Part shown: positions 1 through 64,000 of the stretch, piece by piece
How positions within the stretch are numbered: the first letter of the stretch is position 1
Layout: each line of letters starts with the position of its first letter
NCBI GenBank assembly: GCA_963820825.1
Contig: CAWGBN010000007.1
Coordinates: forward strand, 96,001-160,000
Source of the DNA: Vulcanimicrobiota bacterium
GTDB taxonomy: Bacteria > Vulcanimicrobiota > Vulcanimicrobiia > Vulcanimicrobiales > Vulcanimicrobiaceae
Length of the DNA stretch: 64,000 bases
Reading direction: 5' to 3'
The notes under the pieces: model-generated
What the model was told of the DNA's origin: nothing
Databases searched by the model: none
What the model saw: only the letters and a program-made list of their open reading frames with translations
Position numbers and translations under genes: made by a program

Positions 1-164
1 CAATATTGAACCGGAAATTGGAGGGTGAAAGCATCGAATCATGATTAGCTTACCATTAAGCTCCCGTGAGAGGGGAACTCGTGCTCGGCGCAACGCCGGG
101 GCGCCAAACGGGCAAGAGAATCGCGCCGGCGGCGGAAAACCTCACGTCGGAGGTATCATCCGTA

Positions 165-449
165 ATGAAAGAAGCCCACAAGGGAATGACCCGCCGAACC
201 TTCGTCGCTAACGCCGTCGTGCTTCCGGCCCTCGCCGGGCTGTTGCTCGCCGAGACGAAGATCGCCGAAGCGAAAGGCTCGCAGTCCCAGTTCAAATATC
301 AAGGCACTCCCAAGGACGGGCATAAGTGCTCGCAATGCACCTTCTACATCGCCGGCAGCAGCGCGAAGGCGAACGGCACGTGCAAGATCGTCGACGGCTC
401 CATCAGCCCCAACGGCTGGTGCACGGCCTGGGCGGCTAAATCGAGCTAG
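165..449 (+). CDS. High-potential iron-sulfur protein (HiPIP, short Iro-like type) with Tat signal
   Basis: ATG at 165 after GGAGG (149-153); twin-Arg signal MTRRTFV; four Cys in HiPIP pattern CxxC...C...GWC (KCSQCTFY...GTCKIVDGSISPNGWC). Confidence 0.9.
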   Translation: MKEAHKGMTRRTFVANAVVLPALAGLLLAETKIAEAKGSQSQFKYQGTPKDGHKCSQCTFYIAGSSAKANGTCKIVDGSISPNGWCTAWAAKSS

Positions 450-472
450 ACGTCCGCTAAACCGACCAGCAA

Positions 473-512
473 CGGGAGCGATGCCGAACTCGGCACCGCT
501 CCCGACTCTTTT
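473..512 (+). terminator. Rho-independent terminator between HiPIP and thiolase
   Basis: Stem CGGGAGCG..TGCCGA / TCGGCA..CGCTCCCG followed by ACTCTTTT. Confidence 0.7.
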
Positions 513-543
513 CCGCGGGCTCGCCGCAACGACGAGCGAGGGC

Positions 544-1731
544 TTAGACGACTTCGAACAGACCCGCGGCGCCGATGCCGCCGGCAACGCACATCGTCAC
601 CACGACGTACTTAACACCGCGGCGCTTGCCCTCGATGAGCGCGTGCATCGTCATCCGCGCTCCGCTCATGCCGTAGGGATGTCCGATCGAAATTGCGCCG
701 CCGTCGACGTTGAACCGGTCGTTCGGAATGCCGAGCGTGTCGCGACAGTAAACGGTCTGCACCGCAAAGGCCTCGTTGAGTTCCCAGAGCCCGATCTCGT
801 CGATCGTCAAATCATATTGCTTGAGCAGCTTGGGCACCGCATAGACCGGCGCGATGCCCATCTCGCCGGGCTCGTTGCCGGCGACGGCATACCCGCGATA
901 GATCCCCAGCGGCGTCAGATTCCGTTGCTGCGCCGTCGTCGCGTCGACGATCGCAACGGCCGCGGCGCCGTCGGAGAGCTGCGATGAGTTCCCGGCGGTA
1001 ATCGAGGTATCGGCAACGCCGGGCACCGCGCCCTTGAGCGCCGCCAAGCCCGCGAGCGTCGTGTCGGGACGATTGCCTTCGTCCTTCTTCAGCTCGACCC
1101 GGCGCTCCGTAACGGCGCCCGTCTCTCTACTCTCCTCGGCCTTCCACGATGACAGCGCAACGATCTCGGCGTCGAAGCGTCCCGCCGCTTGCGCGGCCGC
1201 GGTTCGTTGCTGGCTTTGCAGTGCGTACTCATCCTGCCGCTCGCGCGTGACGCGGTATTTCTTCGCGGTGAAATCGGCGGTAAAGAGCATCGGCGTGTAG
1301 AGATCGGGCACGTGACGCAGCAGCCACTCTTCGGTGAGGAAGCGCACGTGCACGTCGTTCTGCACCATGCTGATCGACTCGACACCGCCCGCGACGACGA
1401 CGTTTACGCCGTCGGCGATCACACGCTTTGCCCCCGCGGCGATCGCGTCGAGACCCGACGCGCAGAACCGGCTTACGGTCTGCCCGGGAACGGTGACGGG
1501 ACACCCCGCGCGCAGCGCCGCCGTACGGCCGATATTGTTTCCGGTTGCGCCTTCGGGCAAGCCGCAGCCCATGATGACCTCGTCGACTTCCGCCGGATCG
1601 ATTCCGGCCCGCTCGATCGCGTGCTTGACGGCATGTCCGGCCATGGTCGCGCCCTCGGTCTGATTGAAGGCACCGCGAAAGGCACGTCCGATCGGCGTTC
1701 GCGCCGCCGAAACGATAACTGCTTCACGCAT
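544..1731 (-). CDS. Acetyl-CoA C-acyltransferase (thiolase)
   Basis: [15 protein letters not shown] start; [20 protein letters not shown] and TMCVAGG thiolase motifs; start overlaps the upstream gene's stop. Confidence 0.95.
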
Positions 1732-3733
1732 GCGCGGCATACCACATCGGGCCGCCGAGATGCGGCGGGAAACCGTAGCCGTACACGTAGACGATGTCGA
1801 TGTCGCTGGGACGCAGCGCGATGCCCTCTTCGAGCAGCTTTTTACCCCGATGGACGAGCGCGCCGAGCAGACGGTCGCGAATCTCCTCGTCGCCGACCTC
1901 GCGCGGTGCGATGCCCGCCGCACGCGCCTCCTCGGCGAAGATCCGGTCGACTTCGTGATCGGGAATCGGCTCGCGGCCTTTGCCGACGGCCTTGTCGTAT
2001 TTGAAGAATCCGGCCATCGTCTTCTGTCCCAACCGGTTCATCTGCACGAGGCGTTCGAGCACGTTGGTGCGTCCGAGCGCCTCGGCGCCGCGCGCCTTCT
2101 GCACCGCCAAACCGATGTCGAGTCCGGAGAGATCGCTCATCGCAAACGGGCCCATCGGAAAGCCGAAGGCCTTCATCACCGCGTCGATGCGCGCCGGTAC
2201 GACGCCCTCTTCGGACAGCGCCGTCGCTTCGCGCAGGTAATCGAAGATCATGCGGTTTCCGATAAAGCCGAAGGCGTTGCCGGAGAGCACGGCTTTCTTG
2301 CGCAGCCGCTTTCCGAGTTGAAAGGCGATCGCCAGCGTCTGCGGCGAGGTCTTTTCACCGCGGACGATCTCGAGCAGCGGCATGATGTTCGCCGGGACGA
2401 AGAAATGGAGCCCGAGAACGCGGTCCGGGCGCTTCGTTTCGTTGGCGAGCGCGTCGATGTCGAGCGTCGACGTATTGCTGGCGAGGATGGCCTCCGGCTT
2501 GGCGATCGCGTCGAGCTTGCGGAAGACCTCGCGCTTGACGTCGAGATTCTCGAAGACCGCTTCGACGACAACGTCGGCGTCGGCAAGCTCGTTCCAATCG
2601 TCGGTGAAACGAATCGACTGACCGCGCTTCCAGGCCTCTTCCTGCGTCAGACGCCCCTTCTGCACTTGATACATGAACATGCCCATCACGGTCTGGCGCG
2701 CTTTGTCGACGGCCGCTTCGTTCGTGTCCACGACGACGACCGGAATGCCGGCCTGCGCAAAGGCGATCGCAATGCCGCTCCCCATCGTCCCGGCCCCAAC
2801 GACGCCAACCTTGTTGACCTCGCTTCTTACGTGGCGATCGCGCTCCGTGCCGTGCTGAGCTTGTCGGAGGATGTCGACGCCATCAATCTTTGCCAGCTCC
2901 CGTTCCGCAAAGAAGATGTGACGCAGCGCTTGCGACGGCTCCGAGCGAACGAGCTCGTCGAAGAGCCGCGTCTCGCGGGCGATGCCGAAATTGAACGGCA
3001 GTTCGACGGCGGCTTGCACTGCATCGATGAGCTTGTGCGCGGCGAATCCGCCGTTCTCTTCGGGCGGAACCATCTTGTGCGCTTGCGCGACGACGTACGG
3101 TCCGGCTTGCGCCGGAAGGTCTTTGGCGATGGTCGCGTCGCGCTGCGAGATCCGCCGTTTCGGGCCCTTGGCGAGCGCTTTCGCACGGTCGAGGAGCGCG
3201 TCGGCCGCAATCTCGTCGAGGATTCCGAGCTCGAGCGCGCGCTGCGCGGAGATCGACGATCCTTTGAGCATAAACTCGAGCGCCGCACGCGCGCCGACCA
3301 GGCGCGGCAGCCGCTGCGTTCCGCCGGCGCCCGGCAAGAGTCCCAGCTTGATCTCGGGCAAGCCGAGCTTCGAAGACGCCGTCGCCACCCGGTAATCGCA
3401 CGCCAGCGAAAGCTCGAGAGCGCCGCCGAGGCAGGTTCCGTCGATTGCGGCAACGTGCACCTTGACGCTTTCGTCGATGAGCGCGATCAGATCGCGGATC
3501 GTCACCGCCTCCGCGGGCAGCTCGCGATTGAAATCGTTGACGTCCGCGCCCGCGCTGAAGAGCCCGTTCGCACCGGTGATGACGATCGCTTCGACCGCAT
3601 CGTCGGCGTGCGCCGCCTCGAGTGCCGCTTTGAGCATCTCGCAATACGCAAACGAGAGAGCGTTGACCGGCGGGTTGTCGAGCGTGATAACGCGCAGGCG
3701 CGCGTCGGCCACGACGAGCTCGGAAGGCAGCAT
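1724..3733 (-). CDS. Multifunctional enoyl-CoA hydratase / 3-hydroxyacyl-CoA dehydrogenase (FadB/FadJ-like)
   Basis: N-terminal crotonase ([36 protein letters not shown]); C-terminal HAD ([24 protein letters not shown]). Start trimmed to ATG 3733. Confidence 0.95.
2848..2875. repeat. REP-like palindrome remnant in-frame within the FadB linker (encodes DILRQAQH)
   Basis: Plus strand GTGCTGAGCTTGTCGGAGGA resembles the widespread ...CTGAGCTTGTCGAAGGA / TCCTTCGAC...CTCAGGATGAC repeat family also seen at 49595-49686. Confidence 0.5.
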
Positions 3734-3735
3734 CG

Positions 3736-5559
3736 CTACGCGGTTACCGCCATCTTCCGATCCAGATCGAACTGCGCCTCGGTCAGCGTCATGACGTCGC
3801 CCGATCCGTCGACGATCTGGCGCTGGAACCAGGCCGCTTGCGAGAGAACGTGCGAAGCGTAGAATGCCGCGGTCGCGAGCTTGGCGCGGTAGAACTCGCT
3901 CTCGGCGTCGTTGTCCGCGATCTTCGCCGCGGCAATCTGTGCGGCGCGCGCCATCTGCCAGCCGCCGGCGACGGTGCCCCAGAGCCGCAGATACGGCACC
4001 GAACAAGCGAAGGCTTTGTGCAGGTCGCCCATCGCGTTCATCCCGATCCACTGCGAGGTTTCGTTGAGCGTGACGAGCGCCTTCCCGAGCGCTTCGCCGA
4101 TCCGCTTCACCGCCGGGTCGGAATGCGCGGCGCACTCCTTGGCAACGGCCTCCATCTTCTTTCCGACGCTCGTCGCGGTCGCGCCCATGTCGCGCAAGAG
4201 TTTGCGGCCGATCAGATCGAGCGACTGAATCCCGGTCGTACCTTCGTAGATCGTGATGATGCGCACGTCGCGATACTGCTGCGCGATGCCGGTCTCTTCG
4301 ATGTACCCCATCCCGCCGAAGACTTGCAGCGCGGTCGAGCAGAGCTCGACGGCGCTCTCCGTGCACCATCCCTTGACGACCGGAATCATCAGCTCGACGA
4401 AGGACTTATGCTCCTTGCGAACTCTTTCGTCGGGATGGCGCAGCGCGTAGTCGAGCGAGGCCGCCGTAACGTAGGCGAGAGCGCGCATCGCCTCGATCGT
4501 CGCCTTCTGCAGCATGAGCATGCGCCGCACGTCGGGATGCTTGACGATCGGCTCGGGGGTGCGCGAGCCGGGCTTGAGGTCGCGGCCCTGCACGCGCTCC
4601 CTCGCATACTCGAGCGCACTCTGATAGGCGCGATCGGCAAGCGCGATGCCCTGCACGCCGACTGAGAAGCGCGCCGCGTTCATCATGATGAACATGTATT
4701 CCAGCCCGCGGTTCGGCTCGCCGACGAGATAGCCGACGGCGCCCTGGCCCTTCTCCCCGTAGTTCAGCGTGCAGGTCGGATTCGCGTTGATTCCGAGCTT
4801 GTGCTCGATGCTCGCGCAGACGACGTCGTTGCGCTCGCCGAGCGTCCCGTCGCCATTGACGATGAACTTCGGCACGATGAAGAGGGAGATGCCCTTCGTT
4901 CCCTCCGGAGCATCGGGCAGACGCGCGAGCACCAGATGGATGATGTTCTCGGCCATGTCGTGCTCGCCGAAGGTAATGAAGATCTTCGTCCCGGTGATGC
5001 GATGGTGGTCGCCCTCAGGCACCGCGCGCGTTCGTACCTGGGCAAGGTCGGAGCCAGCCTGCGGTTCGGTTAGGCACATCGTCCCCGTCCACTTTCCGGA
5101 GACGAGGTTGGGGATGAACCGTTGCTTCTGCTCCTCCGAGCCGACCAGCTCGATTGCTTCGATCGCGCCCTGATTGAGCAGCGGGCCGTTGGCAAAGCCG
5201 ATGTTCGCCGCGTTCCACATCTCCAGCGTTGGGCCGAGCAGAACCTGCGGAAGCGCCTGGCCGCCGTACTCGGCCGGGACCGGTAATCCGATCCAGCCGG
5301 CATCGGCGAATTTCTTGTAGGCTTCTTTGAAACCGGGCGGCGTCGTCACCTCACCGTCCTTCCAAGTGCAGCCCGCCTTGTCGCCCGTCCGGTTCAGCGG
5401 GTCGAGGACCCCGGCCGCGAAGCCGGCCGCCTCCTCGAGCACTGAGTCGAGCACGTCGAGGGTCTCCTCGCAGCCCGGAAGGGCCGCGACCCCGTCGATG
5501 CCCGCGAGCTCGCGCAAGGCAAACTGCATCTCCCGCAAGGGGGCTCGATAGACGCTCAT
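3736..5559 (-). CDS. Acyl-CoA dehydrogenase (~600 aa, DmdC/FadE-like)
   Basis: GTMCLTEPQAGSDL, GTKIFITFGEHD, IEHKLG, QVFGGMGY and IYEGTTGIQ motifs; GGAG RBS. Confidence 0.95.
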   Translation of the reverse strand: MSVYRAPLREMQFALRELAGIDGVAALPGCEETLDVLDSVLEEAAGFAAGVLDPLNRTGDKAGCTWKDGEVTTPPGFKEAYKKFADAGWIGLPVPAEYGGQALPQVLLGPTLEMWNAANIGFANGPLLNQGAIEAIELVGSEEQKQRFIPNLVSGKWTGTMCLTEPQAGSDLAQVRTRAVPEGDHHRITGTKIFITFGEHDMAENIIHLVLARLPDAPEGTKGISLFIVPKFIVNGDGTLGERNDVVCASIEHKLGINANPTCTLNYGEKGQGAVGYLVGEPNRGLEYMFIMMNAARFSVGVQGIALADRAYQSALEYARERVQGRDLKPGSRTPEPIVKHPDVRRMLMLQKATIEAMRALAYVTAASLDYALRHPDERVRKEHKSFVELMIPVVKGWCTESAVELCSTALQVFGGMGYIEETGIAQQYRDVRIITIYEGTTGIQSLDLIGRKLLRDMGATATSVGKKMEAVAKECAAHSDPAVKRIGEALGKALVTLNETSQWIGMNAMGDLHKAFACSVPYLRLWGTVAGGWQMARAAQIAAAKIADNDAESEFYRAKLATAAFYASHVLSQAAWFQRQIVDGSGDVMTLTEAQFDLDRKMAVTA

Positions 5560-5795
5560 TTATGGCTCTCCTCTACCTTTTATCGTACCGCCGGGCCGGT
5601 CGCCGCGCGGCCAGTGATAAATCATACATTATTAAAAATAATAGCTCAAGCGAGCGAGCCTGCTCGTCGATTGCCGCCATTTGGGGGAATTAGAATCCGC
5701 AGAAAACTCATCGCCTGCTTGCGCACTCCGACGCCGCAACGGCGTATTGTAATCGTAGCACAATCGCATACTTCGCAAGGAGAAAACACGAACCG

Positions 5796-6140
5796 ATGTT
5801 CCTGCTGTCAGTACTTCTATCCGCAGCAACCTTTATGCCCGCCGCGGCGCCGCACGGTTTCGCGACCGCTCGAACCGGCACGATCTACGCCAACCCGATT
5901 TCGCCGGACAGCTCCTGTAAGCCCGGCAAGATCTGCGCTTCGTCGACGATCGCGCTCGGTAAGGGCTGCTTCTTCAACAACTATTACAAGAAGGGCACGA
6001 TCGGCGGTACTCCGCTCGCCGTCAACGTTTCCGAGACCGGATCGAGCAACGTCTTCGTCTATTGGGTGAATGATACCGACCTGACGATCGGCATCACCAA
6101 GAAGGCGAGCGCCAATTACTATTGCGCGCCGTCATCGTAA
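5796..6140 (+). CDS. Small secreted hypothetical protein with 4 Cys
   Basis: AAGGAG upstream; hydrophobic signal peptide; followed by a terminator. Confidence 0.7.
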   Translation: MFLLSVLLSAATFMPAAAPHGFATARTGTIYANPISPDSSCKPGKICASSTIALGKGCFFNNYYKKGTIGGTPLAVNVSETGSSNVFVYWVNDTDLTIGITKKASANYYCAPSS

Positions 6141-6166
6141 CGGCATACGCTCAGCCGCTACAGGGC

Positions 6167-6200
6167 AAGGCGGGCTCGAGACCGAGTCCGCCTTTCTTTT
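6167..6200 (+). terminator. Rho-independent terminator
   Basis: AAGGCGGGCTCG-AGAC-CGAGTCCGCCTT followed by TCTTTT. Confidence 0.85.
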
Positions 6201-6226
6201 GATCGCAATGTGGTAAGGTAAGAGCG

Positions 6227-6454
6227 ATGAGCGCGCAGCCCTTGGACGTCCGCATGGCGAGCCTGGAAGGCTCGTACCGACAGGTCAGCGATCGTCTCAA
6301 CGGCATCGACCATCGCCTCGACGGGTTCGAGCAAAGAGTCGAGGCACGCTTTCAGACGACCGATGCAAAGATCGACGGCCTTCAGTGGCGGATGACGGCC
6401 CTGATCCTTGGGTCGTGGTTCACGCTCATGACCGCGACTCTTCTTCATCACTGA
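6227..6454 (+). CDS. Small coiled-coil protein with C-terminal TM helix (DUF1640/XhlA-like)
   Basis: Heptad-like IDHRLDGFEQRVEARF..IDGL then hydrophobic tail; TGnTAAGGT extended -10 lies 7 nt upstream of the ATG. Confidence 0.75.
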   Translation: MSAQPLDVRMASLEGSYRQVSDRLNGIDHRLDGFEQRVEARFQTTDAKIDGLQWRMTALILGSWFTLMTATLLHH

Positions 6455-6464
6455 AGCGCGACAC

Positions 6465-9400
6465 TTACTCCGTTACGTTGAGCGTGCTCCCTGCGCTGCG
6501 GCCGAACTGCTCGGGCGCATCTTGGAGATAGGCGTGCGCGCCGGGCCAGGCAAACGTGCCCGGCGTCACCGAGCGCACGAGATAGTGCAGCTCGTAGACG
6601 CCCGGGTCGAGATGCTGCGCGTAGGCGACGACGCGATCGCGATAGATTTGGCTGGTATCGATCTGCCAGCTATTGCTCTGCGGCACGATCGCCTGCAGGG
6701 AGGTGCGGAAGGTCGTATCCACGGCCTCAAAACCGGCCGGAAGCGGATCGTCGATGACGAGCCGGTCGACGGGATGGTCGACGATCGTGCGCACGCCGAT
6801 ATCGAAGACCCGTCCGGCCGCGACCGAGACCGGAAGTGCCGTGGCGAGATCCATCGTCGACAGCGGCGTCGTATTCGCCGACGTCGCGGCGCTCGGATCG
6901 CTCAGCACCCGCACGACTCGGAATGCCGCAAGCTCGCCCGGAGCGTTCGCCGCTACCGGATAAGTATAGAGAACGAGGTAGTGCGCCGCGCCGCCCTGCG
7001 AACGAATGGCAATCGCGCTGCCGCGCAGTTCCGCAGCCGGCACGCTGAACGTCTGCGACGAAGCGGTCGAGCCGAAGCGTGCGGTGCCGAGCGTGCGACT
7101 TCCCACGCTTGCGGTCGCGGTCGCCGGCGCGAGCCGTTCGGTTGCCGCGTAGGCTGCCAGCGCCGTCACTGCCGACGCGGTATCGTCGGTCGTCGGCCAG
7201 CCGCACCGGCACTGCTGTGCGACGAGCGCGCGAACGGCGCCGTCGAGCTGCTCCACCGGCGCGTGCTGCTCGAGCAGCAGCTGCAGCATCTGCGACTGCG
7301 CGTCGACCAGCGATCCGAGCCAGCTCCACCGCGTCGAGATACTTGCCGTCGCGTATCGTCCGGTCACGTAGAGGCTCTGCCGCAGACGCTGCGCCATCGC
7401 CGCGCCGCGCGACTGCCACCCGGGAACGCGCAAGAGATAGCGGGCTAATCGAATCTGCGTTGCGCTGTCGAAGTCGTTCGATTGCGCGACGATCTCCGCG
7501 AGAAAGTCGCTGCGCGGCGGTCCGGTACTGGCGAGCGCCCACAGCGCTTCGAAACGAAGCTGGGCTTTGCAGAGCGGATCGCGCGCGCACCACTTGAAGA
7601 CGTTCGGATCGGCCAGCGCCCGCGCCATGAACGCAGCCGCACTCGCGACCGGAGCCGATGGAACGGTCGCACCCTGCGCGCGTGCAAACGTGAGTGCCTC
7701 GAGAGCACCCGCCGTAGCGAAGGGATCGCTCTCCTTCGCGTTGACGTATGCGCCGAAGCCGCCGTCGCCGCGCTCATAGGAGAGCAACTGCGTCAGGTTC
7801 GTTGAGATTTCGGCATCGGGATCGAAGGCGAGCTTGAGACGATAGGGTTCCCGCAAGCGGCGCAGTGCGCTCGCAATCGCAAGGCGCGATGCCGATTCGT
7901 CGGCAAGCGGCAAGGAGTCGACGGTCATAACCCGCTCCGACGGCGTCACGAACTGCGGAACGATCGAGTTGGCGAGCGTCACCTGCAGCGTACCGCCGGA
8001 GGTTAGTGCGATCGGAATCGAGACGCCGCCGCGCGTCGCGCCGCTCTCGATCACCGAATCGGCGCTCTCACGCTCACGCGCGGTAAACGGAACGGAGAAT
8101 GCGTCGCCGTGCGTGCTCAGCATTGCGCGCGCATCGAGGGTGCTCGGCGCCGGGGTTCCGACCGTGACCGGGAAGCGGAACGCCTGCACGCCGGTCGCCG
8201 CGCGTTCCGCCGGTTGCTGCGTTCGCGGATCGCCCGCTGCGAAGCTCAGCGCGCCGGTGAGTTTGAGGACGAGATCGAGGGGGCCGGCCGCGCCGGTCTG
8301 ATTCGCAATCGAGATGCCGAGATCGAAATGGTCGCCCGGGCGAGCAAACTGCGGCAGGAGCGGATTGGCGATCAGCGGCTGCGTCGAGACGAAGGTTGCG
8401 TCGGCGCTGCCGAAGTGCGCGCGGTCTTGCTGCAAGGCGACGGCCATCACTCGCCACGTGGTCAGGTCGTCGGGCATCGTGAGTCCGGCGCTCGCGTGAC
8501 CGGCCGCATCGGTCTGCAGCACGCCGTAGTAGGCCAACGGCCTGAAGTTCGTGCGAACGCGCGTGCTCGCGGCTCCTGCGAGGTAACCGCCGCCGTATCC
8601 GTAGCCTTTTTCGAGCGGCGGGGTCTGAGTCTTGAGCGTGACGTTCTCGCGGTTGTCGGCAAAGATCGCGGCGATCGGCTGCTGCGCGAAGACCGTCTGC
8701 ACGAGATCGGGCAGCCGGTATCCGGAGAGCTGCAAGATCGCATCGTTGACGACCATCGCGACGATCTCGCCATGCACCGGCGCGCCGCTGCGGCCGGTGA
8801 GTGTGAATCGCACCTGCTGCGCGGCGCCGGGATGCACGGTCGCGTCGCGCGGTGCGATCGCGAGCTTGAGATAGCGGTCGCCGAGATCCACGTTGAAGGC
8901 GGTCATACCGGTCAGCGCGAGGCGCGCATCTGCGCTCGACGACGCACGGGCGGCGTGCGGATCGCGATTGACGACCACCGCTTCCACGGCGGCGTTGGGC
9001 AGCATCGCCGGCGTGACTTTAAAGTCGACGTGAATCGCGCCGCTGACGCCGCGCAGCGTCGTCCGGTAGAGCGCATCGTTGCGGACCACGGCGAAGTAAA
9101 CGTCGGCCTTGGCGTAGGGCGAGGCGACGAGTGCGGTCGCGGTCTCGCCGATCGCATACTGTTTCTTGTCGAGCTTCACGGCGACGGCGTTCGGATCGCT
9201 CAATCCCCAATCGGCCTCGCCCGGCCCGAAGGCAAAGACTTGAATGCTCGTCGCGCTTGCCGCGTCGCGGGCACCGCCGAAGTTTGCAAAGACGCGATAG
9301 ACGCCCGTCTCGCTCGGCGTCAGCTGCGCGGTCACCGGATCGTCGCCCGACGTGACGTCGGCCGATCCGACCGTGTCGTATTTGATCGATTGCTGCGCGT

Positions 9401-12128
9401 TCTCGCCGCCCTCCACTTCCTGCGTCGCCGAGACGAAGGTCATCTTCTGCAGTTCTAGATGGACGCTGCGTCCGGAGATCACTCTGCCGTCGCCGTCGGT
9501 AACGATGACGCGAATCGGCATCGCCGAGCCGGCCTTCCCGACCGCGTCGGAGGCAAGGCCGATCGTCGCGTCGGCCGGGAGCGCAAGGAAACTCTTCGAG
9601 TCGGAGACCGAGAGATTCGAAACGTCGCTCGTCTCCATGTCGACGCGATAGGTCATTGGGAACGGCAGGTCGCGCGGCACGGCGACGTCGAGCGTGGTCG
9701 CGCCCCGTGCGTCGAGCGCCAAGTCGCGCTGCAGAACATCGGTATCGAACGACGGCGTCTGCTCGGGCCAGAACCATTGCGGACCGAACCAGAAGTCGTC
9801 CCAGCCCTTGGGCTGCACCGTCGCGACGTCGCGCGTGACGTACGCGTGCGCGGTTCCACCTTGCAACGGTGCGCCGAAGAGATAGGCTGCGGCGACGCCG
9901 GTGTGCACGCTCGATCCGGCCGTAGCCGAGGTCGCTCCCAGCGTCAGCGTGAGCTTGAAGTTCGGCGGTTTGAACTCCGCGACGCGCAGCGAGCCGTTGA
10001 TGTCGTTGCCGTTTGCGCCCTTCGCGTCGACCGTGTAGTATCCCAAAGCCTGCTGCTTTGAAAACGTAATGGGCATCGAGAAGACGCCGAACGCATCGGT
10101 CTTATACGTACCCAGGGCGGTCGCACCGTTGTTCGGATCGGTCAGCGTCACTTTATAGGGTGCGTTCGCATCGGCGACGACGCTCGAGCCTTTCACGTAG
10201 TATGCGATGCCGGTGACCTCGCCGCGTTCGCCCGGCTGATACATCGCGCGGTCGGTAAAGATCGTCCCGCGTGAGAGCGGCGCGCCGCTCGTCCATCCGC
10301 TCGACACATCGAAGCGCGAAACGCCGCTGTAATTCCAGACCGTGACCGTCGCGAGGTCGCTCCCCTCGGTGACGACGACGCCGAGGTTCGGGCCCGAATT
10401 CGACGTCGCTCCGACCGAACAGCGCTCCACGTCCACGCCGTAGAGATCGAGCTCGCCGCTCGAATCCGTCGTGCCTTGCGCGCACTGTTGGGGCGGAACT
10501 TTGGCGGCCTCGTCGAGACGATAGAGCGTTACGTTCGCGCCGCGAACGGGAGCGCCGTCGCTGAGATGCTGCACGAGAACCATGCCGCGCGCCGGGAACC
10601 ACTGCGCGAATACGCCGAGGTTGGTGAGTTGCACGATCCCGGTAAGGCTCGGATCGGAGGTCGGCGCGTCGAGCGCCGTGCGAAATCCGTACGCGAGCGC
10701 GCCGTACGCACCGCCCAGCTCCGATTGAATCGGAACGCGCACGACGCTCTGCACGTTGCGCCGCGCGCTGCCCAGCGTTCGCGACGGCCAGGTGGCGTAG
10801 GGCGGCAGCATCGAGAGCGCACCGGAGAACCCGAGCATCCGCGCCGGCATTACGCGTGCGTACGCGGCTTGATACCGGTTTCCGGGAAGGTTCGTCGCGT
10901 AGAAGTTCAACGCAATCGGCGCGCCGGCCGGGAAGACGTTCGTGCCGTTTGGGGCCCACGCGCCCGGCGCGAACTCGGTCGTGCGGATCGAGACGTGCTG
11001 CTCGCTACCGAGGCTCTGGCCGAAGACGTCCTTGACGCTGGCCGCGACCGTCGCGGTGTAGCTCTTATCGGGATCGAGCGCGTAGGGGTCGATGACGATC
11101 GCATTCGGTTGATAATCCGGCACGCTGACGAGCGTCTTTACGTTCGCCGGCGCGGGTGAGATCGTTACGGCGCCGGCGACCGACGGCGCGTCGAGCCCGT
11201 TGTTGAAGGTAATCACCGGATCGCCGCCGGCAAATCTTCCGCCGCTGCCGGGGCTGGCGCTCGGGGTCGGCACGATCGCGAGCGCGCCGTAGGTTCGTAC
11301 CGCGCCGGCGAACTGCTGCGTGGTCGTGAGATTGCCGTAGAGCGGCTCGACGCCCGGCGCGATCGCCAGCGCATAGTTCGTACCGCGCGTTAGTTCGCGG
11401 GTGGGACGCAGATCGTAGACCCACGTGCTGAGCGACGGATCGAAGCGTTCCTCGGCGCCGCCGCCGGGGTAGGGCGTCGGCTGCGCCTCCAGCGCTGCCG
11501 TGACCGCGACGCTCTCCCCGCCGCCGACGAGCGTCGCGTGCGCTGCCAGCGAGGCTTCGTCCACTGCAGCGTTCGCGGTGACTTGCAGCTTCGGGCTCAG
11601 ACCGACCGGCGGCGGAGTCGATTCGTCGTCCGTGACTTGAGTCTGCGGAAGGTTCGTAAAGCTCAGCGGCGCGGTTGCGAAGGTCCAGGCAAGATCGCGA
11701 TCGAGCGAGTCGCCGGCCAGGTCGCGCAGCCCCGCGCCGAGGGTGATCTGCACGCGCGTTCCGATCGGCAGCGCTTGATCGGCGACGAAGCCGATCATCC
11801 GGGGCGTCAAGACCGTGAAGTGGCCGCGAAGCGCCGGCGCGATCGAGAGGTGGCGCAGAACCTCCGTCGGCCCGGCGCCCGAGAGCGCCTCGACCGGGGT
11901 AACCGGCTTGGCAAAGACGATGCGAATCTGCGCGAGATTATCGGCGGTTCCGCTCGGAGAGATCGAAGTGATCCACGGCGGAAGCGACGGCTTCGGCAGT
12001 GCCGCCACCGGCGCCGGCTTCGTGCCGCTCGGCGCCGGGCCGCCGCACGAAACGAGGGCCGCCGCCGCGACGGCGACGCAGAGAAACCCGACATCCCGCA
12101 ACGGCGGTCTCCTGAAGGCAGAAGTCAC
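6465..12128 (-). CDS. Bacterial alpha-2-macroglobulin family lipoprotein (YfhM-like), apparently without thioester motif
   Basis: 1887 aa; lipobox LVSC; Ig-like N-terminal domains; FTDRAMYQPGE, VAEFKPP, PDDLTTWRVMA, DPLPAGFE and YLVRSVTPGTF motifs; adjacent to pbpC. Exact start uncertain. Confidence 0.93.
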   Translation of the reverse strand: MTSAFRRPPLRDVGFLCVAVAAAALVSCGGPAPSGTKPAPVAALPKPSLPPWITSISPSGTADNLAQIRIVFAKPVTPVEALSGAGPTEVLRHLSIAPALRGHFTVLTPRMIGFVADQALPIGTRVQITLGAGLRDLAGDSLDRDLAWTFATAPLSFTNLPQTQVTDDESTPPPVGLSPKLQVTANAAVDEASLAAHATLVGGGESVAVTAALEAQPTPYPGGGAEERFDPSLSTWVYDLRPTRELTRGTNYALAIAPGVEPLYGNLTTTQQFAGAVRTYGALAIVPTPSASPGSGGRFAGGDPVITFNNGLDAPSVAGAVTISPAPANVKTLVSVPDYQPNAIVIDPYALDPDKSYTATVAASVKDVFGQSLGSEQHVSIRTTEFAPGAWAPNGTNVFPAGAPIALNFYATNLPGNRYQAAYARVMPARMLGFSGALSMLPPYATWPSRTLGSARRNVQSVVRVPIQSELGGAYGALAYGFRTALDAPTSDPSLTGIVQLTNLGVFAQWFPARGMVLVQHLSDGAPVRGANVTLYRLDEAAKVPPQQCAQGTTDSSGELDLYGVDVERCSVGATSNSGPNLGVVVTEGSDLATVTVWNYSGVSRFDVSSGWTSGAPLSRGTIFTDRAMYQPGERGEVTGIAYYVKGSSVVADANAPYKVTLTDPNNGATALGTYKTDAFGVFSMPITFSKQQALGYYTVDAKGANGNDINGSLRVAEFKPPNFKLTLTLGATSATAGSSVHTGVAAAYLFGAPLQGGTAHAYVTRDVATVQPKGWDDFWFGPQWFWPEQTPSFDTDVLQRDLALDARGATTLDVAVPRDLPFPMTYRVDMETSDVSNLSVSDSKSFLALPADATIGLASDAVGKAGSAMPIRVIVTDGDGRVISGRSVHLELQKMTFVSATQEVEGGENAQQSIKYDTVGSADVTSGDDPVTAQLTPSETGVYRVFANFGGARDAASATSIQVFAFGPGEADWGLSDPNAVAVKLDKKQYAIGETATALVASPYAKADVYFAVVRNDALYRTTLRGVSGAIHVDFKVTPAMLPNAAVEAVVVNRDPHAARASSSADARLALTGMTAFNVDLGDRYLKLAIAPRDATVHPGAAQQVRFTLTGRSGAPVHGEIVAMVVNDAILQLSGYRLPDLVQTVFAQQPIAAIFADNRENVTLKTQTPPLEKGYGYGGGYLAGAASTRVRTNFRPLAYYGVLQTDAAGHASAGLTMPDDLTTWRVMAVALQQDRAHFGSADATFVSTQPLIANPLLPQFARPGDHFDLGISIANQTGAAGPLDLVLKLTGALSFAAGDPRTQQPAERAATGVQAFRFPVTVGTPAPSTLDARAMLSTHGDAFSVPFTARERESADSVIESGATRGGVSIPIALTSGGTLQVTLANSIVPQFVTPSERVMTVDSLPLADESASRLAIASALRRLREPYRLKLAFDPDAEISTNLTQLLSYERGDGGFGAYVNAKESDPFATAGALEALTFARAQGATVPSAPVASAAAFMARALADPNVFKWCARDPLCKAQLRFEALWALASTGPPRSDFLAEIVAQSNDFDSATQIRLARYLLRVPGWQSRGAAMAQRLRQSLYVTGRYATASISTRWSWLGSLVDAQSQMLQLLLEQHAPVEQLDGAVRALVAQQCRCGWPTTDDTASAVTALAAYAATERLAPATATASVGSRTLGTARFGSTASSQTFSVPAAELRGSAIAIRSQGGAAHYLVLYTYPVAANAPGELAAFRVVRVLSDPSAATSANTTPLSTMDLATALPVSVAAGRVFDIGVRTIVDHPVDRLVIDDPLPAGFEAVDTTFRTSLQAIVPQSNSWQIDTSQIYRDRVVAYAQHLDPGVYELHYLVRSVTPGTFAWPGAHAYLQDAPEQFGRSAGSTLNVTE

Positions 12129-12160
12129 GTCCTTGCCGTCGTAGATTCAATGCAGCGACG

Positions 12161-14347
12161 ATGAAACTCTTTGCGTGGATCGTTCCCGTTTCGCTCTTGA
12201 CGGCGCTGTTCGCACTCTATCTGGGCGGAATCGACGTTTCAATGCTGCGCGCGCCCGCGGAATCGGTCACCTTCACCGATCGCAACGGCGGCCTTCTCGG
12301 AACCGTGCTCGGTTCGGGCGCCTCGCACGTTGCCGGCGTGCCGCTCGCATCCGTCTCGCCGCTCTTTCTCGAGGCGATCGTCGCCGCCGAAGACGCGAGA
12401 TTCTGGCAGCACGGCGCAATCGACGTTCCGGCACTGCTGCGCGCAACGCGCGATTTCATCATCTACGGAGAGGCGCGCAGCGGCGGCTCGACGATCGCGA
12501 TGCAGCTCGCGCGCCTGCTGAACCCCGCGCCTTCGACGATCCGCGGAAAGCTCGAACAGATCGCCGCGGCAGAGCGCATCGCGATGATCTCGAGCAAGGC
12601 GGCAATTCTCCAGCAATACGTCAACCGCGTTCCGATGGGCGGGAACATCTACGGAGTCGAAGCCGCGGCTCGAAGCTATTTCGGGGAGTCCTCGGCCGAT
12701 CTCGATCTCGCGCAGGCCTCGCTCTTAGCGGCGATTCCCAACGATCCGGCAAATCTCGCTCCCGGCGACGATTGGAGGGCGCTGCGCGCGCGCCAGCGCT
12801 TCATCTTGCAACGGATGGCGGCGCTGCGCGAGATCGCGCCCGGCGACGCGGCCATTGCATTCGCCGAGACGCTCCACGTACGGCGGCGAGAGTCCGGCAT
12901 CGCCGGCGCTCCGCATGCCGTCTTCTTTCTCGCCCGAGCGACGCCGAGAGCCGGCGGCCGCGTGCGCACGACGATCGACGCAGCGCTGCAGCGATTCGTT
13001 CAAGCGCAAACCGAAGACGTCGTCGGCGCGCTCGCGCAGTATCACGTCACCGACGGCGCCGCGCTCGTGGTCGATAATCGTTCCGGTGAGGTGCTCGCCT
13101 ACGTCGGATCACCCGACTACTTCTCCGCCGGCGTGCTCGGAAGCAACGACGGCGTCCAGGCGCTGCGCCAACCCGGCTCCTCGCTCAAGCCGTTCACCTA
13201 CGAGCTCGCGCTCGAGCGAGGCACGATCGCGTCGACGTCGATCCTCTCCGACGCGCCCGCGGCGTACGCACTCCCGGGCGGACGACTCTACCAGCCCGTC
13301 GATTACAGCGGCCGCTTCAGCGGATCCGTGCGCGTGCGCTATGCGCTCGCAAACTCGCTCAACGCGCCGGCGGTACAGGTGCTCTCCTCGCTCGGCGTCG
13401 GAACGCTGCTCGACCGGATGCACCAGCTCGGCTTTGCGCATCTCGACCGCCCTGCGTCCTACTATGGACTCGGGCTGACGCTCGGCAGCGGCGAGGTCAG
13501 CCTTTGGGAGCTCGTGCAAGCCTACGCGACGATCGCGCGCGGCGGCGATGCGCTTCCGCTGACGCTCGTCGCGGGAGCGCCCACGATGCCGGCTCGCGTC
13601 GGGCGGACCGCGTACTGGCAGCTCGTCACCGATATGCTCGCCGACCCGTACGCCCGTGCAAAATCCTTCGGCGTCGGCTCGGTCTTACAGATGCCGTTTC
13701 CCGCCGCGGTGAAGACCGGCACCTCATCCGATTATCGCGATACCTGGACGATCGGATTCACGCGCGACTACACGGTCGGCACGTGGGTCGGGAACTTCGA
13801 CGGGAGTCCGATGCGCGGCGTCTCCGGCGTCACCGGAGCCGGGCCGCTCTGGAACCGGATCATGTTGCATCTGTACGAGCGCAACGACGATCCGCCGCCC
13901 TTCCCCGCACCGCGCGGCTTCGTTCGCGCGACCATCTGTGCGACGACCGGGCGCGCTCCCGCGCCGCACGCGCACTGCCCGGGTGTCGTTCGCGAGTGGG
14001 TCTTGCCGCACGATCTTGCGGCGGTCGAGCGTCCCGCGGCGGGCGAAGGGCTGCGCATTCTCTTTCCGCGCGACGGCGACGTCTTCGTTCGCGAGACTGC
14101 TGCCGGCGCGCTCGGCCGCAGCGAAGAGCAGCTCGCGCTGCGCGCCGCCGACGCGGCCGGCCCGGTACGGTGGAGCGTGGAGGGCGCACCCCTCGCCCTC
14201 GATGCCAACGGCAATGCATTCTGGCCGCTGCGTCTGGGCACGTGGCGCATCAGCGCGCACGACGGCACGCAGAACGAGACGGTTACCATCCGCGTCGTTC
14301 CCCCGCCGCGACGCGCGCAGCCGGGATTTACTCGGAAGTCCGGCTGA
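12161..14347 (+). CDS. pbpC: Penicillin-binding protein 1C
   Basis: Transglycosylase EDARF..H and GGSTIAMQLAR; transpeptidase SSLK, SLN and KTG; N-terminal anchor; next to the alpha-2-macroglobulin. Confidence 0.92.
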   Translation: MKLFAWIVPVSLLTALFALYLGGIDVSMLRAPAESVTFTDRNGGLLGTVLGSGASHVAGVPLASVSPLFLEAIVAAEDARFWQHGAIDVPALLRATRDFIIYGEARSGGSTIAMQLARLLNPAPSTIRGKLEQIAAAERIAMISSKAAILQQYVNRVPMGGNIYGVEAAARSYFGESSADLDLAQASLLAAIPNDPANLAPGDDWRALRARQRFILQRMAALREIAPGDAAIAFAETLHVRRRESGIAGAPHAVFFLARATPRAGGRVRTTIDAALQRFVQAQTEDVVGALAQYHVTDGAALVVDNRSGEVLAYVGSPDYFSAGVLGSNDGVQALRQPGSSLKPFTYELALERGTIASTSILSDAPAAYALPGGRLYQPVDYSGRFSGSVRVRYALANSLNAPAVQVLSSLGVGTLLDRMHQLGFAHLDRPASYYGLGLTLGSGEVSLWELVQAYATIARGGDALPLTLVAGAPTMPARVGRTAYWQLVTDMLADPYARAKSFGVGSVLQMPFPAAVKTGTSSDYRDTWTIGFTRDYTVGTWVGNFDGSPMRGVSGVTGAGPLWNRIMLHLYERNDDPPPFPAPRGFVRATICATTGRAPAPHAHCPGVVREWVLPHDLAAVERPAAGEGLRILFPRDGDVFVRETAAGALGRSEEQLALRAADAAGPVRWSVEGAPLALDANGNAFWPLRLGTWRISAHDGTQNETVTIRVVPPPRRAQPGFTRKSG

Positions 14348-16083
14348 TTTCGTAGGCGACGTGTGCTCGCAGCGTATCGAGCGTCATCGAACCGCTATCG
14401 ATCAGCCACGCGTGAAAGCGGCGAATGTCGAAAGCGCTTCCGAGCTTCTTGCGCGCCTCTTCGCGGATCGCGAGCATGGTGAGCTCGCCGGTCTTATACG
14501 CGAGCGCCTGTCCCGGAATATCGGTCGAGTACCGCAACGATTCGCTGGCAATCTGCGCGTCGCTTAAGGTGAGGTTCTCGCGCATGTACTGCATCGCGCG
14601 CTCGCGGCTCCAGCCCAGCGCGTTCATCCCGGTATCGACGACGAGCCGGGTCGAGACCATCAGATCCTGCATGATCCGTCCGGCCTTGTCGTAGGGCGTT
14701 CGATAGACGCCCATATCCCAGCAGAGCTGCGAAGCGTACTCGCCCCATCCTTCGACGAAACCGGTCTCGCTGAAATCGTAGCGCCGCACGTCGGGCAATG
14801 CCGCGTTCTCTTGCTGGAGCGCGATCTGAAAGTGATGTCCCGGGATGAGCTCGTGACAGATCAGCGCACCGGCTCCCAGCATCGAGGTTCGTTCCGGATG
14901 CCAGGCATTGTAGTAGTAGATGCCTTTCGGCCGCGCGGCCTTGGGCTGATCGTAGTAGCCGAACGTCTGCGATCCCGCGAGCGCCTGCGGTAGCGGCGCG
15001 ACGCCGTACGGCGCGGTCGGCGTGTGCAGGAAATACTGCGGCACTGCAGCCTGCGCGCGACCGACGTAGAGCTCGAGGCGATCGCCGAACTCTTGGGGCG
15101 TCTTCGGAAAGAAACGCGGATCGTGCGCCAGATACCGCTTGAACTCTGCGAGCGTCCCGCTAAAGCCCACCTGAGCGCGGATTCCATTCAACTCGGCGTT
15201 GAGCCGGCCGACCTCGGTGAGTCCGCGCGCGTGAAGTGCCTCCGGCGTCGTCGTCAGCGTCGTATAGGCAAGAATCAGATGTTGGTAGTACTCGCGCCCT
15301 CCGGGATACTGCGAGAGCCCGACCCCGGCCGGGGCGCCCGACCGGTACGCGCCGCCGAGATACTCGGCAACGCCGTTGAAGGCCGGCACGACTTCTTGCG
15401 TTACGATCGTCTGCGCCTGCGCCTTGAACGCGACGCGATCGGCCGCGGCGACCGCGCCGAGCCGCGCGTCGTCGGGGACGAGCGCTCCGCTCTGCGCCGG
15501 GGCCGCATACGCCGCGAAAGACCGCCGCCGCAGCACTGCTCTCGACGTCGGGGAGAACGATGCCGCGCGCGTGCTGGCCTTCGAGGAAGGCTCGCATCGA
15601 GCGCACCAAGGCCGCGTCCTGATGCAGCAGCGAGAGATATCGCGCGGTATCGTCGGGTTGGGCGAACCGGAAGCTCGTCAAGAGACCGGAGATCGCGCTG
15701 AGCTGCAAGCCGCCCGCATACGGCGTCGCTTGCTGTACCAGCCAATAATACTTGCGCGACGCGACGACGCCCGCTGCCAAGTATTTCAGCGTGCGGTAGG
15801 TCAGCCACCGGTCGTGATCGAGCCTCTCGGAATCGACCCGCGCCAGCGCGTCGAGGACGCCCTGCGCGAACTCCGCGTCGCGCTGCGCTTCGTCGAGCGC
15901 GATCGGCCGGACCGTTTCGACCGGTAGACCGAGCTGCGATCGAAGATTGTAATCGGTCTGCAGTTCGTGCTGCCAATAGCGCGCGGCGAGATCGTCGACC
16001 GCCGTCGCGTTCGGGTCGCTGGTCGCCGCCGTCGTCGCGGTCGCCACGAGCGCGGCCATCAGGAGCGTTACGTATGCCTTCAC
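14328..16083 (-). CDS. DUF885 family secreted metallopeptidase-like protein, split by one frameshift near 15517
   Basis: Signal peptide at GTG 16083; HELIPGHHFQ, FVEGWGEY, RLVVDTGM and PGQALAYK motifs. Removing one base from the AAA at 15517-15519 restores ..AVFAAYAAP.., so probably a sequencing indel. Confidence 0.85.
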
Positions 16084-16095
16084 GCTCCCATTATA
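16084..16095 (-). promoter_or_regulatory. -10 box TATAAT 6 nt upstream of the DUF885 GTG (leaderless-type promoter)
   Basis: Minus strand TATAAT-GGGAGC-GTG. Confidence 0.55.
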
Positions 16096-16110
16096 GAAGC
16101 CGAGCCCCGC

Positions 16111-17280
16111 TTAGTAAAAGAACTGCTGGAGCTGGTTGAATCCCGGGCCGAAGGCCCAGCCCATGCGTTTGCCCGGATTGATCGCCGGCGGCGGCTCTGC
16201 GATCGCGAACTTGAAGCCGGTGATCGTCTCGACCACGTTCCCCGATTCGTCGTAGACGACGATCGCGCTGCCCTGACTCCCGTTGCAATAGAACGAATCG
16301 GTCACCAGAAATAGACCGTTGACGGGGTCGCTCGCGATTCCCGCGCCGCTGTTGCCCTGCGAGGCATTGCCTGTGCACGGAAGCTGGACCGCGGTGCCCG
16401 TCTGTTGGGCGAGATTGTAAAACTCGACCTGCGCGTTGAGCTCCGTCGTCGTCGCGGCGATTCCGGTCCTCGAATCGACGGCCAGTCCGTTGACGAATCC
16501 CGAGCCGAACGGACCCTCGTTCAAACCCGTGAACTGCGTCTGCTTTCCCGTCTTCAGGTTGACGAGCACGTTGATCGGCGCCTCGCCGCCGACCCTGCCG
16601 CCGTCCGGAGAGGTCGCGATGACGGCCTGATTCGTTGCCGTATCTTGAGCGAACTGCGGTCCGTCTCCGAGTGAGAAAGTGCTCGGATTGAGGTGGATGA
16701 CCTTGCCGAACGTGTTCTTCGCGACGTTCGACGAGAAGAGAATCGGGACGTCGTCGTTCTGCAGCTCGATCGCGAAGATCGCCGTCTTGCCGGTCGTCTG
16801 ATTCGGGCCGGCCCCCTCGACTTGAATGTCGGTCACCGGCGGCGTCCACTTTCCGGTGAACTTCCCCGCGGTCGCCGGATTCATCACGTTGTAGAAGCGT
16901 TTGGCGAAGATCGAGCCCTTTGGCACCACGTATCGCGTGACCAACCCGACGTCGCCGGCGGAGATGTTGACGAAGCTGTACGACGTTCCACTCGGAACGC
17001 GCTTGGGGAAGACCTTGGTGATCTGCCCGGTATCCTGATCGAACGTCTCGATGCTCGATGCAGTCGCGATCACCCCGTCGTTGCCGTTCTGGTTGATGTC
17101 GAAGCCGAAGATTTGACCGCCCTTTTGGCTCGAGAGCACCTTCCCGAGTCCGACGGTGTGGTGTCCCGCCTGACGTGCGGCGGGGAGCTGGGCGCCTGAC
17201 GGAGCGAGCGGCGGCGCCGAGGCGCCGCCGCTGCAGGCTGCTAGGAGAACTGTAACTACGAAGACGTGCGTAACCTTCAT
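16111..17280 (-). CDS. Hypothetical lipoprotein, probable beta-propeller
   Basis: Lipobox LAAC; repeated GLAVD/GIASD and IVVYD blade-like motifs; ATGA overlap with the upstream gene. Confidence 0.8.
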   Translation of the reverse strand: MKVTHVFVVTVLLAACSGGASAPPLAPSGAQLPAARQAGHHTVGLGKVLSSQKGGQIFGFDINQNGNDGVIATASSIETFDQDTGQITKVFPKRVPSGTSYSFVNISAGDVGLVTRYVVPKGSIFAKRFYNVMNPATAGKFTGKWTPPVTDIQVEGAGPNQTTGKTAIFAIELQNDDVPILFSSNVAKNTFGKVIHLNPSTFSLGDGPQFAQDTATNQAVIATSPDGGRVGGEAPINVLVNLKTGKQTQFTGLNEGPFGSGFVNGLAVDSRTGIAATTTELNAQVEFYNLAQQTGTAVQLPCTGNASQGNSGAGIASDPVNGLFLVTDSFYCNGSQGSAIVVYDESGNVVETITGFKFAIAEPPPAINPGKRMGWAFGPGFNQLQQFFY

Positions 17281-18398
17281 CGTTCCAGAACCTGCAGATT
17301 GTTATCGTTGTCGTCGTTGAAGTACACTCTTTGGTTCTTGATCTCGTTGCCCGTCGTGACGATCCCGAAGAGCGCGCCGGCCGCGCCTTTATCCACGTTG
17401 CGAACGTCCATCACTCTGCCGCTGCGCGAGAGTTCGACCATGAGGTTCTGACCGCTCGGATTGCTGGTGTTGCCGACGACGATGTTGCCGTTGGCGAGCA
17501 GCGCCGCGCTGATCGGACCGTCGAGCGGCTTACCCGAGTAGAGCAGCCGCGCGTTCGAGGCTGAGGGACCCGAGAAGCTCTTCCCGCCTTTGCCGACGAC
17601 GATTCCGCCGGCCGGGATCGAGCTCACACTCGCAAACGCAACGACGGTATTATTCGTTCCATCCACGATGTAGAGCGTATCGATGCCGGGATCGTAGGTC
17701 AAGCCGGAGGGACCGAAGATGCTGCCCGGCTTGCCGTGATTGACGGCAAAGCCTTTCGCGATGACGTCGTAGGTGAACTTCGAACCGAGGTTGATGCGCA
17801 CGATCGTTCCGTCTCCGGCGTTCGACTCGTAGAACGCGGGATTCCCCGACTCCGGCTCCGCGTAGATCTGTCCCCACGGACGATCGAACTTCTTGCCTTT
17901 GATGTTCGCCTCGAGCTTGCCCGAGGGCGAGAGCACCGGATTGTCGTCGGCAGCAAAAGCCGCGGCCCAGATGTCGTCGGCCGGGCCTAGCGCAAGCGCG
18001 TCACATCCCAGCAATACTTTCTTGTCGGCCGAGATCAGCGTTGGTTTTGAGCCCGGCTTCGGATGAAGCGCGACGATCGTATAGCCCGTTCCTTGCACGT
18101 TGCTCTTGGCGTTGAAGTTGCAGACGACGAGGTCGCCCTGTTGGAAGGCGCCCGTCGTCGTCGCAGCGACGCTGAGGCCGTATGGATTGAGCTGATGCAG
18201 TTTCGGATCGACCGTCGAGCCGATCACGACTTGCTTCTTGAGCATCTTGAGCATCGAGTACTCTTTCTGCGGCTCGATCCTGCGCAGAGTTCCCGCACCG
18301 CCGCTCTGCGCCGGTAGCATGGCGCCATGGCCGCAGCCGGCCGCGGCGACGAGAAAGAGTGCTGCAGCGATGCCGGTGGTCGTCCGGGAGAGAAGCAT
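17277..18398 (-). CDS. Hypothetical lipoprotein, NHL/beta-propeller-like
   Basis: GGAGG RBS; lipobox AAGC; NPYGL and GPSGLTYD..TLYIVD motifs. Confidence 0.8.
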   Translation of the reverse strand: MLLSRTTTGIAAALFLVAAAGCGHGAMLPAQSGGAGTLRRIEPQKEYSMLKMLKKQVVIGSTVDPKLHQLNPYGLSVAATTTGAFQQGDLVVCNFNAKSNVQGTGYTIVALHPKPGSKPTLISADKKVLLGCDALALGPADDIWAAAFAADDNPVLSPSGKLEANIKGKKFDRPWGQIYAEPESGNPAFYESNAGDGTIVRINLGSKFTYDVIAKGFAVNHGKPGSIFGPSGLTYDPGIDTLYIVDGTNNTVVAFASVSSIPAGGIVVGKGGKSFSGPSASNARLLYSGKPLDGPISAALLANGNIVVGNTSNPSGQNLMVELSRSGRVMDVRNVDKGAAGALFGIVTTGNEIKNQRVYFNDDNDNNLQVLER

Positions 18399-18498
18399 AC
18401 GGGCCTCCGATTCGGCTAAGAGCCTCTTACGCTAGGACCGGTGCATGAAAAAACTCTGAAACGCCCGCGTCACGCCGCTGCAAGCTTGCTGCGCGACG

Positions 18499-19116
18499 AT
18501 GGCGACGATGCAGAAGGACGCACTCGCAATCGCGCGTCGCCTCTTCGAGTACGAACGTGGACGGGCGGCGGAGAACGAGGTCGTCGAGACGCTGCTGCGA
18601 TTCGGCCGGGGAGCGCTCGCGTACGCGGTACGCAGCCACGTGCGCGTCATGCTGCTCCATCCCGGCGAGCTCTACCGGCAAGCGTCGCAAGCGCTGGCCC
18701 GCTTGGGCATCGACGTCGATGCGTGGCCGGCGCCTCCGGCCGGTCTCTTCGTCGTCGAGGAACGCGCGCTCTATCTGCGGTCGCGAAGTCCGATGACCGT
18801 CGCGCACGAGTTCGGTCACGCGCTCGACTGCGCGCTCGGCGGCGGCGTCTATCGCAGCGGCATCGATCCGCAGGTGCGAGCGCTCTTTGCCAACGCGACG
18901 AGTTTCGTCACGCCGTACGCGGCGACCGGCGTGGACGAATATTTCGCCGAGTCGCTGCGTGCCTACGTCGAAGCGAACGACGCCGCCTCGCCGTGGCCGC
19001 GCGCGACGCGCGCTCGGTTGCGCCACGGCGACCCGGGAATGCACGAATACGTCGAGCTGCTCTTCGAGCGCGATTTCGGCGAGCGCCCGCAGGCACGCAA
19101 AGTCGTCTCTATTTAA
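18499..19116 (+). CDS. Zinc metallopeptidase, ATLF/PPEP- or MtfA(M90)-like zincin
   Basis: HEFGHALD plus downstream PYAATGVDEYFAES third-ligand motif; no signal peptide. Confidence 0.8.
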   Translation: MATMQKDALAIARRLFEYERGRAAENEVVETLLRFGRGALAYAVRSHVRVMLLHPGELYRQASQALARLGIDVDAWPAPPAGLFVVEERALYLRSRSPMTVAHEFGHALDCALGGGVYRSGIDPQVRALFANATSFVTPYAATGVDEYFAESLRAYVEANDAASPWPRATRARLRHGDPGMHEYVELLFERDFGERPQARKVVSI

Positions 19117-19550
19117 TGCACCGCTTGCACGTCGGCGGTGCTGACCCCCGGCGCATCGTTCTTCCACGAGCTGCGGATGTAGGTAATCACCGATGCGATC
19201 TGATCGTCTGAGAGCACGCCCTTCCACCGCGGCATGATGCCGCTATAGGCCTGGCCGTGGACGACGAGGCGTCCTTCCAAACCATCCTTGACGATTGCAA
19301 TCACCGCGACCGGAGTGCCGGTCACCGCGGGATTGCCGGCGAGCGGCGGAAACGCTCCGGGAATCCCTGCTCCATTGGGCTGGTGGCAGCTCGAGCAGTT
19401 TGCGCTGTAGATCGCTCCCCCGTCGCTCGCCGATGCGGGATTCTTCCCCGCCGCGGCCGAGGCCGAGGCCGATGCCGTCGCCGAACCCTGCGAGCCCTTC
19501 GCGCATCCCGCGAAGACGATTGCAACTGCAAGCGCGAGAACGAGTTTCAT
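19113..19550 (-). CDS. Monoheme cytochrome c lipoprotein
   Basis: Lipobox FAGC; Ser/Ala linker; CSSCH heme motif; FPPLAG; distal Met in GIMP; GGAGG RBS; ATGA overlap with the SEDS gene. Confidence 0.92.
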   Translation of the reverse strand: MKLVLALAVAIVFAGCAKGSQGSATASASASAAAGKNPASASDGGAIYSANCSSCHQPNGAGIPGAFPPLAGNPAVTGTPVAVIAIVKDGLEGRLVVHGQAYSGIMPRWKGVLSDDQIASVITYIRSSWKNDAPGVSTADVQAVH

Positions 19551-20752
19551 ACCGGCCTCCGTGGTCGAGCGCTCATCGCCCAGACGAGTGCGACGAGCAA
19601 GAAATTGGCGACGAGCGAACTCCCGCCGTACGACATAAACGGTAGCGTGATCCCGGTCAGCGGCAAGACTCCGATCACGCCGCTCACGATGATCACCACT
19701 TGGAATCCCAGGGTCGCACCGAGTCCCGTCGCGAGTAGCTTCGTATAGAGATCGGGTTGCTCGAGACCCGTTGCGAAGATCCGCCGGACCAGATCGAGGA
19801 AGATCGCCAAGACGATCAGCGCGCCGATCAATCCGAACTCCTCCGAAAAGGCTGCGTAAACGTAATCGGTCCAAACGTCCGGAATGAATTCGGGATGGCC
19901 CAACCGGTACCCGCTGCCGGCGAGTCCGCCGGCAGCGAGCGAGTAGTACGCCTGCGACGATTGATAGCCGGCATGGAGCGGATCCGAGAAGGGATTGCGC
20001 CAGACGGCGATGCGCTCTTGCACGTACGGATAGTGATGCACCGCCCAGAACGCACCGAGCGCGAAGAGAAGCGCGCCGAAGACCACGATGTCGAGCCGGC
20101 GCGTCGCCACGAAGAGCAAGGTCGCGAATGTTGCAAGCAGCAGGGTCGCCATTCCGAGGTCGCGCTGGACCACCAAGATCGCCATCGACGCTCCCCATCC
20201 CACGAAGAGCGGCCCGAGATACTTCACGTTCGCACGCAGAGACCACGGGCGAGCGTTGCCGATCACGTCGGCGGTCTCGGCGAGATACGCCGCGAGAAAG
20301 AAGACGATGAAGAGCTTGATCAGCTCGATCGGCTCGTACTGCACCGGTCCCAGCCGGATCCACAGCCTCGCGCCGTTGACTTCCTGGCCGAGGAGCAGCA
20401 GGAGCGCGAAGAGCGCGAGTGATGCGACGACCCAAAGATACTTATACGACGCGAAACGGCGGAACTGCGAGAACGCCGGGGCCGCGACGATTGCCAACGC
20501 GATCGAGATGAGGATCCATAGCTGCTGCTTCTCCGCCAACGCCGGCGCGAGACGTGCGACCATTGCGAGTCCCAGCGCCGCGAGTACGACCGCAAGCGCG
20601 GGGAGCAGATCGTCGCGCACCATCGTCGCGGGCTGCCAGAGCACCCAGACCAGCGCGAGCATCGCGAGCAGCGCGAGCATCCAGGATGGACCGACCGTAT
20701 GCGGCGGCGCAAAGCGGAGGATGAGCGCGGAGACGGCCAGCGCCCCGATCAT
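19547..20752 (-). CDS. SEDS family peptidoglycan glycosyltransferase (FtsW/RodA/SpoVE)
   Basis: NGARLWI, EPIELIK, QRDLG, YQSSQ, TDYVYAAFSEEFG and GITLPFMSYGGSSL motifs; multi-TM. Confidence 0.93.
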   Translation of the reverse strand: MIGALAVSALILRFAPPHTVGPSWMLALLAMLALVWVLWQPATMVRDDLLPALAVVLAALGLAMVARLAPALAEKQQLWILISIALAIVAAPAFSQFRRFASYKYLWVVASLALFALLLLLGQEVNGARLWIRLGPVQYEPIELIKLFIVFFLAAYLAETADVIGNARPWSLRANVKYLGPLFVGWGASMAILVVQRDLGMATLLLATFATLLFVATRRLDIVVFGALLFALGAFWAVHHYPYVQERIAVWRNPFSDPLHAGYQSSQAYYSLAAGGLAGSGYRLGHPEFIPDVWTDYVYAAFSEEFGLIGALIVLAIFLDLVRRIFATGLEQPDLYTKLLATGLGATLGFQVVIIVSGVIGVLPLTGITLPFMSYGGSSLVANFLLVALVWAMSARPRRPV

Positions 20753-20781
20753 CGGCGCGGCGCGCCGGAAGAGCAGCCCGA

Positions 20782-21219
20782 TCAGTCGGCGTGCACCGCG
20801 GTGACGACCAGCCGAGTCGTACCGACGTCGATCTCGTCGCCCTGCTGAATCTCGATCGCCTCGCCGACTCGCCGTCCGTTGAGAAAGGTGCCGTTGCTGC
20901 TCTTGAGATCTTCGAGGTAGACGACGCCGTTCTGACCCTCCATGCGCGCGTGACGCCGGCTCACCTCCGCGTCCCGAAGAAAGACCTCGGCGTCGCGGCT
21001 TCGCCCCAGCTCAAACGGCGTACGCAGTTCTGCGACGCGCCGCTCGCCGCGTTCGTAGATCTCCAGATCGACGCGAATCGGCGTCATCGCGCCGACGTCG
21101 GCGGCGGCACGAATCCGCGGGCGCGCGGCGAATGCCGCGACGAGCGCGAGCGCAACGGTGATCTCGAGCGTGCCGATGCGCATCTCGCGGACGAATCCCG
21201 CCGCCACCGCAAGCATCAT
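20782..21219 (-). CDS. FHA-domain protein (FhaB/FipA-like)
   Basis: LGR..VSRRHA..DLKSSNGTFLNG; N-terminal hydrophobic segment. Confidence 0.9.
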   Translation of the reverse strand: MMLAVAAGFVREMRIGTLEITVALALVAAFAARPRIRAAADVGAMTPIRVDLEIYERGERRVAELRTPFELGRSRDAEVFLRDAEVSRRHARMEGQNGVVYLEDLKSSNGTFLNGRRVGEAIEIQQGDEIDVGTTRLVVTAVHAD

Positions 21220-21881
21220 TGCGTCTCCACTCGCATGCGGGTATTGCCGAAACGAAGCTCGTCGCCTTCGCGCAGCCGTTCGGTCTCGATGCGCCGCCCA
21301 TTGAGAAAGGTGCCGTTCGTCGAACCGAGGTCGCGTACGCGCGCCTCGCCGCCGGCGACTTCGATGACCGCGTGCGCGCGCGAGACGCCGGGGTCGAGCA
21401 GAACGATCTCGCTCTCTTCGCTCCGCCCGATGCGCGACGTCCGTCGCAACGCGTAGAGGGCCTCGGGTGGAACGCCCTCGAGCGTCCGCAGCCGAAACGA
21501 TCTCACGGTCGGGGCGGCTTCCGCGACGCCGATCTCGACGGCCCCGGCCGGAACGGACGGGCGCGCGGTCATGACGACGGCGGCTTTGCCCTCTTCAAAG
21601 GTCACGCCAACCTTCGCCGCGAGATTCCGCAGGACGTCGGCCCAGGCGCGTTCCAAATATCGGCGGTGTTCGGCGAGGCGTTCGAAGTCCGCGGGATTCA
21701 CGTAGACCGTGTACGCCCCGGGCGCGTGCAAGCGACCATCGTCGTCGCGCGTCTGCGCCTCCATCGTTGCGACGAGCTTGCGCGCAATCTGCGCCGGCTC
21801 GAGATCGCTGGGAAAGGTCTTGGCAAAGGCGCGCTCGATGAGTCCGGCGCAGAACTGTTCGAGCCGGGCCAAGAAACTCAC
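21216..21881 (-). CDS. FhaA-like protein (DUF3662 + FHA)
   Basis: N-terminal 'LERF..AFAKTFPSDLEPAQIARKL' DUF3662-like segment; IGR..VSRAHA..DLGSTNGT FHA domain. Confidence 0.9.
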   Translation of the reverse strand: MSFLARLEQFCAGLIERAFAKTFPSDLEPAQIARKLVATMEAQTRDDDGRLHAPGAYTVYVNPADFERLAEHRRYLERAWADVLRNLAAKVGVTFEEGKAAVVMTARPSVPAGAVEIGVAEAAPTVRSFRLRTLEGVPPEALYALRRTSRIGRSEESEIVLLDPGVSRAHAVIEVAGGEARVRDLGSTNGTFLNGRRIETERLREGDELRFGNTRMRVETQ

Positions 21882-23197
21882 GGACGCCGCTCCACCCGCG
21901 CGATGTAAAAGCCGTCGCGTCCCTCGATGCCCGGCGGGACGAGCACGTCGTTATCGGCGGTCAAGAACGAGGCGTACGCGGCCGGAATCAGGCTGCGCTC
22001 GAAGTTCTGCTGCGCCAGGAACCAGTCAATCACTTCCGTCGTTTCGCGTGGATCCGTCGAACAAACCGCATAGACGAGTGCGCCGCCGGGGTAGACGTGA
22101 CGCGACGCCCGCTCCAGCAGAGCGCGCTGCGTCAGCGCCAGGCGTTCGCCATCGGTACCTTGCTTCTTCCAGCGCGCCTCGGGATGGCGTCCGACGACGC
22201 CGATTCCCGAGCAGGGCGCATCGAGCAGGATGCCGTCGAAGCAACGCTCGGGCGGCAAGAGCTCGGTGCTCGCGTCGCCGGTGACGAGCGCCGCCTCGAT
22301 GCCGGTCTCTTCGAGCCGCTGCGATAACGTCGCGACCTTTCGCGGGTCGCGCTCGATGCAGAAGAGCGTCCCTTGCTCGCGCAGCCGCGCGCCGATTTGC
22401 AGCGCCTTATTGCCGCGTCCGCTGCAGACGTCGAGAATCGCCTCGCCGGGCTCCGGGCCGAGCACGTCGACCGCCATTGCCGAGCTCTCCGATTGCGGCC
22501 ACCAGCGGCCGTCGGCATGCACGCGCGCAAGCGTGCCGCGCTCGACCAAGAGCACCTCCGGAACGATCGGCGACGGCGCCGTTTCGATGCCGTCGCCGCG
22601 CAGGCGCTCGACCGTTTCGTCGAGGCCGTCTTTGAGTCTGTTGACCACGAGCGCCGGGCGCGGCGGCAGATTTACGCCCGCGCAGACGCGCTCGAGCTCC
22701 GCTCCGAAGACCTGACGCCACTGCCGCACGAGCCACGTCGGCAGCGAGAACCGCGTCGCCAAATACTCGTCATCGTTCTCGAACGACTCGCGCTGCGGCA
22801 GTGCCGGATCGGCGCGAAGCAGGCTGCGGAGCACGGCGTTGACGAGATTGCCCAATCCGCGATGGCCGAATCGCTTGGCGAGATTGACGAACTCGTAGAC
22901 GGTCGCGTGGACGTCGGCCCGCGTATAGACCAGTTCGTAGGTCGCCAGGCGCAGAATCTCGCGGATCGCCGGCGGCAGCTGCGTCTGGACAAACGGCTCG
23001 AGCTGCCAGTCGAGCGCGCGCCGCATCTTGATCGCGCCATATGCCAGCTCCGCGGCGAAGGCGCGGTCGCGGTCGTCCAAATGCGAGCGGCGAGCGCGAT
23101 AATCGAATGCGGCCTGCGCGCTGCGCTCGATCGCGTGCGACTCCGCGGGCGGAAAGACGTCGCGCACCACGGCGAGCGCGAGCTCGCGCGCGTTCAC
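21878..23197 (-). CDS. rsmB: 16S rRNA m5C967 methyltransferase (NusB-like + SAM domain)
   Basis: NusB-like N-terminus (LVNAVLR); DVCSGRGNK, DAPCSG and YAVCS motifs; follows fmt. Confidence 0.9.
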   Translation of the reverse strand: MNARELALAVVRDVFPPAESHAIERSAQAAFDYRARRSHLDDRDRAFAAELAYGAIKMRRALDWQLEPFVQTQLPPAIREILRLATYELVYTRADVHATVYEFVNLAKRFGHRGLGNLVNAVLRSLLRADPALPQRESFENDDEYLATRFSLPTWLVRQWRQVFGAELERVCAGVNLPPRPALVVNRLKDGLDETVERLRGDGIETAPSPIVPEVLLVERGTLARVHADGRWWPQSESSAMAVDVLGPEPGEAILDVCSGRGNKALQIGARLREQGTLFCIERDPRKVATLSQRLEETGIEAALVTGDASTELLPPERCFDGILLDAPCSGIGVVGRHPEARWKKQGTDGERLALTQRALLERASRHVYPGGALVYAVCSTDPRETTEVIDWFLAQQNFERSLIPAAYASFLTADNDVLVPPGIEGRDGFYIARVERRP

Positions 23198-24024
23198 GGC
23201 CTTCCCCGGCTGCGGAGGTACTCATCGCCGCTCATCCGCCCGCGATTCGGCGCGATCAGCTCGTCGATCTCGAGCTTTCCATCGGCTCCGACGTGCGCGC
23301 GGAGAATCTTGACCGTCTCGTCGCCGAACGTCGCTCGCGCGGCCGGCTGCGGCGAGAATGCGCGCACGGCGTTGACGATTCGTTCCGGCGGCCAGCTCAA
23401 GTCGAGCGTAAGATCCTCCTTGGCGAGCGGACGCGTCAAACTCCCCTCACCGTCTTGGCGCGCGCGCGTAAGCGCGCCTCGCTGCGCCAAATCGATCGCC
23501 TCGCCGAGCAGCTTGGCGCCGAGCCCGGCGAGGCGATCGTGAAGTTCGCCGTACGTCTCGCCGGGCATAATCGCGACGCGCTTGCGCAAAACGATTTCGC
23601 CCGTATCGAGCCCCGCATCCATCAGCATGATGCTCACGCCGGTCTCGCGCTCGCCGTTGTAGAGCGCCGTTTGAATCGGCGTCGCGCCACGGTATTTCGG
23701 CAGCAGCGATGGGTGCACGTTTAGCGCGCCGGCGCGCGGAAGCTCGAGCAGTTCTTGCGGGAGTATCCGGCCGTACGAAGCGAGGACGAAGAGGTCGAAA
23801 TGCTCGTCACGCGCCGCGCGGGCGAACTCGCGCAGGCGAAGCGGTTCGTGGACCGCGATGCCGAGCTCGAGCGCGGCAGACTTTACCGGGCTCGGCTTCA
23901 ACCGGTGGCCCCGGCCCGCGGGCCGGTCGGGCTGGGTGACGACGCCCGCGAGCGCAGTACGTGCCGCGACGACGCGCAGGCTCGGCACCGCAAACGCGCT
24001 CGTGCCGAAAAAGAGGCTCTTCAC
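23194..24024 (-). CDS. fmt: Methionyl-tRNA formyltransferase (short C-terminal domain)
   Basis: FFGTSAFAV, TQPDRPAGRG, NVHPSLLPKYRGATP and MDAGLDTG motifs; GTGA overlap with def. Confidence 0.95.
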   Translation of the reverse strand: MKSLFFGTSAFAVPSLRVVAARTALAGVVTQPDRPAGRGHRLKPSPVKSAALELGIAVHEPLRLREFARAARDEHFDLFVLASYGRILPQELLELPRAGALNVHPSLLPKYRGATPIQTALYNGERETGVSIMLMDAGLDTGEIVLRKRVAIMPGETYGELHDRLAGLGAKLLGEAIDLAQRGALTRARQDGEGSLTRPLAKEDLTLDLSWPPERIVNAVRAFSPQPAARATFGDETVKILRAHVGADGKLEIDELIAPNRGRMSGDEYLRSRGRP

Positions 24025-24527
24025 ACCTCGGCGGTCTCTTTTTCCTCGTCGCTGATCGCCGGGCGAACGTTCTTGGCGCGATCGATGTAGAGCTTCCCGT
24101 CGAGATGATCGACTTCGTGCTGCAGGCACTGCGCGAGCAGACCGTCGCCCTCGATCCGGATCTTGTTCCCGTAGCGATCCAAGCCGCTGACGGCGGCGCG
24201 CTCGTACCGAACGATATCTCCTACCATGCCGGGAACGGAGAGGCACCCTTCGCGCAGCTCGACTTCATCGCCGAGCCGCTCGAGCTTCGGATTGATGACC
24301 ACCGCGGGCTCGTGCTCTTCGTCGTGGACGTCCATGACGAAGAGCCGCTTCGAAACGTTGACTTGCGGGGCGGCTAGACCGACGCCCGGCGCGCCGTACA
24401 TCGTCTCGAACATATCGTCGATCAGCTGCTGAAAGAGCGGATCGGCAATCTCTTTGAGGTCGACCCGCTTTGCGACTCTGCGAAGCGTCGGATGGCCGTC
24501 GGCCAGAATCTCGCGCACGTAGGGCAT
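24021..24527 (-). CDS. def: Peptide deformylase
   Basis: GVGLAAPQ, EGCLS and QHEVDHL motifs. Confidence 0.97.
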   Translation of the reverse strand: MPYVREILADGHPTLRRVAKRVDLKEIADPLFQQLIDDMFETMYGAPGVGLAAPQVNVSKRLFVMDVHDEEHEPAVVINPKLERLGDEVELREGCLSVPGMVGDIVRYERAAVSGLDRYGNKIRIEGDGLLAQCLQHEVDHLDGKLYIDRAKNVRPAISDEEKETAEV

Positions 24528-24586
24528 CGGGGGCGGCTATTCGTCCTCGCCGCCGTCCGCTACTCTTAGCCGGTATTTCGGCGAGT

Positions 24587-25078
24587 CTATCCCTTCGTAC
24601 GAAAGGACGACACGACGGTGTGCGGAGTGCAGTTTCTTCCGCCATCGTTCCAAAGCAGCGTCACGCTCTGCCCGGGGGAGAGGAAGGGCTGCGTTCCGTA
24701 CGGGCCGGCAATCGCCGTCGCGTAGTACGATGGATTCGAATACGTCGGCTTTGCATGCGGATTCGGGATCTGCGACCCGCTGATCGGCGCAAAGTTGCCG
24801 GTGAACGTCGACGTACCGTTTGACTGCTGGAGAAAGAAGTCGAACTGATTGCTTGGCGGTAGAGCGCCTTTGGTCGAAACGTACACGTTTCCGAGCCCGG
24901 TCCCAACGCCTTTCGCATTGGGTTTCGGATAGAGAACTTCCATTTGGTTGGCAGGGCCGCCGCAGTTGCCGCTGGGACCGGACGTCGGCCCCGGTCCGGG
25001 ACCATAGACTCCGCTGTTGCAAGCCGCAAGCATGCCGGCGGTGCAAAGAACGATGAGAGCGCCAATCGACCGTTTCAT
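24587..25078 (-). CDS. Hypothetical lipoprotein
   Basis: MKRSIGALIVLCTAGMLAAC lipobox; Gly/Pro linker; start could also be 25090. Confidence 0.75.
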   Translation of the reverse strand: MKRSIGALIVLCTAGMLAACNSGVYGPGPGPTSGPSGNCGGPANQMEVLYPKPNAKGVGTGLGNVYVSTKGALPPSNQFDFFLQQSNGTSTFTGNFAPISGSQIPNPHAKPTYSNPSYYATAIAGPYGTQPFLSPGQSVTLLWNDGGRNCTPHTVVSSFRTKG

Positions 25079-25135
25079 GCCGTAGAACATCCGCTGCGCG
25101 CCCTCCGGCCCCTGCCGGAGCCAATGGGAATTCCC

Positions 25136-26581
25136 TTAAAGAATGTACCCGGAGAGGTCGGCGTTGGCGACGACGTCGGCGAGACGAGCGCGTACGTACT
25201 CGCCGTCGATGGTAACGCGCCCGGTCGTCTCCGGCGCCTCGAAGCTGACGTCTTCGAGCACCCGCTCGAGAACCGTATGCAGCCGCCGGGCGCCGATGTT
25301 CTCAGTCTGCTCGTTCACCCGCATCGCGAAGGTTGCGAGTTGGTCGATCGCGTCCTGGGAGAATTCGAGCGTCACCGCGTCGGTAGCAAGCAACGCCTTG
25401 TACTGCTCGACCAGCGCGTTTTTCGGCTGGGTGAGTATCGTCTTGAAATCTTCCGCAGTCAGCGAATCAAGCTCGACGCGAATCGGCAGCCGGCCCTGGA
25501 GCTCGGGAATGAGATCGGAGGGCTTGCTGATGTGGAAAGCCCCCGCCGCGATGAAGAGGATGTGATCGGTCGTGATCGGGCCGTGCTTGGTGTTGACGGT
25601 CGAGCCTTCGACGATCGGCAGGATGTCGCGCTGTACCCCTTCGCGAGAGACGTCGGGACCGCCGCGGTGCTGGGTCGAGCCCGCGACTTTGTCGATCTCG
25701 TCGATGAAGATAATCCCGTCTTCTCCGGCACGCCGCAATGCCTCACGCTTCACCGCGTCCATGTCGATGAGTTTTGCAGCCTCTTCCTGCTCGAAGATCC
25801 GCCGCGCCTCCGCGACCGTAACGCGCTTCTTCGTTCGGCGCTTCGGCAAGATTCCGCCGAGCATCTCGCCGATGTCCCCGCCCTGATCGAGGCCTCCGCC
25901 GATCACGCCGATCGGCAGACTCGGGGTCTCCTCAACCTCAATCTCGATCAGGCGCACGTCGTAAAAACCGCGTTCGATCTCGCCGCGCGTCTGTTCGCGA
26001 ACGCGCTGCGCCTCGGCGGAGACGGCCGGCGATGGATTCGTCTGCGCCTGCTGCTGACCCGTGTAGCCGGTTCCGAAGATCGATCCGAGCGCCGCGCCGA
26101 GCGGGTTTCCCTGGCCTTGCGCCGAGGGCGGACGCGTCTCCGGATGAAGCACGTCGATGACCCGCTCGACCGCGTGACGCGCGGCGAGCTCGCGCACCTC
26201 GTCGCGCCGTTCGTTGGTCACACTTCGAATCGAGGCCTCGACGAGATCGCGCACCATCGACTCGACGTCGCGGCCGACGTAACCGACCTCGGTGTACTTC
26301 GTCGCTTCGACTTTCACGAACGGCGCGCCGACCAGGGCCGCCAAGCGCCGCGCGATCTCCGTCTTACCGACGCCGGTCGGACCGATCATCAAGATGTTCT
26401 TCGGGGTTATCTCCTCGCGCAGATCCTCTCGCGCCATCGCCCGCCGGTACCGGTTGCGCAGCGCGATTGCGACCGCGCGCTTCGCCTTCGCCTGCCCGAC
26501 GATGTACTTATCGAGCTCTTCGACGATCTGGCGCGGGGTTAAATGGGCGGGATCGAGACTCGTCGTCAGCGCGGTCGTCAC
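25136..26581 (-). CDS. hslU: ATP-dependent protease ATPase subunit HslU (ClpY)
   Basis: [36 protein letters not shown] and ENIGARRL motifs; GTGA overlap with hslV. Confidence 0.97.
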
Positions 26582-27102
26582 GGAAGAGTCTCCACCGTGA
26601 TGTCGTTGTTGGTATAGATGCAGATTTCCGAGGCGATCTCCAGCCCTTTGCGCGCGATCTCGGCGGCATCGAGCGGCGTGTTTCGAAGCATCGCCGCCGC
26701 GGCCGCCTGCGCGTAAGCGCCGCCGCTGCCGATGGCGGCGATCCCCTCGTCGGGCTCGATCACGTCGCCGGTGCCCGAGAGCAGAAAAAGATGCTCGCCG
26801 TTGCCGACGATCATCAGCGCCTCCAGCCGGCGCAGGACGCGGTCCTGCCGCCAATCCTTTGCCAGCTCGACGGCCGCGCGCCGGAGATCTTTGAACTCGC
26901 CGAACTTCGCCTCAAACTTCTCCAGCAGCGTGATGCCGTCGGCCGCGGAGCCGGCGAAGCCGGCGATCACCTTACCGCCGCAGACCCTGCGTACCTTACG
27001 CGCACTGTGCTTTACGATCGTTTTGTCGAGCGTGACTTGCCCGTCGCCCGCAATCGCGAGCCGTCCATCGCGGCGCACGGCCAGAATCGTCGTTGACTTC
27101 AT
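26578..27102 (-). CDS. hslV: ATP-dependent protease peptidase subunit HslV (ClpQ)
   Basis: [28 protein letters not shown] and ICIYTN motifs. Confidence 0.97.
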
Positions 27103-27103
27103 G

Positions 27104-28429
27104 CTAGCGTGAGTACCCGGCAGGCGCGAAGAGGGTTTCAGCGGCAAAGGCATCGATGGCGGCGAGCGCGCGCTCGGCCAGCACCCGCCGCCGCTCCCGC
27201 TTCCCGGCGACCGCCACCGCCGGAAAGGAGCCCCAGGTGACGTTCGACGGCTGAAAATCGGGCGTTTCGCGGTTCTGCAAGTGCGCGATCACGGCGCCGA
27301 ACGCGCTCTCGCGCGGAAATTCGACCGGCGGCGCTCCGAGGATCGCACGTGCCGCATGAATGCCCGCCATCGCTCCGCAGGCCGCCGCTTCGACGTAGCC
27401 CTCGGCACCGGTGATCTGTCCCGCGAAGTAGAGCGCTTCGGTACCGCGTAGCCGCAGACTCGGCTCGAGCAGTCGCGGCGCGTCGATGAACGTATTGCGA
27501 TGCATCACGCCGAGACGAAGCCACTCGGCATCGTGCAATCCGGGGAGTCTGCCGAAGGCTTCGCGCTGCGCCGGCCAGCTCAGCCGCGTCTGAAAACCGA
27601 CGAGATTGTAGGCCGTTCCCTCGCGATTCTCTTTGCGCAGCTGCACCACCGCATAGGGCGTCTCCCCCGTTCGCGGATCGCGCAGGCCGACGGGTTTGAG
27701 CGGACCGAAGCGCAAGACGTCGTCGCCGCGATCGGCCATCTCCTCGATCGGTAGACATCCCTCGAAGTAGCGCGTCTCCTCGAAATCCTTTGCCGGATGG
27801 CGCTCGAGGGTGCGCAGATCGGTGAGCAGACGCTCGTATTCGCCGCGGTCGAGCGGGATGTTGAGGTAGTCGTCGCCATCTCCCTTATCGTAGCGGGATT
27901 TCCGGTACATCGGCGCTTCGTCGATCGAATCGGCGGCGACGATCGGTGACGCGGCGTCGTAATAATGCAGGCGAGCGCCGGCGATGCGATCGAGGCTCGC
28001 CAGAAAGTCCTCGCCCGGGAGCGGACCGCACGCGACGATCGCGGGACGGTCGAGCGGAATTGCACGCACTTCCTCGCGGTGGAGGGTAATGCGCGGTTCG
28101 TCTGCGATTCGCGCTTCGATCAGTTCCGCAAAGCGCTGCCGGTCGACCGCGAGCGCTCCGCCCGCCGGCACGGCCGTCTCGCGCGCCGAGCTGACGATCA
28201 GCGAGCCGAGCCGCGCGAGCTCCTCTTTGAGCAGTCCGACGGCGTTCTCGAGCGCGGCGCCGCGAAGCGAGTTGCTGCAGACGAGCTCGGCGAGCGCTCC
28301 CGTCTTATGCGCGGGTCCGCTGCGAAGCGGCCGCATCTCGTAGAGATCGACCTCGGCGCCGCAACGCGCGGCCTGCCACGCCGCTTCGCATCCGGCCAAC
28401 CCACCCCCAATGACCGTGAGGCGAAGCAT
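27104..28429 (-). CDS. trmFO: Folate/FAD-dependent tRNA m5U54 methyltransferase
   Basis: [35 protein letters not shown] and [10 protein letters not shown] motifs. Confidence 0.97.
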
Positions 28430-28442
28430 TGTGACGAAGGAT

Positions 28443-30552
28443 TCAGGAGCTGGCAGCCGCGGGCGTGAGCGCGGTGACGTCGTGACTCCGGTCCGCCGCG
28501 CACTGCAGCGTGACGTTGCCGCCGCGCCGCGTCTTAGCCAGAACGTGCGAGCCGCAGGCGGGACAGCGCTCCGGAACGACGGCATCCCACGAGATGAAAT
28601 CGCACTTCGGATAGTTCGCGCATCCGTAAAAGGTGCGGCCCTTCTTGGAACGGCGCTCGACGATCGCGCCGCCGCAGCGCGGGCACGCGGCTCCCGTCTC
28701 CTTCACGATCGGTTTCGTCGTCTTGCACTCCGGATAGCCGCTGCACGAGATGAACTTCCCGAAGCGGCCGTGCTTGATGACCATCGGGCGGCCGCAGGTC
28801 GGGCAGATCTCGTCGGTCGGCTCGTCGCGCAGCTCCAAGCGCGGCAGCTTCTTCTCGGCAGCCTCGAGCTCGCTCTCGAAGGGGCCGTAGAAACTGCGCA
28901 GCAGCGCGATCCAATCTTCGTTCCCCTCGGCGACCCGGTCGAGATCGCCTTCCATCCGGGCGGTGAAGTCGAGGTTGACGATCTTCGGGAAGTGCTCGAC
29001 GAGCAGATCGTTGACCGCGAAGCCGATCGGAGTCGGCATGAAGCGCCGCTCTTGCTGCGTCACGTAGCCGCGCGCCTGGATGGTCTCGACGATCGTCGAG
29101 TACGTCGACGGTCGGCCGATGCCGTTATCTTCAAGCGCTTTGACGAGCGCCGCTTCGGTGAAACGCGGCGGCGGCTCGGTGAAGTGCTGCTTCGGCTCGA
29201 CCCTCCGGCACTCGAGCGCCTCGCCTTCGTTTAATTCCGGCAGGCGTACGCGGCCCTTGGCGCCGTCGTCTTCCTTCGACTCGTCGTAGACGCGGGTGAA
29301 GCCTGGGAATTTCATGACGGTTCCCGTTGCGCGGAACGTGTAATCGGCCGCGGCAACGTCGACGACCGTCTGGTCGAAGAGCGCCGCCGACATCTGCGAG
29401 GCGACGAAACGCTCCCAAATCATGGAGTAGAGGCGCAGCTCCTCGCGCTTGAGGATTCCGGCGAGGCGTTCCGGCGTTCGGTGCACCGAGGTAGGGCGAA
29501 TCGCTTCGTGCGCGTCCTGCGCGCCCTCCCGAACGCGATGAATCTTGCCCCCGTGGAACTGCTCGCCGTACGTCGCGACGATGAACTCGCGAGCCGCGTC
29601 GCGCGCCTGATCGCTGATGCGCGTCGAGTCCGTACGCATATAGGTGATCAGGCCGACGGTCCCCTCGCTTCCGCCCAGATCGACGCCCTCGTACAGCGCC
29701 TGCGACACCTGCATCGCGCGCCGGACGCGCATCTTCAGTTTGCGCGAGGCCTCCTGCTGTAACGTCGAGGTCGTGAACGGGGCCGGCGGATTGCGACGCA
29801 CCTCGCGGCGCCTTACCGATCCGACCCGGTAGGCGGCGCCCTCCAGCGCGCGTAGAATCGCGTCGGCCTCGGCCGCATTTCGAATTTCGAGCTTCTCGCC
29901 GCGATGGGCGACGAGATCGGCCGAGAACTCGATCGGCGCGCCCGCCGCGCTCTCGGTCGCCGCAAGCAGGGCTGCGATGCGTCCAGTACTCTCTCGGGAC
30001 GAAGGCCTCGATCTCACGCTCGCGGTCGACGATCAGTTTTACCGCGACCGATTGAACGCGCCCGGCGGAGAGGCCGCCGCGGACCTTCGACCAGAGCAGC
30101 GGCGAAATCTTGTAGCCGACGAGGCGGTCGAGAATGCGCCGCGCCTGCTGCGCGTTCACGCGATCCATGTCGATGACGTGCGGGTGCTTTAGCGCCGCTA
30201 ACGCCGCTTCTTTGGTGATCTCGTGGAGCTCGATTCGCTGCGGGTCGCGGCAGCTTCAGCAGCTCGGCCAGGTGCCACGCGATCGCCTCGCCTTCGCGGT
30301 CGGGGTCGGTCGCGAGGTAGACGTCGGTCGCGCTCTTCGACGGCGCTCGCGCAGCTCTTTGATGACGTCGCCCTTACCCTTGATCGTCAGGTATTTCGGC
30401 GCGAAATCGTGCTCGACGTCGACGCCGAGCGTGCTCTTGGGAAGATCGCGCACGTGCCCCACCGATGCTTTCACCGCGTAGCGCGCCGGCAAGAACTTCT
30501 TGATCGTCCGCGCCTTGGTCGGCGACTCGACGATGATCAGGGGCTTTTTCAC
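28443..30552 (-). CDS. topA: DNA topoisomerase I, broken by several frameshifts (probable sequencing errors)
   Basis: Fragments IVESPTKA / [17 protein letters not shown] / [32 protein letters not shown] and C-terminal Zn ribbons lie in different frames, switching between ~29980 and ~30350. Confidence 0.95.
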
Positions 30553-30565
30553 GGGGCCTAGTATA
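30553..30565 (-). promoter_or_regulatory. -10 box TATACT 7 nt upstream of the topA GTG (leaderless-type promoter)
   Basis: Minus strand TATACT-AGGCCCC-GTG; no Shine-Dalgarno. Confidence 0.6.
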
Positions 30566-30629
30566 CTCCGCGGTCAAGACCGGGCTCGAATAGCGCGCGC
30601 GGCCAAACGCTGTTGCGAGGGCGCGCGTT

Positions 30630-30659
30630 CGCGCACGCGCGTGCACGTATGCGCGCGCG
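30630..30659. other. 30-bp uninterrupted alternating pyrimidine/purine tract (Z-DNA-prone)
   Basis: CGCGCACGCGCGTGCACGTATGCGCGCGCG between two divergent promoters. Confidence 0.7.
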
Positions 30660-30662
30660 AAT

Positions 30663-30691
30663 TTGCATCATTTGACGAAATCCTCTATGAT
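30663..30691 (+). promoter_or_regulatory. Sigma70-type promoter for the histone-like gene
   Basis: TTGCAT-N17-TATGAT. Confidence 0.65.
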
Positions 30692-30760
30692 GCGCTCAAA
30701 AGCGCGCAATGAGCGCTGTCCAATAAACGCTTATCGTCCCCGGGGGACGAGGAGGAATGA

Positions 30761-31162
30761 ATGGACTCCGATTCCACGATGAACGGCGGCCCGGTCGAAG
30801 AGGTAAAGAAGCTTCGCAAACGGGCCGCTAAAAAAGCCGTCGCCGCTGCGGTCGTTCGCAAGGCAGTTGCGTAAGCGGCGAGTTCGCAAGGCCGTCCGTC
30901 GCAAGGTCGCCGCACGGTCGTGCGCAAGGCAGTCGGCGTAAGAGTCGCCCGCAAGGCCGTGCGCCGGAAAGTCGCCCGCAAGGTCGTGCGCACGAAGGTA
31001 GTCCGCAAGGCCGTGCGCCGGAAAGTCGCCCGCAAGGCGGTGGCCGTAAGGTAGCGCGCAAGGCCGTGCGCCGGAAAGTCGTCCGCAAAGCGGTGCGCAA
31101 GAAAGGTAGCCCGCAAGGCCGGCAAAAGGGCGGCGCAAGAAGAGGTAACCGCCGAAAGATGA
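30761..31162 (+). CDS. Lys/Arg/Val/Ala-rich histone H1-like (Hc2/HctB-type) repeat protein, frameshifted in this sequence
   Basis: GGAGGA RBS then [36 protein letters not shown]..; repeats reading RKAVRRKVA across frames; absent from the ORF track on this strand. 3' end approximate. Confidence 0.75.
30950..31088 (+). repeat. Coding tandem repeat, ~54-bp period
   Basis: CGCAAGGCCGTGCGCCGGAAAGTCG starts at 30950, 31004 and 31057. Confidence 0.9.
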
Positions 31163-31179
31163 ACGCTAAGCTGTACGCA

Positions 31180-31223
31180 ATTGAAGGCGGGCGGCCACAC
31201 GCAGTGACTGCCCGCCTTTCAAT
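31180..31223. terminator. Hairpin between the convergent histone-like gene and ABC ATPase
   Basis: ATTGAAGGCGGGCGGCCAC ... GTGACTGCCCGCCTTTCAAT imperfect inverted repeat. Confidence 0.65.
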
Positions 31224-31224
31224 G

Positions 31225-32244
31225 TCATGAACTGACGCGAGCCGCCGGCGCTTGGCCGCCGTGCTCTTCCACCCAGTGGCACGCGGCGATAGTGGCCCGG
31301 CGCGTACTCCTCGCAGCGGCGGCTCTTCGACGATGCAGCGATCGAACGCGATCGGGCAGCGCGTGTGAAAGCGGCAGCCCGACGGCGGATTGACCGGCGA
31401 CGGAATGTCGCCGGTCAGGACGATGCGCTTGCGCCGGCGCTCGACGCGCCGGATCGGGAATCGGAATGGCCGAGAGCAGCGCCTGCGTGTACGGGTGGAG
31501 CGGGTTCGCGATAGAGCTCGTTGCGGTCGGCGAGCTCGACGAGCTTGCCGACGTACATCACGGCGACGCGGGTCGAGATGTGCCGCACGACCGAAAGATC
31601 GTGCGCGATGAAGAGATAGGTGAGCCCGAACTGCTCCTGCAGATCCTCGAGCAGGTTGATGACCTGCGCCTGAATCGAGACGTCGAGCGCCGAGACCGGC
31701 TCGTCGCAGACGATGAACTTCGGGCTCGACCGCGAGCGCCCGCGCGATGCCGACGCGCTGGCGCTGACCGCCGGAAAACTCGTGCGGGATAGCGGTTGGC
31801 GTGATAGGGCTGCAAGGCCGACGAGCTAGAGCAGCTCCTGGACGCGCTCGTCCATCGCCTTTCCCGTGGCGAGCCGGTGAATTCGCAGCGGCTCGGCGAC
31901 GATGTCGCCGACGGTCATCCGCGGATTGAGCGACGCGAACGGGTCCTGGAAGATGATCTGCATCGATCGGCGCAGCCGGCGAATCTCGGTGCGGTTCAGT
32001 CGCCAGCACGTTTCGATTCTCGAAGAACATCTCGCCTTTGGTCGCCGGGCAGCAGGCGCAGCAGAAGCCGCCCGATCGTCGTCTTGCCCGAGCCCGACTC
32101 GCCGACGAGCCCGAGCGTTTCGCCCGCTGCGATGGTGAAGTTGACGCCGTCGACGGCCCTCACGTCGGCGACGTGGCGCGACATCAGTCCGGCGTGAATC
32201 GGAAAATACTTGTAAGAGATCCGTCGACTCGAACGAGCGCGCCG

Positions 32245-32248
<4 letters not shown>
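31225..32248 (-). CDS. Oligopeptide/dipeptide ABC transporter ATP-binding protein (OppF/DppF-like), multiply frameshifted
   Basis: [39 protein letters not shown] and [19 protein letters not shown] in different frames. Confidence 0.88.
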
Positions 32249-33286
<1,038 letters not shown>

Positions 33287-33303
33287 GCTCGTTCCTAGTT
33301 CGC

Positions 33304-33706
33304 CTAGATGCCGGTCAGCGAGAGAATAAATCCGAAGACGACGAAACAGACCGCGACGATGCCGGTCCAGCGTTTGAGCTGCTCTTCGGCACCGAGGCGA
33401 CCGCGATAGGCCGACTCGACGCGACCGCCGATCGATCCGGTGAGCCCTTCCTGTTTCGTCGTTTGAATCGCGAGCAAGAAGATCAGCAGGATCGCCGCGA
33501 TGATGAAGAGTCCGGCGAAGCCGTGCGTCAGCCACGGCAGGTGCGTCGCGAACCACGTTTTCGGTTCAGGCCCGGCCGGCGGAATCGACGGGCGCAGTCG
33601 GGCCTGCGGGAAGACTCGACGGGAGCGCGCCCTGCGGCAAAGCCGTTGCCACGGCCGTTGGTACGGCCTTGGCTGCCGCCGCGGCAGCCGATAGAAGGGG
33701 GTGCAT
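33304..33706 (-). CDS. secG: Preprotein translocase subunit SecG, with probable N-terminal Ala/Pro-rich extension joined across a frameshift
   Basis: [29 protein letters not shown] SecG pattern; RBS-preceded ATG at 33706 is in another frame. Confidence 0.8.
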
Positions 33707-34447
33707 TGCGGCATCCTCTCTACGACTGCGAGCTCCGCTCCGCCTGCACGAGGGCGGTGCGACGGGTGCGACCAAACTAGCACGGGTGCCCGAGTCGAGC
33801 TGGACGGAGGATCCGCTTCGGCAATCGTTCCTATCAAGAAACGCGGGGTCTGGCGCGAGCTCGCGCGCATCCTCTCGACGATCTTCAATCCGTTTCTCAC
33901 CGCCTTCGCGCTCTTCGTCATCCTCGCGCACATCGGCGCGAAGGACACGCTCGACTTTTGGCTGCTGCTCTTCATCTCGACCTTCTTCGTCTCGATCGGA
34001 CCGATGCTCTACGTCTTCTGGCTGTACGCAACCGATCGAATCTCCGATCTCGACATGTCGGTGCGAGCCGAGCGCGAGATGGTCTTCACCGCCTTCGTCG
34101 TCTTCGACGCGCTCGGCGCCGGAACGCTCTGGCTCGTGCACGCGCCGCGATTGATGATCGCCGCGATGCTCGGCTATCTCGCCTCGACGCTCATCGTGCA
34201 ATACATCACCCGCTACTGGAAGATCAGCACGCACGCGATCGGCATCACGGCGCCGCTGGCTGCGCTTACCTTGCTCTACGGGCGTCAGCCGCTTCCGTTC
34301 ATGGTCCTGGTCCCGATGGTCTGCTGGGCGCGCGTCTATCTCAAGGCGCACACGGTCGCCCAGGTTCTCGCCGGCATCGGGCTCGCGATTGCAACGACGG
34401 CGTTCTTCTTCTCCCTCTTTCACGTGGGATTACTCTCGGCTCATTGA
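33701..34447 (+). CDS. PAP2-superfamily membrane protein
   Basis: Multi-TM; KISTH and WARVYLKAHT..QVLAG motifs; true start probably nearer 33790. Confidence 0.75.
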   Translation: MHCGILSTTASSAPPARGRCDGCDQTSTGARVELDGGSASAIVPIKKRGVWRELARILSTIFNPFLTAFALFVILAHIGAKDTLDFWLLLFISTFFVSIGPMLYVFWLYATDRISDLDMSVRAEREMVFTAFVVFDALGAGTLWLVHAPRLMIAAMLGYLASTLIVQYITRYWKISTHAIGITAPLAALTLLYGRQPLPFMVLVPMVCWARVYLKAHTVAQVLAGIGLAIATTAFFFSLFHVGLLSAH

Positions 34448-34459
34448 GAAGGGACGCGG

Positions 34460-35365
34460 ATGAGTACGAACGTTGTTTCAGCCAACGGTCCGCTGACCTA
34501 TGCGGACGGAAATCCGCACGATCGCGTCCAGTTCTTCGACGCAAAGCTCATCCTCAAGCCCGACTTCTTCTTTAGCGTACGCGGTTTCAAGTCGTTCAGC
34601 GACTTGGTCGCCGAAGCGGCCGGGAAGGTCAAGGGCGTCTCGTACCGGCCCCTCGATCTGACCAAGCTTCGGCCGCGCATCCGCGAGGTGATGTTCCTCG
34701 ACACGGCCGACTTCCGGCTCTACAACAACTCCTTCATCCTGCGCCGGCGCACCGCGTACCAAGACGGATTTCCGGTCGAGGATCCCGAGGTCGTCTTCAA
34801 GTTTCGCAATCCCGACATGGCCCTCGCTGCGTCGGTAGACGTGCGGCCGAAGATCGCCGGTCCGTACCGCGTGAAGTTCAAATCGGAGGCGCTGCCGCTC
34901 AGAGATCAAATCGGCGGTTTTCGCCTGCTCTACTCGCACAACTGCATCTTTCCGGTGAGCTCGGTGCACGAGCCCGATCGTACCAGCCTGCAGACGATCG
35001 CGAGGGTCATCCCCGCGGTCTCCGGTTTGATCGGATCGGATGAGGGAAGAGTCGAGCTCGTCAACTCGACGCTGGTCGAAGAGGTGTTGATGGACCTCGG
35101 AACGCTCGATTTCGGCAAGGGACTCTCGACGAAGTGCAACATCTCGCTCTGGCGATCGCTCGGCGACCACAAAGTGATGTGCGGCGAGTTCGCCTATCAA
35201 GCCAAGTTCGATCGCCGCGAAGACGTCACCGACATCACCCGGCAACGCGTCGAAGAGTATTACATCAAGTTGCAGCTCGCTGCGACCGGTTGGCTCTACC
35301 TCGGCACGACGAAGACCGGACTCGTCTATCGGCTCAAGGGCAACCCGCCGCAGAGCCATGAATAA
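34460..35365 (+). CDS. CYTH/triphosphate-tunnel-like protein
   Basis: FLDTADFRL...ILRRR, VFKFR and GEFAY patterns; C-terminal TKT. Confidence 0.55.
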   Translation: MSTNVVSANGPLTYADGNPHDRVQFFDAKLILKPDFFFSVRGFKSFSDLVAEAAGKVKGVSYRPLDLTKLRPRIREVMFLDTADFRLYNNSFILRRRTAYQDGFPVEDPEVVFKFRNPDMALAASVDVRPKIAGPYRVKFKSEALPLRDQIGGFRLLYSHNCIFPVSSVHEPDRTSLQTIARVIPAVSGLIGSDEGRVELVNSTLVEEVLMDLGTLDFGKGLSTKCNISLWRSLGDHKVMCGEFAYQAKFDRREDVTDITRQRVEEYYIKLQLAATGWLYLGTTKTGLVYRLKGNPPQSHE

Positions 35366-35945
35366 GAAAGCCTCACTCCCCGAGATCTTCCGGACCTTTC
35401 TGGCAATCGGCGCGATCAGTTTCGGCGGAGGCGTCGTCGCCTATCTGCGCGACTCGCTCGTGCGGCAAAAGAAGTGGTTCGACGACGTCGAGTTTCTCGA
35501 GATCACGTCGATCAGCAATACGCTGCCGGGACTCAACGCCACGAACGTCGCGATCCTGGCCGGCGACCGTCTCGGCGGAGTCTTGGGCGCGACGGTTGCG
35601 CTCGTCGGAGTGTGCCTGCCGGCCTTTGTCTTTATGACGGCGGCGGGCGTAATCTACTCGCAGCATGCCGCGCGTCCGCTCGCCAATGCGGCGCTGCGCG
35701 GCGTCGCCGCAGCGGCGACGGGTCTGCTCGCCGCAACCTGGTTTCAAATCGGCAAAAAATCGTTGCGCGGCGTCTACGATGCCGTCTTCGTCGTCGCCTC
35801 GATTCTCGGGATCACCTACTTCAAAGTCGGGGTACCTCTGACGCTGCTCGCCGTCGGCGCGGCAGCAATCATCGCCTACCGCCCGCACGTACCGCGCGAG
35901 AAGCCCGCGCAGGAGAATGAAGAATGGATCAGATCCCTGCATTAA
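35358..35945 (+). CDS. Short-chain chromate ion transporter (CHR) subunit 1
   Basis: GAISFGGG and ISNTLPG motifs; paired with the next gene. Confidence 0.9.
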   Translation: MNKKASLPEIFRTFLAIGAISFGGGVVAYLRDSLVRQKKWFDDVEFLEITSISNTLPGLNATNVAILAGDRLGGVLGATVALVGVCLPAFVFMTAAGVIYSQHAARPLANAALRGVAAAATGLLAATWFQIGKKSLRGVYDAVFVVASILGITYFKVGVPLTLLAVGAAAIIAYRPHVPREKPAQENEEWIRSLH

Positions 35946-36445
35946 TTCGCGTCTTCGCCTATCTCTCGTTTCTCACGATCGGCGGCGGGATGGCGGCATT
36001 CCCCGAGATGAAGGTGCAGATCGTCGAGATCCATCATTGGCTCACGAGCGATGAGCTCGTGCACGTCTACAGCACCGGTCAGATGTCGCCCGGGCCGAAC
36101 ATGATGATGGTCGCGGAGGTCGGGCAGCTCGTCGCCGGCTTCGTCGGCGCTCTCGTCGCCGCGCTTGCCTTCTTCCTACCGACCGGCGTGCTGACGTTCG
36201 GTGTCGGACGCCTTTGGAACAAACTGGCGAACTGGCCGTGGAGAACGTCGATTCAAAAAGGCTTGGCGCCGGTCGCGATCGGTTTGGCCGTCGGCGGCCT
36301 CATCATCTTCGGTAAGGGTGCGATCACCAACTGGGTCACCGTCTTGCTCGCGCTCGCGACGTTCGTCGCGGTAAACCGAACGAAGGTCAATCCGGCGCTC
36401 TTCATTCTCGCCTCGGCCGTCGTAGGCGTCTTCGCGCTAAAATAA
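35924..36445 (+). CDS. Short-chain chromate ion transporter (CHR) subunit 2
   Basis: LTIGGG and GQMSPGPN motifs. Confidence 0.9.
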   Translation: MDQIPALIRVFAYLSFLTIGGGMAAFPEMKVQIVEIHHWLTSDELVHVYSTGQMSPGPNMMMVAEVGQLVAGFVGALVAALAFFLPTGVLTFGVGRLWNKLANWPWRTSIQKGLAPVAIGLAVGGLIIFGKGAITNWVTVLLALATFVAVNRTKVNPALFILASAVVGVFALK

Positions 36446-36811
36446 TCGGCGCCGAACGCCGGCGACCCGAAGCCCGATCCAAACGCCGGCGAGTCCGATC
36501 GCCGTTGAGAGCAGCGCGGACTCGATGGCCATTACGATCAACGCGCGCATCGTCCAGCCCGGCACGTATCCCGGACCGATCAGCGAAGCGACGTACCAGC
36601 CCAGCGTTGCTTCGACCGCCGCAGCGACGGCTACGACCGCGATGCCGCCCCAGCGTTTCACCCGCCCGGCATAGATTCCCATGAAGAAGATCAACACGAG
36701 CGCGAGCACGACGAACGAATCGTAAGAGATCGTGACCGAGCGCGCGATCAGCGCGGCGAGCGCGTCGTACGCGATTAGAACGATCGAAAAAATCAGCGCG
36801 AGACGGAGCAC
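36437..36811 (-). CDS. Hypothetical 4-TM membrane protein
   Basis: GTG at 36811 overlapping the end of murI; four hydrophobic segments. Confidence 0.75.
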   Translation of the reverse strand: MLRLALIFSIVLIAYDALAALIARSVTISYDSFVVLALVLIFFMGIYAGRVKRWGGIAVVAVAAAVEATLGWYVASLIGPGYVPGWTMRALIVMAIESALLSTAIGLAGVWIGLRVAGVRRRLF

Positions 36812-37548
36812 GCCGCGGTTCCGGTGATGCGAGCGATTCCGGCCTGGAATGCCGCTTCGTCGCCGCTCGTGACGTAGGTCGTCGAACCTGTTCCCCGCGC
36901 GCGGTCGCCGAGAAGCTCCTGGGCCCGCTGGGCCTGCATCACCGCCGGGTCGATCAGCGAAACTTCGTCTCCGAGTACGGCGCGGAAGTGCTCTGCGAGT
37001 ACCGGATAGTGCGTGCACCCGTAGACGAGCGCGTCGAGGTCGAGCGGTAAGTGCGTGCAGACGTCGGCGACGGCCTCGCGCGCGCGCTCGTCTTCGACGA
37101 CGCCGGCTTCGACCAGCGGAACGAGCGCCGGCGCGGGCACCTCGACGACGTCGATTCCCGCAATGCGCGCGCGCAGCGTCCGCCCGTACGAGCCGGCGCC
37201 GACCGTCGCCGCGGTCGCCACCACGCCGACGCGGCGAAAGCCGCCCTGCTCGACCGCCATCGCCGCCGATTCGATCAAATCGAGAACCGGTGCGCGCGAA
37301 GCCGGCCAGCCATAGCGTTCGGCGATCGCGCACGACGTGTTGCAGGCCATCACGATCGCGTCGACTCCGTACTCGTCGAAGCGCGCGAGATTCGCGCGCA
37401 GCAATCGGAGCAGATCGCCGTGCGTACGATCTCCGTACGGTACGTGCGCCTGATCGGCGAAGAAAATTAAATCGGCGAGCGGCAACCGCTCGCGCAGGCG
37501 CGTGAGCACGGTCAACCCGCCCAGACCCGAGTCGAAGAGTCCGATCAC
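36793..37548 (-). CDS. murI: Glutamate racemase
   Basis: FDSGLGGLTV, PYG, ACNTS and GCTHYP motifs. Confidence 0.97.
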   Translation of the reverse strand: MIGLFDSGLGGLTVLTRLRERLPLADLIFFADQAHVPYGDRTHGDLLRLLRANLARFDEYGVDAIVMACNTSCAIAERYGWPASRAPVLDLIESAAMAVEQGGFRRVGVVATAATVGAGSYGRTLRARIAGIDVVEVPAPALVPLVEAGVVEDERAREAVADVCTHLPLDLDALVYGCTHYPVLAEHFRAVLGDEVSLIDPAVMQAQRAQELLGDRARGTGSTTYVTSGDEAAFQAGIARITGTAACSVSR

Positions 37549-39467
37549 TGCGCGGGCTGGTTCGGCACCGGATACTGGCGCGAGTACTGACCGATGCCGT
37601 CGGCGATCTCTTGCGCTACCTTCTGCCGCCAGGCCGGCGATGCAAGCAGGGCATAGTCGCTCGGATTGGTCAGAAACGCGGTCTCGACCAAGACGGCCGG
37701 CATCCGCGTGTGATAGGTCACGTAGAGATGGCTCTTGATCACGCCGTCGTCCTTGGTTCCATCCGCGGCCAGATGAGTCTCGACGATATGCGCGAATGCG
37801 ACGTCCGAGGGTTTGGAGATGTAGGTGGTCGTTCCGTAGGGCCCGGAGTTGATGAACGCGTTGGCGTGAATCGAGACGAAGAGCCGCGCGCCGGCGCTGT
37901 TGGCGACGTCGACGCGCGCCTGAAGCTCGTCGCGAGCGCTATCGTTGGGAGCGTAGACGTCCACGTCGGTCTCGCGCGTCAGCTTTACCTGCCAGCCGCG
38001 CGCGATCAGAATCTGGCGCAACCGTTTCGCCATATCCAGCGTGAGGTCGGCCTCCTTGAGACCGCCGTGCTGACTTCCCGAATCGCTGCCGCCGTGTCCC
38101 GGATCGATGACGATCAGCCGCGGATTGGTCGGCACGTAGCTGCTCTTCGGTCCGAACTTCCACGCACTATCGTCGGTACTGCCGCCGTTATCGCTCGAAT
38201 CGGTGTCGATCGGTGCGGGCGTCACCGCCGGCGGATTCTGTTCGCTTGCGGAGATCAAACTTCCGAGGCTCCCGCCGCCTGACCGGGGTACGTCCGCGAC
38301 GTCCTCGGCACCGACTTGCAGAACCAAGCCGCTCGTGGACGGCGAGACCGCGATCGGTTTGGAGCCTTCGAGCGTCAGCGCAATTCGTACGGTTGCGGAG
38401 TCGGTTTGACGAACGCGAATCGAGACGACCGGACTCGTCGCGCTCTCTTCGACCGGCGGTCCGGCGAGCTGGGCGTTCTTGATGTCCACCCAGAAGCGAT
38501 TGTCGGGATCGCGCAGCCGATGCCATTCGTAGAGGGCGCTTCCGGTTACCGCGACGGTCACCGTGACGCCGTCGTCGCTCGGCTGTGAAGTCACCGCGGT
38601 GACGGTCGCCTCGCCTGCAGCGCCGGGTGCGTTCGCCGAAGCAGTATCGGACGGCGGTGGAGGCTCCGGCGTCGGCGACTCCTCCGCCACTACTTGCGCG
38701 GGTGCACTGCCGCCTACGAACGTGAGCACGACGTCGCGATCGCCGTTATTCTGCGGCATCTGGACGGCGGTACCCGGCTCGAGACGTACGGTCACCAGCG
38801 TCGTCGGGTTGTCGACGCTTCCGGTGACCGAAATTTGGAGCGACCGTACGCCTCCGCTGCCGATGCGCCGCGTTCCGGTCAGCGCCGTACCGACGTCGTC
38901 GAACGCATAGGTGACCGCATCGCCGCTCTGCTTGACGATCCGCACGTGAAGCGGCGCGCCGCCGTGCGCCGAGAGCGTTACGCGCCCGCCGTCTTCGCGA
39001 ACGTCGAGTGCGCCGAGCTGCGGCTGCAGCACCTTGACGGCTCCATCTTGGCGCACGGCTAAGTCGAGCGCGCCGAGCAATTCGTTGAAGGGAAGATAGA
39101 CTTCTTTCCCGCGCTCGAATGGGGCGAAGCTTGCCTGCAGCGCGATCGGCCCGACGTCGTACCGGCGATCGCCTAACGCGAAGCTGACGACGGTCGGAAC
39201 CGACGTCGTTATCAGCACGTAACGTTCGCCCGGCTTCCACGTCAGCCACGCACCGGCACTGCGCAGCAAGGCTGCAAATCCGGGATCCGCGATCCCAATG
39301 GCCGCCCCACCCGAAGTTTGAGCGACGTGGGTGAAGCGAATCGTCTGCCCCTGATAGAGCGCGATCACCGGCGCATCGGCACGCGCGGGAGCTGCCGCTC
39401 CTGCGAGCGCTGCGAAGAGCGCCGCAGACGCGGCGCTAGAAATCCGAACGATGAAGCGGTTGATCAA
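37545..39467 (-). CDS. N-acetylmuramoyl-L-alanine amidase (AMIN + Amidase_3)
   Basis: Signal peptide; AMIN-like LRDPDNRFWVDI; IDPGHGG, E, SIHAN and LVETAFLTN motifs. Confidence 0.93.
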   Translation of the reverse strand: MINRFIVRISSAASAALFAALAGAAAPARADAPVIALYQGQTIRFTHVAQTSGGAAIGIADPGFAALLRSAGAWLTWKPGERYVLITTSVPTVVSFALGDRRYDVGPIALQASFAPFERGKEVYLPFNELLGALDLAVRQDGAVKVLQPQLGALDVREDGGRVTLSAHGGAPLHVRIVKQSGDAVTYAFDDVGTALTGTRRIGSGGVRSLQISVTGSVDNPTTLVTVRLEPGTAVQMPQNNGDRDVVLTFVGGSAPAQVVAEESPTPEPPPPSDTASANAPGAAGEATVTAVTSQPSDDGVTVTVAVTGSALYEWHRLRDPDNRFWVDIKNAQLAGPPVEESATSPVVSIRVRQTDSATVRIALTLEGSKPIAVSPSTSGLVLQVGAEDVADVPRSGGGSLGSLISASEQNPPAVTPAPIDTDSSDNGGSTDDSAWKFGPKSSYVPTNPRLIVIDPGHGGSDSGSQHGGLKEADLTLDMAKRLRQILIARGWQVKLTRETDVDVYAPNDSARDELQARVDVANSAGARLFVSIHANAFINSGPYGTTTYISKPSDVAFAHIVETHLAADGTKDDGVIKSHLYVTYHTRMPAVLVETAFLTNPSDYALLASPAWRQKVAQEIADGIGQYSRQYPVPNQPAQ

Positions 39468-39969
39468 GCTCGAGATGTCCCCCGGGCAGGGTCTCTAGCC
39501 GCGCGCCGTCGACCGTAACCTGCACCGCGTCGATGCCTCGGATTCCGGTCACGGTGTAAACGAGGCCTTTGAACTCTCCGTTCTCGCCGAACGTTCCACC
39601 GGGTTGCTGCTCGACGTCCTTTGAGAGATCGATCGTTGCCGTCGAGCCGTTCACGGCGGTGCCCAAAATGCGCGTGCCGGGTGGAAAACGGATCGCCGAA
39701 ATGCCGTTAGGAGGGCCGGCAACGGCCTGAACTGCAGCGTAGAGCACCGCGTTGTGCAGATGCTCCGTCGCGCTCTCGCCGGGCAGCCGCGGCCGAAGCG
39801 AGACGCGTACGTCGCCGAGCGAGTTTCCATCGAGCTTCGTGTAGTAGACGGCAATCGATTCGCCGTTGCTCGCGGTACGGTGCGACTGATAGTACCAGGA
39901 GGCGGCGGCAACGACGGCGAGCAGCACGATGAGGGCGGGCAGACGCGTCGATCTCACAGCGGAATTCAC
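39436..39969 (-). CDS. GerMN domain protein
   Basis: N-terminal TM; FPPGTRIL..ATIDLS..LVYTVT..IDAVQVTVDG GerMN pattern. Confidence 0.88.
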   Translation of the reverse strand: MNSAVRSTRLPALIVLLAVVAAASWYYQSHRTASNGESIAVYYTKLDGNSLGDVRVSLRPRLPGESATEHLHNAVLYAAVQAVAGPPNGISAIRFPPGTRILGTAVNGSTATIDLSKDVEQQPGGTFGENGEFKGLVYTVTGIRGIDAVQVTVDGARLETLPGGHLELDQPLHRSDF

Positions 39970-40031
39970 GCTTCGCGAAGGTCGGCCGAAAGACCCCCGT
40001 CGAAGCCGCGGACGATGAGCGCCACATCACG

Positions 40032-40400
40032 ATGAAGTGGCTGAGAAAGACCATCCGGCGCGAGCAGCGCGCGCTCGAACGCGCTCGCGAGCGCTTCATC
40101 GCCGATCCGAGCGAGAAGCGCCTCCACGAGGTTCGCACGACGGGACGGCGCTTTCGCTCGCTGCTCGAAGACGTCGCGAGCATCACCAAATCGGAGCCTC
40201 TACGCCGCCGCGTCAAACGCGCCGCCGTTTCGACCGATGCGGCTCGCGATGCGACGATCGTTCTGCAGCTTCTCGAGAGCAGCGTCGATGCACGTGAAGC
40301 CGAGCTGGCCCGTCCGCTCCTCGAACGCCTGCGCGAGCAAAAGCGGCTCGCGACGCGGCGGGCCAGCAAAGAGCTCGGACGCATGCACTTTGCGCCCTAG
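40032..40400 (+). CDS. CHAD domain, first half
   Basis: LHEVRTTGRRFRSLL..AARD motif. Confidence 0.8.
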   Translation: MKWLRKTIRREQRALERARERFIADPSEKRLHEVRTTGRRFRSLLEDVASITKSEPLRRRVKRAAVSTDAARDATIVLQLLESSVDAREAELARPLLERLREQKRLATRRASKELGRMHFAP

Positions 40401-40409
40401 CTGCCGCCG

Positions 40410-40820
40410 ATGAAGGCCGAACGTATCGCGCTCGACGGCGTCGAGGACGAGCGCGGCCTCTGCGAACGGATCGTGCGGACGCGCTTGCGGGAAGCGCGCG
40501 GGTTAGCGAGCGGGCTCGAGCGGCGCGACAAACAGAGCCTTCACGATTTTCGAATTGCCTGCAAGCGGTTGCGCTATGCTTTCGAACGCTTTCAAGCGCT
40601 CGATCCATCGTTCGAAGCGATCGCGCAGCGGCTTGCACGACTGCAGGATGCGCTCGGTGACGCGCACGATCGCGACGTGCTTCTCTCGATCCTTCCGCCG
40701 GCGATGGCATCGACCGAGCGCCGGCTTCAAACCGATCGAGAAGCCTGCGCCGACCGCGCGGCAGCATGCTGGAAGGAACTCGAGCAATTGTTGCAAGCGG
40801 TCGACTCTCATCCGATCTGA
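40410..40820 (+). CDS. CHAD domain, second half
   Basis: LHDFRIACKRLRY..E..LQDALGDAHDRDV motif. Confidence 0.85.
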   Translation: MKAERIALDGVEDERGLCERIVRTRLREARGLASGLERRDKQSLHDFRIACKRLRYAFERFQALDPSFEAIAQRLARLQDALGDAHDRDVLLSILPPAMASTERRLQTDREACADRAAACWKELEQLLQAVDSHPI

Positions 40821-40877
40821 ATCATGCTTTAATCGCCTTCCCGCGAGCCGCGCGCCGCATGGTGGTAATAAGGAAGC

Positions 40878-41204
40878 ATGATGAACTTACGAAACCTTCT
40901 TCTTGCATGTGCGCTCGGCGGAGCAGTCGCCGGCGCTGCTCTTCCTGCGGCCGCACAGGTCTACGGAGGAATCTACGTTCAAACCGCGCCTCCGGCGCCG
41001 ATCTACGAAACGGCCCCCGCCGCGCCGGGGCCCGGCTACTATTGGGTTTCGGGATACTGGTCCTGGAACGGATATCGCTACGTCTGGGTGCGCGGCCGTT
41101 ACCAATACCCGCCGTACGCCGGTGAGACGTGGCATCCCGGACACTGGGCGCATCGTGACCGCGGTTGGGTCTGGGTGGGCGGTCACTGGGGACGCCCCTA
41201 CTAA
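40878..41204 (+). CDS. YXWGXW (WXXGXW) repeat secreted protein
   Basis: Signal peptide; PPAP; WVSGYW, WVRGRY, WHPGHW and WVGGHW repeats. Confidence 0.9.
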   Translation: MMNLRNLLLACALGGAVAGAALPAAAQVYGGIYVQTAPPAPIYETAPAAPGPGYYWVSGYWSWNGYRYVWVRGRYQYPPYAGETWHPGHWAHRDRGWVWVGGHWGRPY

Positions 41205-41229
41205 ACGACTCGACGGCTAAGACGCACGC

Positions 41230-41258
41230 GATCGCCCACCGCTCCCCGGTGGGCGATC
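41230..41258 (+). terminator. Hairpin after the YXWGXW gene
   Basis: GATCGCCCACCG-CTCCC-CGGTGGGCGATC perfect 12-bp stem; no strong U-tract. Confidence 0.6.
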
Positions 41259-41286
41259 TCCATCTCGGCGTTGAACCCGCGCAGGC

Positions 41287-42678
41287 ATGCAGCTTCGGCG
41301 CACGCTGGGTTTAGCCGATGTCATACTCTTTTTCGTCGTTGCAGCTTCGAATCTGCAGTGGGTTGCGACGGCCGCCGCCGCGGGAGCGAGTGCGATCCCG
41401 GTCTGGATTCTTGGCGGCTTGACGATGTTCGCGCCGCTCTCGATCTGCGTCGTATTCCTCGCTTCGCGTCATCCCGAGGAAGGCGGACTCTACGTTTGGA
41501 GTAAGCGCGCCTTCGGACCATTTGCGGGATTCATGACCGGCTGGACCTACTGGGCGAGTCTGATGCCCTATTTTCCGGCGCTGCTCTACTTCGCCGCCGG
41601 CAACGCGCTCTTCATCCGCGGGACGAACGGCGGCGCACTCTCCGCATCGCCGGTCTACTACGTCGTCGTTGCGCTTGCCGGATTGGCGCTCGCCACGATC
41701 GTCAACGTCTACGGATTGCAGGTCGGAAAATGGTTGAACAATGCGGGCGCCGTCTCGCGATGGATCGTCACCCTGCTGCTGGTCGCACTCGGCACGATTG
41801 CGTGGTGGAAGTTCGGCCCGGCGACTTCGATCACCGCAGCGACGATGCGTCCGGGACTTGCGATCAAAGACGTCATTTTTTGGTCGGTGATCGCGTTCGC
41901 GTGGACCGGTCCGGAGGCAATGCCCTTCATGGGCGACGAGATCAAGAATCCGCGGCGAACGATTCCGCTCGGACTCGCCTTGGCCGCACCGGCGATCGCG
42001 ATCATCTACATCGCCGGAACGGTCGCCGTGCTGGCGGCGATCGCCCCGCACGACGTTACCCCGTCGTCGGGCATCATGGAGGCGATTGGTAGGGTCGCGG
42101 GACGAATGCATTGGGAGATCATCACGCCGATCGCGGCGTTCCTGGTTTCGTTGAGCTGCATCGGCAGCGCCGGTGCGTGGCTCGGAGCCGGCGCACGCCT
42201 GCCGTTCGTCGCCGGCATCGATCACTTTCTCCCCAGCGCCTTCGGCCGGATTCACCCGCGATGGGGTTCACCGGTCACCGCGTTGATTACCGTGGCCGCC
42301 GTAGCGGCTGTTTTCATCTTCCTCGGCCAAGCGGGCACGAGCGTTCGCGGCGCGTACGACGTGCTCGTCAGCTCGACCGTGGTCATCACGCTCGTACCAT
42401 TCGTCTTCTTGTTCGCCTCGGCAATCAAGCTGCGCGTCGAGCGGTGGTCGCCCGACATGGTGCGAATTCCCGGTGGTAACTGGACCGTCACGATCTCCGC
42501 GCTGATCGGACTGGCAACCACGCTCTCGGCAATCGTCTTTGCCGGTTTTCCGGCGGACGACGATCCCAATAAGGTGCTCGCCGTCGTCAAGGTCGTCGGG
42601 CTTACGGCAGCGATGGTCCTCATCGGCATCGGCATATATCTCGCCGGACGCAGGAAGGGACCGGCGACGTTGGGGTAA
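41287..42678 (+). CDS. APC-family amino acid/polyamine permease
   Basis: About 12 TM; PEEGGLYVW..AFG, FAWTGPE and EIKNPRRTIP motifs. Confidence 0.92.
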   Translation: MQLRRTLGLADVILFFVVAASNLQWVATAAAAGASAIPVWILGGLTMFAPLSICVVFLASRHPEEGGLYVWSKRAFGPFAGFMTGWTYWASLMPYFPALLYFAAGNALFIRGTNGGALSASPVYYVVVALAGLALATIVNVYGLQVGKWLNNAGAVSRWIVTLLLVALGTIAWWKFGPATSITAATMRPGLAIKDVIFWSVIAFAWTGPEAMPFMGDEIKNPRRTIPLGLALAAPAIAIIYIAGTVAVLAAIAPHDVTPSSGIMEAIGRVAGRMHWEIITPIAAFLVSLSCIGSAGAWLGAGARLPFVAGIDHFLPSAFGRIHPRWGSPVTALITVAAVAAVFIFLGQAGTSVRGAYDVLVSSTVVITLVPFVFLFASAIKLRVERWSPDMVRIPGGNWTVTISALIGLATTLSAIVFAGFPADDDPNKVLAVVKVVGLTAAMVLIGIGIYLAGRRKGPATLG

Positions 42679-42719
42679 AGGCTCGCTAAACCAACTGGAA
42701 ACCAAAAGGGAGCGTCACC

Positions 42720-43211
42720 TTGCGTACACGTCTTCTCGTCGCTGCAATCGTCGCGAGTCTCGGTCTCGCGGCCTGTTCGAACGGAGGTTCGCAGGCAATA
42801 CCGGGCGGATCGTCGCTGGTAAGTATGAGCGGCTCTGCTTCGCTGCGGCTCACCATCGCCGGCCTGCCGCCGGCGAAGTGCCCGGTAAAGTATATCGGCT
42901 GCATCACCGTTGCCAAAGGCCATCCGGCCAAATACACGATCTGCGTCTCCAGCACGGGCAACTGCCTCTCCGGCTCGTTTCCGAATGAGAAGTGGACGAG
43001 CAAAATCGTGAACCTGAAAAAGAAGCCGTTCACGGGAATGAAGGGCACCTTCAAACCGAACCCCGGAAATCCGACGACCGCCACGGTTACGGCCACGGTC
43101 AAGCTCAAGGGCAGCGACGGCAAGGTCGCCTACGTGCAGAACGACAAAGCCTGTCCGCCGGGCGGCGGCAGCAAGTGCGTCAACGGCCAGATCGGGATTA
43201 TAACGAAGTAG
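42720..43211 (+). CDS. Hypothetical basic, Cys-containing lipoprotein
   Basis: GGGAG RBS; TTG start; lipobox LAAC. Confidence 0.8.
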   Translation: MRTRLLVAAIVASLGLAACSNGGSQAIPGGSSLVSMSGSASLRLTIAGLPPAKCPVKYIGCITVAKGHPAKYTICVSSTGNCLSGSFPNEKWTSKIVNLKKKPFTGMKGTFKPNPGNPTTATVTATVKLKGSDGKVAYVQNDKACPPGGGSKCVNGQIGIITK

Positions 43212-43455
43212 TCGAAGCTGCGGGGGTCGCAACCCGCTCGAGCGCCCGCTCGCAGAGCGTCACGAGCGTTTCGATCTCCGCAATCTCCCCGGAATGCGCG
43301 ATGACGTTTCCCCGCGCGATGGCGGCTTCGCGTGTCGCCGATTCGACGGTCGCGCAGGTCGAGATCGGCCGCGTCCCCTCGTAAACGAGCCGCTCGATCT
43401 CTTCCAAAGCCCATCGCTTTACCGCCTGAATCGACGTTTCGAGAGTATCCGGCAC
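43198..43455 (-). CDS. Small hypothetical protein
   Basis: Fills the gap between genes with plausible amphipathic helical sequence; start uncertain. Confidence 0.4.
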   Translation of the reverse strand: MPDTLETSIQAVKRWALEEIERLVYEGTRPISTCATVESATREAAIARGNVIAHSGEIAEIETLVTLCERALERVATPAASTTSL

Positions 43456-43505
43456 CACAGACCGTACGTTAGCAGCTGACGCTGAGAGACAACTGGAAGG
43501 CGACC

Positions 43506-44396
43506 ATGCGATTCTCCTGGTTTTACTTGCTCGTTGCGGCATCACTGCCGGCAGGATGCCTCGGATACAACGGTTCTCTTCCCGCGAATGCGGCAAGCGC
43601 CTCGCAAGGCCGAAGCGGCGCCGCGGTTGCGCGCACCAACGGAAAGCATCCGCATGCGGACTACGTCGTGGTCGTCATCATGGAGAACCGCGATTACGAT
43701 CTCGTGATCGGCAGCTCGCAGGCGCCGTACATCAACGGCACGCTCGTCCCGGAAGCGGCGTTGATGACCAACAGCCACGCGATTACACATCCCAGCCAGC
43801 CGAACTATCTCGGCCTCTTCTCCGGTTCTACCCAAGGCGTCGCCGACGACTCGTGCCCGCACGCGTTCAGCGCGGTCAACGCCGGCGAGGAGCTCCTCGC
43901 CGCCGGTTTGACCTTCGACGGTTACTCGGAATCGATGCCGTACGACGGCTACACCGGATGCTCATCCGGCGAGTATGCGCGCAAACACAATCCTTGGGTC
44001 AACTTTACCAATGTGCCGTCGTCGTCGAATCTCGTGTATAACGAGTTCATGACGCCCCCCGCGACGCTGACGATCGTCGTTCCCAACCTCTGCGACGACA
44101 TGCACGATTGCAGCACCCAGACCGGAGATACGTGGCTATCGAAGAACCTGCCGCCGATTCTCAAGTACGACAAGAAGCATAACGGGCTCCTCATCCTGAC
44201 GTGGGATGAAGCCGCCCCCGACGACAACGGTCAGAATCAAATCGCCACGCTACTCATCGGCCCGATGGTGAAGCCCGGAACGTACGATCAGAGAATTACG
44301 CACTACTCGACGCTGCGCACCATCGAAGACATCGCCGGCGTAGCCTGCACTGCCTACGCCTGCCAAGCCGCCGCTATCAAGAAAATCTGGCGCTAG
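43506..44396 (+). CDS. Secreted phosphoesterase / acid phosphatase (alkaline phosphatase superfamily, SapM-like)
   Basis: VIMENR, HPSQPNY, KHNPW, DMHD, TWDE and HYSTLRTIE motifs; possible lipobox PAGC. Confidence 0.9.
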   Translation: MRFSWFYLLVAASLPAGCLGYNGSLPANAASASQGRSGAAVARTNGKHPHADYVVVVIMENRDYDLVIGSSQAPYINGTLVPEAALMTNSHAITHPSQPNYLGLFSGSTQGVADDSCPHAFSAVNAGEELLAAGLTFDGYSESMPYDGYTGCSSGEYARKHNPWVNFTNVPSSSNLVYNEFMTPPATLTIVVPNLCDDMHDCSTQTGDTWLSKNLPPILKYDKKHNGLLILTWDEAAPDDNGQNQIATLLIGPMVKPGTYDQRITHYSTLRTIEDIAGVACTAYACQAAAIKKIWR

Positions 44397-44400
44397 CCGC

Positions 44401-45993
44401 TTAAACCTCGCCGTAGACGCGGCGCCCGGCAAAGTACGTCGCCACGATTTTGGTCGCGGCAATCTCTTCGACCGCCACGCTCAGCCAGTCGCGGTCCATC
44501 ACCACGAAATCGGCGTATTTGCCGGGAGCGATCGAACCGATGACCCGCTCCTGAAAGTTCGCATACGCCGCGCGGCTCGTCATCGAGGCGAGCGCTTCGG
44601 CGCGCGTCATCCGATGGTCGAGCCCTCCGTGCTCGACGATGGAGGCTTCGAAGGTGCGCGCCGCGCTCGCCGGTTCGACCGGCGCGTCGGTTCCGTTTGC
44701 GACGATCGTGCCTGCGTCTAGCATCGCGCGCCACGCGTAGGCAGCCGCCGTGCGCTCCGAGCCGAGTCGCGCCGGCACCCACGGCATGTCGCTGAGTGCA
44801 TGCGACGCCTGCATCGAGGCGATGACGCCGAGTTGCGCAAACCGCGGGATATCCTGCGGCGCGACGATCTGCGCGTGCTCGATGCGCGGCCGCGCGCCGG
44901 AATTGCCGGTACGCCCGCGCACGTTTTCGAAGGCGTCGAGGACCATCCGGTTCGCGCGATCGCCGATCGCGTGAACGCAAACCTGGAAACCACTATCGAG
45001 CGCCGCCGTGGCGACTTCTTCGATGCGCCGCTGCGGCGTAAGAATCAGTCCGGTGTTTGCGGGGTCGTCGCTGTACGGTTCGAGCAGTGCCGCTCCGCGC
45101 GAGCCGAGCGCTCCGTCGGCGTACATTTTGATCGAGCGAATCCAGAGCCGGCCGTCGTACGCCCCTTCGACGATCCCGGCGCGCGCGCGCTCGGCGATGA
45201 GCGCGGGGGCGTCATCGAGCATCGCGCAATTGCGAATCGAGTATTCGCCGCTTTCGAGAAGCTCGGCGTGCGCCGCAAGTACCGCGGCGTCGCAACCCGG
45301 CTCGGCCACCGCGGTAACGCCCCAGCGGTTGCACTCGGCGATCGCCCGGCGCGTCGCTGCGACGAGCCGGCCGTGCGACGGGCGCGGAACGCAATCGTAG
45401 ATCAGCGTTTGCGCGGCGTCGATGAAGATACCGGTCGGCTCGCCCTGCGCGTCTCGAACGATCTGCCCGCCGGACGGATCGCCCGTTGAGGCATCGATCT
45501 TCGCGAGCGCCATCGCCCGCGCGTTCGCGAGCAGCGCGTGACCGTCGACGCGCGCGAGCGCGACCGGACGATCTGCGATCGCCGCGCTCAGCGCGTGATG
45601 CGTCGGAAAGCAAGCGCCCGGCCAAAGATTCTGATCCCATCCCCGCCCCAAGATCCACGGTTCGGTCGACGAGTGCGCGTAGGATGCGACGCGCGCGACG
45701 ATCTCTTGCGGAGATTGCGCCGCGTCGAGAATCACCTGTTCGAGTTTGAGTCCGAGACCGGTGAGGTGCAGATGCGCGTCGATCAGGCCGGGGAGAATCG
45801 TACAGCCGCTCGCGTCGATCGTCGTCGTCGCCGGCCCGGCAAGCTCTATCGCCCCGGCGAGCGAGCCGACGTACGCGAAACGACCGCCGCGCACGGCGAA
45901 GGCTTGCGGCGCCGGATTACCGTCGTCGGCGCTATGAATGGTCGCGCCGAAAAAAATCAGATCCGCCGGTTCCGCGTTGCTCTCCTCGATCAC
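44401..45993 (-). CDS. Amidohydrolase family 3 (YtcJ/NfdA-like)
   Basis: PGLIDAHLH, DGH, KMYADGALGSRGA, HAIGD, RIEHAQ and GTDAP motifs. Confidence 0.92.
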   Translation of the reverse strand: MIEESNAEPADLIFFGATIHSADDGNPAPQAFAVRGGRFAYVGSLAGAIELAGPATTTIDASGCTILPGLIDAHLHLTGLGLKLEQVILDAAQSPQEIVARVASYAHSSTEPWILGRGWDQNLWPGACFPTHHALSAAIADRPVALARVDGHALLANARAMALAKIDASTGDPSGGQIVRDAQGEPTGIFIDAAQTLIYDCVPRPSHGRLVAATRRAIAECNRWGVTAVAEPGCDAAVLAAHAELLESGEYSIRNCAMLDDAPALIAERARAGIVEGAYDGRLWIRSIKMYADGALGSRGAALLEPYSDDPANTGLILTPQRRIEEVATAALDSGFQVCVHAIGDRANRMVLDAFENVRGRTGNSGARPRIEHAQIVAPQDIPRFAQLGVIASMQASHALSDMPWVPARLGSERTAAAYAWRAMLDAGTIVANGTDAPVEPASAARTFEASIVEHGGLDHRMTRAEALASMTSRAAYANFQERVIGSIAPGKYADFVVMDRDWLSVAVEEIAATKIVATYFAGRRVYGEV

Positions 45994-46118
45994 TAACCGT
46001 TCGCTTCGACGACGGGCGACGTTGCCGAGCCAGACTTAGGGTCTACTGGTCCCGTAGCATTTGCCACGGAAATACTACAGAAGCCCTCTCCGACGAATGT
46101 GGCGGCGAATGAGGTAGA

Positions 46119-47151
46119 CTATTTCTTCGCTGCCGTCACGCCGAGCGGGAAATCGAAGTCCCCCGTGAACGTCGCAATCGGTGAACCGCCGGCCGGGTAC
46201 TTGAAAACCTCGCCGTCGTCATTTCCCGCGTCGGCGCAATACAGCAGGCCCTTGACGATCCACGTCTGCGCGCAGTCGCTGGCCCCGGTGTACTGTACGG
46301 TGTTCTTCAACGTCGCCGTCGTTCCACTAACCGTGTACTGATACATCTCACTCGTGAGCTGATCGAACACGGTCACGTAGGTGCCGTCCCACTGCACCGA
46401 GCCGGGAAACTCCGGAGAGTTGCTCGTGTTGATCGTGACGGCTTTGCTGCTGCCCTTCGGAAGCTCGACGAGTGCGAAGTTATAGCTCGAGCCGAAACCG
46501 TCGGCAAAGAGATTGCCGCTGGGATCGTAGCCGTCGAAGTACTCTCTTGATCAACGGCGTATCGTACACCTTACCCGAACCGGTGCGCGTTCTTGAAGAT
46601 CACGACCTGACCGCCGGGACCGTACGAATTACCCAATAGGACTCCGACTGCAAGATCGCCGCTAGTATTCATGGCGCAGCTGGATGTGAACGTGTAGTCA
46701 AGAGACAGCGTCCTGAGCAGCTTGTGCGGAACCTTGTATTCGGTAATCAGGTCGTTCGTACGCCCGGCGTTCCAGAAAATTTTCTTCCCATAGCCGTACA
46801 ACACGTTGGTGCACCCTTGGCCGCCGGCGCCATCAATCTGACCGATCATCGCGGTGCTTTTTGGATAGTTGAAGATGCTGCCGTACGAGCCGTAGTCGTT
46901 GAAGATGTACTCGTAGTTTCTTCGACCTCGATTCTATCCGGTACAAGCTCTGCGTAACGCGGCAGTGGGTTCAGCCTCGCCGCCGTTACCGGTCTCCCGT
47001 TCACGAACAGCGTCTTACCTACGTAGGTCGCATTGAGCGTAGCGGCTGACGGCGCGACCGCCGTCCGAGCTGTCGAGGCGCTCCCGCACGCCGAAACAAT
47101 TACGAGTGCAACGACAGCGCCGCCGCACTTAAGTAAACCAGGGGTGTTCAT
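46119..47151 (-). CDS. Secreted beta-propeller-like lipoprotein, broken by frameshifts near 46920 and 46570
   Basis: AAGGAG RBS; lipobox VSAC; consecutive fragments (GDLAVG, GYDPSGNLFADG, VQWDGTY, YPAGG) in three frames. Confidence 0.7.
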
Positions 47152-47252
47152 TAACCTTGCTCCTTTGAAGTAGCTGTCAAATAGCAACGCTGATGTCCTT
47201 AGGGTTTTCGAGCGGCATCGGTGCCGTGCCTCCGTGAAGGACCGTTTCATAC

Positions 47253-48419
47253 CTACGCCATGTACGTCTTCGGCGGGTTCGTCAGTCTAAGAATCGGGCG
47301 GTCGATCTTGAACGCCGAGATATCCGAGGGCGTTGCTCCGTCGAGCGCGAGCTCGCTGAGAATACGCCCGATGACCGAGGCGAATTTAAACGCGTGGCCG
47401 CCTCCGACGGTAACGCTGACGTTTGGATGCTCGGGAAGCGTATCGATGATGAAGTCGCGATCCGGCGTCAGCGCGTAGAGGCACGTCTTCATCCGCACGA
47501 CCTCACCGAGCGCGCTCGGCAGGTATCGCTCCATGAAGCCGGTGACGCGCGCGGTCATCTCGCGATCTTCTTCAAACCCGCGGGTATCGGCATCGACGGG
47601 CTTCCCGCCGGCGTCCTGCGTAATCTTCACCGCGTTCGGCTCGCCGAAAACTGGAAAGCCGTAGAACGAGGGATCGTCCATCCATATCCAAATCGGGAAC
47701 GTACCGAATGCAAAGCCCGGCAGATCGCGCGATGCGAAGTAGAGCACCTGTTCTTTGGTCACTTCAAAGGGAATACGCACGCCGAAGTGGGCGAGCGCGC
47801 GATCGCTCCACCCGCCGGCTGCGATGACGAGCTTACCCGCGCGATAGCGCTCGCCGCCGGCCTCCACCTCGATCTCGCCGTCCACGTCGCGCATCGAGAG
47901 AATCGGCACGTGTTCGCGCAGGGTCGCACCGTGAGCCGTCGCGGTTCGCCGAAGCAGGTCGGTCGCGCGATCGGCCGCCACGACTCCGCTGTCGGGCTGA
48001 AAGAGTCCGTGAATCTCGTCGTCGATCTGCCAGACCGGCCAGCGCCTGCGGATCTCGGCTGCGTCGAGCTGCTCGAACGAGACGCCGCACGCCTCCATCG
48101 AGTCGGCATAATTCGAAAGTGGAATCGCGCCGTCGCGCGGCCCGACATCGAGCCCGCCGGTCTTATAGACGACGCGCTCGCCGGCCTCGCGCTCGAGCGA
48201 ATCCCATGCGGCGTAGGCCTCTATCGCCAGACGAACGTAGGCGGGGGAAAAGTAGGATTTACGGATGATCCGCGACCAGTCGTGCGAGCTGCCGCGGGCG
48301 TGCCCGAACTCGAACTGTTCCAAACCGAGGACGCGCGCGCCGCGTTTTGCCAGCCAGTAGGCTGCGCCGCTTCCCAGCGCCCCGAGCCCGGCAACGATGA
48401 CGTCGTAATCGCGCGTCAT
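47253..48419 (-). CDS. solA: Monomeric sarcosine oxidase / N-methyl-L-tryptophan oxidase family flavoenzyme
   Basis: GLGALGS, GSSHDWSRIIR, covalent-FAD Cys in KTCLYALTPD, and GHAFKF; overlaps the stop of the Rieske gene. Confidence 0.88.
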   Translation of the reverse strand: MTRDYDVIVAGLGALGSGAAYWLAKRGARVLGLEQFEFGHARGSSHDWSRIIRKSYFSPAYVRLAIEAYAAWDSLEREAGERVVYKTGGLDVGPRDGAIPLSNYADSMEACGVSFEQLDAAEIRRRWPVWQIDDEIHGLFQPDSGVVAADRATDLLRRTATAHGATLREHVPILSMRDVDGEIEVEAGGERYRAGKLVIAAGGWSDRALAHFGVRIPFEVTKEQVLYFASRDLPGFAFGTFPIWIWMDDPSFYGFPVFGEPNAVKITQDAGGKPVDADTRGFEEDREMTARVTGFMERYLPSALGEVVRMKTCLYALTPDRDFIIDTLPEHPNVSVTVGGGHAFKFASVIGRILSELALDGATPSDISAFKIDRPILRLTNPPKTYMA

Positions 48420-49516
48420 TTCATTCGCTCGGCGATATAGCGGCGAATGTCCAGACTCGCATCCTCCATCGGCGCGTAATAGCCGTGCGTGAACGCGCGC
48501 GAGCGCATGCCGGCCTGCACGCTCTCGCAGATCCGCCAATCCTGACGGTTGACGAGATCCCAAAAATCGACGACGTCGCGCGCATCGAAGTCCGGCTTCG
48601 CCATCTCGCCGGGATGAAAGAGCAAGTCGCAGACGACGGTCGTCGACGCCGGGCCGTGTGGCCAGAGCGAGAACGCCGCAACGTGTTCGGCGGCAAGGCT
48701 CAGCATGAAGTTCGGATAGATCAGCTCTCCCTTATGACGGATCTTCTCGTCCTCGCTGAGCGTCGCAAAGGCGGCGCGATCGCTCGTGCCGCTTGCGGTA
48801 AAGGTCCACGCGCCTTCGCGATGCGGAATTCCTCGCTCCCAGTCGAGATCGGCGCCGCCGTGACGTTTGAACGCCGGCACGATCCGGCACAGCTCCGGGT
48901 GTACGCCCGCGCAGTGGTAACACTCGTTGTAGTTCTCGAGAATTACTTTCCAGTTCGCCGCGACGTCGTACCGAATCGTTCGTGCGATCTCCAACTCGGC
49001 CAGCGGATATCGGCCGACGCGCTCCGGAACGCCGCCGAGCTGCGCGGCGAGCGTCGCACCGCGAGCTCGCGCGCGGTCGCTCGAGAGGTGCATGAAGACG
49101 AATCCGGCCCACTCCTCCACCCCGACGGAATGCAACCGGCGCGACCCCGGCGCGATCGCGTCGTCGGAGACGAACGGCGAGGCGACGAGTCGGCCATCGA
49201 GTGCATACGCCCAGGAATGGTACGGACAACGAATCGTTCCGCGAACGCTTCCCTTGCCGCAGAGCAAGCGGCTACCGCGATGACGGCAGAAGTTGAGGTG
49301 CGCGTAGAGCCGGTCCACGCCCCGGATCAAGATGATGCTCTCGCCGGCCAGGTCGAGCACGCAATAGTCGCCGGTCTCGCGCAGTTCGGCAGCCCGTCCC
49401 ACGTAGAACCACTCGTCCCAGAAGATCGCCTCGCGTTCGCGCGCGAAGAAGGCCTCATCCCAGTAGGCCTCCCGCGGAAGAGAGGCCTCGAGCGCCATAT
49501 TTTCCGAAGGTTTCAT
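48416..49516 (-). CDS. Rieske non-heme iron oxygenase alpha subunit (GbcA/Stc2/choline monooxygenase-like)
   Basis: CRH..CPYH Rieske motif; NWK..ENYNECYHC..VH; NRQD; start at 49516 or 49498. Confidence 0.92.
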   Translation of the reverse strand: MKPSENMALEASLPREAYWDEAFFAREREAIFWDEWFYVGRAAELRETGDYCVLDLAGESIILIRGVDRLYAHLNFCRHRGSRLLCGKGSVRGTIRCPYHSWAYALDGRLVASPFVSDDAIAPGSRRLHSVGVEEWAGFVFMHLSSDRARARGATLAAQLGGVPERVGRYPLAELEIARTIRYDVAANWKVILENYNECYHCAGVHPELCRIVPAFKRHGGADLDWERGIPHREGAWTFTASGTSDRAAFATLSEDEKIRHKGELIYPNFMLSLAAEHVAAFSLWPHGPASTTVVCDLLFHPGEMAKPDFDARDVVDFWDLVNRQDWRICESVQAGMRSRAFTHGYYAPMEDASLDIRRYIAERMK

Positions 49517-49594
49517 CGCTAGATTTACCAAAAGACCAAACAAATCGCTGGTTAGAGGCGGATTCCGTCAAATGGGATAGAACCCTTCGCGCTC

Positions 49595-49686
49595 GTCCTT
49601 CGACTGCGCTCCGCTTCGACTCGCTCCGCTCGCTCAGCATCGCTCCGCTCAGGATGACACAGCTCGCTACGCCCAGGATGACACAG
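49595..49686. repeat. Cluster of REP-like repeats between the divergent Rieske genes
   Basis: TCCTTCGACTGCGCTC, repeated CGCTC units, and a direct repeat CAGGATGACACAG at 49650 and 49674. Confidence 0.7.
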
Positions 49687-49692
49687 ACAATT

Positions 49693-50804
49693 ATGCAGAC
49701 ATTCGTGAAGCCGCAGGTTGGGGCCGGCGCGACGACGCTGCCGGCATCTTGGTACATCTCGCCGGACGTCTTTGAACGCGAGCGGCGTCAAGTCTTCGGA
49801 CGCGAGTGGCTCTGCGTGGGACGCGAAGAATCGATTCGCAAGACGGGCGATTTCTTCACTGTGGAACCCGCCGGCGAGAATCTCATCGTCACGCGCGACG
49901 GCGAGGGACGCGTGCGCGCCTTTTACAACGTCTGCCGCCACCGCGGAACGCGCATCTGCAGCGCCGACTCGGGACGCTTCCAAGGCTCGATTCAATGCCC
50001 GTACCATGCGTGGACCTACGGCCTCGACGGCACCTTGAAGGTGGCGCGCAACATGACCGAAGTGCCGGGCTTCGATCGCGCGAGTATCCACTCAAAGAGG
50101 CCGCGGTCGCCTCCTGGGAGGGATTTATCTTCGTCAGTCTCGCCGCGGAGCCCGTTGCCTTCGAAAGCGCCTTTGCACCGCTGATCGGACGCTTTTCGCG
50201 CTGGAGCATCGCAACGTTGCAGACCGCGCGCAGCCTCAGGTACGAGCTCGCGTGTAACTGGAAGCTCATCTTCCTCAATTACTCCGAGTGCTACCACTGC
50301 CCGCTCGTCCATCCGCAGCTCGATAAGCTCTCGCCCTCCGATAGCGGACGCAACGATCTCGCGGAGGGAGCCTTCCTCGGCGGTTATTCGGAGCTGCGGC
50401 AGCCGGGGACGGCGCTCACAATGAGCGGTCGGAGTTCGCGACCGCCACTGAAAGGCGTCGACGGCGTCGAGCTCGACCGCGTCTACTACTACACGATCTT
50501 TCCCTCGCTCTTATTGAGTCTCCATCCCGACTACGTGATGGTGCACTACCTCAAACCGCTCGCGCCCGATCGCACCGAGGTCGTCTGCGCCTTTCTCTTC
50601 GATCCGCAGACGATCGCGCAATCCGGCTTCGATCCGAGCGACGCCGTTGACTTCTGGGATATGACGAACCGCCAAGATTGGCACGTCAACGAACTCACGC
50701 AGCTCGGCTTGCGCTCGCGGGCGTATTCGCCCGGACCCTACTCGAATGCCGAAGGCTTGTTGAGCGCCTTCGATCGTCACTACCTGCACGTAGTCGGGGC
50801 GTAG
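49693..50804 (+). CDS. Second Rieske oxygenase alpha subunit, frameshifted near 50080
   Basis: CRH..CPYH in the first frame; NWK..LNYSECYHC..VH and NRQD in the second frame; one indel restores a ~370 aa protein. Confidence 0.88.
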
Positions 50805-50817
50805 GACAACGCTCGCG

Positions 50818-53757
50818 TTGCTTCTCGCTGCGGGCATCGCTTTGCCGTCGCTGCAGGCGCTGACGTGGCGCAACGTCGGGCCGGCCGTCGCCGGCGGCCG
50901 CACCTCCGGCGTCGCGGGCACCGACGCCGATCCGAATCTCTACTACTTCGGGGGCGCCGACGGCGGGGTCTGGAAGACGACGAACGGCGGCCTCAGCTGG
51001 CAGAACGTCTGGCCGCCGGATGCAGCCGGTGCGATCGGCGCGATTGCGATCGACCCACACGACCGTAACACGGTCTGGGCCGGAACGGGCGAGCCGAATC
51101 TGCGCAACGACATCTCCTACGGTGACGGACTCTGGGTTACGCACGACGGCGGCACGCATTGGCGTAACCTCGGATTGCAGCAGACCTGGGCGATCGCGCA
51201 GATCGCCGTCGATCCCAACGATTCGCGGCGCCTTTGGGTCGCGGCGATCGGCAATCCCTATCGCGACGGCACGGCGCGCGGCATCTATCGCACGACCGAC
51301 GGCGGAAAGACCTGGCAGCGGACCCTCTATCTCGGTCCGTCGAGCGGTGCCTCCGACGTCGCGATCGATCTACGCAACCCGAAGATCGTCTTTGCGGGCA
51401 TCTGGCAGTTTCGCCGCCGCCCCTGGAATTTTTCCAGCGGCGGGCCGCTCGACGGGCTCTTTCGTTCGACCGACGGCGGCACGACCTGGAAGCGGCTGCG
51501 CGGCAACGGATTGCCCGGCGGATACATGGGCAGGATCGGGCTGGCCGTCGCAGGAGCGCGCGTCTACGCGTTGATTCAATCGAAGGAGGGCGTCATGTGG
51601 CGCTCGGACGACGGCGGCACGCATTGGCGATTGATGACGCGCGACACGCTGGTCAATCAGCGCCCGTTCTACATGAGCCGCCTCGCCGTCGATCCGTCGA
51701 ATCCAAATCACGTCTTCTTCTCCTCGGAGGATCTGATCGAGACGCGCGACGGCGGTAAGAGCTACCACGACGTTCTCGGCGCGGTCCATCAAGATCACCA
51801 CGGGCTCTGGATCTCGCGCGACGGGCAGCGCATGATCGAAGCGAACGACGGCGGCGCTCCGATCTCGATTGATGGCGGCAAGACCTGGGATTGGCGTTTC
51901 AACGTCGCGCTCGCGCAGATCTACCGGATCGGCTACGACGAAGAGAACCCGTACCATCTCTGCGGCGGGATCCAGGACAACGACTCCTACTGCGGTCCCT
52001 CCGATTCACTCAGTCCGCTGGGCATCGAGAACTCGGATTGGCGCGACGTCGGCAACGACGGCGATGGCTCGTGGGTCTGGCCGCAGCCGGGCGATCCATC
52101 CTCGATCTGGAACGTCGGCGTCAATGAGCTCAACGGTCAGCTTGGAATCTTCGATCTGCGCTCGCGTCAAAACTACGACATCACGCCCGACGACACCGAT
52201 ACGAACGGCCGCGCACTCGCGGGACTCCCGTTTCGTTCGAACTGGGAAGCGCCGATAGCATTCCAAGGCGCCAACGCCTTCTATGGCGCGAACGTCCTCT
52301 TCGAGACGAGCGACCGCGGGCGCACCTGGAAGATCGTCAGTCCCGACCTCACCCGCAACGATCCCGCCAAGCAGCAAGTCGCAGGCGGTCCGATCAATAC
52401 CGACGTCTCCGGCGCCGAGTTCTACGATACGATCTTCGATATCGCGCCGTCACGGCTCGATGCCGGACGCATTTGGGTCGGCACCGACGACGGTTTGGTA
52501 CAACTCACCGCCGATTCCGGCACGCACTGGCAGAACGTCACCCCGCCGGAGAGCCAGGTCGCGGCCTGGGGACGGATCGACACGGTCGAAGCCTCGAGTG
52601 CCGATGCGCGCCGCGCGTACGTCGCGATCGATCGGCACGTGATGGGCGACGCCGCGCCGTACGTCTTCGTAACCGACGATTCGGGTGCGTCGTGGCGCAA
52701 AATCGTCGAGGGGTTGCCGCCCGATCAGTACGTACACGTCGTGCGCGAGGATCCGGTCAATCCCGACGTGCTCTACGCCGGGCTCGAGCAGGGCGTCTGG
52801 TACTCGCTCGACCGCGGCGCGCATTGGCGCAGCCTGCGCCTCAACATGCCCTCGGTTGCGGTGCACGACATGCGCGTTCAGCCGCAACGCCACGATCTGC
52901 TCGTCGCGACGCACGGACGCGGTTTCTGGATTCTCGACGATCTCGGCGCAATCGCCGGTCTCAGCGCGGCGGCGAAGATGGTGCCGCAGCTCTTCCCGTT
53001 GCGCACGGCATATACGTGGTATCGCTGGTGGACTTCGTACTATGGAACGCAGCCCGATGAGTGCTGCGTAGCGGCTGGAATGTACTCCGGCGACGACCCG
53101 CCCGAAGGCGCGCTCGCCACGTACTATCTGCCCACGCCGGCGCACGCGTGGTTCGACGCGTTCGACGCAAACGGGCGGCGCGTGCGCTGCTTCGAAGCTC
53201 CCGGCGATGCCGGCGTGCAGCGAACGTCGTGGGACCTGACCGAATCGCCGCCGGTGCCGTGGCGGCGCGCGCGCGAGTGGAATCGCGGCGGCTCAGGCCC
53301 GACCATCGTCCCCGGGCAGTACACGCTCAAACTGCACGCCGGAGCGGCGACGCTTTCACAGAACCTTGAGGTGCGGCCCGACCCGCGTGCGGCGTGGACG
53401 CAAGCGCAGTACGTCGAGCGCTACCGGTTTCTCACATCGCTCGACGGCGAGCTCTCGGCGATCGACACGGCATTGAACCGGATGGACGCACTGCCCTATC
53501 GCGATCCATCGGTCTATTCACTCTTCACCTCGGGCATCGTCAATTCCGAAGACGATCAACTCAAGCCCGACCATCTCCGCGAGCGGCTCACGATTCTTCA
53601 GGGCGTCGTGGCGCTCTCCCAGGGGCCGCCGCTTCCGCCGCACCTACGCGAAGCGGCGGCGATTCGCACGCAGTTCGAAACGGCCATGAACGGCTATCGC
53701 GCGTTTTTGGCGGCGCACCATTTACCACCCGACGTAGAACCGGAGGCATGCACGTGA
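50818..53757 (+). CDS. VPS10/sortilin-like BNR (Asp-box) beta-propeller protein
   Basis: WRNVGP..GGR; many [ST]xDGGxTW Asp-boxes; DHH; GGIQDN; ATHGRGFW. Confidence 0.9.
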   Translation: MLLAAGIALPSLQALTWRNVGPAVAGGRTSGVAGTDADPNLYYFGGADGGVWKTTNGGLSWQNVWPPDAAGAIGAIAIDPHDRNTVWAGTGEPNLRNDISYGDGLWVTHDGGTHWRNLGLQQTWAIAQIAVDPNDSRRLWVAAIGNPYRDGTARGIYRTTDGGKTWQRTLYLGPSSGASDVAIDLRNPKIVFAGIWQFRRRPWNFSSGGPLDGLFRSTDGGTTWKRLRGNGLPGGYMGRIGLAVAGARVYALIQSKEGVMWRSDDGGTHWRLMTRDTLVNQRPFYMSRLAVDPSNPNHVFFSSEDLIETRDGGKSYHDVLGAVHQDHHGLWISRDGQRMIEANDGGAPISIDGGKTWDWRFNVALAQIYRIGYDEENPYHLCGGIQDNDSYCGPSDSLSPLGIENSDWRDVGNDGDGSWVWPQPGDPSSIWNVGVNELNGQLGIFDLRSRQNYDITPDDTDTNGRALAGLPFRSNWEAPIAFQGANAFYGANVLFETSDRGRTWKIVSPDLTRNDPAKQQVAGGPINTDVSGAEFYDTIFDIAPSRLDAGRIWVGTDDGLVQLTADSGTHWQNVTPPESQVAAWGRIDTVEASSADARRAYVAIDRHVMGDAAPYVFVTDDSGASWRKIVEGLPPDQYVHVVREDPVNPDVLYAGLEQGVWYSLDRGAHWRSLRLNMPSVAVHDMRVQPQRHDLLVATHGRGFWILDDLGAIAGLSAAAKMVPQLFPLRTAYTWYRWWTSYYGTQPDECCVAAGMYSGDDPPEGALATYYLPTPAHAWFDAFDANGRRVRCFEAPGDAGVQRTSWDLTESPPVPWRRAREWNRGGSGPTIVPGQYTLKLHAGAATLSQNLEVRPDPRAAWTQAQYVERYRFLTSLDGELSAIDTALNRMDALPYRDPSVYSLFTSGIVNSEDDQLKPDHLRERLTILQGVVALSQGPPLPPHLREAAAIRTQFETAMNGYRAFLAAHHLPPDVEPEACT

Positions 53758-56700
53758 GGTACGCAGCGTTACTATCAATCCTCGGAATTGCGCTCACCCA
53801 AGTTGCGGTAGCGGGAACGACGGGCGGCATCAGCGGCATCGTCAACGTCGTCGGAACCTCGACGCCGATCCCCGGCGTCAAGGTGACGGTCACGAGTCCG
53901 TCACAGACGGCGAGCACGACGACCGACGCGCGCGGTCACTTCGCGTTCGTCTCGTTGGCGCCTGACGAGTACACGATCTCGCTGCAAAAGGACGGGTACG
54001 AGCCGCTTTCCTACGCGGGCGTCGCCGTGCTCGCCGACGCGCAGCAGACGCTCTCGCTGAACATGCGCGCCACGCTGCGGACGATCGCCAGCGTCACCTC
54101 GCGCAGCGCCGCGAGCCTAGTGCGGCCCGGCACGACGGCCGATATCTACTCGATCAACTCCGCGCAGCAGGCGCGCACCGCCGTTCTTGGCGGCGGTGGA
54201 GCGCTCAACAGCGCCTACTCCGCAATCGCGTCGGTTCCCGGCGCCTACGTTCCGGCAAATCAGAACGGCTACTTACAGTCGGTGCACGTACGCGGCGGCG
54301 ACGCGTCGGAGGTCGGCTACGAGTTCGACGGCATTCCGGTCAACCGCGCCTTCGACAACTATCCGTCGAGTTCGCTCTCGTCGCTCGGCCAGCTCGAGCT
54401 GCAGGTTTACACCGGCGCCACTCCGGCCAACGCCGAAGCGCAGGGGCTCGCCGGTTTCGTCAATCAGGTGATTAAGACCGGAACCTTCCCCGGCTACGCG
54501 ACCGCGAACTTAGGCGTGGGCTCAACCGTCTTCTACCACAGCGCGAACGTCGAGGCCGGCGGCGCGACGCCCGATCGCATGTTCTCCTACTACGTCGGCA
54601 TCGGCGGATACAATCAAGACTATCGCTACGTCGACCAGTTCGGCGGCGCCGCCTATACCAGCGAGTTCGGCCAGCAGTTGGGATCGTGTCCGGCGCCCAG
54701 CGGTCTCGCCGATACCGTTCTGCCATCGTGCTATAGCAACGGTAAGCCGAACGTCGGGCTCAACGGTACGCCGGGCTGGATTCTCGGGCCGATCGGCTTC
54801 GGCTCGATCAACGCCGCGAACGTTGCGACGCGAACCTCGGTCGTTAACTTCCACATCGCGATTCCGCACAAGCACGACGGCCTGCGCGACGACGTTCAGC
54901 TCCTTTACGATAACGACGAGATTTTCACGACGTTCTTGAGCTCGGTCAACGACGAAGGCTATCAGAACTGGATCAATACGGTGGGGGTCTTCCCGCCGTA
55001 CTATCTCGACGCGTACCAGTATCGCGGAAGCATGGGCAGCTTTCTCCCGACGAATTACGCTTCGCTCGTCACGCCCTATCTCTATCCGTCGTCGCCGCCC
55101 CATCCGTTCGACGGTCCGATCCCCGACCCGTACAATCAGCGTGACCGCGGCTACAACGGACAGGCGATCGTCAAGCTGCAATACCAAAAGAACTTCAGCT
55201 CGAACGCCTTTTTGCGGCTCTACGGCTACACGTACTACTCTGATTGGATCGAGAACGGACCGATGATGTCGCTCCAGCCGTACGCCTACTACGACTCGGG
55301 CGACTACGAGATCAACAACCACACGCGCGGCGTCAGCCTCTCGTACACCAATCAGCTCTCGCCCCAAGACTTGCTTGAAGTCGAAGGCAGCTACACCACC
55401 TCGACCGGAGCGAGAATCTACAACGAGCAGATGTTCCAGTACGGAAAGGCGTACGGCAACGCGTTTGCCGTGCTGGTCAACCGCAACGCTCCCTTCAGCG
55501 GCACCTGCTATCACCTCTCCGGTGACGGCTCGCGCACGATCGCGACAACCTGCTCCGACGGACAGGCCGGCGGCGTCAGCTACGGCCTCCTTCCGACCTT
55601 TTTGAAGCTCAACAGTCCGGGGGCACACTCGAACATTACCGGCCTGCAGTGCGGCAACGGTCCCTGCGCGTATTACGTCGCCGAAAACGGCACGTACGGA
55701 TTGAACAATACCGTGACGCCTTACTTCTCCGGATACTCGCTTACCGATCAGTGGCGTCCGAACGACCGGCTCTTCTTCAACTTTGGCCTTCGCGTCGACA
55801 ACTACGATTATGTGGGCGCAAATACGGTGACCGGCGCGGCGCGAAACTTCTGGTTCAACGCCTTCAATCAGGATACGTGCTACGACACGCAGACGCTTAC
55901 GCTGGTCGACCGCAGCGCCCTCGGGGGGTCGGGCGGCAACTGGAGCACGAACTCGCAGAAACCTTGCTCGTCCTTCGGCAAGCAGTACGTCAATGCAAAT
56001 CTCCAGAACATCCCCGGCGCTTTCGACTACAACATCCCGCAGCCGCGCTTCGGCATGACCTATACGGTGAATCCGAATACGGTACTGCGGGCGAGCTACG
56101 GCCGGTATAACGAGCAGCCCAGCGCCGCCTACGAGCAGTACAACTCGCTGGAACAGAATCTGCCCGACACCCTCGCGCAGTTCTACTCGCTCGGCTTCAC
56201 CACGCCGGGCCATGCGGTCGCGCCGTCGGTCTCCTACAACAGCGACCTCTCGATCGAGCATCACTTTCCGGGGACCGATATGTCGTTCAAGCTGACGCCC
56301 TTCCTTCGACAGACTCAGGACCAGGTCGAAAACTTCTACATCAACTACACCGCGGGAATCACCTCGGGGCTCAACGCGGGCTATCAAACCTCGTCAGGCT
56401 TCGAGTTCCAGTTCGACAAGGGCGATTTTAACCGCAACGGCTTTGCCGGCCAGCTCTCGTTTGCGTACACCTATGCGACGGTAAAGTTCAGTACGTTACC
56501 GAACGGGTCGAACGTGCTTTCGCCCCTCAACTCGTCGATCGCGCAGTACAACGCCTATACGAAAGCCTGCGCGCCGGGCGGAAACTCGTACGGGAAGAAG
56601 CAGTTCGGCGAAGCGCTCTGCGGCTATACCAGCAACGGCACCTACGCCGCGCCGTGCTACCGGCCCAACGGCACGCCCGACCAGGGTTGCAAAGCCGGTG

Positions 56701-57437
56701 ACGTCGCGAATCCGTACTGGCTCTCCCCGGCTTTCTCGCTGCTGAATCCGACCGCCGCATATCTGCCGTTCTCGATCTTCCCCGGACCGATCGGATCCGG
56801 AGTGAACGCCTTCAACTATCCATATGTCGCGACGATGCTCTTGAACTACAAGCACGACCGCTTCACGATCACGCCGTCGTTTCAGTTCGTCGCCGGCAAT
56901 CGCTACGGCGCACCACTCACCACGCCGGGCATCGATCCGGCGGCCGGCTGCGGAAGGCCGCTCGCCGGAAGTGCCACGCACGATCCGCGCTATCCCTACG
57001 GTGCGGCCGGCGGCGGACCGTTTAACGCCAACAATCCCGGCTGCGCGGCGACGCTTTCGATTCCCGACCCGTACACGGGGCAGTTCGACGCCATCGGCGC
57101 CTTCCGCGAGCCCGCGCAGCTCTTGGGACACCTGCAGCTGTCGTACGAGCTGTCGCCGCGCGTCACCGCTTCGGTAACGCTGGCCAACCTTCTGCAGACC
57201 TGCTTCGGCGGCCAGCAGACCGCCTTTACCTACTTCTGGAATAGTCATACCTGCATCTACACCACGCTGATCGGCGGTCCGTATACGCCGCCGGTCGGCA
57301 ACGCGTACAACCCCGGCGCGAACGTGCAGACGTTCTTACGTTATCCGTACGAACCGTACTTCGGAACCTACAACGATCAGACGAGCTCGCTCTCAGAGCC
57401 GTTCAACGCCTACTTCAGCCTCAAGGTGAGCATTTAA
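53754..57437 (+). CDS. TonB-dependent receptor-like outer-membrane protein with N-terminal carboxypeptidase-regulatory-like domain
   Basis: GGAGG 7 nt before GTG 53754; signal peptide; TTDARGHF..L.PDEY; plug-like VRGG..YEFDGIPVN; barrel motifs PRFGMTY..VLRASYG; alternating C-terminus YFSLKVSI. Confidence 0.85.
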   Translation: MRYAALLSILGIALTQVAVAGTTGGISGIVNVVGTSTPIPGVKVTVTSPSQTASTTTDARGHFAFVSLAPDEYTISLQKDGYEPLSYAGVAVLADAQQTLSLNMRATLRTIASVTSRSAASLVRPGTTADIYSINSAQQARTAVLGGGGALNSAYSAIASVPGAYVPANQNGYLQSVHVRGGDASEVGYEFDGIPVNRAFDNYPSSSLSSLGQLELQVYTGATPANAEAQGLAGFVNQVIKTGTFPGYATANLGVGSTVFYHSANVEAGGATPDRMFSYYVGIGGYNQDYRYVDQFGGAAYTSEFGQQLGSCPAPSGLADTVLPSCYSNGKPNVGLNGTPGWILGPIGFGSINAANVATRTSVVNFHIAIPHKHDGLRDDVQLLYDNDEIFTTFLSSVNDEGYQNWINTVGVFPPYYLDAYQYRGSMGSFLPTNYASLVTPYLYPSSPPHPFDGPIPDPYNQRDRGYNGQAIVKLQYQKNFSSNAFLRLYGYTYYSDWIENGPMMSLQPYAYYDSGDYEINNHTRGVSLSYTNQLSPQDLLEVEGSYTTSTGARIYNEQMFQYGKAYGNAFAVLVNRNAPFSGTCYHLSGDGSRTIATTCSDGQAGGVSYGLLPTFLKLNSPGAHSNITGLQCGNGPCAYYVAENGTYGLNNTVTPYFSGYSLTDQWRPNDRLFFNFGLRVDNYDYVGANTVTGAARNFWFNAFNQDTCYDTQTLTLVDRSALGGSGGNWSTNSQKPCSSFGKQYVNANLQNIPGAFDYNIPQPRFGMTYTVNPNTVLRASYGRYNEQPSAAYEQYNSLEQNLPDTLAQFYSLGFTTPGHAVAPSVSYNSDLSIEHHFPGTDMSFKLTPFLRQTQDQVENFYINYTAGITSGLNAGYQTSSGFEFQFDKGDFNRNGFAGQLSFAYTYATVKFSTLPNGSNVLSPLNSSIAQYNAYTKACAPGGNSYGKKQFGEALCGYTSNGTYAAPCYRPNGTPDQGCKAGDVANPYWLSPAFSLLNPTAAYLPFSIFPGPIGSGVNAFNYPYVATMLLNYKHDRFTITPSFQFVAGNRYGAPLTTPGIDPAAGCGRPLAGSATHDPRYPYGAAGGGPFNANNPGCAATLSIPDPYTGQFDAIGAFREPAQLLGHLQLSYELSPRVTASVTLANLLQTCFGGQQTAFTYFWNSHTCIYTTLIGGPYTPPVGNAYNPGANVQTFLRYPYEPYFGTYNDQTSSLSEPFNAYFSLKVSI

Positions 57438-57438
57438 A

Positions 57439-59019
57439 TTGAATTACGATGCAATCGTCGTCGGCGGCGGCCATAACGGCCTCGTGACCGCCTGCTATCT
57501 CGCGCGCGCGAAGTGGCGCGTGCTCGTGCTCGAGCGGCGCTACGTCGTCGGCGGTGCCTGCGTGACCGAAGAAGTCTTTCCCGGCTTTAAGGTCTCCACC
57601 GCGGCCTACGTCAACAGCCTCTTCCGGCCCGAGATCATCGCCGATCTTCGCCTCAACGACTACGGCTTCGAAGCGATCGAACGCAATCCGGCCTCCTTCT
57701 CCCCATTTTTGGACGGGCGTTACTTGATGCTCGGCCGGGGCATCGCCGCGGACGCACAAGAGATCGCCAAGTTCAGCAACCGCGACGCCGAGAACTATCC
57801 GAAGTACGAAGCGATGCTCGAGCGCGTCGCTTCGGTCGTCGAACCGACGCTGACGCAGGTTCCGCCCAACCTCATGCGCCCGACGCTCGGACAGCTGGTC
57901 GAAGCGGGGAAGATGGGACGCGCGCTGCAGCGGCTCGGACCGTCCATGGGCGAGGCAGTCGAGGTGCTCACCGGCGCCGCACGGCCGATTCTCGATCGCT
58001 GGTTCGAGAGCGAGGCGGTTAAAGGAACGATTGCGACCGATGCGATCATCGGAGCGTTCATGGCGCCTTCGATGCCCGGCACCGCCTACGTGCTCTTTCA
58101 CCACGTGATGGGCGAGACGAACGGAAAGCGCGGCGTCTGGAGCTACGTCCGCGGCGGCATGGGCGGTTTGACGCAAGCGCTCGCGTCGGCTGCAAAAGAT
58201 CTGGGCGTCGAGATTCGCACCGAGGCCGAGGTCGCCCGCATTCTCACGCGTCGCGGCCGAGTCACCGGCGTCGCGCTCACCAGCGGTGAGGAGTTCCAAG
58301 CCAAGCACGTCGCCAGCGGCGTCGATTGTCACCTCACCTTTGAACGCCTCGTCGATCCGGCCGAGCTGCCCGAGGGGTTTCGCGACGCGGTCGCCCGCAT
58401 CTCGTATAGCAGCGCGTCGTGCAAGATCAACGTCGCGCTCGAGCATCTTCCCAGCTTCACCGCGCTTCCCGGACACGAACCGGGGCCGCAGCATTTCGGC
58501 ACGGTGCATCTCTGTCCCGATCAAGACTTCATCGAGCGCGCGTACGACGACGCAAAGTACGGCTCGATGTCGCGCGAGCCGGTCGTCGAGTGCACGATGC
58601 CGTCCTCACTCGATTCGACCGTCGCACCGCCCGGCAAGCACCTGATGTCGATGTTCACGCAGTACGCACCGTACGAGCTCAAAGAGGGTCCGTGGACCGA
58701 CGCGCTGCGCAACGAGTATGCCGACCGTTGCTTCGAGATCGTCGAACGCTATGCACCCGGATTCAAAGCATCGGTGATCGACCGGCAAATTCTAACGCCG
58801 GTCGATCTTGAGGAGAAGTTTGGACTGACCGGCGGGAGCATCTTCCAAGGCGCGATGCCGCTCCATCAGCTCTTCGCGTTTCGACCGGTGCCGGGGTACG
58901 CCGGATACACCACGCCGATTCGGGGCCTCTATCTCTGCGGAGCGGCGGCGCATCCCGGGGGCGGCGTCATGGGCGCGTCCGGCTGGAACGCCGCTCGCGT
59001 CATGCTCAGCGGAAAATAG
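57439..59019 (+). CDS. Phytoene dehydrogenase-like FAD oxidoreductase (COG1233, PYROXD2-like)
   Basis: GGGHNGLV.A.YLAR, VGGACVTEE, YVLFHHVMG, GGMG, GSIFQG and CGAAAHPGGGVMG motifs. Confidence 0.9.
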   Translation: MNYDAIVVGGGHNGLVTACYLARAKWRVLVLERRYVVGGACVTEEVFPGFKVSTAAYVNSLFRPEIIADLRLNDYGFEAIERNPASFSPFLDGRYLMLGRGIAADAQEIAKFSNRDAENYPKYEAMLERVASVVEPTLTQVPPNLMRPTLGQLVEAGKMGRALQRLGPSMGEAVEVLTGAARPILDRWFESEAVKGTIATDAIIGAFMAPSMPGTAYVLFHHVMGETNGKRGVWSYVRGGMGGLTQALASAAKDLGVEIRTEAEVARILTRRGRVTGVALTSGEEFQAKHVASGVDCHLTFERLVDPAELPEGFRDAVARISYSSASCKINVALEHLPSFTALPGHEPGPQHFGTVHLCPDQDFIERAYDDAKYGSMSREPVVECTMPSSLDSTVAPPGKHLMSMFTQYAPYELKEGPWTDALRNEYADRCFEIVERYAPGFKASVIDRQILTPVDLEEKFGLTGGSIFQGAMPLHQLFAFRPVPGYAGYTTPIRGLYLCGAAAHPGGGVMGASGWNAARVMLSGK

Positions 59020-59022
59020 CGC

Positions 59023-59307
59023 ATGAGCGAAGACGCAGTCTCCAAGCTCGCGGAGATCTTACGTCAGGTCGGTGAGGTTCACCACGTCGTTTTCGCCGAT
59101 ACCGACGGAAACGACGAAGATTGGGCGACGTTCTACTCCGACTGGCTGCTCGCCCATTCGGAGTTTCCGCGCCTGCTCGCGCGTCCTCCCGTGCGCAGCC
59201 ACCTCACGCGCGATTTGGTCGAGCTCGACCAAGCCTATACCGCAGCGGCGCCCTCCCAACCGTGGCCGGCGTGGTATGCCACGCGTCTGACCGAGAAGTA
59301 CCGCTGA
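59023..59307 (+). CDS. Small hypothetical protein with HH and duplicated Wxx[FW]Y motifs
   Basis: 3 nt after the upstream stop; EVHH..DEDWATFY and QPWPAWY. Confidence 0.75.
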   Translation: MSEDAVSKLAEILRQVGEVHHVVFADTDGNDEDWATFYSDWLLAHSEFPRLLARPPVRSHLTRDLVELDQAYTAAAPSQPWPAWYATRLTEKYR

Positions 59308-59322
59308 AGAACGGCGGTTGAG

Positions 59323-59985
59323 ATGCATTCACCGCACGGCGAGTTCGAGCTTTCGCCGCTCTTCGATCTCGGCGCGACGTTCTTTTGGGCCGTCTCCGGC
59401 GCGGGGCTCGGCGTGCGCTACGGCTACGATTACACCGGAATCTTCGTCATGGCGTTCGTCTCGGCCGTCGGCGGCGGGCTCTTGCGCGACGGCATCTTTC
59501 TGCAGCACGTTCCGGTCGCGCTAAAGAACCCGAGCTATCTCATCGTCGTGCTCTGCGGTGCGTTCGTCGGCACCGTGACCAGCGTCGCGGCCGGCGGCCG
59601 CAAGCCGTCGGCGGCCTATCAAACGCTGCTCAACGTCGTCGACGCGCTCGGCCTTGGGGCGTACGCATGCGTCGGCGCGCAGATGACCCTGCAGATGGGC
59701 CTCTCGGTCCCCGCCGCGATCTTGGTCGGCGTGGTCAACGCCGTCGGCGGCGGACTGCTGCGCGACGTTCTCGTGAACCGCGTCTGGATGCTGCCCGGTC
59801 AGCTTCTGACGATCGCCGCGCTCGCCGGCGTCTCGCTCTTCGTGTTGCTTGTCGAGGTCGCGCCGCTCCATGCTGGAACCGCAGCATGGGCCGCGATTAC
59901 GCTGACCTTCGTCATTCGCATGCTGGCGATTCGCTACGATTGGCGAACGCGCTCGCTGATCTCCACCGAAAACCCGCCGCCGTAG
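59323..59985 (+). CDS. TRIC / UPF0126 family membrane protein (glycine-transporter domain)
   Basis: Duplicated GGGLLRD motifs; DALGLG; about 7 TM. Confidence 0.92.
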   Translation: MHSPHGEFELSPLFDLGATFFWAVSGAGLGVRYGYDYTGIFVMAFVSAVGGGLLRDGIFLQHVPVALKNPSYLIVVLCGAFVGTVTSVAAGGRKPSAAYQTLLNVVDALGLGAYACVGAQMTLQMGLSVPAAILVGVVNAVGGGLLRDVLVNRVWMLPGQLLTIAALAGVSLFVLLVEVAPLHAGTAAWAAITLTFVIRMLAIRYDWRTRSLISTENPPP

Positions 59986-60696
59986 CTAATCCATATCCTT
60001 CGCGGCGGCGCTCGGCTTCACGTTGGGATTGTGTTCGGCAAACGCACCCAGCGGATTGGGTATGAGCCAAACCTGGAGATCCCACAGCGCCGGGAAGCTA
60101 AAGACGAATGCGACGTCGGCCGCGCTCTGCGGCTGGGGTATGCCGAGCTTCTTCCAACGGTCGAGTTTGCTAATCTTGACGACGTCGGCCGCCGTTGGAT
60201 TGTCCGCCGAACCGCCGACCGTCGCCATCGTCTTCGAACCGGCACCGCCAAATGCGAGTCCCGATGCCGTCTTAATGGCGAAGTGCACGTGGGCCGGCGA
60301 GAAGTCGAGGAAACGCGAGGGCGAGACGCCCCACACGTTCGGACGCCCCGGCGAACTGCTCTGCAGCACCGAAAAGTCGGCGCCGATCAGCCGGCCGTTG
60401 ACATCGTACCAGAGCTGGCTGGGATGCGTCGCATCGCTCGCCCAGTTGCTCGTATTCACCCAGCTAATTGCGCCGGTTTGATCCTCGTCGGTGTAGCGAA
60501 AGTAGCCCGCAGCCGACGCCTTTGCGGTCGTCGAGAAGCGATCTTGCAGATCGGTGGTAACCGATGCTACGAACTGTTTCTCCGAGGCCGACTCGGCAGG
60601 AGCTGCGGTCGGCGCGGGGCTTGCGGCCGGCATAGCGGCCGAAGTGGCAAGAACGATAGCAAAAAGGACGGCGGCGCGATCGATTAACTTCTTCAT
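59986..60696 (-). CDS. Secreted hypothetical protein
   Basis: Signal peptide MKKLIDRAAVLFAIVLATSAA; AAGY..PSQLWY..LIGADF..HVH..VW..NPLGAFA.HNP pattern. Confidence 0.8.
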   Translation of the reverse strand: MKKLIDRAAVLFAIVLATSAAMPAASPAPTAAPAESASEKQFVASVTTDLQDRFSTTAKASAAGYFRYTDEDQTGAISWVNTSNWASDATHPSQLWYDVNGRLIGADFSVLQSSSPGRPNVWGVSPSRFLDFSPAHVHFAIKTASGLAFGGAGSKTMATVGGSADNPTAADVVKISKLDRWKKLGIPQPQSAADVAFVFSFPALWDLQVWLIPNPLGAFAEHNPNVKPSAAAKDMD

Positions 60697-60767
60697 GCCG
60701 CAGCGATTCCGGTTTTTCCCGGCGCTTCCTCGTTCGCTCGCGGGATGTTGCGCCGCCGGCGCCAACG

Positions 60768-62663
60768 TTGCAATCGATGGATGCGCGCCGGCGAGCAACG
60801 CTGCAGCAGGTCGTCGCCACATTCGCGCCACGCGACGCGCGCATCGGGCGCGTTACCGAACTTGCCGCCCGCGCGATCGATGCTTTGACGCTGCGGCGGC
60901 GCACCGACCTATTGCGGCTGCTCGACCTCTTATGGCTTCCGATGAAGGCCGGGGATGCTGCGCGGGCGGCCTTTCTGCGAACCCTTGCGCACTCGCGGGC
61001 CGGAACGCTCCGTACCGGCTTTGCGGCGCTCAAGCGGCTCGCGCTCTTCCTGAGCTATGCCGAGAGTGAGGCCGGCAGCGAGAATCCGACCTGGACGCGG
61101 ATCGGCTATCCCGGCCCTCGCGGCGACGCCGCCGCCGTCGCGACGTCGTGGCCGCTGCAAACCGCTCGCAACGGCGAGAGCATTCGCGCGGAGGTCGTGG
61201 TCATCGGGAGCGGTGCGGGTGGGGGCGTCGTCGCATCCTCCTTCGCCCGCGCCGGCAAGCGCGTCGTCCTCCTCGAAGCCGGCGGTGCGTATGCGCCTGA
61301 CCGTTTTGCGCAGCGCGAGTTGATGACGTCCGAGCTCTATCTCGAGGGCGGCCTTGCGTCGAGTCACGATCTCGGCATCGTCATTCTCGCGGGCGCGACG
61401 CTCGGCGGCGGCACCACCGTCAACTGGTGCACCAGCCTGCGCCTCCCCGACCGGATCGCGCACGAATGGGAAGAGCGTAGCGGCATCCGCAGCCTCGGCA
61501 AAGAGCTCGCGCCGCATTACGCGGCGATCGAAGAGCGCCTCGATATCCGGCCGGCCTCACACCACAACGCAAACAATCGCGCGATCCTCGAGGGCGCTCG
61601 GGACCTGGGGGTGCACGCCGCCGTCTCTCCGCGCAACGCGGCGGGGGACTGCGGTGATGGCTGCGGTTACTGCGGCTACGGCTGCGCGTACAACAAAAAA
61701 CGCTCGACGGCCGCGACGTTCTTACACGATCTCTCGCAGAGCGAGGGCGCCATCTACGCAAATGCAACCGCCGAACGCATCACGGCGAGCGGAACACGAG
61801 CGCGAAGCGTGCGCGTGCGGCAGACCGGCCCCGGCGGCGCGCCGGTCGCGTTTGACGTCGAAGCCGATCTCGTCGTGCTCGCCGCGGGCGCACTGCGGAC
61901 GCCCGGAATCCTGGCACGGAGCGGCATCGCGCACCCGCTGCTCGGCAAACGGCTCTTCCTGCATCCCGTCGCCGCGGCGATCGCCGAGTTCGAGCGTCCG
62001 GTCGAGCCGTGGATCGGGCCGATGCAGAGCGCCTACTCCGATGCCTTCAACTATCGGGCCGGGAATTACGGAGCGAAGGTCGAGGTCGCGCCGGCGCATC
62101 CGGGCATGGCGGCGCTCGCGCTTCCGTGGCCGAGCCGCGCGCGCCACTCCGAGCTCATGGAGCGCTTTCGCAATGTCGCGACGCTCTTCGCGTTGACGCG
62201 CGACCGCGATCCCGGCTCGATCGATCTCGACGATGAAGCCGCCGTTCGCTACGGCCTCTCGCCGTTTGACGGCGAGAATCTGATCGCCGGCCTCGCCGGT
62301 CTCTTCGATCTCGGTTTCGCCGCGGGCGCCGTTCGCATGATGACCCTGCACGCGAAGCACATCGAGATCGAGCGCGACGCATGGAACGGCAACGCCCGCG
62401 ACTCGTTAGTGCAGCGCCTGCACCGGATCGGGATCGCACCGAACCGGCAAATTCTCTTCTCTGCGCATCAAATGGGAACCGCGGCGATGGGCTCGAACGC
62501 CGCGGACTCAGTCGTCGATCCGGCCGGACGGGTTTGGGGTCACGAGAATCTCCTCGTTGCCGATGCTTCGGTCTTTCCGCAATCGAGCGGCGTCAACCCA
62601 ATGCTCACGATCATGGCGATGGCGGGCCGCATCGCGGTGCAACGCGGAGGGATGCCCCGCTAG
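60768..62663 (+). CDS. GMC family oxidoreductase (long-chain alcohol oxidase-like)
   Basis: GSGAGG, GATLGGGTTVNW, CGDGCGYCGYGC, FSAHQMGT and GVNPMLT motifs; start may be ATG 60777. Confidence 0.9.
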   Translation: MQSMDARRRATLQQVVATFAPRDARIGRVTELAARAIDALTLRRRTDLLRLLDLLWLPMKAGDAARAAFLRTLAHSRAGTLRTGFAALKRLALFLSYAESEAGSENPTWTRIGYPGPRGDAAAVATSWPLQTARNGESIRAEVVVIGSGAGGGVVASSFARAGKRVVLLEAGGAYAPDRFAQRELMTSELYLEGGLASSHDLGIVILAGATLGGGTTVNWCTSLRLPDRIAHEWEERSGIRSLGKELAPHYAAIEERLDIRPASHHNANNRAILEGARDLGVHAAVSPRNAAGDCGDGCGYCGYGCAYNKKRSTAATFLHDLSQSEGAIYANATAERITASGTRARSVRVRQTGPGGAPVAFDVEADLVVLAAGALRTPGILARSGIAHPLLGKRLFLHPVAAAIAEFERPVEPWIGPMQSAYSDAFNYRAGNYGAKVEVAPAHPGMAALALPWPSRARHSELMERFRNVATLFALTRDRDPGSIDLDDEAAVRYGLSPFDGENLIAGLAGLFDLGFAAGAVRMMTLHAKHIEIERDAWNGNARDSLVQRLHRIGIAPNRQILFSAHQMGTAAMGSNAADSVVDPAGRVWGHENLLVADASVFPQSSGVNPMLTIMAMAGRIAVQRGGMPR

Positions 62664-62717
62664 TCCCGCCGCCGCGGCGGGAAGCGGTCGGGTAAGCCCT
62701 CGAAGCTTTGCGCCGTC

Positions 62718-62726
62718 TGGTATACT
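62718..62726 (+). promoter_or_regulatory. Extended -10 promoter element
   Basis: TGgTATACT about 46 nt upstream of the GTG at 62773. Confidence 0.5.
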
Positions 62727-62772
62727 CACACTCAAAGGAAGTAGACCCTTTCCCGCACGGAGGCAAGTCATC

Positions 62773-63891
62773 GTGAAGACGTTTCTCAGCGCGCTGTGCG
62801 TAGTTCTGCTAGCCGCCTGCAGCAACCGCGGCCTCGACGGTCCGGCAGCGAACCTCCCATCGTCGTCCTCATCGCTCGGAATCACGCACGCGGTGCAGTC
62901 GCCGCCACCCACCGGCTGGCACTTTCCATATCGCCCCAATCCATTTGTCGTTCCGATCTGCGCATCCGACCCGTGCAAGCCGCAGCTCGATCCCAACTCG
63001 GCGTCGGAAGTCTCCCAGGTAATGGGCGGGTCGTTCTCGATGGGCGAGATCCAAGAAGCCGAACCCGGGACCAACGGCCAGGGACAAGACGATACCGACC
63101 CGGTCTACTATGCGACACGGAGCGATCCAAAGTACACCGTCAACTGTTCGCAATTTGGCGGTTGTGTGTTCCTCAACGGCGTCTCAATCCATATTCCCGA
63201 CGGCGCGCGCGCATCGATCGACAGCGACCATCATGCGACCGTGATAGAGCGCTGGGCGGGAACGGAATACGACTTCTGGGAGTTCAACGATTACGGTACC
63301 GGAAAGGGAACCACGAACCCGGTTTCCGGCGGCGGCACAATCAGTGTCGGGTTCGGCGAGCGGTGCAAGAAAAATTCGCTGCAAAATCAAGGCCGCTGCG
63401 ACGGGAGCGGGAACGAAGCCGCACTCCCCTATCAGCCGGGCCTACTCGACCCGCGCGAGATCGTCGCAGGCAAGATCAAGCATACCTTCTACGTCGGCAC
63501 ACACTGTCCGTCACCGTTATTTTTTTGGCCCGCCGCACAAAGCGGCGGACGCTGCGCGACGGGGCCGGCGGAGGGCGAACGGATCTGGCTTGATTTGACC
63601 GACGCACAGATCGACGCGCTGCCGGACCATCCCTGGGCCAAAACGCTGCTGCATGAAATGCACGACTACGGAATGATGATCGACGATTCCGCCGGTTCCA
63701 GTCCGTGGGTTCCCGAAGGGGTCGATAACGCGACGTTCACGATCGTCGGGCAGAAGCCGGCCTGGGACGCCTTCTTCGCCGAAGTTGAGAAGGAAGGCGA
63801 CGGCGACATAATCGGCTGGGGGGATAACGCCTCGCACCTCCCGATTCCGACAACCGGGATCACGCAAAGCAACATCCATATCATCGAGTAG
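62773..63891 (+). CDS. Hypothetical lipoprotein
   Basis: GGAGG RBS; GTG 62773; lipobox LAAC; DSDHH, EYDFW, H and YGMMIDD conserved-looking motifs; several Cys pairs. Confidence 0.8.
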   Translation: MKTFLSALCVVLLAACSNRGLDGPAANLPSSSSSLGITHAVQSPPPTGWHFPYRPNPFVVPICASDPCKPQLDPNSASEVSQVMGGSFSMGEIQEAEPGTNGQGQDDTDPVYYATRSDPKYTVNCSQFGGCVFLNGVSIHIPDGARASIDSDHHATVIERWAGTEYDFWEFNDYGTGKGTTNPVSGGGTISVGFGERCKKNSLQNQGRCDGSGNEAALPYQPGLLDPREIVAGKIKHTFYVGTHCPSPLFFWPAAQSGGRCATGPAEGERIWLDLTDAQIDALPDHPWAKTLLHEMHDYGMMIDDSAGSSPWVPEGVDNATFTIVGQKPAWDAFFAEVEKEGDGDIIGWGDNASHLPIPTTGITQSNIHIIE

Positions 63892-64000
63892 CAAACGCGG
63901 CGCCGCTGCGCGCGATCTCGAAGGTGCGCAGCGCGCTGCTCGCACCGCACAAACGGGTATTGCAGGACGTGAGGATTCTTATCCTAGAGGCTTGCGCCGT

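Follow-up and report, generated by a model that had tools for sequence, protein, structure and literature searches.

It has been a question since the 1980s whether Z-DNA plays any native regulatory role in bacteria. In 1989, Rahmouni and Wells reportedly found that engineered (CG)n inserts placed upstream of the tet promoter on E. coli plasmids adopt Z-DNA in vivo, and Yang, Kim, Molinari and DasSarma are said to have described, in 1996, an alternating purine-pyrimidine box of ~11 bp in the Halobacterium bop promoter, with supercoiling-stimulated transcription and non-B DNA. On the topology side, the gene for TopA, the enzyme that removes negative supercoils, is itself induced by negative supercoiling, and a homeostatic control of supercoiling through the topA and gyrase promoters was reportedly set out by Menzel and Gellert in 1983. 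To our knowledge, no pairing of a topoisomerase gene with a divergent nucleoid-protein gene is part of homeostatic control of this kind. In literature searches on bacterial Z-DNA at promoters and on the phylum studied here, we found no account of a bacterial topA or nucleoid-protein promoter that has an alternating tract conserved beside it. For eukaryotes, an excerpt of PMC10474125 describes promoter flipons, Z-prone repeats that are enriched at promoters and are proposed to capture torsional energy and reset conformation.

Here, we describe a long alternating tract that is retained at a fixed position, against a strong promoter and opposite topA, across a family of soil bacteria known only from uncultured members. 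The window, meaning the whole stretch of DNA that was analyzed, comprises 64,000 nucleotides (positions 96001-160000 of contig 7) of an Eremiobacterota MAG. This genome consists of 2,978,335 bases in 9 contigs, with 64% G+C and 85% completeness; its close relatives are Candidatus Eremiobacterota / Vulcanimicrobiota MAGs (Candidatus Cybelea, Baltobacteraceae) from soil and peat. Our preferred reading, to which we assign a probability of roughly 45%, is that the tract represents a lineage-conserved, alternating, Z-prone element of the 'flipon' type, probably maintained by selection, which would flip at a torsion threshold. Judged by its sequence features, the tract is a good natural candidate for a torsion-responsive DNA-shape switch.

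Layout of the spacer between topA and the divergent gene

On the minus strand of the window, topA (topoisomerase I; 28443..30552) begins with a GTG start codon at 30552 and is spread over three reading frames in this assembly (ORFs at 30256-30552, 29131-30168 and 28443-30017). The divergent polybasic gene and a downstream ABC ATPase gene are likewise each split between frames. Since relatives carry topA as a single open frame of about 700-920 aa, its breaks most likely represent assembly indels, and the assembly as a whole looks like an unpolished long-read MAG. Contigs from four sequencing runs, RNA contigs among them, matched the conserved parts of relatives only, leaving 30588-30635 uncovered, and none of the public sequencing runs contains the window stretch (best share 0.17), so that the exact tract length and spacings in this genome are unconfirmed by reads. 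One might suspect that the tract itself was produced as an artefact of an error-prone long-read MAG, a suspicion fed by the frameshifts in the neighboring genes and by the missing read confirmation. Indel errors, however, break a perfect alternation rather than create one, and equivalent tracts occupy the same place in independent assemblies of dozens of relatives; we regard an artefactual origin as extremely improbable.

The -10 hexamer of topA, TATACT (30560-30565, minus strand), lies 7 nt upstream of the start codon in a leaderless layout and is accompanied by a G/C-rich discriminator, AGGCCCC. A conserved TTGAC (30573..30577, minus strand; GTCAA on the plus strand) follows within the topA -10/-35 spacer. 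Farther from topA, direct reading of the sequence revealed two short alternating runs without strand assignment, one of 9 bp (GCGCGCGCG, 30593-30601) and one of 8 bp (GCGCGCGT, 30621-30628), and then the main tract, CGCGCACGCGCGTGCACGTATGCGCGCGCG (30630-30659, likewise without strand), which is CG-rich and Z-DNA-prone. Between its limits, T30629 and A30660, pyrimidine and purine alternate at 30 of 30 positions, with a step content of 10 CG, 4 CA/TG and 1 TA. The 8-bp run shares the phase of the main tract except for T30629, making 30621-30659 a 39-bp stretch with a single base out of alternation. An uninterrupted alternating tract of at least ~12 bp that is rich in CG and CA/TG steps, as expected of a flipon-type element, is thus present.

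The distance from the topA -10 to the tract start amounts to 65 bp. On the opposite side, the 3 bp AAT separate the tract end (30659) from the -35 of the polybasic gene, TTGCAT (30663-30668, plus strand), which is followed after a 17-nt spacer by the -10 TATGAT (30686-30691, plus strand). Both hexamers were recognized in the sequence as well as by the promoter scan, and TTGCAT-N17-TATGAT is the sole promoter-like site that this simple scan returned for 30400-31300 (1 found, 0.1 expected). Relative to this promoter, the tract lies at about -38 to -67 and fills part of the ~146-bp gap between the polybasic-gene and divergent topA promoters. The perfect 30-bp tract at 30630-30659, the additional short runs near 30594 and 30621, and the spacings of 3 bp to the -35 and about 65 bp to the topA -10, all of which had been put forward in the original prediction, were thereby confirmed. 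Its further claim that the tract lies between divergent promoters agrees with gene orientation and with two conserved promoter-like elements. The promoter scan of 30400-31300 detected no recognizable topA -35 in this genome.

Downstream of TATGAT, a conserved 5' leader of 69 nt (30692..30760, plus strand) carries two predicted hairpins, pairing 30702-30705 with 30713-30716 and 30735-30739 with 30745-30749, and then AGGAGG at 30750-30755. Five of the 10 predicted pairs showed compensatory changes in an alignment of 30 leaders, and an Rfam search of 30400-31300 gave one chance-level match only (COG2908 RNA, 15.2 bits vs a cut-off of 58.7). The polybasic repeat-protein gene itself (30761..31230, plus strand, 3' end uncertain) starts with ATG at 30761 and runs into a stop after 37 codons, its first ORF ending at 30874; the remainder is spread over other frames. 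TRF, run on the window, reported 27-nt tandem repeats at 30923-31121. In relatives, the product is intact, measures 112-154 aa with 43-50% K+R and 2-4% D+E, and has a conserved MDSDS N terminus followed by 9-residue repeats. The earlier label 'histone-like' holds for this polybasic composition but finds no backing in family profiles: Pfam PF07382 (Hc2) matched with 13.7 bits vs a cut-off of 40 (E = 0.066) and NCBIfam NF038052 with 11.8 bits vs a cut-off of 135, both far below the curated cut-offs. 'Histone-H1-like' is a reasonable guess from composition alone. A homologue search with the polybasic protein yielded 3 matches among 8000 scored candidates, low complexity defeating the search. Like chlamydial Hc2, the polybasic protein is short, rich in lysine, arginine and alanine, and built of repeats; unlike Hc2, it has its own MDSDS N terminus and its own 9-residue repeats, the resemblance being compositional.

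Rarity and conservation of the alternating tract

No other alternating run in the 2,978,335 bases of the genome is as long as the tract; the next ones measure 23, 21 (three times) and 20 bp, so that the objection that runs of at least 30 bp might be common in this genome does not hold. Counts of alternating runs roughly halve with each added base across the whole genome. Under a first-order Markov model using the genome's own dinucleotides, 0.05 fully alternating 30-nt windows were expected and 1 was observed, while alternating 17-nt windows were under-represented, with 71 observed vs 154 expected. Taken for this one genome alone, the rarity of the tract is only modestly significant. The deficit of 17-nt windows agrees with a general suppression of RY patterns in prokaryotes, as reported in an excerpt of PMC4060949, and given the suppression described there a conserved long alternating tract would be unexpected.

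Inspected by eye at 14 places, other long alternating runs of the genome lie in G+C-rich, coding-looking DNA, except perhaps at C2:340083. A GC3-based coding map spanning 69% of the assembly placed 7 of 14 runs of at least 18 bp outside ORFs vs a baseline of 28%; with a crude map and a frameshift-ridden assembly, enrichment of long runs outside ORFs is not clear, and we dropped it as evidence. Tandem copies of one short unit, which would characterize a phase-variable microsatellite, were not found in the tract: TRF reported no tandem array at 30630-30659, and CG, CA, TG and TA steps are mixed.

For a comparison across genomes, the region upstream of topA was collected from 110 loci, giving 99 distinct spacers; genome G036 enters these tallies only. 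Alternating runs of 17-61 bp, differing in sequence, were present in 27 of the 99 distinct orthologous spacers, and the worry that relatives might be devoid of alternation at this place was thereby dispelled. Ordered by length, the spacer runs measure 61, 59, 58, 51, 46, 40, 30 (this genome), 28 and 26 bp, followed by runs of 17-22 bp. Runs of at least 17 bp occurred 28 times in 13,703 spacer bases vs once in the 410,557 bases that flank the spacers at these loci, a density roughly 800-fold higher in spacers than in flanks. This cross-genome contrast between spacer and flank is the decisive evidence against chance.

Complementarily, an unbiased scan of the family for 25-nt alternating windows revealed such windows in 60 of 151 genomes, with G149, G182, G061 and G091 entering the tallies only. 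Among the 30 loci listed first, 7 were located at the topA spacer, a count that follows one place per genome and may thus miss further spacer tracts. All five CG-type runs of at least 30 bp among these 30 loci (39, 46, 30, 30 and 30 bp) lie at the topA spacer; the other 23 loci, L136 (G149) being one of these non-topA loci, comprised 22 with runs of 25-27 bp only and one TA/TG microsatellite cluster. Seven of the 10 genomes richest in alternating windows have their longest run (43-61 bp) in the topA spacer, where it abuts the promoter. Of the remaining three, one features (CGCGTG)n at the end of a contig, one an ATGCAT repeat rich in A+T, and one a run of 33 bp at another place.

The elements that frame the tract are near-invariant in relatives: on one side the topA -10, and on the other the AATTTGCAT...TATGAT/TATAGT promoter with the leader and the beginning of the divergent gene. 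The DNA between the conserved promoters varies in sequence and in length (56-168 bp). AATTTGCAT is conserved throughout the genus, and the -10 is kept as either TATGAT or TATAGT in relatives. On the topA side, 64 of the 99 distinct spacers have TATA(C/G)T at a distance of 6-7 nt from the start codon, a TTGnnn lies 17-18 nt upstream of the topA -10 in 77 of 95 spacers, and TTGAC occurs at most 16 nt upstream of the topA -10 in 93 of the 95 spacers having a -10. The divergent pairing of topA and the polybasic gene is conserved far beyond the tract-bearing clade.

Spacer length variation also indicates to which promoter the tract belongs. Of the 22 runs of at least 17 bp that have a recognized promoter, 16 stop within 0-4 bp of the polybasic-gene -35 (TTGCA hexamer), and in three two-part tracts (L017, L018 and L051) a second run, of 16 bp, ends 3 bp from that hexamer. 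The distance between tract and topA -10, in turn, varies with spacer length. Because the tract is fixed near one -35 and floats relative to topA, it goes with the promoter of the divergent polybasic gene and not with that of topA.

About half of the 99 spacers contain alternating runs of less than 12 bp, and several tract-less spacers carry a small repeat insert of the GTCATCCTGAGCG... type instead, from which we conclude that the tract is dispensable. It is also dynamic: long tracts intermingle with short ones on a TopA tree (FastTree, 95 rows; this genome's own row, 17% filled and on a long branch, is left unplaced), and hexamer duplications in the relatives L056 and L057 are fresh, indicating slippage-type dynamics. 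Such behavior is less in keeping with an essential site than with a device for tuning or a by-product that is tolerated. In the latter sense, the spacer could be a neutral simple-sequence hotspot, at which a conserved CGCG beside the -35 would seed slippage and a functionless tract would grow, shrink and decay within a spacer free of other constraint. Tract lengths from 0 to 61 bp among close relatives, repeated gain and loss on the tree and the hexamer tandem duplications just mentioned are consistent with a hotspot; so are the YGYG usually retained immediately before AATTTGCAT even in tract-less spacers, the tolerated loss of the tract or its replacement by a repeat-element insert, and an unexceptional onset threshold for the predicted flip (see below). 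Yet no other locus behaves alike, as the counts of 1 run of at least 17 bp in 410.6 kb of flanks vs 28 in 13.7 kb of spacers illustrate; the longest CG-type runs of whole genomes sit at the topA spacer, and the tract of this genome is not a tandem repeat according to TRF. The pattern of substitutions, many of which have accumulated while transversions stayed scarce, also argues against a neutral tract.

No other part of the spacer diverges as much as the tract region. Changes there are mostly transitions, which preserve alternation. In 16 sister-type pairs hand-picked from the tree, tract columns, defined by a run of at least 12 bp in either member, contained 71 transitions, 26 transversions and 44 gap columns, compared with 87 transitions, 98 transversions and 165 gap columns in the rest of the spacer. 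The ratio of transitions to transversions hence differed markedly between tract and surroundings (71:26 vs 87:98, Fisher p = 3e-5), and the 12 closest pairs gave 49:8 in the tract vs 53:60 outside. Calculated per tract column, transitions were raised and transversions depleted ~3-fold relative to the neighboring spacer; the tendency of MAFFT to align two alternating sequences in phase may contribute to the transition excess, and a CpG-type mutation bias could partly account for it. A baseline from third codon positions of topA was set aside, as the comparison was ungapped and several pairs were clearly out of register.

In composition, CG makes up 66% of the YR steps in 28 orthologous tracts vs 33% expected from the surrounding spacer, and tract G+C is 76% vs 57% in the remainder of the same spacers; CG, the step enriched in the tracts, is the lowest-energy Z step. 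The substitution pattern thus preserves DNA shape rather than letters, and alternation is conserved across species with the sequence free to vary, as expected of flipon-type elements. With these data at hand, we consider a neutral hotspot conceivable though rather unlikely.

Class I activators and UP elements operate just upstream of the -35, and a tract fixed at this position could also work in the B form, as a docking array for the alpha subunit of RNA polymerase, for an activator or repressor, or for the polybasic protein itself, with no Z-DNA involved. Short palindromes within the tract, for example the 12-bp GCACGCGCGTGC, would suit such a function. However, no word is conserved, as sequence and length (12-61 bp) differ across species. 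The genome contains GCACGCGCGTGC itself at only four places, which give no indication of a regulon, two inspected ones being in G+C-rich, apparently coding DNA, and the ORFs of 27000-34000 include no regulator gene adjoining the locus. A B-form array is therefore not the reading we favor, and we rate it as quite improbable.

Predicted B-Z transition and possible consequences

We estimated the propensity of the tract to flip using a single-run statistical B-Z model with dinucleotide and junction energies taken from Table 1 of PMC3024258. The predicted cost of converting the tract is 14.7 + 10 kcal/mol, and conversion would take up about 6.2 turns. Half-transition is predicted at a sigma of -0.035 in a 5 kb domain or -0.0325 in a 10 kb domain, values from a model that leaves out melting, cruciforms, proteins and the organism's own supercoiling level. 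A B-Z transition at physiological negative superhelicity, the energetic hallmark of a flipon-type element, is thus predicted.

The original prediction had further proposed a comparison of the tract's Z-propensity with the genome background. Within the 5-10 kb around it, no predicted B-Z site rivals the tract, but its onset is no outlier, with a |sigma_c| of 0.0308 vs 0.0309-0.035 for more than 20 shorter CG runs of the same genome. Runs with a nearly equal onset threshold elsewhere in the genome are CG runs of 16-20 bp, and in a 5-kb domain some shorter CG runs elsewhere are predicted to flip earlier than the tract. What sets the tract apart is its length, and hence the twist it absorbs, its position and its conservation, not its threshold. 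According to the model, the ~6 turns would correspond to the supercoils generated by transcribing about 65 bp, which is small next to the flux of active transcription; the tract can accordingly be pictured as switching at a threshold or buffering briefly, but not as a sink. A search for the Z-alpha domain (PF02295) in the tract-bearing genome gave no match and was uninformative, as control genomes were silent too.

Negative supercoiling might alternatively extrude the imperfect inverted repeat contained in the tract, so that a cruciform or hairpin would be the active structure instead of Z-DNA. The fold predicted for the tract as a single strand has a stem of 10 bp, a loop of 4 nt and an energy of -21 kcal/mol. 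Composition, however, explains this fold (z = -1.83; 9 of 200 shuffles fold as well), and what relatives conserve is alternation, not dyad symmetry. We hold this alternative to be very unlikely.

Taking the tract as a selected, Z-prone element that flips at a torsion threshold, the following sequence of events can be envisaged. Provided that both promoters fire, divergent transcription, together with global supercoiling by gyrase, would build up negative torsion in the ~146-bp gap. Once the local superhelical density approaches -0.033 to -0.035, the tract would turn left-handed, forming Z-DNA in the cell. The flip would absorb ~6 turns, relax the promoter gap and place a B-Z junction 3 bp from the -35, abruptly altering both promoter geometry and local torsion. 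Through these changes, the element could switch the polybasic gene at a threshold, or limit it, and via shared torsion affect topA likewise, with the direction and size of the regulatory effect being conjectural.

A response of topA itself to supercoiling would be in keeping with its promoter. According to an excerpt of PMC8422995, G/C-rich discriminators of this type are associated with a positive response to negative supercoiling in other bacteria, and by analogy the AGGCCCC of topA provides an indirect hint of such a response. The full homeostat of the original prediction, in which TopA and a DNA-condensing protein would be coupled, extends the threshold switch in an attractive way. Its factual basis, a tract that is real, rare and conserved in its alternation, has endured, but the tract keeps to the polybasic-gene -35 and is not tied to the topA promoter as a homeostat of this kind would lead one to expect, and it is dispensable. 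We consider the full homeostat unlikely. About as doubtful is a broader proposition, in which the locus would be a natural bacterial Z-DNA switch that is flipped by torsion between the divergent promoters and sets the expression of a nucleoid-condensing protein and topoisomerase I, and one case of selected torsion-sensor tracts at topology-gene promoters in unrelated prokaryotes and phages.

Relation to described systems

With ~150 bp and natural length variants of 0 to 61 bp, the locus is a compact natural test object that can be moved into plasmids and reporters, where one could ask whether a bacterial promoter uses the B-Z flip as a torsion threshold. Among the systems introduced above, eukaryotic flipons resemble the topA-spacer tract in concept, both being Z-prone promoter repeats in the terms outlined in the excerpt of PMC10474125, but function in a chromatin setting with Z-alpha readers. 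The homeostatic topA and gyrase promoters share with our locus a topoisomerase gene, a G/C-rich discriminator and, judging by analogy, a promoter that is probably responsive to supercoiling; they differ in that homeostatic control works via promoter melting and not via an adjoining Z-prone tract. The bop box is, like the topA-spacer tract, natural, prokaryotic, promoter-proximal alternating DNA, whereas it is archaeal and short, occupies another place within the promoter and does not belong to a topoisomerase gene. The (CG)n inserts at the tet promoter, finally, share with the tract alternating CG-type DNA just upstream of a promoter, where transcription would let negative supercoils accumulate, and by this analogy the length of the topA-spacer tract falls in the range that flips in vivo. 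Those inserts were synthetic probes; the tract described here, in contrast, is natural, chromosomal and family-conserved, mixes CG, TG and TA steps, and lies between predicted divergent promoters, one of them that of topA.

Leader, repeats and probable transcription of the polybasic gene

The mRNA leader (30692-30760) of the polybasic gene (30761-31230, plus strand), whose product is histone-H1-like by composition, carries two conserved hairpins, GCGC...GCGC and CGUCC...GGACG, the latter lying immediately 5' of AGGAGG. Comparison with 30 relatives revealed compensatory changes at five of the ten predicted pairs, and a search of Rfam returned no family matching the leader. The hairpins may represent an mRNA-stabilising or autoregulatory element. 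Within the gene itself, a 27-nt unit (nine residues) is tandemly repeated in 7.4 copies (30923-31121). Both repeat number and length vary among relatives, with proteins ranging from 112 to 154 amino acids. Contigs from soil metatranscriptome runs (X15-X17) showed 85-99% likeness to the 5' end of the gene (30726-30794) and to its repeats (30943-30996), which suggests that relatives transcribe it in soil, the contigs carrying no information on starts or levels.

The topA start and the quality of the assembly

By its layout, topA of the tract-bearing clade (30552-30590 in the window; loci L001-L110 in relatives) looks leaderless, the start codon lying only 6-7 nt from TATA(C/G)T in 64 of the 99 distinct spacers between topA and the polybasic gene. 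In contrast, topA leaders in sister clades span 24-67 nt. A TTGAC motif between the topA -10 and -35 elements, just 6-8 nt from the -10, is kept in 93 out of 95 spacers; it might act as an operator or as a promoter element of an unusual kind.

Each of three genes in the window is broken up among several reading frames: topA (28443-30552, minus strand), the polybasic gene, and that of an ABC ATPase of the oligopeptide type (about 31300-32250). All three are intact in relatives. The assembly comprises nine contigs and is 85% complete. It probably contains frequent indel errors, so single-base spacings in the window are provisional.

Spacers of relatives and the sister family

In the sister family (L023-L029), the polybasic-gene leader measures about 260 nt and starts after a conserved GACTTCAAAAAAAGAGGTAAATTGCAC box, and CG-alternating runs of 9-20 bp persist between this box and topA. 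Separately, a locus found in one family member by the family-wide scan for alternating runs (L129; G183:C16:138314-141338) holds clustered long TA and TG dinucleotide microsatellites, with runs of 25-61 bp, and resembles none of the other loci. Either contamination of the assembly by a foreign contig or a region of unusual character could account for it.

Among topA spacers without a long tract (<12 bp), GTCATCCTGAGCG...GAAGGA-like segments are frequent, GTCATCCTGAGCG-type segments being present at L003, L006, L012, L015, L022, L040, L050 and L063. These segments look like a small dispersed repeat of the MITE or REP type, inserted between both promoters.
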